A program made the translations under genes and the position numbers. A model generated the notes under the pieces. It was not told the DNA's origin and ran no database searches. It was given only the letters and a program-made list of their open reading frames with translations. Below, one piece after another: positions 1-64,000 of a stretch of 64,000 bases of DNA (its first letter is position 1; the number at the start of each line of letters is the position of its first letter). This stretch comes from Chrysomallon squamiferum. Lineage: Eukaryota; Animalia; Mollusca. The DNA lies in the NCBI GenBank assembly GCA_012295275.1, contig CM022679.1, positions 6,386,001 to 6,450,000 on the forward strand, written 5' to 3'.

Positions 1-1112
1 TATGTTATTCTACCTAGCACAACACGTTAATACTTCATTGATGTATGAAAGAGTCTGGAAAAAGAAGATGATACGGCGTCTAATTTCTTCTTTAAGTATA
101 TGGAAATAAATGTGTTCTTTAAATAAATATGGTTGATTCTTTTTTTCTTTTGTTTTTCCGACTAAGCTGAACGCTGATTCAGTTTTCATAAATCACGAAG
201 CTTTTTTTTTCCTTCTGTCTTTTCCCTTTGCTCTTCAGTATTTCGTGATCTTCCAATATTATAGTCCGACTCGTTCAGATAGCGGCTGGATACTTCGCTA
301 TCGATTTAATAATTTAGCTTAAGTGAACAGCTTGTGGAGAGTCGCTCCAGTAAGGTTGGAGGCGTCTGATGTAACAATACGAATGAGTAACCACATCATG
401 CGTGCTGTAACGCAATCATTTTTTAAAAGTAGAACGTTAGCGATGACCGTACCGTTGTTCATAACGATGTTTAGTGACATTAATTAACGAGACTTCGTTC
501 AGCAAAAACATTAGGTGATCTGTGAAACGGAAGGTTGTGAATGCCCTGCTGTTACCCATAAAAAAACAATAATACGATAAACCGGTTTAACAAAACATAC
601 ATTAATGAATGAAAAATGATGATTTAAGTTCAAATACCTAAATAGATATACAAGCATATATATGCTCAAAACAATGTAGCATATAAAAATTTTGAGTGCT
701 GTTTACATTATCTCCACTTTTGTTCTTTTTATTTAATAATGATATCTTAGTAGATCTACTAATCACATTAAAATGTCTTAAGAATATTAACATTTCTGAT
801 TTTTTTGATTTTTTACTCTACAAGTTTAAAATGATTATTTTCTCTCCCGCTTTAACTTTATGAATATTGCATAAATTTTGTCACACTTATATTAATATAA
901 TTATAATTATATGTTAGCACAAGTTTTGACTACACCAAAACCGGCATAATAAAATCTGAAAAATAATGTAATAAATCTCCATATTTCAACAACATTGTGG
1001 AAGTGCTTTCCTGAATTAATAATTTGATCGTGCTGCAACGTAAGGTCCAAAGTCACTACATTGGCACTTTGGAAAGTTAATATCTCTTATTGTTTTAAGA
1101 CTACAGCAGTAT

Positions 1113-1916
1113 CTATGCAGCTTTCTTAGTTTTAGACTTTTTGTCGATGTATGAGTTGTAGAAGAAATGGGCAAAGAGAATAAAATAACTCAAATACATC
1201 AAGGAAGAATATTTTAAATTTTCGTAGGTCTGTTCGCAGTATTCTCCTTTTGCCTTGACCATGTACACGGAAATATTAACAATACAACCAACCGTCATTT
1301 GCAACAACTGCAACGACGTGATGATTATGTTCACGTATTTAGGAAAGTTGACCCGCATGGCTCGGCAAGCGTAGTAAGTATACATAAACGAATGCACTGT
1401 GAAGTTCATAACCATGAACCACCTACCGGCAGCAGTGTGGGATGCATAGCTGTACCATACATAGAGTAAAACAGTGACATGGTGATACCAGTGAAGGAAT
1501 ATTAGCTGTTGTTTCCTCAAGACGATAAACAGTGTATCTCCTAGCTCAAAAACTTTCGAAACTGTAAATAAACAACACCAAAAACCGGTGGGTCCCATAA
1601 AATAGGACGGCACACATATAGAATATTGATATCCTTTATTGTTCAATGTTGTATAGAGTTCTGGTATCGTGCGGATGGCGCCAATTATGCTGAAAATTGC
1701 TAAAAGACCACTCCAGATCGCCAAAGCCGGTCGTAACCCATAGCTGGGCCGTTCTTTCATGTACATTTGGGCTCCAAAAATGACGAGAACGTACATTCCG
1801 GAGTAGATAAACGAATCAGTCCATCTCTCCAACATGAACTTGAGAAACGAAGGCTCGTCGAAGGATTTTTCGAAGTGGAATACATATGAATAGTTATGTT
1901 CTCCCATTACTGCCAT
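1113..1916 (-). CDS. ELOVL6: Very-long-chain fatty acid elongase, ELOVL6-like (single-exon CDS, 267 aa)
   Basis: ELO family motifs SKVFELGDTLF, FLHWYHH (histidine box), NFTVHSFMYTYY and TSLQLLQM; multiple hydrophobic segments; C-terminal dilysine ER signal (KKAA). Start context AAGATGG. Confidence 0.93.
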   Translation of the reverse strand: MAVMGEHNYSYVFHFEKSFDEPSFLKFMLERWTDSFIYSGMYVLVIFGAQMYMKERPSYGLRPALAIWSGLLAIFSIIGAIRTIPELYTTLNNKGYQYSICVPSYFMGPTGFWCCLFTVSKVFELGDTLFIVLRKQQLIFLHWYHHVTVLLYVWYSYASHTAAGRWFMVMNFTVHSFMYTYYACRAMRVNFPKYVNIIITSLQLLQMTVGCIVNISVYMVKAKGEYCEQTYENLKYSSLMYLSYFILFAHFFYNSYIDKKSKTKKAA

Positions 1917-1944
1917 CTTGTTTGTAGTAATTCAGCGTTTCACT

Positions 1945-2245
1945 CACGTGCTTGACTAATTGCAAGAAAAACCCAACACACACCCGCGTTTCTAGGATAA
2001 ATTACCACACTGCTTTCTTTATCGAGAGGTCGCAATGTACACACCGGGCAACGACGAATGTGATTTGTTGAATGAATGAACTGAGTTCAGGTAGCCAATC
2101 AACATCGTGGATGCATTTGACAGTCGATGAATGTGCTTTCTGCACGACAGTTAACGGGATAGCATTAACGTGCTTGTCTGGTCACGTGCATGATCACGTA
2201 TATGTCTGTTAAGTTAATTTTGTTTTGCACCAGTATACCCACGTG
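1945..2245 (-). promoter_or_regulatory. Putative ELOVL6 proximal promoter with E-box cluster, CCAAT box and initiator-like TCAGTT
   Basis: CACGTG at 1945-1950, 2183-2188 and 2240-2245; CACGTA at 2195-2200; AACGTG at 2167-2172; CCAAT at 2095-2099; TCAGTT (minus strand) at 2079-2084. All lie within about 330 bp upstream of the ATG. Confidence 0.5.
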
Positions 2246-3197
2246 TATAAATAAACACACAGGTATGTCACAAGCCACAAAATCGCAGATACGGACAGTC
2301 TTTGACAGATAAATTAAGCTGCATCTTCATTATGTAAAAATATTAGCAGGGTTATCGTTCGAGTTAAATTATGAAGCGATTAATTTTTGGAATATGTAAA
2401 TCTAATTAACGATGTTTCCGACAGTTCTTTTAATGCTTTACTTAGTACATGTCATTTGAAATAAAAGACAGAATACTGTTTTTAATTCAAATTTGAATGA
2501 GATACTTCTCTTTTCAAGAAGGGCTGCATAGTTCTTTCTCTCTATCGTGTACTGCAATAATTTTGAAGATACTTTATTTACAGACGTATTTTTACAGATT
2601 AGTAGTTGGTTGAAATAAATCATTCTTTTTCCTTCTTTCTTTCTTTCTTTCTTTTTGTTGTTGTTGTTGTTGTTGTTCAGTCAGTCATTAATTAACAAAA
2701 AATAATAAATAAATATAGGAATACAAGAAAAATAAAAAATGAAAATGAAAAAAGAATTAACTGAAACAACATATTGACGATGTTTTAAAGTATCCACTGA
2801 TATCAATTTATAATTAATTTTATTACTGTTGTTTTTTAATTATTACGGTTGTTGTTGTTATTCGTCTTCTTTGTCTTCTCGTTCTTTTTATTATTTTTAA
2901 ATATCTCAATTTAAACAAACTGGCAAATATAACAAGCAATGGTCACATGTCATGATACCTTATTTAATAACAGTTTCTTTCTGAAATGCTGAATGTGCAA
3001 TGTTATCAGTTATGGACCCCTTCATCACTCGAACACTGACACGATGATAATGTTAAATTATTGTTCTGTTATTTCGACGTAGATAAACAGGTGACCAAGG
3101 TGAACTTACACTAAACGGCGTGGAAAAAACTTATAAAATTTGAATGATAAACCGGAATCATTATCATTACATGTTTTATTATTACTACTACTACTAC

Positions 3198-3249
<52 letters not shown>

Positions 3250-4787
3250 TTTTTTTTTTTTTTATATACATTGTGTGCTATAATCTCATAATGTACTGTC
3301 ATGGTTTTGTTCGATGATGTATATAAAACAGCAGTACGTGGTACACGTTTAGGTTTTACAGCGATGAACATAAAAAAAAAAAATAATTATTATTTATCTA
3401 AATTGCAAACAGTTTGAACAGTTCTAAATATTTTAGATATTTCTCGTGTTTATATCGTATACGTTTATGCGCGCGCGCACACATACACACAGAGCAAATA
3501 AAAATAAAAAATAAATAAAAAAAGAGGGCAAAAAAAAAGAAAACCACACGGGTGGAATACAAAGTTTGAACACATCACTATTTAAGAAAATGTTATGGTT
3601 ATTATAATTATTTTGTAGGTTTCTTGAAGTTTTCCAAATCGCTGACTTTTAAATAAACCACATGGCTGTCAAATATATGACTTTTTTATTTTTATTTTTA
3701 TTTTTATTTTTTATTTTTTAAATTTATGTATATATATTTATATATATAAAACAATAACAACAACAACAACAACAAAACAACAAAACAAAAAAACAAAACA
3801 GCAACAGCTTTCTATCTTGTCTTTCGATTAGCAGCATATTTCCTTTATGTGCACCTTCCTGTTGAGAGTTTTCTGCTACTAATTCAGTACTCGATTCACA
3901 GTGCACTGGACACACCAGTCTTGATTGGTCCTGCAACATCACACACCAAACACACTTTTTCCTTTCCTCTTTCTGTTCTTTCCTATCTATATCCCGCCCT
4001 CTCTTTTTATATTTTCTCTCTTTGTCTTTCATACATAGATAGTCTATGAGATGGAGTGATGGATATCGCAAGAGCATTTTTTTTTAACACTATTTCAGGT
4101 TTTTTCTGTATTTGAATTACTGTTGAAGAGAACATCAAATAATCATCAATAAATGATTAAAGATCGATCTCAGATCATGTTATCAACTAGTGGGAACTGT
4201 GTCAGTGTACGAACGTGTCTCTAGGATTTAATCTTAGCTACATCGGAAGATTGTCGTTATCACATTAACATTTTAACCTGTCGCCTGATTATATATTTAC
4301 ATATGGCTGTATTCTTATCACATGAATAGAAGCACTTCGTTTTAAAATAAGGTGAAAACAATTATTAGCTAAAATTAAAACATAAAGAAAGGCTGTGTGT
4401 TCTATAACATATATTTTTGTACGGAATTACTACATTGAGTAAAAGCTTAGTTAAAGTACAGCAACTATTTTTATTTAAATATTTCGCAAGGAGAATAGTG
4501 TTATCTAGTTCACCTAATTTTATTATTATGTTGTTGCTGTTTTTTCACAGTGTATTACTCTTACCCTAGATTTTGTAACAGTGTGGCAAAGTGTAAAGAT
4601 AATGTTTATACTAAGTAGAAGACAAATAAACAAACTTGATTGTTGTAAGGGATTCGGGTAATGACTGCTTAATAGAAACATGTTATTATACCATCATTAA
4701 TTCATTAACGTCTTTTAGGTTTATAGTTTTTGTATTTGTTTTTCTTGCAATACTCATTTCTCGAGGAACTAGAAACAATATATTCTA

Positions 4788-4821
<34 letters not shown>

Positions 4822-7131
4822 TGCGCGTGTATGTGTTATGTATATATTAATGCTTGTGTAGGCGCATACTCCTATGTTTAAATACTTTATATTTCGTCTG
4901 CTTCAAAGGATGTACACGTTTCACATAAATTATGAAATATTGTATGATTTGAACAGTTAAATCTTTCATTTTTCTGAATAAAACCCAACATGTTTTCCTA
5001 CAACAACGACAATACAACAGCTAGTGACAATCGTGATCGTAATTAAGTCAAACTATATAAAAAGAAGTTAATAACGACAATAATACTTACATATATAATT
5101 TTTATTGTACTTGATTATTTGCATTATACATACAAGTGGATTAACTGAGATTAACCCATTACGGTTTAATGCAGTTAATACCGTCTGATTTTTTAGCTTA
5201 ATACGGTTATAATATTGAATTGTTATAACTACGAATATTGAAGCCAATAGAACATATCTTCTGAAAATGCTGCACAATGGAAAAGCCACAAGACATATGC
5301 ATATACATACATACATACTCACGTAAATACATGCCATACAGACAAAAATACATATACACACACATATAAATACATTCTTAAATGGAATATTAGGAGTATC
5401 AACTATTTCAAAGTTCACTTCAGAAAAAAAACGAACCGAAAAAAAAAAAAAAAAGAGAGAAGAAAACAATGATGTTGGTACAAGTTTAAAATAAATAATC
5501 GTTTTACATTGTCTTAACATTATTGACTGAACAGTTACAACAGTTGCAAGCTAATTAACTTATTCCATTTTCTCGCTTAGTTAGGGGTATATTGCACGAG
5601 TTCCATGGGACGTTTATAAAGATGGTGCAACGACCTAGATTACAGTTCTGCGTGCACGACGGTGTGCAATATGTAAAATAGCTCATCCTTTTTTAACGGA
5701 TGACTGATGAGGCAATAACAGTTTCCTGTCACTTATTTTGTTTTACCTTCGAGTAGGTACCAGCGGACAAAGTTTTAAGCTGCAATAACTTACTTTTTAT
5801 AACCGAAGATATTAATGTTTATCTTGATCGGTTTAGGAAATATACTATTTTAAAACTGAAACTGTACATCATAATTATTTGCTTTACCTTACAACCGTCA
5901 AAGTTTAATGCTTTGAATTTTATAATTTCCACAGCTTGTAGCAAAAATATTATTCCTTCGATTTAATTCAGATAATTTATACATGATCCTTATCTAACTA
6001 TATTAGACCCCTCTTTGGAAAAATAGTAAAATGGAAAGATTGCGATGATTATACGAATTATTATTTAGCTTCTTCTTTTGAACAGAAAGTTTTGCTGATG
6101 CCAAAAAAAACCCCCAAAACTTGGGAAAAGAAGTGGTGTGTGACGCGAGCTACAACAAAACGTTTCAGTTTATAATTGTTTATTTTATTATTTCTTATTT
6201 TTGAGGAACTTGTTTTTTAAAATACAGTTCGAAATCTAACTCTTTTAAAATAGCTTTTTAATTGTTTATACATCATTAGCAATATACTGTGCTAAATTTA
6301 CATGCAAACATAATTGTACAAAATGATGTACCTTCTGAGATGTTATGTCATCAATTTATAATCTTCAGACATTTTTGACTAGTTTGATGCTCCTAAGATC
6401 AAATCATTGCACATCGTCTCTCACTCATTCAAATCATCGCAAAATAATAATAAATTTCTATATTATAAATATTTATCTATTTATCCCTAACATTTTGTGT
6501 TATATTTGGAGATTTGACATAAATATTGTAAGTCTTTTATGGGGGATTTTTTAATAAAAAGTATTTTTTCTTGAAATTAAAACTCATAACTCTGAGATAC
6601 TGAGCACGTTTATCCACATTATCCCATCCGGTTTCACTTTAACTGTCTACTGAACGCTAAAGAGTGTTTGTTCATTCTTATTATTGTTATTTGGATTATG
6701 AGTAATTATCGTTTTTCTTTTTTTTTAATTATTATTTATTTAAATTTGTTTGTTTATTTACTTATATATTGATTTACATTTAGAATTTTTGTTTATTACC
6801 TTGATTATTTGTTTGACTTTTAACAATTAGCTTTAACAATTCAATTTAAACTTAATTTTATTTATTTGTTTCTTCACATAAACATTGCTTGGATTTAAAA
6901 AAAAAGAAAAGAAAAAAAAAGAAGACTATTCAATTCTTTAAATTTTGTTTTACATATTTGTTCCTTGGGATAGAATTGCTTGCATTAATTATTTTTTCTT
7001 GTTCTTCTTTTTTAAATTCAACTTAAATTTTATTTTATTTATTTGATTCTTGGGATAGTGTTGCTTGCATTAATTTTTTTCTATTCTTATTCTTCTTTTT
7101 ATTATTATTTTTATTAATTTTATTTTATATT

Positions 7132-7430
7132 CTGTACCTTTGGTGAACAGTCCCCCAGAACTCAGTTTTCAAGTACGAGTTCCGTATTATCCACTCTTCA
7201 GGTGGGGGTGTCATCACTCACCAGGTGACTCACTGTCGCTGCGTTCAAGGTACAGAGACGAATTTCAAGGAGTCTTGGGGAAACAGCGAGGAATAATCAA
7301 GGCTGTCTGTCCCGATGCCAAATTTGAGTGTCCCGTTAAAATATTTAAGCACCTCCACATTCCAAAATCAAGTTTAAAAATTTTGGCGTATGGAGGGTAT
7401 AGGGTACCCCCATCCCGGCTTCTCGAAATT
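7132..7430 (-). ncRNA. Candidate short Pol II structured RNA / sORF gene, copy 1
   Basis: TATATAAG (first T at 7459) lies 29 nt before Inr-like TTAATT (+1 near 7430). sORF 7413-7345. Hairpin 7351-7398. Terminal stem 7132-7140/7247-7255. Function inferred only. Confidence 0.5.
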
Positions 7431-8029
7431 AACGTCGATTCTTTGTCGTCGCTTATATACTCAGCCGAAGATCGGTGTCAAGGAAACGCTGTTAGCCGTG
7501 GCGTCTGAAATAACGTTCGTCCAGAACGAGTTGTGTTTTTGTCTTCGAAATGATTTCGTACTATAATTTACTGTCGTGACATTAGACTGTGATACATATA
7601 CGTCTTTATTGGTGATATGATTCAGTTTCTCTTATATATTTTTTATCGGTATAATGTGAAAAGTGTCTTCGTATTGATTAAATAAAATAGGTTGCAAAAT
7701 AGCATAATCTATAGTTTAATGCGTTTTAAAATACAATTTAAAATCTATAGTTACCTTTTGACATTGCTCAGCAGCAGTTTACAAAATACTAAGCAGTGTA
7801 GAATATGAAAGTTCCAACATTTTTACTCCATGCATTGCTAATATAAATAAATAACAAAGAAACAAAACACCGAGAAACACAGATTTAAAGTGCGAGTTTT
7901 CACAGAACTTTAAATTACTAAATATAGACTGTGACGTAACTGTCTACGATAATGCAAAATAGATACGCTTTCTCAACAATACACACTCAACTTTCACCAA
8001 ATAAACTGTGATTTAAAATATTTAAGCTT

Positions 8030-8064
<35 letters not shown>

Positions 8065-8079
8065 TTTGTTTCCTTGTCT

Positions 8080-8115
<36 letters not shown>

Positions 8116-8486
8116 AGAGAGACAGATACACCTTTGGTTGTTGTTGTTCTTCTTTTTCAGCCTTCAATAAACTGATCTAAAATATTTGAGCTTGTTTTCT
8201 GGGGTTTATTTTTAGTAGGGTTGTTATTTTTATTTATTTGTTTATTTAATTTTTTGTTTATTTATTTATTTTTTTGTTGTTGTTTTTGTGTGTTTTTCTA
8301 ATATAGCTAGATAGATATATTACCTTTTGTTGTTCTTCTTCTTTTTCATAATCTATATGTATGCTTACATATTTTTTACTCTTTAATGTATAATTATTTA
8401 TTTACTTATTTTTTATTCATTTATTATCATCATCATAATCAAACGAGAGAAATGCTGCGTTTATAATATGGGCACCATATGTATAT

Positions 8487-8525
<39 letters not shown>

Positions 8526-8726
8526 TTGACTAACTTACTTATTTTATTTTTCATTTATTCATGTCACTGACTTTGTTAATTGATTTTAATTTTTCTTTAT
8601 ATTCCTTTATTCTGTGGTTTTATTTTATTTTAATTTTTATTTCATTTTATTTTATTTATTTTTTGTTTCTTTGTTTTTATTTTTTGAGATAATACTGCAT
8701 AGATTACTTGATATTTATTTTATGTT

Positions 8727-9024
8727 CTGTACCTTTGGTGAACAGTCCCCCAGAACTCAATTTTCAAGTACGAGTTCCGTATTATCCACTCTTCAGGTGG
8801 GGGTGTCATCACTCACCAGGTGACTCACTGTGGCTGCGTTCAAGGTACAGATTCGAATTTCAAGGAGTCTTGGGGAAACAGCGAGGAATAATCAAGGCTG
8901 TCTGTCCCGATGCCAAATTTGAGTGTCCCGTTAAAATATTTAAGCACCTCCACATTCCAAAATCAAGTTTAAAAATTTGGCGTATGGAGGGTACAGGGTA
9001 CCCCCATCCCGGCTTCTCGAAATT
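8727..9024 (-). ncRNA. Candidate short Pol II structured RNA / sORF gene, copy 2 (1-nt deletion truncates sORF)
   Basis: Same layout as copy 1. TATA at 9053, +1 near 9024. ATG 9007 gives MGVPCTLHTPNF* (stop 8969-8971). Confidence 0.45.
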
Positions 9025-10258
9025 AACGTCGATTCTTTGTCGTCGCTTATATACTGAGCCGAAGATTGGTGTCAAAGAAACGCTGTTAGCCGTGGCGTCT
9101 GAAATAACGTTCGTTCAGAACGAGTTGTGTTTTTGTCTTCGAAATGATTTCGTACTATAATTTACTGCCGTGACATTAGCTTCTGATATATATACGTCTT
9201 TATTGGTGATGTGATTCTGTTTTTCGTATATATTTTTTATCGGTATAATGTGAAAAGTGTCTTCGTATTGATTAAAAAAATAGGTTGCAAAATAACATAA
9301 TCTGTAGTTTAATGCGTTTTAAAATACAATTTAAAATCTATAGTTACCTTTTGACATTGTTCAGCAGCAGTTTACAAAATACTAAGCCGTGTAGAATATG
9401 AAAGTTCCAACATTTTTACTCCATGCATTGCTAATATAAATAAATAACAAAGAAACAAAACACCGAGAAACACAGATTTAAAGTGCGAGTTTTCACAGAA
9501 CTTTAAATTACTAAATATAGACTGTGACGTAACTGTCTACGATAATGCAAAATAGATACGCTATCTTAACAATACACACTCAGCTTTCACCAAATAAACT
9601 GTGATTTAAAATATTTGAGCTTATTTCTTCTTCTTTTTTTTTTTTTTTTTAATTTGTTTGTTTCCTTGTCTGTTTTTTTTTTTTTTTTTTTTTTTAAATA
9701 GATAGATAGACAGATACACCTTTGGTTGTTGTTGTTCTTCTTTTTCAGCCTTCAATAAACTGATCTAAAATATTTGAGCTTGTTTTCTGGGGTTTATTTT
9801 TAGTAGGGTTGTTATTTTTATTTATTTGTTTATTTAATTTTTTGTTTATTTATTTATTTTTTTGTTGTTGTTTTTGTGTGTTTTTCTAATATAGCTAGAT
9901 AGATACATTACCTTTTGTTGTTGTTCTTCTTTTTCATAATCTATATGTATGCTTACATATTTTTTACTCTTTAATGTATAATTATTTATTTACTTATTTT
10001 TTATTCATTTATTATCATCATCATAATCAAACGAGAGAAATGCTGCGTTTATAATATGGGCACCATATGTATATTTATTTATTTATTTATTTATTTATTT
10101 ATTGACTAACTTACTTATTTTATTTTTCATTTATTCATGTCACTGACTTTGTTAATTTATTTTAATTTTTATTTCATTTTATTTTATTTATTTTTTGTTT
10201 CTTTGTTTTTATTTTTTGAGATAATACTGCATGGATTACTTGATATTTATTTTATGTT

Positions 10259-10557
10259 CTGTACCTTTGGTGAACAGTCCCCCAGAACTCAGTTTTCAAG
10301 TACGAGTTCCGTATTATCCACTCTTCAGGTGGGGGTGTCATCACTCACCAGGTGACTCACTGTCGCTGCGTTCAAGGTACAGACTCGAATTTCTAGGAGC
10401 CTTGAGGAACCAGCGAGGAATAATCAAGGCTGTCTGTCCCGCTGCCAAATTTGAGTGTCCCGTTCAAATATTTAAGCACCTCCACATTCCAAAATCAAGT
10501 TTAAAAATTTTGGCGTGTGGACGTTATAGGGTACCCCCATCCCGGCTTCTCGAAATT
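10259..10557 (-). ncRNA. Candidate short Pol II structured RNA / sORF gene, copy 3
   Basis: TATA at 10586, +1 near 10557. sORF 10540-10472 encodes MGVPYNVHTPKFLNLILECGGA*. Confidence 0.5.
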
Positions 10558-12517
10558 AACGTCGATTCTCTGTCGTCGCTTATATATTGAGCCGAAGATT
10601 GGTGCCAAGGAAACGCCGTTAGCCGTGGCGTCTGAAATAACGTCGCCAAGAACGAGTTGTGTTTATACCTTCGAAATGATTTCGTACTATAATTTACTGT
10701 CGTGAAATTAGCTTCTGATATATATACGTCTTTACTGGTGATGTGATTCTGTTTCTCTTATATATTTTTTATCGGTATAATGTGAAAAGTGTCTTCGTAT
10801 TGATTAAAAATATAGGTTGCAAAATAACATAATCTATAGTTTAATGCGTTTTAAAATACAATTTAAAATCTATAGTTACCTTTTGACATTGCTCAGCAGC
10901 AGTTTACAAAATACTAAGCAGTGTAGAATATGAAAGTTCCAAATTTTTTACTCCATGCATTGCTAATATAAATAAATAACAAAGAAACAAAACACCGAGA
11001 AACACAGATTTAAAGTGCGAGTTTTCAAAGAACTTTAAATTACTAAATATAGACTGTGACGTAACTGTCAACGAATATCCAAAATAGATACGCTTTCTTA
11101 ACAATAACACAGTCTACTCCAATTTTTACTAATCAATGACAGCTAAAAAAAAGAAAATATAATATTACTAAAACAGCTAGATCCTGAAATAATTTATCCA
11201 TATTTACCTTTTTCTTCTATTTTATTATTATTTTTTATATATATATATATATATATACGATATTTAAATTAGATTATGAATGAACTGATTTAGTTAAAAA
11301 TAGAACCAGCGTCTGGCGTAAAAATACACCAATCTTCAAAAGAGTCACACAACTTTAGCTGTGGATATATACCAATTTCTAAAAATAAATAATAGCTTGG
11401 GGAAAAAAAGTAAATAAATAAATAAAAATACTTGTGAAATATAGAGATACTGAAATAACTTAGTTATGAAAAAATGTATAAATAATCCAAACATTAATTT
11501 ATTTATTGAAATGAGTAAAAATCAATTCAGTAGAATATTCTAGTTTATTGGTTACAAATTTTCGTATTACAAGTTATAATTACATAAATATCTGTAACAG
11601 TGTTTTCTTAACAGTTAACTTGATCAGTTACTGTTTTAAAAATTGCATTTCAACAAAAGTAAACAAGAGAAGCAATAAATAAATAAATGAATATGAACAT
11701 AGTGTTACATTTTTGTTTTTAGTTATTTATTTATTTTTTGATATTATTATATATTATTTTTTAATTAAGTACCAAGTGACAAAATATTGTGAAGTGTTGT
11801 TTAATACTATGTTATGTAGAGGTTGTCGTCACTATCATGCAAAATGGAGGTTTTCGAGCGAAAAGTGAGGTTACTAGAATCTCTTTCTGTATTTTAAGTC
11901 AACTTTCACCAAATAACCTGTGATTTAAAATATTTGAGCTTAATTTTTTTTTTCTTCTTTTTAGTTTGTTTCTTTCCTTGTCTGTTTGTTGGTTTTTAAA
12001 TATAGATAGATAGACAGGTATACACTTTTGGTTGTTATTGTTCTTCTTTTTCAGCCTTCAATAAACTGTGATCTAAAATATCTGAGCTTGTTTTGTGGGG
12101 TTTATTTTTAGTAGGGTTGTTATTTTTATTTATTTATTTATTTATTTTTTGTTGTTGTTTTTGTATGTTTTTCTAATATAGCTAGATAGATACATTACCT
12201 TTTGTTGTTCTTCTTTTTCATAATCTATATGTATGCTTACATATTTTTTACTCTTTAATGTATAATTATTTATTTACTTATTTTTTTATCTATTTATTAT
12301 CATCATCATAATCAAACGAGAGAAATTCTGCGTTTATAATATTGGCACCATATGTATATTTATTTATTTATTTATTTATTTATTTTGCATTTATTCATGT
12401 CACTGATTTTGTTAACTGATTTTAATTTTTCTTTATTTTTCTTTTATTCTGTGGTTTTATTTTATTTTTATATTTATTTTATTTTATTTTATTTTATTTT
12501 ATTTTATTTTATTTTAT

Positions 12518-12548
<31 letters not shown>

Positions 12549-12622
12549 TTTTTTTTTTTTTTTGGTTTGTTTTTATTTTTTGATATAATACTACATGGAT
12601 TACTTGATATTTATTTTATGTT

Positions 12623-12921
12623 CTGTACCTTTGGTGAACAGTCCCCCAGAACTCAGTTTTCAAGTACGAGTTCCGTATTATCCACTCTTCAGGTGGGGGT
12701 GTCATCACTCACCAGGTGACTCACTGTGGCTGCGTTCAAGGTACAGATTCGAATTTCAAGGAATCTTGGAGGAACTGCGAGGAATAATCAAGGCTGTCTG
12801 TCCCGCTACCAAATTTGAGTGTCCCGTTCAAATATTTAAGCAGCTCCACATTCCAAAATCAAGTTTAAAAATTTTGGCGTATGGAGGGTATAGGGTACCC
12901 CCATCCCGGCTTCTCGAAACT
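12623..12921 (-). ncRNA. Candidate short Pol II structured RNA / sORF gene, copy 4
   Basis: TATATAAG at 12950 and consensus initiator TCAGTT (+1 = 12921). sORF 12904-12836 encodes MGVPYTLHTPKFLNLILECGAA*. Confidence 0.55.
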
Positions 12922-13555
12922 GACGGCTGTTGTTTGACGCAGCTTATATACTCAGCCAAACTGGGCGTCAAGGTAGCTTTGGTGTCTGAAATAACGTCGC
13001 CCAGAAGAAGTTCTGTTTTTGTCTTCGAAATATTTTCCTTTCATAATTTACTACCGCGATATTACCGTATAACATATATATGTGTATATTTGCAATATAA
13101 TTCGCTTTTCCTGTATGTAGCTTTTATCGGCCTCTGATAAGCATTTTCTTGAGAATGTTTAAAGAAAGGTCAAAATGAAGCAAAATCTTTTGTTAAATTC
13201 GTTTTAAAATACAGTTTAAAATGTATTATTCGCTTTTAACAATAATGTGTGATGGTTTGTATTTCATTAAACACTGTATAATTTTAATCTGCATCATTTT
13301 ACAGCAGAGAAATATAAAAATATATGTAAAAGCAAATAAATAAAGTACACACAGCCATTCTTATTGTATTACAATATACTTTGACGGTTGTTGTAATCAG
13401 CGTGTGACGTAAAGCTACACAAACATTCAAGACAGTTACGCTTTCTTAGTTGTTGTCAAATTAGTCCAGTTTATAATAGCTGAAAATAATATAAATTTAA
13501 TACGGAAATAGGAAAATACAATTTAATAACTTCTAAATACTGTTGTTTAAATCTA

Positions 13556-13614
<59 letters not shown>

Positions 13615-13647
13615 CATAAACTGGGAGGTATTCGGTATATTTTTTTC

Positions 13648-13684
13648 AAAACTGCGTTTTGGGGGACTGTTGACCAAAGGTACA
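13648..13684 (+). repeat. Inverted partial copy of the array core end
   Basis: aaaactgcgttttgggggactgttgaccaaaggtaca matches the reverse complement of the core's left end at 34 of 37 positions. Confidence 0.85.
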
Positions 13685-14420
13685 TAACAGTAAAAGTAAT
13701 AATAATTATTATATAATAATAGTAAACCAGTATTTATTTACGTAAACGCATGTTCAGTTGATGTAGTTAAAGTAGAAACGGGTGAGATACGTAGATAAAA
13801 ATGTATTGAATATCTTCCAAACCTGAGAGCTGAAAAAAAAAAAAAAAAAAAAAAAAAGCAAAGGATGAAAAGAACGAAAATTAAAAATTAAAAATAAATA
13901 TAAAAGTATGATTTAAAACAATTGCAGTGTACTTTACTCATACTACGAAAAACAATTTGTATGTGCAAGATATATGAACTATATGTCTATGCTCTGCACA
14001 AATTGTCGTTAAGCCTACCAAATAGATCGACCCTCTTAAAAAACCCTTATTATTATTTATATGCACTTTATTACTAGCCTGCTCTATAATTAATTATATA
14101 ACAGTTTATGCTAGTGTTCATTTTTCGTTGCAAAGTGTAGAATGTCCATTGAAAGTACTGTTAACTTATACTGATAAAAAACACTAAAAGGAATTACTGT
14201 TAATGTTGCAATAGGATATAAAACTAAAAACTATTAATTAAGTTTATAATAGTAAATACTTATTTATTTTAAACTTATATTAATTATCATAGCATTTTCT
14301 TGTGTACATATAAATATATGTAATATTATATAGGGTTTGAAGCAGGGAAATCAAGATCAGAATTTATTTTTATTTATTTATTTTATTTTATTTTATTTAT
14401 TTATTTATTATTATTATTTG

Positions 14421-14478
<58 letters not shown>

Positions 14479-14699
14479 TCACCACAGAATATACAGTATA
14501 AAACGAATTAAAAATAATACTAGCTAATATAACAAAATATAAATGTAAATTAATGTTAAAATATAGAAGTCTCAGAATCGTATGTATAAAGAAGAAAAAA
14601 ACCCAAAAGAATAACCTATAAATATGTTCTACGTATTCCTAGCAGTAAATATGTGCCATATAAATACAAAGTGTATGTTATAATAAGAGTACATGATGA

Positions 14700-15215
14700 A
14701 AAATAAATAAAATCTTTCCATATTTTTGCATTTTCTATCCATAAATAGTTATGACATTATTTACATTTTATACAACAAATGTTGCCAAAATATTCCATTT
14801 TTCTTCAACTATAATTGTTCCGTTATTTATATTACATTTTTGAATCCTATTAAAGTTAGTTATTGGTGTTTGCATTTTGATTTATATATGTATTGCTTGG
14901 CAAATAACAATATTAAATTTTTTTAAATATTTTTTTTTTTCAGAAAAATTTGGGTAGCCTAAAATTATTATTCGTGCACTTATTTTTAATTTTCACTTTG
15001 GTTCTGAAAAGTGGACAGTTTGTAACAGTGTTCCAAAATGTCTGAACATGTTTACATAACCAAAAAATGTACATTAAATGTTCACTAGACATTTGACAAA
15101 AGTCACATTTGTCGGAATCTCTTACACCATATAGCACCAAATACTTATTTGTTGTTAAAATAAATAACAAGATCTTGTACTGAAAATATCTAAACACTGT
15201 GTTTGTAATTAGCTT
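14700..15215 (-). mobile_element. Degenerate 3' fragment of a non-LTR retrotransposon (L1/Tx1-like, zf-RVT region)
   Basis: ORF 14940-15197 contains FQYKIL...CDFC...EHLMYIFWLCKHVQTFW, typical of the Cys-rich zf-RVT domain after RT. It continues out of frame as ILLFAKQYIYKSK. Frameshifted and truncated. Boundaries approximate. Confidence 0.7.
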
Positions 15216-15242
15216 TAACGGATATTATTTATTTATTATTGC

Positions 15243-15317
<75 letters not shown>

Positions 15318-15553
15318 TATTATTATTATTATGATTATTATTATTATTTTGTTGTTGTATGTTGTTTATTGCTTTTGATATTTTTGCAATAATACAGTAA
15401 TATATTTTACTATATTAATTAACATTAATCACTTGTTTTCTTGTGAGTTTTTTTATTAGTGGAGTTCAAAATAAATAAATTAAAATGAGAAACTAAAGGA
15501 AACGAAAGTTGTTGTCCTGAAAACATCTTTTATGATCGGAAATTAAATTCAAG

Positions 15554-16036
15554 ATGGCGGCCTCCATAATGTGGAAATGTTTTGCTGTATTTATCAGTCT
15601 AACAGGTAGGATTCGGGCCTCTATATTAGGAAATATAATGTTGTTCTTTCTATGAACTAATATAATTTTGCAATGTCTTTCCTATTATTTTAATTATAAT
15701 AAACTTTAAGGTCAAATTAGTAAGTTATTGAAAACAAATTAGTAAGTTATTGCCAAAAAAACCTACATTCGGGATGACTATTGACTATGTATGTCACTAT
15801 AAAATCGTGCTATCTTCACTCGAATTCTTTCGGATAAATTTATAATTTTATGAACATGTCAGTAATTAGTCCGTATCAGAAAACAGATAATTAAATTGAA
15901 AAAAGTTCACAAAAATACTATAGTTTTAAGTTTAGCAAATTAAGATCCATCAGTATTATTTACCCCTCGACAGCAGAGGTTTCAATACTTTTAGTTTTAC
16001 AGAATATTTTTCTACGATTTGTTGCATAGCTTCCGT

Positions 16037-16087
<51 letters not shown>

Positions 16088-19000
16088 TCATACAAAACTA
16101 TCTAAAATCACTGTTGTAAAAAAGGGACAAAAAAACAATAAAACCAAAAAAAATAAGAAAAAACATTTGGTGACAGGTAGATTAGAAGAAAAAGATGGTT
16201 GTATTTGTAAGTTTAATATACAAAGGCAAGCTTATACAGTCTTGAATTAAACGTCTTTGCCAAGTATTCTGTGAAACCATTTCTGTCATAAATTTCAAGA
16301 TCAACTAACTATATTTTTATGCTCATTGTAATACAGAAAATGTATATGATTGTTGTGTATCACTGAGTGGCTTATTCAGTAACACTGTGACATAGCTAAC
16401 TTTACTGCCATTTATAATTTCATCCAACCATACAACAATGCTGATGCAACATTTTAATGCAAGAAAGTTAAGTTTTACTCATCATGAGATTGTCTTCACA
16501 TTAAACTTACATAAAGGCCTAGTTCATGAAGTATTGAACTTATCCTCCTACAGATATTCTTGGCATATCTGTGTATACTCTGCATAAGCAAGTTGAAAAC
16601 AGATCACTAAATGTTTTCTTTTGATTTATTTATTTTTATATTTACCGTATATACTTGTGTACAAGGGGACCTTATGTATAAGTCAATGTGTATCTTAAGA
16701 CCAAAAATTGCGTCATTTTAGGTATTACTTGTGTGTAAGTCGACTGTAGATTCCAGGCACCGTCACTATTTTTAGACCAGTGTGACAGTGCCATGAAGGC
16801 CTACATTGTACGCCTACTGTAACATAACTTGCATGAACATACCATTATAACGTAAATGCATGTATTACACGAGCTATAGCCTAAATCATTGCAAGACGCC
16901 GTAAGGCATAACGCCGTACTGACGGTTTTCTCACTTTAAGATGTATTTTTATGTCATTAAACGGAAGAATATCATGTTTTACATTCATATTTGGTTTTGT
17001 TATTTAATTTTTCAAAACTTTTTATATGATAAAATTATATTTTTGAAAAGCTGAAAGACCGCGATTATTTTAGATGCATCCCGTAGCAAAAAATAGTCAA
17101 AATGGCGACTCTTCAGCAACAGCTTCAAAAGCATTACCTATGTATAAGTCGACCCCCAAAATATTACCTTAATATAGTCTCCCAAAAATTCGACTTATAC
17201 ACAAGTATATACGGTATTTTTGTTATTACTGAAAAACTGCACCTATCTCTTCCAATGAAATTACGTCCATTTAGCATCAAATACAGCTCAGTAGGATTAA
17301 AAAGAAGGTAAGATTTTCTTTAAAAATTCAGTTTTCCATCTAGGGTTGAGTTTATTCAAAACTGATTTTATTTTTGTATAATCAAGTAATTTAATGACAA
17401 ACTAGCATTTTTGAGTGATGCCCCAGTGTTTTTTACATGTAGATAATAAACTTCAGTAGAAATGTAGTTCTGTTAATTAGGTAAAATAATGATCTATGAA
17501 AATTATAAATGTGACATTCATCTGTCAAGGAAAATTGTTTTATGAACTTGGATTATGCAACTGTTTGCCATTTTAATGGCACATTGCAAAGTATAACAGC
17601 TGACCTAAACTGATGACACCACTGAAAAAAATTAATTGAAAGACAGTTACTGGCAGTTTATCTTGATAAATATCATGGAGAACAGTCTGAAATGACATGC
17701 AGTAATTAAAATCTAATAACATTTTTCCATATCAGACTAAAGTAGGCCCTGAAAGCTTTGAAAAAGTTCATTAAAATGTAAATTAAATAAAGTACATATT
17801 TCAATTATTTGGATAAAAAGAGTTATTGATATTCTGTAGCAGATATGTTCATATTATCATATAAATATGCATATCTTTTTTTTTTTTCATTTTTCCACAT
17901 GGAATTGTTGAAAAGATCTTTCTTCTTCTTTTTTGTTCTTTTATGAAATAACTGATCAAGGTTCAGGGTTAATGCTTGTATTTGCAGTGTGTAGCAGCCG
18001 CGTTTGGTTAATATCATTGATTCTGACTTGTTCAAATCTGCAGTACTGCTCTGTAATAACAAGATTCTCATATATAATTCTGTGGGAACAGTATCTAGGT
18101 TAGTTTAAAATATCCAATATTAAATAATACTTTTTATTAATGAGTATCATTGTTGACATCTGGAGGATAATTTTATATTAGATTTAGTAGCATTGTTAAG
18201 TACCTGTATGCAGTGGTGTGTATATCATTATTTGATCTCTGGCTAGACCAAAGTCCAAGTACTCTTGTCAAAATAGACACTAAATTACATCGTACATGAC
18301 ATCTTATCTGAAAGGTAATCAAGAAAAATTTGAAGAATGTAACATCTCAATTACCAAGTGTTTGAAAATATAAAATCAATAGCATGGACTTCATTAAGCT
18401 TGTTACTAAAAATTGCAGTAACTATTAAGCTGTTTAAAAATAGACGTAACTCTCAATTTTTACTGTCATTACAATCACATAACAAGTTAGACCATTGTTC
18501 AGTTTATAATTTTAAGTGGTCAAAATCAAATATTTTTGTCTAAGAGTAATTAAAATTGAATATTTAAAGCAGATTAGAATTGCAACATGATACCTTTCAA
18601 CCTTCAGTTTCAGTAATAATGTTACCCAAACTTTTTATGCTTTCTGTTGTAATCAGTTTATTGATAGAAAGGCTGCAGAAAGTTAGGCTGGCAGCATAAA
18701 CAGAGGCATGCAGTACATGGCTTTTATTAAACATAATTAGTAATCACCATGATAATCTCTGTAAATAAACCAGTGAATTTTAATTTGATTGTGCAGTAGA
18801 TAAATACATCAGAATTTATCAGAGAATGTCAAAATCCTTTCATTATTGTTTTGTGTATGTATGCTATAAACATATTATTACTAAATTAAATGATTATGGT
18901 AAATTAATATATATATTTTTTTATTTATTAATTTAAAAAAACAACAACAAATAAATAAAAAAAATCTTTGTAAATAAAATAAAACGTGGAATGGTTGGAA

Positions 19001-21323
19001 AAGTTATATGATTTATCATTGTATGATGTGCTGTAATCTTATTTAATTAAAAAAGAGAAGGAAGATCACAGAATGCTTTCATATTGAAAGAATAAAATAA
19101 CTGACTTATATGAATATAAGATGATTTTAGATTAGATGTTGCTTGTTTGCACTAATTAATCACATGGTTTTCAGTCAAGTAGAATTTTCAGATAAGAATA
19201 TATTAATTATGAATTATTTTTACATGGAAAATTATAATAGTACAAAATTGATTTATTAAAATAAAAATAAAAAACCCAACAAAACAACAACAACATATAT
19301 AACACAAAAAGAATAGCTCACCAGTTTTAAAAAGAAAGCTTAAAATAAGGGGTAAAATTCTATATAACATTTTAAATCGGATAATTTTACTGACACCAAT
19401 TTTATCTGTTTCTAGATCAAGTCATGAACTACAGTGATGTGATGATTAATGTTGACATTGCAGTACTGTCAAGTGAAAGAGGATGTCAGCACCAGTTCAT
19501 TTTATTTTTATATGTACTTGATTAATCACATTATCAACATGGGGAATTCTCTCATAAATATGTATTTTATTATGAGTCATCTTCACAGTGAAAACATACA
19601 TTCAGATATCTTTTACTAATAAACATTTACCAAGAGCACAGAGAAAAGAATGATTTGAATAAACTGTATATCATATTGTTGTTCTGAAACCACAATTTAA
19701 ATAAATGATTAAATGGTGGTTGTGTTGTATTGGAATCATGTGCCCATTTACTGTTAAAATATATATGACAATCTGTTAAGAAAGTTGCAAATCAGTCTTT
19801 TAGACATATCATTGTAACACTGTAATATAGTTTTATTGCAGAGGTCTTTAATCCAAAGAGGGCATCAACTGAATCATGCCAAATAAAGATTATACATCCA
19901 TACATTTGATCAAAACAAAGTAAAATGTCTGTCTTCATCTTAATAAATCCAGATTGCCTATCACTGACTAACTATAAACACATTTTATGATGTTCAAAAA
20001 ATTCATACTCTTTGTACATTTCGCAAGCAGAAAGCTAAGATTTTGTTTGATATTAATAGCTAAATTTTGGTTCTTTTATTTCTTTCCAGTGTTAACAGCA
20101 CCATTCGCTAGAATATTATGTCAAGAAGCAGTTCTTAATAATTTGCAGTCAGAAAAGGCTGATGTTGAACAAGATGAAATTATATCAGTCACTGAATCAG
20201 AACAACCAATGGCAGCAGAGAACATTGAACCAGATATTAGAGAAGACAACAGTGCTGACCAATCAAAAACATTGTCTGAAACTGTTGTTGAAACTACACT
20301 CAGGGACCAGAAAGTTGAAGGAAAAAATGATAATAAAGAAAGTAAATTTTTTTCACTGACAAATTTTGTCAAAAGCTTCTTGAATCCTTTCATACATGAA
20401 TTCCAGGAAGATCTTCTGTTAGAAAAAGACAGAAATGAAACAGACAGTCATCTTCACCCACAGAATATTTTATCAATGGTGTCACCAGGGAACTCAAGCA
20501 CTGAAAATGGTGAAAACAAAGCTGGGTTAAAGAATGGAACAGAAGGTGGCAAAAAATATAAATTTCAGTGCCTAGGTAAAAATGTGACTGAAAATACTAC
20601 AAGCCAGCCCCCTGTGGTTGAAATTGTCAATGGCACTGTGTTGATAGAGATGTTGAGTTTTAATAAGAACTACACAGTTTCAGACTGTGTGCTGGTTTTA
20701 TTTTATGCCCCCTGGTGTCATTTTTGTGCTAAAACTGCTCCTCACTATAATGCTATGGCCCGGGCTTATCCACAGTTAGAAGTACTAGCGGTGGATGTTG
20801 CACAGTTCAGCAAGTAAGCCAAAAAGTTTTCTTTCATCAGTCAGATATGTTGTACCCTTTTGGCAGGACTGATGCCCAACAATAATTGTATCACAATCAA
20901 AATATTGTTTGTATATCATACTAAGTAAATGATAAGAAAAACATGAACAAAAAGGTTCCTTATAAAAATAGGTGTTATTGTTGAAATAAGTTTAATGGCT
21001 ATGTTTGACAGTGAAATAATGTTATTTTTCAATAAATAAAGCTTTTTCTTGATAATCAGTTATTGAAACTTTTTTTTTTTTTTTTTTGTTATATTTTTTC
21101 TTTACATTATTTTCTTCTATTTTTTTAACTTGTAGATATAAATATTAACATCTGAAAGGATTTTAGTTACAGCATATTTTTTATTATTATTATTCTTTTC
21201 ATGATGCTAATAATTATTATAAATATAATAATCAGTACACCTGGTACATTTAGGAACTTGTTATTTGTGTTCCACTGACTTATAAATGTAATGTTTAGCA
21301 TTAATTTTCCATTCCATAATAAT

Positions 21324-21368
<45 letters not shown>

Positions 21369-22131
21369 CATTATTAATATTATTATTAAACATTACTTCA
21401 GCTCTTAGTTTCCAGTCTTTTTTTTTTTTTTCCACCACTAGAAATTAATGTTAATAGAAAATGGTGATAAAGACAAATAATTTACATTTTTGTTTCAGTT
21501 TAAATGCCAGATTTGGAACTGTTGCTGTGCCTAACATAATGTTGTTTCACATTTCTAAATCTGCAGTCAGATTTAACCACTCTGAGCGCAACTTCAACAC
21601 TTTTGTACAATTTATGAAAAATGTCACAGGTAAGGTGAAATTTTGAAAAATGTTTTGTCCCTAAAATATATTTTATCAGTGTGTTAATTAATAATTTAAT
21701 GTTATCACTCAGAATGAAAAAAAAAAAGAAAAGAATGAAGAATAGAACACAAAGTGTCTGGTACTCCCCAAAACTGAAATCTAAAACAATTTTCATATTA
21801 TGTTTATTTTAACACTGCTGCTACTAATAATAATGACAATGATGATGAAATACATGTTGTTACACTATTTTCAGATTTATAATAATGACAATGATTACAT
21901 TTTGTTAAAATATTTTCAGGTTTAGAAGCTAACAGTACTGTGAATGTTACAGAAAGTGATTACATAGGCCCTGTGCCAAGTATACCTACAAAAGATACAG
22001 ACTATCTGTTGTGGCTGGCCTGGGTGTTTGTCATAGCGTGCAGTGGCTGGATGTTTGTACACAGTCACTATGGACAGCAGTCCATAAACAGAGTCCGTGT
22101 CTTGTGGCAGGAACATCAGCATATAGAGTGA
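15554..22131 (+). CDS. TXNDC15: Thioredoxin domain-containing protein 15 (4 coding exons)
   Basis: Exons 15554-15605, 20090-20813, 21499-21629 and 21920-22131 join in frame with GT-AG sites. Signal peptide, acidic linker, Trx fold (VLFYAPWCHFC...LNARFGTVAVPNIMLFH) and C-terminal TM helix (DYLLWLAWVFVIAC). A YY1-like AAGATGGCGGC overlaps the start. Confidence 0.88.
16645..17214. mobile_element. Non-autonomous Tc1/mariner-superfamily (Tc2-like) MITE, 570 bp, in TXNDC15 intron 1
   Basis: TIRs CCGTATATACTTGTGTA / TACACAAGTATATACGG flanked by TA at both ends; internal repeated TGTATAAGTC motifs; no transposase ORF. Confidence 0.88.
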
Positions 22132-22759
22132 TTGTACAGTGATGACTTCTGTTAATCTGTTCAAATCATGTGATAAATAGGCTTAATATTTATTTAATGA
22201 TAAAAAGTGAAAATTTAAAATGCTTCATAAATCATTAAGTGAAAATTTATTTCTTATTTTGTTTGAAAATGGAAAAAGAAATTATCATCATTTTCCCATG
22301 TACTACTATTATTTTTATTTTTTATTTTTAATGGTTTCTCAACTAAATAACAACATCTGTGTAAAAAATAAAAAAATAAAAATAAAAATCCTTTATTTAA
22401 AAACACCTGCAACTAAATTTAATCAATTTATTAATAACATCAAAATTCATTTAACTTCTCAGTACATCACATTATTGATTCTATAATTTGTTATTCATAA
22501 CAAAAGTTGGACATGTTTTCATTACAGGTAACTAGTTATCAATACACACATAATCACATCTGGTTTTATACCTTTGTAATGACTCAGCTCAGTAAACTTA
22601 TTACTTCCAGTCTTTCAGAAAATATTGACAAATTATAAACCATTTTCTTTATGCCATTAATGTATTCACTTTATGATCAGGCCTGAATTTTATGCTTGTT
22701 TAAAATATGTTTTTACATGTTGTGTAATTAAACTTTTGATATATAATATTAATGTGATG

Positions 22760-22850
22760 TTTTGATGTGTTGTATAAATTATATTTTGTTGTGTTGTATA
22801 AATGAAGTTTTGGTGTGTTGTGTAAATGCAATTTCAACATCTTGTATAAA
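22760..22850. repeat. Short degenerate ~25-bp tandem repeat downstream of the TXNDC15 stop
   Basis: Three to four copies of gtgttgtataaat-like units. Confidence 0.55.
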
Positions 22851-25659
22851 AGCTGTTTTAAAGTGTTTATTTTTTGAGTGCTGTTAATTCACTGTATTTC
22901 AGATTTGTGAGCATTTACTGATGGACTCTAGAAGTTTGGAAATAAAGCTCATTCCAGTCACCTCTATATATAATCTCTGGTTGTGATATTTATTGTTGTC
23001 AGAAAATCATTTCAGACTACTTTAGTACAGGGTACCTCTTTTTAAATATCAGAAATTTTCAAACCCAGATTCCAGTTAAATTCAGTGTTTACAAATGGAG
23101 GTGTATCGGTACAATAATCAGTATTTAAATCTGTAGCTAGAATTGTTCAGTTTGTGTAAAAATGTACATACACAAATACATCGGTTTAAATTCTGTTTGA
23201 ATTCAGTGTACTCAGAACATTGTCATACTTAAAAATTAGAATCACCAATAAAAAATAAATAAATAAATATTGTAAATGATATCTTTTGACTTGAATTATT
23301 TAATTATAGAAATATTTCAAAAGATGGGCTTGCAATGTATAAATCAAAATCAGTAAAACAAAAACAATTAAAATATTTAAAGTTCTTGTGGCATTATGAA
23401 TAAAAAGTCTAATAAAATTCCTTATTCTTCCAAGTTGTTTCTTTGTTGGTTGTCCTTTCATCGTCATAACAATGTACGACAATAAACTAACAGTGTTACA
23501 AACCATTTGAATACTGCCTTTTTTATCTCTTCATGGCTGGATTTGTATTGCTGTGTTTGAAACTAGGTGATGGGTAGCTAAATTTTTTCTGGCAGCATTA
23601 GAAGAAATTAAAATAAATTGTCCACCATTTACACTGACAAAACAAAAAAAGAAAAAAATAAAGTGAAAAATAGCTGTGTCCAGTTTTTTTTAAACTACTC
23701 TTTTAATGTTATATTTGAAAAATATTTGAAAAAAAACCAAACAAATCCAGTAAAACAATTTGAATGTGTGCAGAATAGATTGTTCTTTTTTATTTCATCT
23801 TTTTGTTTTTTGTATCACTAAAGGTACACTTTAAATATCTTTTATTGTAGCAAGGTGTGTACAATATTTCTCTGACAAAAGACTTACATTTTAAAACTAC
23901 ATTTTTAATTAGCAAAATATGTTTTGGCATGTTTGTGTATTTATAAGTAATAGGTATTTTCACATGATCATCCAAAACATTTATTTAATAATAATAATAA
24001 TATATTACTGTTGTTATTTTGACTGCCATAATAAAAAATAAAAATTATAACAGTGTATTAATGTAAAAAAGTGAATATATAAATTGGTTTAGGGCTTAAA
24101 ATAATGTACACATCAAATCTTTGTGAATGTTTTCTTTTTTTCTGTTTATTAATTAATTTTACTGGTATTGTTATTTTTTATTGAATATTTACAAAATAAA
24201 TCTTAAAATAAATGCAGCATATTATGCAATAATTTCCATGTAAAGTGTTATCTTTTACTCTAGTTTTCTCTTCTTTTTTTGTAATGCTAGTTAATTATAA
24301 TGAAATATAATGTAAAAAAAAAAAAAAAATTAAAATATCAATGTTCTGTTGAGGTTAGATTTAATAATAGTAATAGTTATTGATATTTATTCAGTGCCTG
24401 TATATATTAAACTGCATTTCTTTTTAATAAGTCATTAATAGTTAATTTTAGAAACTTGGTGCTCTTTTTATTATTATTATTATTATTATTATTTTTGTTG
24501 GTGTTGTTGTTAATTTTGTTTTCTTTATATACATAAATTATAAATTAACATATTTGAATGATAAAATAATGATGCCAACACCAACATGGCTTAATTTAGT
24601 AACAGCTTTATTTTTATGTTCTTGTATTTAGTTTTTGCTTGCATCAACAAATTAAATCTTATTTTCACTATTTAATAAAATTGTTTTTTGAAAATTTTAG
24701 TTGGCTTGTACACTCATATATATCTACATATGTACCGAATATAATTAACAAACTTTTGTCACGACATTAGTGCTGTACAGTAATTTTCTACAGCCAGTGT
24801 TCTGATATATTCTACCGCCACATTTTTACTGCAGTATTCATCAGAACGTTTTGACAGGGGACATAACCCGTGGCATCAAAATATTTTGTATTTATTTCCC
24901 TTGGAATGTGGCTTCATTTCATTCCTGTTCACAAATAAAAGACTTAATAATCCATTTACGGACATAGAAATTTAAACAACACGTTGTTTATGCCGTCGAC
25001 TCTCTTCGTGCGAAGGAATTATGATATTATTTCATCGTCCAAATCTGGAAGTTATCTTAATGTCTTTCCATATTTTAAATTGTCGACTGCAAATTTTTAG
25101 TCCAGCTTCTAAATATTTGTTTTATATGTCATGTTTATGAAAAAAAATTAATAATAATAATAATTTAAAAAAAGTATAGTATTAACATAATAATAATAAA
25201 TAGATAAATTCGAACGAACCTGAAATTTTATAGCTGAAAGCTTTCGATAAGCTTTAATTAAAAAAAAAAAAAAAAAAAAAAAATTGAAATTGAAAGAAAA
25301 AGAAAAAAAAACATCAATTTTGCGTGTAATTTCCTGAAGCTGACATATTTTAAAAGAAACCAATAAATCTGTAATAAACAAAAGTCTTAAATTTCACTCA
25401 GTCTGAAAAATAAAATAACTGTTTATTTATTTATTTTTGCAAATTATATGTAACGTAATGGTCTTTTATAACTTTTAATGTTCACAAAAGCATCAAATAT
25501 TTTATGTCATTTTGTGAATTTGCAGGCTTAAAACATTAGTTTTATGTCATTTTAATTACTAAAGCTCCTGTACTAAATGAGAATACGGGTGTACAACACC
25601 TTAACACTGTAAGTGCACAGCACTAATGCAAAACAAACGAGAGGTGAATATTACAAAAA

Positions 25660-25960
25660 TTATCAGTAGAATACAGCTGTACAAAACCAGTACGAAACTA
25701 GCTCTAGAATTATACAATATAACACAAGTGTAGAATATTCCTGTTCAACACTGGGTGTAGTATATTTACAGTACAAAACGTGCTGAAGAATACTGCAGTA
25801 CTATACTGGCTGTAGAATATTACAGTACAAAACGTTCTGACGAATACTGCAGTAAAGAATATTACAGAAAAACACTGACTGTAGAATACTGCAGAATGAA
25901 AGTCGCTGTAGAATAATGCTGTACAAAACTTATTGCAGAATAATACTTGCTGCGGAATAT
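25660..25960. repeat. Degenerate minisatellite (gtagaata(c/t)t(g/a)cagtacaaaac-like units)
   Basis: Recurrent gtagaata, actgcagta and gtacaaaac motifs. These explain the repetitive spurious ORF 25710-25970. Confidence 0.7.
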
Positions 25961-27571
25961 TGCAACACAAAGTTTACCAGGTCATTGACTACGAAATTTA
26001 CAATATGACACACCAAATACTAGCGGTAAAATACTCGAGGACATTAATTAAGGTATATAGTTTGCAGTATAGTAACAGTACAAAATTACAAGCGATAGAA
26101 TACAATAAATAAATAAATAAATGAATAAGCAAACAAACAAAAAATAATAATAATAAAATAAAATAAAACAAAATAGAATCACTAGCAGAAGATAGGAGGG
26201 ATTTTCCACAGATGTTACATCGTGTTGTGATCTAATAGTTTAATTTTTCAAATTATAAGTAGCATGATAGTCATTTAGAATTTGTGTGTTGTGGCTAACG
26301 AAATTCCTATCTGTTAATGGAACCGGAGCACAGTTACTCCTAATATTGCTTTTCTTTATTGCTGTTTTACGGATACGCCCTCATACACAAAATGTTATTA
26401 CTACTATTACTACTGTGCTACTGTTATTGCTACTACTACCATTACTACTACTGCTGCTGCTACTACTACTAATACTACTACTACTGCTAATAATAATAAT
26501 AATAACAATAATGATGATGACGAAGATGATTTTACAAACTACAGCTATAAGCGCAAAATATTATAAATCCTTGTCAGTGTGTGTGGGGGTATGTCACGTG
26601 ACAAGGATATGATTAATCATCTGTCATGGTTTGTTTGTCGAGCCGTGCACACGATGTGTTGTGTGTCTTGGTTAATTGTTTCGCTTCGTTAATAGTTTCA
26701 CCTCGTTAACTCTTTTCCCGAAGATTTTGCTAACGTGGTCTTATAAATTATTCAGAAGAAATATCCGTTAGAACAAATTGCCTGAACCGCGACCTTGTCA
26801 TCAGTGACTAAGCCGAGCATTTTTATACATAACAAAAATCAAATGCAAATTTTTAATAAATAAATAAATTAATTAATTAATTAATTAAAAATTAAAAATA
26901 TTAATATCTGTATCTGTCTGTTAATCTGATTGCCTGTCGGTCTATTGCTCTTTCTCTCTATTTTTCTTTTTCTCAAGTATGTATATACATATATGTGTTT
27001 GTGTAGGGGTGAGGGGTCGGGGTGGGGGTGGAGAGAGTGTACTGGTGCCTGACTTTTTATACAAACACATATTTAAACCTGCATTTATGTACTGTATGCC
27101 AGACAAAATTAATATACATTAACAACCTTAGAAACAAAGTCTGGTACTAATGTCAGCTGAATCCACATATTATTTATTATGTTAATATTCTGTTTTCGCC
27201 GGTGTTCATTGTTTTCCTTATGTTTGGATATCTTTAAATATTCATTATTTATTCTTTTGTTGCTGGTTTATCTACCTGCTCGACACCAGTTAGAAGTAAA
27301 AAGGTTATTGCATTTCTTTACATTTCCCACAATTAAAAAAAGAGTAATAAAATTATAAACATTTAAATATGGAAACATAAACTTAAAATAAAAAGGAATA
27401 AATAGAATGAAAAGGAAAGAGGTAAGGAGAGAAAATAAACTATAAATAAATAGATATTAAATAAATATGCAAAAAACATTTTAAAAAAAAAAAAAAAAAG
27501 AAAGAAAGAAAGGAGAGTGGAATAATTTTGAAAAAATGAAATGGTTAATAGTAAAACACACACACACAAAA

Positions 27572-27602
<31 letters not shown>

Positions 27603-28014
27603 CATTACACAGCACGACAAGAAAAGTAGAAAATTGAACGAATTAACGAGAGAATGAAATGTAAAACTAATAGATTAAAAAAAAAAATGTTTCAATAATA
27701 AACGAAACACTTGTGATTACGGACACACACACACACACTACTATAGTCTTTCTCCAAAATTTCCACTTCACCGGTATCGAATAAAGAAAAGCAGCAGAAA
27801 ATGGTTCTGTGACACAATTATCTATAAACAAGCACGTTGAATATTTATTAAACGCCTGATTGTGTCGTTCGTTTATTCCTTGCCGAACGACAACGCACAC
27901 GGACCTGTCAATACGGCGGCGCTGGGTAACGCTGGACAACCATATTGATACCAACACACAGAAACAGAAAAGAAAGCACGCTACAATCGGTTGGGAGCTT
28001 CGTTTTCTTTAAGC

Positions 28015-38253
<10,239 letters not shown>

Positions 38254-38264
38254 AACAATATTTA

Positions 38265-38559
38265 TTCATTTATTTATTTATTTAAACCAGAATTTCACCG
38301 TCTTCCTAGATTGTGCCTTTAAGATATATTTCCATTTACTGGAGAATTATTATATTTTATTTATTTTATTTTATTTTATTATTTATTTTTTGTTGTTATT
38401 ATGATATGTATTTCACAATGCTATTATTCATTCATTCACTCATTCATTTTTTTTAAATTATTGTTATTTTGTTTACTCGATGGAATAAATTTGGTCATTA
38501 TATTTGATTTCCTCGTAGATGTAGAAAACAGAATTTAATCTTTTAAAAAATTTCTATTA

Positions 38560-38600
<41 letters not shown>

Positions 38601-39362
38601 TAATCATAATCAAAATAATAAATAATAGAAAATACAACATTAATAAATAAATTTGAGAAAAATAATTTTTCAAAATATTGTTATTTTGTTTACTTCACTT
38701 GATGAAATAAATTTGGTCATAATATTATTTGTTTTCCTCGTAGATGCTCACTTATTCACTGGCGTATTCAGGTATTTTCTTTTCTTGTGTCATTTTATTT
38801 CTTTTTAGACATTTTAAGTTTTAAAACGTAAAGGCAAGAACATTTGCGGTCTAAGGGAAATAACTCTATTTAAGAATCTTTATGCCATGGACAGTTTGAA
38901 AAATTGTTTATTTATTTATTTGAAACCAGAATTTCATCGTCTTCCTAGATTGTGCTTTTAATATACATTTCCATTTACTGAAAAATTATTTTATTTTATT
39001 TTATTTTATTATTTCTTATTGTTATTATCGTATTTACTTCACAATTCGTTCATTCATTTTTTTCTTTAAATCTTTTTCTTACAGTTATATCATGATCAAA
39101 GACGTCATAATAACGAATGTAGAAAACAAAATTTCATCTTTTTCAAAATTCTTTAAATGCAAAAAGAAAAATAATAGAAAATACAACATTAATAAATAAA
39201 TTATTGAAAATAATTTTTCAAAATATTGTCATTTTGTTTACTTGATTAAATAAATTTGGTCACAATATTATTTGTTTTAAAACGTAAAGGCAAGAAGATT
39301 TACGGTCTAAGAGAAATAACTCTATCTTAAAGTAAAACAAGAAACGCCGAGTTGTGTAACGT

Positions 39363-39397
<35 letters not shown>

Positions 39398-39424
39398 TAA
39401 ATAAATAAATAAATAAATAAATAA

Positions 39425-39470
<46 letters not shown>

Positions 39471-40770
39471 TAAATAAATAAATAAAATCTTTAAATCAAA
39501 TTAAATTATCATTACTTTTATTTTCTTGCATTCCACAGTGTCACACAATTTATTTTTGTCTATGCTGATTTTACTTCAACAAATGTGAGTTAATACTACA
39601 AAGAACCATGAAAATGTTATTAATTTATTAAGAAAAATAATAACATTAAGAATAATAAATAAAAAATTGCTTAGTTTTCTATTATTTTTTAATTATTTTA
39701 TTTTATTTTATTTTTCTTGATTGTCTGGTATTAGTACTTGAAAAACCAAAATCTTTTATTTAGAGTTATTCCGCTTGCACCAGTGTTGTTCCTTCTTATT
39801 TAATTTATTTAGCTGTTTATTTATTTATTTATTTATTTATTTATTTGTTTGTTTGTTTGAAACCAGAATTTCACACTCTTTCTAGATTGTGCCTTTAAGG
39901 TGTATTTCCATTTACCAAAGAATTATTTTATTTTATTTTATTTTATTATTTCTTAATATTATTTTCATTTTACTTGATAAATTTATGCTATTATTCATTC
40001 ATTCATTCATTTTTTTTTTCAAATTTTTTTTCATGTAGTAATATTATGATCAAAGAATACATAATAACGAATGTAGAAAAAAATATTGAATGTTTCAAAA
40101 ATTTCTTTTAAATGAATAATAATAATAATAATAATAACAGAAAATACATTAATAAATAAATTAGAGAAAAATAATTTTTCAAATTATTGTTATTTTGTTT
40201 ACTTTACTCGATGAAATATTTTAGTCATAATATTATTTGTTTTGCTCATAGAGGTTTACTTATTCACTGGCGTATTCAAGTATTTTCATTTTTTGTCATT
40301 TTAATACTGCTTGAACTAGCGTTTAAAATGTAAAGGCAACAATATTTACGGTCTAAGAGAAATAATAAATAAATAAATAAATAAATAAATCTTTAAATCG
40401 AAATTCCGTTCTTATTCTCCTAAATCAAGAATAATAATTTTAAAAATATCTTTATTTTATTTTTCTTTCCCGTGAGGTATTAGTAACGGAAAAAAACAAA
40501 TTATTTTATTAAGAGTTATTCCCCTTACACCAGTGTTGTTGCTTTCTAATTTTATACATTTATTTATTTATTTATTAGACTGTCATCATCATTTGATTTT
40601 TCATCATGATTTTTTTTTTTGGTTAGGAATAATCAAAATAAATTGCTTATAGAATTAAATATAATATTACTAGGCTTACAATCGATGCAAAATATATTCT
40701 TTATTTCTCAGGTATCCGAGAACATGAAAATGTCAAACATCGTTTTAGAGTTATTCCCCTTACACCATTT
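38265..40770. repeat. Diverged tandem triplication immediately downstream of the death-domain gene stop
   Basis: aaaccagaatttca...ctagattgtgc starts copies near 38284, 38923 and 39860. Each runs to cggtctaag(g/a)gaaataa (near 38848, 39303, 40349). Confidence 0.85.
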
Positions 40771-43700
40771 TGTGTTTAGTTTTAATTTGATCACAACCAC
40801 GTAATAATGCAAATAAAATAATAATACACTTATATACGTTTGTGCAAGAACGAAATTTTGGCTTTTACATATACTATTATCTAAAATAAAAATAGAAAAA
40901 GCGACTAGAAAAAAAGAAAGAAGAAATAAAGTTCTTCATTTTATTTATGTTTTTTTTTTTTTTTTTTTGAATTAGTTGCATAGATATAAAGTGAAATTTT
41001 TTCATAGTATCTGTAACCATCAAAATAAAAAAAATATATATTATAGTAGTTTGTTTTAAACATAATATTAATACTTGTACTTATATAATCATTAACTACA
41101 CAAATTCAATCATCTGTACTTCCACCTGAGGATTGTAATGTCATCCTGTCTAAATGAAAGTTAATGTAAAAAAATAATAATAAACAAAGAAACTTGCTGC
41201 AGCTGCTAACCAAAACACACCAAAAATCTATATTTTCTCATCAGAATCAGATTAACCTAGAAATGCTATTAACCTTTAATAAAAAATATTATGAACACTC
41301 CAATGAAAAAAAATAAGAACAAAACATTATTTTAAATTTTTTAATGCATTTACTGTAAGAATAGTAACAGAACGTGGAAATAACAACTCCACCAGATCTG
41401 ATCAAACCACTTACAGGAGTATGTACATTTTGTAACATACAATTTGCAGCTATACTTTTAAATATATGATAATACATGTACAAACTGAAGTGGTTGCATT
41501 TCTACCAGCTCAATGTAACATTAAACATAGTATATGCTTATGGTTATATACAAGTGCAATACCCAAAACTTACAATTTCAATATAAAATATTTTTCTATA
41601 AATGAATGAACCAAAAAAAAAAAGAAGCATAAAAAAATGTTTACAACATTTATGTCTAGTTTCACTGTATTCATAAATTCATGTACAAAATAATTAAATT
41701 CACCACTCAGCATCCAGCAAGTGTAACAACATATACTTTTAACCCACATAAATTATCAGATTATATAACCAACCACTATATAACAATCTACCCACCAACA
41801 TGGTTATGTTAGAAAATCTTGAACACTATTTGTTTTATATTTGTGTCCCTTTATTGCTTCCTAACAAACATAAAAATAATCATATACTGCACAATTTGTT
41901 TCAGTCATAAAATTATTCAAAGTGTGCATTCTCTGAAAATTCATGGATATGTTCAAGACTTGTACTTGGTGCTTTAAAGTATTTATACTTCACGCTCTAC
42001 AGAAATTAAATCATCTGTTTCTTTATTTACATTTAAAGGTAGTATTGATTTACAGGTCCAAACTGAGATCATGGCCTGTAAGATGTTTATGAAGTTTTGG
42101 ATTCTGTGAAAAAATCTGAAACACACACATACACAATCCACACATCCATTCATAACTTACTGTCTCATATGCTCCATCATCTTCAGTTATTTATAAAGTA
42201 TTCTGTTTAGTTATATTAATACAGTAACTTTACAGTTATCAGTCGTAGCACACTTAAATGTCCTAGTAGTATTTGCAATGAATCAAAATATCTTCACTAT
42301 GATCAGATATTGATTCTTTTATTTTGAAAAACAAAATGCCACAAAAAAAAGAAAAAGCCACATTAAAAAAACAAAAACAAAGCAGTTTAGTTTGGATAAC
42401 AGTGATAAAAACAGATTACTTCTTGGAGTTAAAACAAACAATCTCTAGTAATTCAAAACTAACACTTTATCTCTACTTCACACCACTAAAACAAAGTTAA
42501 CAAAACTTCCAAATGCATAAAAATAACCCATATATTAAACTGCTGATCATATATTTATATATATATTTCCAGCAGCAACACATAAGTTGAACATTTACAT
42601 ATTATGTACATTCATAAATTTACACACATAAATTCAGTTATTTCATCTTTCATTCATTATATACAATAAACATTATTCAAATGAAATTACAGGTTAGGAG
42701 TTACAGGTCAAAATCCACTATCCACAAATCCAAGAATCTTTGAAAACCTATTTGCTGTTTTTTGTTATTTGTTATGAAATTAGTATTTTGGATGAGTATT
42801 AAGTGTCACTGGTAGTTATGATCTGATGTATTTAATATTTTACATAACAAATCTTGCACACTTTCTACCATCCACTACTAAGGATAATGGATATTTGATC
42901 TGAATTAATTTTTTGCTATTTAAAAATACTCCTAGCTATTCCCAAATTGTTCCTGTTAACTTTTTATATATATATACACAACTGATAACATTCAGAAAAA
43001 GAAACAGAATAAATAATTTCCTGTACCCCCAACTCTCCCCATAAATCTAGACTTCCACTTTTATTTTTACAACCAATATAAACACCACGGTATTTTTAAA
43101 ATCATGAATTGTAACTAATTTAACATTCTGTAATATTTAATTTACTACAACATAATCTTGGTTTAAAAACTGTTCAAAATCACATCAATATAATCTATAG
43201 TTTTTAGACTGTTAATTATTCTTAAACTGGTTTACAGACTTTTTAATTTTTTTGACACAATGGACAAAATGACAAACATTATATCATGTTATATTTTCTG
43301 TTTAAAAAAAAAAAAAAAAAGTGTAATTGAAAACCACATCTGATGACAAACTATTACCTGAAAAAGAAAAATCAATTGCAATTAATGAACAAAAAAACCT
43401 AATAAATTTTCTTAGCTGTGTCTGATTAAGTATGTAAATTGACAACTTCTAAAAAAGACCAAACTGTCATAAAATTGAAACTGGTCAACTTTAAAAGATA
43501 AATTAACTTCAGTTTTGTCAAAGTAACTCTTTGTGTGGTATCACAATTAAAATCCATGTAAAACGGTGTTAATGAAAATTGCAAAGGTTCTTAAACAAAA
43601 TTAAATACACAATTGTAACAGTACACTGGAATGAATTACACATTGTAACAAACAGCACACACAAAATGACAATAAAAATGAAAATTCAACTTGCTAATCA

Positions 43701-44701
43701 AGGTTCTCATAGCAATAAATAAAACACAAATCTTCTCAACTTTATTCACTTTCATCTGAAACTACTAGTATTTATCTTAGGTCAGGGAATGGAATTAAAA
43801 ATATGATTTAAAAAAAAAAAAAATCTGTTTTATATGGTTCTACTTTCAGTTAAGTACAAATTTATTCCATTACCCCATTCATGCTTGTGTATGTATAATA
43901 TCAGCCATTCAAAATACATCCGTAACATTTAACAGAACAGTTTATCCTTTAATACAATACTGACAAAATGCTGTGGGGATTTTTCAAGACAAATTCAAAA
44001 TATTAAATATTCAAAAATAGATTTTATTTCATGACTATGCCAGTATGGCAGTGTCAGTGAGATCATGCCCAAGGAAAAAAAAATGAAAAGGCTATTGTTG
44101 TAAACTGAAAACTAATAGCTTAAGGTACTTTAAAAATGTAATATTGTTTTGTTTCTTTTGTTAAAATAAAATATTAATTTTTCTTTTATTGGTTGAGATT
44201 AATGTTTTATATATTTTCCAGTTTATTGGTTATTAAAAAATGTTTTAAAAATGTTATAACGATACTATCTTTTCTTGATGTAAGTTCCCAATTTTAATCT
44301 GAAAAATAAAGACAACTGAATGAATAAAACAACAGAAATTAAATTATACACAGATAAAGCTATGAAAATATCCTGAATAACACCAGAACCATGTACTTTT
44401 AACATTCAGTTTAGCATTGAGTGTTAATCTGCACTGTTCATGTAAGTACTTTTATCAATCAGCTACTGCAATGTGGTTTCATCATCTTCACCACTGTTGT
44501 TTGAAATTATTTCAAGTTTTTAGTATTCCTGCATTTTTTTATTCACAGACTTTCAGAAGTAATTGGTATGATGATAAATCATACACTGACATGTCGAAGA
44601 TTAAGAATTCTCAACACACCCATCCATCACCATAAACAGTTAACACATCACATTTCACATTTTCAGCTGTCTAATGCACAGGAGGAGGAGAATGGACAAC
44701 A

Positions 44702-47700
44702 TTAATCAATTTTTACTGTTGAATAGATTTTTCTCACAAACTTGCTTGTCCCAAGATAACCAAAGGTTCCTGTGAGGAAAAAAAAGAAAAAAAGAAACAC
44801 AAATATTATATTATCTGGCACCAGAATTCAAGAAAAATTTATAGAATTAAAAAAAAAGAAGAAGTTTCCTTTGTTTAAATTTTTAAATATTTTTTTTAAT
44901 TTATAATCATCAAACATCCTTGTTATTAAGCAAATATAAATACATTTATAAAATTATGTATTTTTATCATATTATGCCCCAAAAAGCATGCTCTTATAAA
45001 ATGTTCTCATGTTTTATTAATTCTTGTCATTTGAACAAGATTTCAACTGAAGAATAAGCAGTAACTTACCACACATAATACCAAGACCCACACTAAACAA
45101 TGCCATGTAACCAAAGTAGAAGGTTGTCTGGAACAGGCCATACATTCTGAAAATTTTAAAATATTACAATAAGAAATATTAGAAGTATTTAAAATCAAAA
45201 TGTTTTCTATACATATTAAACTGTACTGTACTACTATGCTGTTATGATATTGCTGAAATGTAATTTTTAATCCGAGAAGATATGTTTTCAGTTAATATTA
45301 TGCATACTTTTCAATTTATGGACCTAAGAATGAGAAAGTCCCGGTTTTCAAAAGAAAATTTTTACTTTTTCAGAATCACATTGAGATAAAATAAAGGTAG
45401 AAAGTATCACTTACTTTGTTTTGAAGAAAAAATAATAAAATGAATAAAGATAGACATAGCCTGAAGTAGATGCTGCTGCTAGAAAACTGGTCCACTGCCT
45501 GTGTAAAAGAAGGAATCATTTATGAAGACAAATTCCACAACACGAAATAATTATTTGGTAAAATTTAAAAACATACATTTTTTTCCTGTAGACTCTGGTA
45601 AAAAAAAGATTTTATTATGAGGTTAAAAAATATAAATAATATAAAATTAAAGCTAATACAGATTGTGTTATTCATGTATCTTTACCATTTTTAAAAGAAA
45701 CAGTAAAAATGAAAAAATATCAATCTGAAACCTGTTAAAGAATGTTGATTAAATGTTTTTCTAAAGTCAATTAACAGGTTTTCCAAAACAGTTTAAAACA
45801 ACTTCAATAAAGAAAATACCATAATAAAGGTAATATAGTGCTTGTTCTTTTAATTTATTAAATGAACCTTATAGCAGACATACCATCGATAATCTTCTGC
45901 ATTCAGTAAGAAGTAGGTGCAGACAATGGTCACACAGGTGGTTACAATGGCCAGAATTAGAAACACAAGCAGCATGAAACCATACACATAATATATCTTG
46001 TAGGCCCAGAATGATGTGAAAATAAAATACCTGTGAAAACAAAACAGAAATTTTAACATAAAAATGATAAACTATATAAATATGTTTAGCATTCACAGTG
46101 AAATCAATCATATAAATCAAAATAACTTTATATGCTTTGTCAGTAACAAAAAAGGTATAACAGGATACATTAAATATTACTGAAAATATTTGTAAAATGA
46201 TATCCTTAAACCAAATTAATATTATTCTAGGTTTAACATTTTTCAAAACTGATAATGAAATTTCTTTGAATATTTTTCACAATTACTAATCTGGTGCATA
46301 CACTAACAGAACAAAGAAAATAACTATGGAATAAAAACATACATTTCAATAAATATGGAGCCAAAAGGCAGAATGCCTCCCAGGACAACAATGACTGATG
46401 GTTCCATAAACCTGAAAATTATAAAAATAATAATTGATATATAAATTCTAATGACACAGTTATAAAAGCTCTGACAGAAACTAGTGTTACATTTTAAATA
46501 ATTTAATCATATCTTTTTTTTTTTAAAGTTATTTATATTAGCAACATGTTAACTGCTCACAATTGTCTGTTTATTACATCACTGTGACATATTTACCCAA
46601 TAGTCTTAACTATGTGGTGAAATAAACATATTTCAACTTTTCTTTATGTTCTACTCATATAAAATATTAATAATTCCTAATGCAATTCACCATTTCTTTT
46701 CTGGGATAGGTCTTGGAACAGCATTGATCCGACATGGGTAATTTGGTTGGCCAGACAAATTGCGACCAAGAACTGTGCCCACCAGTGTCAGTGGGAGGAT
46801 TACAAAGATACATATACATGTGACAGCCACCTGTAACAGAAATACTTAGTATTTATTATGAAAGTACATAAACAGTATCCATTTAATATTAATAAAAATG
46901 CATTTGAATTTTATAAGATATAATAACTTAAACAAGTGTGCCAGTATCAGGACATGTATCAGCAATACAGACGTGACATCCTTAAAAGCTACCATCAAGC
47001 AAATTAATTAATGAAAACCACAGGATTAAACAATCACTCAGATATTTAAGTATAACTATATGATAATTATGTTAGAAAAAAAAATATCTCCTAAACAACT
47101 TTATCAAATAAACCCAATAGATATTTTATTCAAATATAAATGATAGCATTATGATAAAAATGATTTTTAAAATGTCAATTAAAACAATGGACCTACCATT
47201 GTTCCGAATGGAATGGCTCGTGAAGCATGGTAGTATATAGCAATAAAATTGATGAAGAAAGCTGTCCCACACACAAATGTTGGCAGCATGAAGGCACTCA
47301 GTATCATCTGTTTGATCCATACTTTCCCTGTAACATACAAAACAAATAAATTAGGTTTTCAAAACAGAAACAAGTTTTATATATTATTAATAATAATTAA
47401 AATACATTATCAATTCACAATATAATTATTTTCAGCTCGTTATTGCTATATTTTAAATTTAAAGATAAATATTATTTTCCAGTGAAAAACACCAAAATAA
47501 ATTATTAACTCGGAATGGGAATTATACAACTTTCTAGACATGATCAGTTTTCCAGACATCTTTAACAATCTGTAAATACCTACCTCCCATTCTTGCATAC
47601 AGACTGCCACCACAATATCCATTCACAGGTGCTGTGGCTGCATACACAAATATGGCTGTACTAAGCAGGGAACCTCGCCTAAAAAACACAGCCCTATAGG

Positions 47701-50700
47701 TTTATTATTCCTAAATAGTTTTTTAAAACAACTTTCTTTTCAAATTATAACCTATTCTGATTTACAGATAAAATAATTTTTTAAATACTTAATCGTCTTA
47801 GTTAATTAAAATAAACAAAAAAAAAGATTGTTTGAATAATTTATTTTTTAAATTATAATTTTTATTATGCATAAGTGGTCACTTTGCTGTGAAATAGAAA
47901 CATTTTTCCCCTGTTATTTAAAAAAAATATAAGTTACTAATATATTAAACTAAATTCCATAGAAACAGATCACTGCTTTCAAAAATGTATTATGTGCAGG
48001 AATGGCACTGTGTTAATGGGTTATTGTAAATTAACTTGTATATGTATTTACTCTGTGTACAGCTCTGCAACAATAGCAAATGTTATAACACAAGTAGCTA
48101 CAATAGCTATGTGATAACCAGTTCCAATCAGTGATGAAAATAACATAGGATGTGAAGCTGGGCGGAAAACATCACCGTGAACCTGTTTCCATCCATATTC
48201 ATCTCCAAGATCCTTTTCCTGCAAGTATCGTATTTAAAATGGTAATTAGTAACTGAAGCAACTAATATAGGTGTTACTGTTTAACAAGTCTGAAAGCAGC
48301 CAATTCCTCATTCTGTTTAAAAATTATTATGTTACAGACTGTAGACACTAGGTCCCATATTTGATATCAACATTTTTTTAAACTTGCCAGACCTTCACAT
48401 TTAATCCATGTGTTATTTATAATTAACTATTTTCATTTTTGAAGTGATTCAAAATGCAAACATAATATCCTTCATCAATGTTAACATCACTATATGCCTT
48501 CATAACTTACCATGTCATCAAGATCTTCTTCTTTGCTGTATCTGGCATAGTCCTTGCGAAGAGTTCTCATCAAAATCATACTGACCAACCCAACCAGAAA
48601 TATGACCATCATGAAGGAATTGAAAATGCTGAACCAATGGATCTGAAATATATATATAACATTTATATATCATTAACTCTAGATTTTGTCTTAACATGGA
48701 GAAAAGAACCATTTGGAAAATATTTGACATTTTAAATTCTAGACTATGAACAAATCAACATATAAATTAATCATGCTATTAACAAAAGTAATATAAATGT
48801 AATACAGAATAAATTTAAAATTTAAGAAAGTTGTGAAATATGATTAGTGATGGAAGTAAAACTTATATAAATAAATAAATATATTCTTCACTATTTATTC
48901 ATTTAATTATGTATAATTTTATTAGAATTATAAATTTGATTTATCAACATGATTTTTTTTATTGACACATCAATATATTGAGATGTTATATTCTTACCCG
49001 ATGCTGAAAGAAGTTGGGATCCAGATACTTATCAAATCTGTCAGCAAATTTTACCTTTGATTCATGCCATTTCACCTGAAAATATTTATCAAGTCCAACA
49101 AAATGTTATCAATAATGTATTTTTGATTCTGTCTGGGGAGTACTTTCACTGTAGTATAGTTAATGTAACTATTTAAATATCTTGGCTTTTAAAAATTAAA
49201 AAATAAATAAATCTTTGTTTCATAGTACCATTAAATCTCTTTAAAAAAATGGTTAGTTATTTAAGAGAAAAGCCATGTTGATGCTGTGATAAAAAAAAAT
49301 TGAAATCATCTGTCACTGCAGCTTCACACACAACAAAATATCTGTATAATATTAACAAGAACAGAAATGGGCCAATCGGTTCACTGAATGTACACAAGTT
49401 ACTATTACAAGAATGCAGAGCTGCTGCAAACATTTACCTCGTATGTAAATGGAATTTTTATTCCTTGAGTAAGTTTAACTTTGACCTCGCTTGTCAGATT
49501 AACATCAACAATCATTTTGCCATTGTATCCAATATCAAACTTTTTGTGAGTCCATATATAGTGTCCATCTCCACCTTCATCAATTTCTCCAACAATACCT
49601 AGGAATGGTAAAATAATAATAAAAATGAAATAAAATAATGAATAAATACAAAATAAAATATTTTCTTTGGATAGAATTCACAGACAATATAATAAAAGCT
49701 AGAAATGATCTATTATATACATGTTTCTATTATTATACTTGCCCCATATTGGAAGATCATCAATATACATCTGATACCAGTAATGATTCCTGACTGCATA
49801 GATGAAAGCTTGAAACTTCTTTTCTGTTAATTCAATAGAACAGTATTCTGTTTTCACCATGTCAGCTACAAAAGAATGCATAAATTGTTAGACAAACTGA
49901 AACTAAATATTTATTATTTATGTCATAAACAGAAAATATAATGTCAAAAATAAAGACAAACAAATACCTTTAAAATCAATATCAAGTCCACTGAAGTCCA
50001 ATTCAACACCAAGGAGAGCTTCACCAAGAGTTTCATGATAATGACTTATTGACTCTTTAGGTCCACGGCAGAATGGCAGTGAATAGTATTCGTAAGTCTC
50101 TTGTCGATTGTGGTATGGTCCAACAGTATTCATCCAGAGAACAACCTCTTCTCCATCTTCATACTGTGGGGGAAAAAATATTAAACTGTATCATCTCAAA
50201 ATCATAGAGAAAATTATAAATGCCACCTTTAATGCTCTATACAAAACTGTACTCATTTATTAATGATACCTCCCCAACCAAAAAAAGAGATGTTATTTTT
50301 GCAGACTATAATAATTAATTAAAATATTATTTATCAAAAATTTGGTAACAACTACAAAAAACAAGATAGACAAAAGATATACTTATAAAAATCCATTAAA
50401 ATTTGAACAATCTCACTAGGATATAATGTTATCACATTGTAAAAACAAAAAGATTTTCCTTCCAAATAAAATTTCACTATTTGAATGTGTGAATGTATAT
50501 CATACTATATGTGAAATAAAAAATAAAAATAACGCATTTATAGAACAGTGCAAGACAATTATCATTATTATTTTTCTTTTTTAATTAAATTTGAAATTTT
50601 ATTATTGTTTTTAATTATTTTTCCTGAAGGGTTAAATTATTATTTTCAATTTTGTAATAAAGAAAATATATAATCATATGAAAACTGCAGTGGATAATGG

Positions 50701-51470
50701 AATATTGACAACTAATATAAAATGGTTATATTAAAATTATAAAATATTTAATATACATCACACTGGTCGATGAAATGTCTTAGAATACATATGATATAAA
50801 TCATAATGTTTTGGTACTGACAATCTATCATACCTTAGTCAAAATATGGTAAAAGTATTGACAGTTTGTTATAAAACTATAATCTCTTTACCTATCCTTT
50901 ATAATTACAGTTTAATAATTAAAATATATGTTTATCCTCTTTAGAGAACATACTACATAATATACGATATCAAATTTTTCATACCTGCTATTCAGCTATA
51001 TGTATATTTTATTAATTTTGATGTAATCTTCCACAATTTAATGTTCAGAATCTGTGATGCAGTCATTCTGATGTAATTTGATAAGCGACACAAATCACGA
51101 AAATACTGACTATAATAATGTATTACTTTTATAAATAAAACAGTTATAATACTAGTACTAATAAAACCAGTGCAGGTTGCTACTTGTAGATTTCCAAATA
51201 TTGGTTTCTTAAAAAATGTAAGTATGTACTAGAATCATAAACCTATAAAATAAATGGTTTAAAAATGCTCTTTTGTTTTATTACTAATCATTAAGTCCAA
51301 CTATATTAATCGTTTAAGTGAATCACGAATGAATTTGTATTATATAAGTTGACAACTGACAGTTCATACACCACCAATGTAATACTTACAATATGATTAT
51401 GCTCATCACATCGAATAAGACAAAACAAAAAAGATGTAATCAGTAGTTTTGTTAAATGTATAACGGTCAT
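44702..51470 (-). CDS. TM9SF3: Transmembrane 9 superfamily member 3 (15 coding exons, ~582 aa)
   Basis: Exons (high-low): 51470-51390, 50163-49968, 49865-49743, 49598-49438, 49075-48998, 48642-48511, 48218-48052, 47678-47584, 47327-47197, 46830-46691, 46411-46343, 46030-45884, 45498-45415, 45146-45070, 44769-44702, all in frame. Motifs [45 protein letters not shown] and C-terminal [12 protein letters not shown]. Confidence 0.96.
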
Positions 51471-51989
51471 GTTGATACACAAGACAATATCTGATGCTAT
51501 GTATAAAATTAGATTTAGATGGATTCTTTAACCGAGTCGTCAACACAAAATGCGAAAAATGGCAGCATCCATTGGCCACGTAGCTTCATGGGAAATAACT
51601 CTAGAATATAACATATAAAAAAAATGTTTTTTGCTTTGATGGATTTTTAGTATTGAATTAAAGTATTAAATATAGTGATTTTACTCATATTTATCTTTTT
51701 TACGTCAAAATATTATTGAATATCTCAACGTTTTATGTTAGTAAAAAATAGCAAAATAACTTTTTAGAATATTTACTATTTGAAAAATAAATGTAATAAT
51801 ATTTAGGATATTCGTACCAGCACATGTATCAAATATTTTACAAGTTTTTGATGATGGTATTAATGAATGAATCAACAATTTAAATTTCATGCAAATTACC
51901 GATGTTTGAAAATACATTTTATATTTTACAAGTCGGCTTATATTTTTCGCCTACCCATTTTTATCCGCCACAGACCCCCATTTTATTTA

Positions 51990-52524
51990 TTTCTCGGCCC
52001 TATCAAATAAATCCTTGGTTGTACAAAAGAAAAACTTAATTTTAATTTCTTTTCTTTTGACTTTTTTCAGAGGCAATATGTATATAATTTTAGTCTTTGT
52101 AATACAGAGAAATACATGTAAAATAATTGAAAGAAATATTTTGTTGCAAGTACTATATAGCAGGATTTTTGAACATTGTTGTCTATATTTATTTATTTTA
52201 TTTGTTATAAAAGCAATAAAGTGGAAGTTAAAGAAAGATTCATTCTTGAGTTTTGGTGGCCCTGTCTGTGTCCTCTTTAAAAATGCACAACCCAAAAATA
52301 AATCCCAGTGGCCCTGGGTATTCAGTCAGAGAAAAGAACAATAAATTTGGTTGATTTATATTTAAATCGAATAAAGTGTTTATTTTATGTTTCATCTGTG
52401 TTTTCATATTCAAAATATCTTCCTTTCTCTTAATGTTTCTCAGTACTAGGCCTTATACTTGAGTCTTTGGGGCATACAATCAATGTATTGGCCCTGGGCA
52501 TCACAAGACCTCTGCATGCCACTG
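51990..52524. mobile_element. Possible degenerate DNA-transposon (hAT-like) end
   Basis: Repeated GGCCCT motifs (near 51996, 52258, 52310, 52490) ending in cctctgcatgccactg (reverse CAGTGGCATGCAGAGG, resembling hAT termini). No partner TIR or TSD found. Confidence 0.3.
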
Positions 52525-52925
52525 TGTAAGACTTTATTAGCAGCAGTAGGTTTAGTATTGTTGTTGTTGTTAGTAACAGCAGTATTGTTTTTCTTCTTCT
52601 CCATATTATTGCTCAAATTGTTGTTTTTATGTATTTATTTAATATTATTGCTGTTGTTCTTTTTATTTATTTGTTTACTACTACTAATTTATGATTATCA
52701 TCATCATATTTATTATTACTATTATTGCAGTTGTTTTTGGTTCTATTTATATATTTACTGTAATTACCGCTACTGCTATTAATACTATACTACCACGTAA
52801 TGTTTATATTTTATTATTTTTATTACTACTGAACATTTCAAACATTAGTTTTTAGTGGCCTGAAATTATTCTGTTTAACTACAATGCATAACAATAATTA
52901 TGAATGAATAAATTAAAAATAATAA

Positions 52926-52956
<31 letters not shown>

Positions 52957-55844
52957 AAATAAAGCAATTGACTGTCTTTGGTTTATGGTTAATAAAGCGC
53001 AGTTAAGTTTAATTTTGTAAATGATTACGTCAGATGCTTAGTTCTTTGGCATTACTAGAATTATGAAAGGTAAATATTTTATTATTATTATTATTGTTGT
53101 TTTTGTTATTATTTTATTATTATTGTTGCTGTTGTTGTTATTATTATTATATTTGTACTTTAAAAACTATATATTACTACTATTATTAAACAAATGTGTA
53201 CTAAAGTAGATATTGCATATTTTATACTTCTTATTAATTGATCATAATTAAACAGTTATAAAACGCTATCAGAACTTAACAGCGGTTTATAGCTAATAAT
53301 GATCTTTTAACAGAATAAAATGGAGATAACACTTACAAATTCTATATCACCTGACGCTTTACTGCTTAACATTAAGAATATTTCGACATTATCATGGTCA
53401 AAAAAAGTATTTAAAAACAGACATGCTTAAAGTTTAAGTTAAACAGAACTACATGAAAAATATGTATATAAATATATCAGAGAATGACATCGTTTCAGAA
53501 GACTTTAACTCAAAGAGTTTTCAGCGAAAAAACACAACTCCTTGCGAAGCAATTGTTAAAGAGAAGGTGACTTCTTTTACGTCGTAGTTGAGGCTGTATA
53601 AGGACAACAGAAAAGCGAATGATATCAGCCTTTTAATAAAACACTTGAACGTCCACTACCCCGCAATTTATAGCCGGGATGTGGTTAAACAGGACACTGA
53701 CTAAATGCTTTGAAGACTTCAGTAATAAAAAATAATAATAATGTTGGTGTACAGTATAAATCATGTTTTGCATTTATGGAACTGCATTGTCAGCATGGCC
53801 ATCAATATAAAACTGTAAATAAATGACTAAAATTCCAAATTTATAATTTAAAACAATATATTTTAAAATATTTCATCTAACCCGTAAAACATAATATTAT
53901 GAGTGAAGGATTACTAAGATAACCAAATTATTTTAGTTGTTCGTGATAGATGTAGAAATATTAAACATGCATACATACATACACGTTCTTTGACACTAAA
54001 GACTGGAATATTTTGAAGGCCATCATTTTTGGTTCTCTTGTGTAGATGTTCTTTGTAAAATTTCAAATAAGCACCAGTGGATTTATTTATATCATGGTAT
54101 ACAGTTTTATCCATGTTGAAAAAATATATGCACCAACCACAAAAGTTCCATAGAGTCAAGCTAATTATTTGGCATATACTTTCTCATTGTAAGCCAAATA
54201 ATATCTACCTGAGAATATAAATCATCAAGAAACCAGCAAATGCCATCAGTTAATCATGCAAATAGAAGTACATTTATTACTATTATTACTACTACACTAC
54301 AAGGGCACAGAAATATTCATATCAAAGAAATGCCTGTTGATAATGTTACATACATATATATATATAAGATTTTATGCTTTCTATCTCATCTGAATGTATT
54401 AACTTGCTTTTTCTATGATAACATGGTACAAAATTTAAAATATTTGATATCCAGAATATATGTGAATATAAGTCAATGTGATTTTGTAGTGTCACTGAAA
54501 AAAAAAAAAGTATACCCTTATAAAATGAAAGAAACTATAGCATATATAATAAAACTACTTATTAATATATATATATTTTTAATTATGACTAAAAATTCTA
54601 GCAACCGATTACAAAATTTGTTATACTAATATTAAAGAAAAACAAATTTAAAACTTCACATTTTTATTTTTACATTCTCATCATTCCATTAATGTATAAA
54701 AACAGGAATCTAACAGCTATAGAGTAACAAAAACTAAAGTTTAATTAATATTTTATTAGTTTTACAGGACCATTCACAATTTATGCAGTAAGATAATAAC
54801 TTCCTGTAATAATGAATTATTCATTTTTGAACCAATATTCAACAGCAAATGTGACATCTGTTTCTTAAGCTTTTAACTTACTTTTGTTGGTAGCATCATT
54901 TCATTTTTTAAATATGTTGTGTGTAAGAAGAAAATAAGAGAAAAAAAATATATATTACTTTAGTGATTTTTTTACACAGCTAAAATTTATGAGAATGCAA
55001 TATATTCATGTATAATATTTATTAAGCCTACAACTGTAACAAAACAACTATTTTTATGTAAATAAAGCTTTATTATTACTTATTCATTAAACTCATTACT
55101 TTTCATCTGTAAAACAACAAACCAAAAAAAAACAAACAAATATCAAAAAGAAACCCCCCCATCATATATTAATAGTTTGTCTCAATTCAGGCCAAAAGGA
55201 ATGTATATTACATGCATAAATTAAATTATTGAAAGATATTTCTAATAAAATTAAGCAAACTACTTCAACAGAAACTGCATTTACTGGAACGATTAATGAA
55301 ATTTCTTGGAAAAATAAAATTAATGTTCTACTTGCAACTTTGAGGAAACTTGATTTTGATTTGGAGACTGATAAATAAGTTTATTAATCAATCTTGAAAA
55401 AGGATGATTGAAAGAACATTTATTTTATTAGAAGTTAGATGTGGAAAAAATTGCAAAACTGCAGAATGACTGATTTCACTTTATTTTGCGAAATCGGAAA
55501 TAATTATTTCCGAAAAGACTATATATTTCCATAAAAAACAACTTTCTATCATACAAAAGAAATACAGGACTTAGAGAAGTATTTTAAGACAAGTACAAAA
55601 AATATAAGATGAACAGTTTCATGTCATTAAATATATAACTTGGTTAAATCAATTTCTTTATGTATCTTAAGTTAAAATGAACTGTCTCAATTTTGCTAAA
55701 ATATCTCAATGCTGGCTATGTCCTGTAGCATTTTTGATTCAAGCCCAGCCAACTGACATTCATAATGACAGTGTAGCTTTAATGTATTTTATATTTTTAT
55801 GAAAATCACTAATTAAAACATAAAAACTAGAATTTAAAAAATAT

Positions 55845-57329
55845 TTAGCTATGATTTTCGACAGTAGTTGTACTTTCTTCAAAACTGGTATCCTCATCTT
55901 TAAAATCAGACTTCCACATATCTAACGTGGGCATTTCTAAAGGTGGCAGATCAAAGGTTAAATTATCTGGAGAAAAAGTTTCTCCAGCCTGTCCTGTTTC
56001 AATATTTCTGTCTGTCTGTAATCGTAAAGCTTGATTTTCTTTATTCAGTTCTTCAACTTCATCTAACAACTGCCGAATGCACCTTCTCAGCTCATCGTTG
56101 TGAATTTTCAGTTCTTCTATTACAATTTTGTCATCTTTAGGAACCTTTACAAACTCAGGCTTTGGTTGTGTATCTCTCTGATAAGCAAGGGAGAGACTCT
56201 GTTTTCGGAGAGCAAGGAAGTTTAAAAGACTATCTGTCTCAGACAAAGTTTTATATAAGTCATTGCAGTCATCTCTAGGAAATATGTCAGTATCGACATC
56301 ATCAGACCTCAGAAAATGAATATCCTGTGTCTGTGTTGCTTCATTTACTGTGTTTCGGGATCGGTTTTGCCACAAGAGTGTCTTCTCAACACATATCTGC
56401 TTTTCCTGGATGATGTCTTGTTGGCGAAGATGATGCTGATGTTGAAGTCGCAGTGATTCTAGAGCATGTTCACACTGTGTCAACTGCATGGCTTGTAACA
56501 AATATTCTGGGGCAAAAAAATATTAATAAAAGGCTGAAGTAAGTGAACATAGATTTGGCTTTAATTTGTAACAATAATTTCATTAATAAAACAAAAATAT
56601 AAAATGTTTGTAAAGTTTAAATATATATTTTTAAAAAAATGTTTTTTTAAACACTGAATATATAACATTAAAACATCTTAGGATTCACAATTATTCTGTT
56701 AATTAGTAATGTTTTAATTACCTGCTGCCCTCCTATGACAAAAGATAGCAATCTCAAATTTTCCTGATTTCATCATCATATCTGCTTTTCTAGCCTGTTG
56801 ATGTGCCTTTAAAATAATAATAATAATAACAGTAACAAAAACTTATATTATTACATTAATATATAATAATATGTTAATAACATTGTTGGAGTTTTCTGAA
56901 TATAAATTAAATAGACTGTAGATTATATGTTTTCCCTATTTAAAAATCAAATCAAATTTTCTGGTATCGGTTTTATTTTGCTGCCCTTTGATAGAATGAC
57001 TTGAATACAGAACTAAAAATATTAAACAGATAACTAATAAAGTAATAACATGCAAATGGACTGAAACTTTAGGTAAAGGTTTACACTTTCATGACACTAG
57101 TCACTATAATTTTTCCTGTTAATGTATTATTCATCTATTCAATTATTGATGATAATCATTTTCTGATTATTCATGATGATGATATAAATATAAAATAATG
57201 ATATTGTAACGAATTGTTTTCATGAAAAACATCAGTTCATATTTATTTTTTCAAAAATGTTATTATTCATTAAAATCGAAAATATTTAATAGCTTCGAAA
57301 AGAAGTACCATATTCAATGGCGATTCCAT
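55845..57329 (-). CDS. NRBF2: Nuclear receptor-binding factor 2 (autophagy PI3KC3-C1 subunit; MIT + coiled coil, ~255 aa)
   Basis: Exons 57329-57309 (MESPLNM), 56806-56722 (AHQQARKAD...AIFCHRRAA) and 56506-55845 join in frame. MIT motif AMQLTQCEHALESLRLQ; C-terminal KVPKDDKIVIEEL coiled coil and LPPLEMP. Confidence 0.9.
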
Positions 57330-57397
57330 GGTTAACGACCTAAATATCCAACAACTGGACGTAAATAAGAAAATTTAACAACATAAACATACGAAAC

Positions 57398-57405
57398 CGG
57401 AAGTA
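57398..57405. promoter_or_regulatory. ETS-type site CCGGAAGT upstream of NRBF2
   Basis: Perfect ETS/GABP consensus about 70 bp upstream of the start codon. Confidence 0.5.
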
Positions 57406-57785
57406 GGAGTGTTTTCTTCTGCATTGTAAATTCCTCAAATCATTCTGATAGGCCTTCTCAACATCTTTGCAAAATCTACTTTGTTTAGAATGTTTAATAA
57501 TAAACGTGTTTCAATGTCACTGGTGAAAGAATGATTAATAAAGCATATATCAGCGTTTCTGGTAAAAGTTCTGAAGTTTTCGACCATAGAATAATCAGAC
57601 CTTTTGTTTTCAGTCGACAAATAATGAAATATAACTTTGTTTCGTGGAAAACGTTTGCTAAGCAATTTGTAAGCTTATGATGCATTTAGTAGGAGTTCAC
57701 CTACGTCAGTCTTAGTAATTCGTGTTCGGTTTTGTTTCCATATGATAATTACCTCACATGTATGGAGACACTGGATAACAAAGTA

Positions 57786-58078
57786 CAATGGTACCTTGAC
57801 TTACGAGTGCCCACTTTACGAGCAGTCGGTTGGTCTAGTTTGTGCTTTGGGTTGCGAGCCAAAATCCGAGTTACGAGCGAGTTTCAGATACGTAGCCGCT
57901 AGTTGGCGCAACGAACGACATAACATCCGGCCAGCATCCGGCGTCTCACTCATTTACTTCACATGGTTACCTCGCCATGTTGTGTTATGCTCGCGTTTTG
58001 TGTAGTATTTGCCAAATTTCTTTTTTTCTGGCCACTGTTTTGATATACGAGCATTTTGAGTTACGAGGTCATACACTG
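57786..58078. mobile_element. Tigger/pogo-like non-autonomous DNA transposon remnant
   Basis: Begins TA|CAATGGTACCTTGACTTACGAG with repeated TTACGAG subterminal motifs; degenerate right end ttacgaggtcatacactg; GC-rich against the flanks. Confidence 0.6.
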
Positions 58079-59598
58079 ATTATTAAACATACGCTGATCC
58101 ATATCTACTAAAATGAACCACTCAAAATAACTAGTTTATGATAGTTTCGTATTGCATCCTGAATAATCATGTAGTCAAACTACTATTTCGTTAATCATGT
58201 AACATTGTTCAGTTCACAGCATTTTGAACATTTTAAATGACTATGAATATATCTATAGTTCATGACAAGAAGCAAACAGTGTTACTGAATAATAAACAGG
58301 GGAATTCTTGAATTTTCAAATACTTTTGGAAACAATAGTCATATCCTCCACTTTTTGGAGGAAACAAAATTAATATATTTATGGGTTAATTCATAACCTA
58401 ACTGGTTTTTGGTGACCATTGCTAATAGTGTACACCTTATTTAACAACATTCTCACTAATTATTGTTACATGACTAACCCTACACTTGTAAATTTGTAAT
58501 ACTGAGCAACAAGTTAATAATCGAGCAACTATTATTTGTAACATTTATGCAATATGTTTTAAGTACAAAAATAGTAATTATAAACAATTACCATTATTAT
58601 GACACAAACTCTGGTTGTACCACAGTTCTTTATAAATTGACTAAATATGTCATTAATATCACTGTATAATCTTCCAATTATGATATAACTACACACACAC
58701 ACAATTCATTTGCAAAGTAAACTTTGGCAAAATATTTTAGAGAAGTAACTTCATAATGAAACAACATGGTATGTGAAATTTGTGGATATAATCAAGTTTT
58801 AGAAATGTATGTAAAATATGATTTGCATGTAAGAAAAATACCATTTTCCCTAACCAGTGTAACATTTTCATGATCACTAGCAATCTACAAACCAAAATAC
58901 TGCTAAAACAATTTTTGATAGCATTAGTAAATCAATGCAGAGCAAATGCATCTTTTTCCTTTCAGGTTTTTTTTTTTTTTTTTTTTTTTTGTGGGATGAT
59001 TGAGGTATATCTGTGCACATTAGTATTTTGAAATGTAAAGAAAAACATATTTAAGCTGTTTAATCATACCACTGCTGCTGAAAAAAATTGTTAAAATCCT
59101 TTTAAATGGAAAGTTTATAAATATTTTTATTCATGAAAACATTCACTTGTGCTCTGTACACTGTAGTCATTTGTGTTAAAAATGTATTTTTTTTTATTCA
59201 CTTCAATATACATGGTTACAGCAAGGGAGAATGTAATGGATTCTGTTCTTGTACATGAGGAAATAAAAAACTGACATTTTTTTTTTATAATCAATATATT
59301 TGTTTTTTTCTATATAAACCTATAGCTGACAGTATTGTTTGAAATATTTTCTGTTCATCTCTCTCAAATTTACTGGTACACTATTAATGCTGCTCCACAG
59401 TTTAAATAAACTTCTCAATTATTTGCATGATAAATTTTAGTTTACATTCACAATAACTGAGGCTACCACTAAAAAAGTATCCTCTTGTGCTAAAACAGTT
59501 ATAAAATTAATGATCTGATGAAATAAATGTTCTGAAATTTGTTTTTTCATATTTAATGGAATAGTGAGTTAATCATATCACATATTACATCAATACAA

Positions 59599-59631
<33 letters not shown>

Positions 59632-59684
59632 TATATAAAACAAAATTTAAAATCAATGTTTTATTTCATTCATAAGCCAATATA

Positions 59685-61837
59685 TTAAGTGGCTTGTTCT
59701 TTTTTCTCCAAAGTCATATTAGTAAAATTGAAGAGTAAGCTGCTAACAGCATCCACCTCATCACGAGTTGTTGTCTGTTTCAGTTGCTGACACAATTCAT
59801 CAAGCTGTTGTGAATCATCCTTCATTCCTGATACAGTGAGATATGTGGACATCATTTCAGAAATCTGGAGAAACAAAATGACTAAATGAATGTTTAAAAG
59901 TATCTCAGCAAAAAATCTATAGGCTATTAAATATATAAATATTAATTTACAGCATCAGATGATATACCATTATAAATAACTGTATTACAACTATTAATCC
60001 AATCATTCAATAAAAACAAACAGATAGATAATACAAATACAAGTACACTGATTTGCTATTAAATAATAGACGACATTTTGGTATTTATATAATTTATGTA
60101 TCCTACAGATAATTGTAACTATATATATACTGAACATAATTAAAATAGATTTTTAAATGGGTTTTTTTAAACTTACTTCTTGAAGTTCATTCTTCAGTTG
60201 TTCAGAGGGTGAATTTTTATCCTGAGAAAGGAAACCAAGACGTGATTTTGCTAGGGATAAAGGTGTCCGACCATATTTATCTACAGATTTTACATCTGTA
60301 CCTAAAATCAGAAAATAAATATAAGATACTTCTTGACGAAGTTAATAGAACCAAACTGTTTCAGATAATTAAAATACTAAAACATTTTCTACTACCGTGG
60401 TTGATTTGGTAAATGTCATTTTAAATTTTAAATATAATCTAGAATTATATTTCATCTGACCATGTACTGTTAGCTAAAAAGTAATTAAATATTCAAAGAG
60501 CATTATTTATTTTTCAAACATAAAAGTAAATAAATAATGCACTTTCAACGTTAATGGAATGTTGGGCACATTTATTTGTGGTTAATTTAAAATGCTTTAT
60601 TTCAAGGAATTTTGTAATTTAACTGCACAAAAATGTAATATTCACTAAAATGTAAAACTATTACCAGCACGTAAAAGCAGTGTTACAACAGGTACTTGGC
60701 ATGTACAGGCAGCTATTTAAAAAAAAAAAAAAAAAACAGAAATTAAAATTAGTTTAAATAATGACATTACAGTTACAGTACATAAAAGGCTGTTAAAATA
60801 TTTATCAAATAAAGTAAAATGAATTACAACAAAGCCTCAATTTCTTAATTCTTCCTAATGATATATTATAATTTGTTTCCGTTAAACAAATTTTACTGAA
60901 ATAAAATTATTTACAATTTATTGTAATACCTTAATTATAAACATCAGAAGTTTACCTACAATAGATTGTTGCAATCACTTTATGTATAATGAGATTATAT
61001 TTAGTATAGCTTAAAATTTCTATTCAATATCTTCAGTTCAATTTGATGCATATATTATCTGGTTTTAATTTGCTATTTTTGTTATTTTTTCTAATAAATA
61101 AAATAGCCTATCATTTTTCAGTAAGTCATAAATATTATTTTTAAAGAGTTATAATAATAGAGCAATTTGCTGACAGTCATCTTATGTTTAAACCATTTTA
61201 CTTTGGATATCAGTGTTGTAAAGCAGTCACATGAGGTGAAAATAATATACTTTTATTTTTTATGTTACAGAATTGAAACTTGATGGAAATAATCCCCTTT
61301 TGTTATCATAAAACAAACTAGTACTAGTTTATTTTTTTTATGACAAATGGTTACTTTTATTAGTCTATTTAGAAATTAGTCTTTTTCCATGATTTTCTTT
61401 CTGTCATTTTGTAGTGTTTGTTCAAATTTTTTCCTTTTTTTCCTAGCATGTCCCTATAATAACAGAGAAATCTGTAAGAATACTAAACGAAATGTGTTCC
61501 AACCAAATGTCCTAAAACATTACTCATAACTGGTTGTTTCAAAGTTGAAGAAACACCCTTTCTTCGATAGATATTCAAGATTGCAATTTATCTTTTTTGT
61601 TTAAAAACTGGAAACCTTAAATTATAAAAGAAAAGAATGCTGAAAAACATTCTTACCAAGGTGAAGAGGCGTGTTTCCTAATATATCTTTCTTGTTAACA
61701 TCTGCCCCATGATCAAGCAGTATCTTCACTGTACAACATTAAATAAATAAATTTGTAATACCAATTTTGATTTTTTTTTTTTAATTTTGGTTACTTTTAT
61801 GTTAAACGATGAAGTATATTAATTTGATCTGTTCATC

Positions 61838-61887
<50 letters not shown>

Positions 61888-63708
61888 TACTATACTTTCC
61901 TATATATGATGAAGAATATTAAATAAAGAAGATAAATAAATACCATTTCTGCCGGATAGCTATGGCTGAACATAAATGAAACAGGGACAAAGTAGATGTG
62001 TTCAGCAAATAAAGTTTTTTTATTTTATCATCTGTTTATTACTGCACATATAATGATAATTAAAAACTGTATTTTCCCTTGCAAAGCTGTAAATTCTACT
62101 GAGAATGATAACTAATGTTTTATATTAAGTTTATAGTAAAACTGAATTGACTGATACTTTAATTCTCATTAGCTTTATACAAGCTAAAATATATTTTTAT
62201 ATTTAAAACCCAGAATTCAAATAATACTACTTCCACTAGCAATAATAACAGACTGAAGAAGAACTGTAAACCCACCAATGGACTGATGTCCCTGTGAAGC
62301 TGCAAAATGAAGAGCAGTTCTTTGTTTAGCATCATAGCCTGATGGATCAACTCCACTTTCCAGCAACTCAACAACTATGGGACAAAGCAAAAACCCAGTA
62401 TAAGATAGAATTGAAAGTTATTATATAAATTTTATAAAATTAATTTCAACATACATTCTTTTCTTCAACACATGAATTACAGTGATTTATTAATTTCAAA
62501 TTTTATATTTAAACACTAAAAATATTTTTTTGTGTGACAGCACATATTCATACAACACAAACAGAAACTAGTTTACAGCCACATAGGATAGTTTTATGAT
62601 TCTATATGTCCAGGGAAATGAACTTTATAATCACTATAATTAATTTTAAATATTATTTTAGAAACGTCTGATTAGTTGAAATGTACATTTTTAATATAAG
62701 ACATTATATATTTTAATACTGGTTAGTGTTAGTCACAAAGTCAAAAATAAAATAATTTTCTAAAAGTCATGCATTCACTGCCATGAACAGAGAATAAAAG
62801 ATTAGGCACCTACATATAAGTACATGCATGTACATTCAAATGGTGATATACACACAGATATATACAGGAAAATAAATATTTTACACATACCTTGAATATA
62901 ATCATTTTCAGAAGCTGCTGTTCGTAATTTTCTGTCATCTGAAGAAGATTTTGTTTTTAAATATTAATTAAACTTGAAGTTAACTAATGTGCATGTTTAC
63001 AATTTAGAATTCATATACATGTATATAAAAAAATCATCTGGAAAAACCTAATATCTCAACAGTTATAAATAAATAAATATATTTCTTGAAACTTTGTGTT
63101 ACCTAGAATATTTCTTCCTGTTGTTTTCCCACATTTGAATTCTTTCAGGCGTTGCTTTCTGTGAGTGCATGATGGTCTAATTTTATTTATATGGCTGTCC
63201 TGGTTATAAGAATATCCTCTGTTGAATGGAATTAGACACATGAAATGAAGCCCAGCTGGTGGTTCTGGACTCCAGTGGGTAAATTCAAAGTGAGGTGATT
63301 CAAAGTTTTGAACCTGTAAAAATTAATTACTCACAGATAATGATACATACAAATATTTACCAAATGTACAACAGACATTAAGCTGCAGAAATTAATTTTC
63401 CAAATGATTAATCTAATAAAAAATAAAAATAAAAACAAATGTATATAATTTAACCCTTTTAATCTCAAATTCTTATTCAGTTAGTGTTGATTCTTTACAT
63501 TATATAACCATCATGCCAGTGTATATCACAATATATTAGAACATATACTACAGTATAATTATATATTAATAATAAATAAAATAAAATAATGCAAATAAAC
63601 TATTGTGACATAACCATTTATAACAATTATCACATTAAAAATATAGTTAACCAAATCATCATTTCATGTATATTTTCGTGTAGATGAAATCTTTCTTTTG
63701 TTCTCTCA

Positions 63709-63746
<38 letters not shown>

Positions 63747-63894
63747 AACCAGGAATCTGGAATGTCTGCAGTTAGTAGAGTTACTCAGGCTAATTTATTA
63801 ATTATAAAACAAAAAACAAACAAATAAATAATACATTATATTCGCCTTCAGAGCTGCTGGTGTCACATCCACTATCATCTGGAGAATCATTCAT
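59685..63894 (-). CDS. ANKRD54: Ankyrin repeat domain-containing protein 54 (8 coding exons, ~280 aa)
   Basis: Exons 63894-63835, 63313-63103, 62938-62891, 62374-62276, 61728-61657, 60712-60665, 60301-60177 and 59864-59685 join in frame. Ankyrin repeats ([46 protein letters not shown]). ANKRD54-type tail LDELCQQLKQTTTRDEVDAVSSLL. N-terminus SDTSSSEGEY-like. Confidence 0.9.
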
Positions 63895-64000
63895 ACTCTT
63901 GCAGTGTAAAAAGGTTTGACGACTGCCGATTCATTTACACATCAATTTTCACTTTTTCTTTTACTAAAAGTTTTAGTACCAACATTGCATATTAGTATTT

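What the first reader, a model, noticed from the sequence alone, without database searches (positions are those of the whole stretch)
7132..12960. Tandem array of four unannotated TATA-Inr-driven ~300-nt structured cassettes
Seen: four ~300-nt GC-rich cores in very AT-rich spacers. On the minus strand each has TATATAAG exactly 29 nt before an initiator (TTAATT in copies 1-3, consensus TCAGTT in copy 4). In copy 4 the 22 nt between the TATA block and the core are largely rewritten but equal in length, and near-identity begins at the predicted +1. AATAAA follows the core. Internal TTTTT argues against Pol III. I cannot match it to 7SK, 7SL, U snRNAs, U3/U8, RNase P/MRP, vault or telomerase RNA. 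Inference: a multicopy, lineage-specific Pol II small structured RNA or micropeptide gene family, with the transcribed part homogenised or under selection.
Basis: partly seen in the sequence, partly recalled or inferred. Interest (0 to 1): 0.85.

Follow-up and report, generated by a model that had tools for sequence, protein, structure and literature searches.

The report
Mollusc small-RNA genes sharing a repeat
Four near-identical 300-base non-coding units sit in a row in a mollusc genome, each behind a TATA box at the same distance; they are likely genes for an undescribed folded small RNA whose back half likely also gave rise to many scattered short repeats.

Summary
The array is real: four 298-nt minus-strand cores, TATATAAG at -29 in each, AATAAA at +306/307, no Rfam family, no conserved ORF. 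The host is a mollusc. The spacers are duplicated too: the array arose by unequal crossover between two old paralogues, and only that old pair shows the core held (12 of 298 differences) against diverged flanks (98 of 285). New here: the core has two modules. The 5' 176 nt is low-copy; diverged paralogues elsewhere (one about 82% identical) keep the TATA box at the same distance behind a different spacer. The 3' 122 nt, closed by an inverted repeat, is shared with many dispersed contigs that often stop at its inner end. RNA-library contigs from one study hold the core, but show no start or strand. No compensatory base changes were found. The 3' module has a deviant type I hammerhead-like arrangement that fails the membership test. 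Best reading: a Pol II small non-coding RNA gene family that is the likely source of a short dispersed repeat (0.45); main rival: a MITE-like repeat captured as the 3' half (0.25).

The parts
7133..7430 (-). Core copy 1 (predicted +1 at 7430); 5' module 7255-7430, 3' module 7133-7254
8728..9024 (-). Core copy 2 (one base shorter, in the A/T run near +47); 3' module 8728-8849
10260..10557 (-). Core copy 3; 3' module 10260-10381; its letters match the deepest X2 contig over 74 nt
   Evidence: (record 7)
12624..12921 (-). Core copy 4; 3' module 12624-12745
7452..7459 (-). TATA box of copy 1 (-29)
9046..9053 (-). TATA box of copy 2 (-29)
10579..10586 (-). TATA box of copy 3 (-29)
12943..12950 (-). 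TATA box of copy 4 (-29)
7119..7124 (-). AATAAA after copy 1 (likewise 8714-8719, 10246-10251, 12610-12615); candidate poly(A) signal in an A-rich flank
12752..12921 (-). Predicted 5' domain (copy 4 numbering): helix pairing +1..+9 with 12752-12760 that closes four hairpins; best-kept hairpin 12845-12885
   Evidence: prediction
12622..12747 (-). Predicted 3' domain closed by the 10-pair inverted repeat at the module ends
12643..12699 (-). Deviant type I hammerhead-like arrangement (copy 4; same in all four): CUGAAGA at 12692-12686, would cut between 12649 and 12648
7932..7939 (.). CRE-like octamer about 500 bp upstream, kept in copies 1-3 and in the diverged copy-4 flank (13405-13412); motif name recalled
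7133..12623 (.). Three tandem units of 1,595, 1,532 and 2,364 bp; copies 1-3 share the upstream flank, copies 2-4 the downstream flank
13645..13721 (+). Inverted partial copy of the 3' end of the core plus its A-rich tail (82% over 77 nt)

Best explanation
These four tandem 298-nt units, each with a TATA box 29 nt upstream, are likely members of a small family of RNA polymerase II genes for a folded non-coding RNA of about 310-330 nt, and that RNA is likely the source of a dispersed short repeat made of its 3' module. Shown: the copies, the fixed TATA distance here and in diverged paralogues, the lack of a conserved ORF, and the sharing of the 3' module with many other contigs. Inferred: TFIID binds the TATA box and Pol II starts at the initiator A; the RNA folds into two closed domains joined by a 4-5-nt linker; it ends by cleavage after AATAAA; a retrotransposon reverse transcriptase acting in trans primes on the A-rich 3' end and usually stops at the linker, before the 5' domain, leaving promoterless 120-135-bp copies. 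Because the promoter lies outside the copied part, the copies cannot keep the promoter-bearing loci alive; their upkeep points to selection on the RNA itself, most likely as a protein-binding scaffold in the manner of BC1/BC200 (recalled). The local array grew by unequal crossover inside the core between two old paralogues.
For: Identity edge at +1 and TATA kept in the old pair: 0 of 8 differences in TATA, 8 of 21 in the spacer, 11 of 176 and 1 of 122 in the modules, 98 of 285 upstream. Paralogues outside the window: X2 record 6 (25 other letters, 15 gaps over 219 nt), X5 records 16, 20, 21, 22; two loose-end consensuses (3 contigs each) and record 20 show a different 17-nt spacer and then the TATA box at the same place. 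Fold z -3.15; 5' module z -2.84 on minus, +0.13 on plus; the predicted first helix starts at +1 and the A/G difference at +2 keeps its pair. No coding signal. The core or part of it is held in contigs of 4 RNA libraries of one study (presence only). 3' module: loose ends at its inner edge in X1 (1), X2 (5+1) and X5 (8+4 contigs) among the rows shown, 38 rows not shown; at the outer edge homology runs past the inverted repeat into the A-rich tail (4 X5 contigs align from 12616; relic aligns through the tail).
Against: No compensatory change among the four copies; 9 of 17 variable paired columns break a pair. The whole core folds as well on the plus strand (z -3.74). Among copies 1-3 the 5' module is no more conserved than the flank (p 0.87), and gene conversion alone can homogenise cores. 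By hand (21 of 25 changes shown), X2 record 6 keeps the first helix and one hairpin but not the last two. No poly(A) tail or target-site duplication was seen for any dispersed copy. A sharp inner end at an inverted repeat fits a MITE at least as well. RNA libraries may hold DNA; contigs in X2 and X4 run upstream of copy 4. No U/GU-rich element follows AATAAA. No RNA partner or function was tested.
Confidence: 0.45

Rival explanations
1. Same Pol II non-coding RNA family, opposite direction of descent: a 122-bp MITE-like element (or tiny solo LTR) with short inverted ends inserted behind a TATA promoter and a 176-nt leader, was kept as the RNA's 3' domain, and the composite then duplicated as DNA.
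For: 8 perfect inverted terminal bases beginning TGT; clustered loose ends at the inner terminus; far more contigs on this module than on the 5' module.
Against: No direct repeat flanks the module in any of 4 copies; homology continues past the outer terminus into the A-rich tail; no primer-binding site or polypurine tract is seen in the 8 flanking bases.
Confidence: 0.25
2. No host function: a promoter-bearing repeat cassette whose cores are kept alike by gene conversion and unequal crossover, and which is transcribed as a by-product.
For: Flank pattern fits crossovers inside the core; no covariation; 5' module not constrained among copies 1-3.
Against: TATA sequence and distance are kept behind at least four different spacers, also in paralogues about 18% diverged; conversion has no reason to stop at +1.
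Confidence: 0.13
3. The RNA carries a slow or switchable type I hammerhead ribozyme that cuts at +273 and makes its 3' end; the family descends from a Penelope-like or retrozyme element placed under a TATA promoter.
For: A descriptor hit in 4 of 4 copies and nowhere else in the window; 19 of 40,000 shuffles hit (3 of 40,000 under stricter settings); Rfam Hammerhead_1 aligns to the same place at E 7.4; natural variants with insertions next to C3 and weak stem II exist (PMC3088659, passages); retrozyme RNAs are predicted to be highly self-paired (PMC7229834).
Against: Descriptor written after seeing the sequence. Each of two registers has two departures from the consensus. Score 11.4 bits against a cut-off of 34. 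The hammerhead fold costs 10.2-18.7 kcal/mol. Dispersed contigs differ inside CUGAAGA. Units are 1.5-2.4 kb, not 150-450-bp head-to-tail monomers.
Confidence: 0.1
4. A highly diverged member of a known class (H/ACA RNA, telomerase RNA, 7SK, Sm snRNA) missed by Rfam.
For: An ANANNA at +241 and ACA/AUA at +301 sit where a 130-nt H/ACA RNA would have them; a box C and a CUGA are present.
Against: The two-hairpin fold costs 15.7-16.7 kcal/mol; no GAUC, no telomere template, the Sm-like site is paired; Rfam empty.
Confidence: 0.05
5. Micropeptide genes (22-codon ORF at +18) or a plus-strand protein.
For: ATG in good context at +18 in 4 of 4; one plus-strand frame is open across the core (461 of 20,000 shuffles).
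Against: Copy 2 is frameshifted; X2 record 6 has frame-breaking gaps; 0 synonymous against 9-12 replacement codons in the plus frame; no homologue, no Pfam family.
Confidence: 0.03

Closest known systems
Small-RNA source genes with dispersed retrocopies: BC1/ID, BC200/Alu, 7SL/Alu (mostly recalled; PMC1802616 and PMC13034634 seen as search listings)
   Same: Few promoter-bearing genes for a short folded RNA, many promoterless dispersed copies of part of it.
   Different: Those are Pol III RNAs with internal promoters; here no A or B box, a T5 run at +51, an external TATA/initiator and an AATAAA; the shared part is the 3' domain.
Non-LTR retrozymes with type I hammerheads (PMC7229834, parts 2-3 of 6; bioRxiv 10.64898/2026.07.22.740005, part 1 of 5)
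   Same: Animal, about 300 nt, self-paired, tandem and dispersed copies, known from a mussel; hammerhead-like arrangement.
   Different: Consensus core not met; units are 1.5-2.4 kb with a promoter each, not head-to-tail monomers; the core is not kept in dispersed copies.
MITEs with TGT...ACA ends (Ginger-type, recalled) and Helenus TRIM solo LTRs (PMC10886601, parts 1-3 of 6)
   Same: Short, repeated, TG...CA ends with an inverted repeat.
   Different: No target-site duplication at the four local copies, no tRNA or A/B box, asymmetric outer end, joined to a 5' module and TATA promoter.
Gastropod SINE superfamilies with conserved central domains (PMC4758252; listing, and 3 of 4 supplementary files searched)
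   Same: Short dispersed repeats of gastropods.
   Different: No tRNA head; five of six 8-9-mers absent from the searched files, the sixth found only in an unrelated context.

Membership tests
Pol II TATA/initiator core promoter | TATA box about 30 nt before an initiator, spacing fixed (consensus recalled) | tested here: met
   -29 in 4 of 4; same distance in paralogues
Pol II TATA/initiator core promoter | Capped start at +1 on the minus strand | not testable with these tools
   only contigs were served
Type I hammerhead ribozyme | CUGANGA, GAAA and NUH in order with stems I-III | tested here: inconclusive
   present with departures in 4 of 4
Type I hammerhead ribozyme | Stem I directly next to C3, G10.1-C11.1 pair, A13 | tested here: not met
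   register A: extra C, G-U then U-U in stem II; register B: G at 13 and C-C at the base of stem I
Type I hammerhead ribozyme | Rfam RF00163 gathering score 34 bits | tested here: not met
   11.4 bits, E 7.4
Type I hammerhead ribozyme | Self-cleavage | not testable with these tools
   needs an in vitro assay
Non-LTR retrozyme | Head-to-tail monomers of 150-450 bp | tested here: not met
   units 1,595, 1,532, 2,364 bp; definition
MITE | Terminal inverted repeats | tested here: met
   8 perfect bases, 10 predicted pairs
MITE | Many dispersed copies | tested here: inconclusive
   summed contig depth up to 33,867 against 35-57 for long single contigs in X5, which is no copy number
MITE | Target-site duplication | tested here: not met
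   none at 4 of 4 local copies; both flanks of dispersed copies could not be read
tRNA-derived SINE / Helenus TRIM | A and B boxes, tRNA-like head | tested here: not met
   no exact A or B box in copy 4 on either strand; ARAGORN 0
Source gene with retrocopies (BC1/ID type) | Dispersed copies with A-tail and variable duplications, descended from the gene | not testable with these tools
   no genome held; only 30-letter loose ends
Box H/ACA RNA | Hairpin-H-hairpin-ACA fold | tested here: not met
   boxes in plausible places but fold costs 15.7-16.7 kcal/mol
Telomerase RNA | Template for TTAGGG | tested here: not met
   absent in 4 of 4, both strands; required domains from PMC11892584 passages
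Telomerase RNA | Pseudoknot with triple helix | not tested
   folding tools used do not predict pseudoknots
7SK RNA | Repeated GAUC in the 5' hairpin | tested here: not met
   no GAUC in 4 of 4; motif from titles
Sm-class snRNA | Single-stranded Sm site (recalled) | tested here: not met
   the only match (+62) is fully paired in the prediction for copy 4
Any Rfam 15 family | Gathering score | tested here: not met
   0 matches in 64 kb; best E 0.45 in the 3' module

The most novel reading that the evidence does not exclude
A cellular Pol II small RNA built from a tamed retrozyme: its 3' module is a hammerhead held in an off-fold that cuts at +273 only when refolded, so the RNA switches between a polyadenylated and a self-cleaved form, and the same module is the parent of a dispersed repeat family.
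Probability: 0.1. Interest if true: 0.88.

Novelty: new variant of a known kind. Interest (0 to 1): 0.6.

Why it matters
Few small structured RNAs are known from molluscs, and known source genes of short repeats are mostly Pol III genes (recalled). A family with an mRNA-type TATA/initiator promoter, two folded modules and a 3' module shared with a dispersed repeat would show how a Pol II RNA can seed a repeat family, or how a repeat is captured into a new RNA gene. The predicted start, end and cut site make each reading testable with one RACE, one Northern blot and one in vitro transcription.

Tried and rejected
Whole-genome search: no genome is held, so copy number, synteny and target-site duplications were not measured. 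Exact-motif scans: metagenome contigs 9 matches and viral contigs 100 matches to 18- and 15-mers, all without similarity beyond a chance-size stretch (109 loci compared); 0 matches for 20-21-mers in genome and viral contigs. ESM Atlas gave no answer. No further 3'-module copy in the window besides the relic. Parts without cover, which prove nothing: RNA contigs give depth 0-2 over 7456-7824 where X5 gives 109-662; X2 gives only 5-13 over 12610-12687, the last 65 nt of the core, which I cannot explain (earlier 3' end, self-cleavage, or filtered contigs). Summed depth in X2 falls from 770 (12909-12921) to 11 (12935 onward), and X1 and X4 stay under 20 on the 5' module; the tool states that contig depth cannot rank parts or runs, so I do not count this as proof of a start or of regulation. 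Alternative first exons of the elongase gene: no consensus donor at the core end, and paralogues lie elsewhere. tRNA-Phe-like anticodon loop (recalled): no tRNA, loop varies in dispersed contigs. Heat-shock, metal-response and octamer motifs: none shared by all four upstream regions. Copy 4 plus the relic as two ends of a 1-kb transposon: copies 1-3 lack a second end. Literature: six 13-16-mers in full text gave 2 unrelated papers; topic searches listed no description of this element. Supplements of the Helenus paper, other SINE papers and bioRxiv preprints were not searched, nor Repbase or Dfam, so the 3' module may already be a catalogued repeat. Earlier-findings look-ups gave nothing that bears on it.
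Full report
1. Observation. Four cores lie on the minus strand at 7133-7430, 8728-9024, 10260-10557 and 12624-12921. They differ pairwise at 6-16 of 301 columns. In each, TATATAAG begins 29 nt before the A of TTAATT (copies 1-3) or TCAGTT (copy 4), a T5 run sits at +50/51 and AATAAA at +306/307. Rfam finds nothing at gathering score in 64 kb, one chance hit outside the core in 7000-7700 and six hits of E 0.45-8.9 in the 3' module. ARAGORN finds no tRNA. The neighbouring elongase has named gastropod relatives at 65-69% identity, so the host is a mollusc, probably a gastropod.

2. How the array arose. The spacers are part of the repeat: units 1 and 2 are 93% identical over 1,599 columns. Copies 1-3 share the upstream flank and copies 2-4 the downstream flank, the pattern left by unequal crossover inside the core between two older paralogues (inference). 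The informative pair is therefore copy 1 against copy 4: 98 of 285 columns differ at -300..-30, 0 of 8 in TATA, 8 of 21 in the spacer, 11 of 176 at +1..+176, 1 of 122 at +177..+298, and 22 of 46 beyond +312. Among copies 1-3 the 5' part varies as much as the flank (13 of 176 against 33 of 462, p 0.87); the 3' part varies less (2 of 122, p 0.018).

3. Coding potential. The ATG at +18 opens 22 codons in three copies and 12 in copy 2. A plus-strand frame is open across the core (461 of 20,000 shuffles), but its changed codons are 0 synonymous against 9-12 replacement per pair (copy 2 left out because of its gap), and it has no Pfam match or homologue. I read the core as non-coding.

4. Structure. 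The minus strand folds into two closed domains joined by a 4-5-nt linker. The first helix starts at the predicted +1, and the A/G difference at +2 keeps its pair. Whole-core z is -3.15 on minus and -3.74 on plus; by module, 5' is -2.84 on minus and +0.13 on plus, 3' is -2.45 and -1.94. Against this, none of 22 variable columns is compensatory: 5 are unpaired, 8 keep and 9 break a pair. The fold is predicted, not shown.

5. Relatives inside the same species. One run search listed 5 runs of one coded organism, 4 RNA runs of one study and one run of unrecorded kind, all as contigs. Laying them showed paralogues that are not in the window. X2 record 6 has 25 other letters and 15 gaps over 219 nt; X5 records 16, 20, 21 and 22 are further forms, record 16 alike only in the 3' module and the first 61 nt. 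Where these leave the copy-4 sequence at 12925, two loose-end consensuses (3 contigs each, agreement 0.68 and 0.8) and the changes of record 20 give other 17-nt spacers followed by the TATA box at the same place. With the two local types this makes at least four spacers of one length, the best evidence that the promoter works. By hand (21 of 25 changes shown), record 6 keeps the first helix and the hairpin at 12845-12885 but not the last two hairpins of the 5' domain.

6. Two modules with different spread. In X5, long single contigs have depth 35-57; summed depth is 138-1,485 on the 5' module and 1,812-33,867 on the 3' module. The tool warns that this is no copy number; roughly it suggests some ten to twenty-five full-length loci and far more copies of the 3' module (inference). 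The 3' module is 122 bp with 8 perfect inverted terminal bases. Among the loose-end rows shown (38 not shown), 19 contigs in three runs stop at its inner end (12745-12746). At the outer end 4 X5 contigs align from 12616 and the relic at 13645-13721 aligns through the A-rich tail. No direct repeat flanks the module in the four local copies. Both flanks of a dispersed copy could not be read.

7. Expression. The core or part of it is held in contigs of all four RNA libraries. In X2, contigs lying within the core have depth 34-858, one matching copy 3 over 74 nt; record 6 has 514. Contigs cannot show start, strand or level, the libraries can hold DNA, all come from one study, and contigs in X2 and X4 run upstream of copy 4. 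Transcription is likely but not shown.

8. The hammerhead-like arrangement. The 3' module holds CUGAAGA, then GAAA, a three-pair stem III, UUC and a six-pair stem I; a descriptor finds it in 4 of 4 copies and nowhere else in the window, and in 19 of 40,000 shuffles. The descriptor was written after I saw the sequence. This register needs an extra C before C3 and has a poor stem II; a second register, the one Rfam aligns (11.4 bits, E 7.4), has G at position 13 and a C-C mismatch. The two folds cost 13.3-18.7 and 10.2 kcal/mol. Natural insertions next to C3 exist but impair cleavage under standard conditions (PMC3088659, 12 of 27 passages). Retrozymes are 150-450-bp tandem repeats with type I hammerheads, known from a mussel (PMC7229834, parts 2-3 of 6; bioRxiv 10.64898/2026.07.22.740005, part 1 of 5). 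Dispersed contigs differ within CUGAAGA. It is not filed as a hammerhead; it is a lead at about 0.1.

9. Mechanism. Most likely (0.45): Pol II starts at the initiator, makes a two-domain RNA of about 310-330 nt ending after AATAAA, and a retrotransposon reverse transcriptase now and then copies it from the A-rich end and stops at the linker, scattering promoterless 3' modules. These copies lack the promoter, so they cannot explain why the promoter-bearing loci are kept; selection on the RNA, probably as a protein-binding scaffold, would. Every step after the sequence anatomy is inferred. The main rival (0.25) keeps the RNA gene but reverses the descent: a MITE-like element captured as the 3' domain. 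Together these give about 0.7 for a real non-coding RNA gene family. Conversion without function 0.13, ribozyme 0.10, missed known class 0.05, peptide 0.03.

10. Comparison and novelty. It works like a small-RNA source gene with retrocopies (BC1/ID, BC200, 7SL/Alu; recalled, with listings), but lacks Pol III boxes. It fails tests for telomerase RNA (PMC11892584, passages), 7SK (titles and abstract starts), H/ACA RNA, Sm snRNA, Helenus (PMC10886601, parts 1-3 of 6) and the gastropod SINEs in 3 of 4 supplementary files of PMC4758252 (main text not read). Searches listed no description of it; Repbase, Dfam and other supplements were not seen and may hold the 3' module. I score it a new variant of a known kind, interest 0.6.

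Noticed in passing
window 13645-13721 (+): Inverted, 5'-truncated copy of the core's 3' end with its A-rich tail, about 720 bp upstream of copy 4, next to a (TA)n/T-run.
   Followed up: partly
window 12889-13390 (X2 record 12) and 12809-13223 (X4 record 14): RNA-library contigs of depth about 11 start inside copy 4 and run on upstream (lengths 502 and 415; only the part up to 12975 was laid). DNA carry-over, or a longer or divergent transcript from the side of the thioredoxin-domain gene.
   Followed up: no
window 1116-1916 (-): Elongase (PF01151) with an uninterrupted 267-codon ORF; best named relatives are gastropod proteins at 65-69% and one unnamed protein at 88%.
   Followed up: partly
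window 7074-7508, 10225-10590, 12589-13137 (+): A plus-strand frame is open across the whole core in three copies (chance about 2%), but all changed codons are replacements.
   Followed up: yes
window 6938-7038 and 7023-7128: About 100-bp local duplication (80%) in the unique downstream flank of copy 1.
   Followed up: no
window 11120-11900: About 780 bp present only between copies 3 and 4; probably the original spacer between the two old paralogues.
   Followed up: partly
window 35503-38253 (+): Multi-exon gene with a long region without a Pfam match and a C-terminal Death domain (PF00531, E 3.9e-6).
   Followed up: no
window 45850-50190 (-): Exons that look like a TM9SF-family (endomembrane protein 70) gene; name recalled, not searched.
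   Followed up: no
   Followed up: partly
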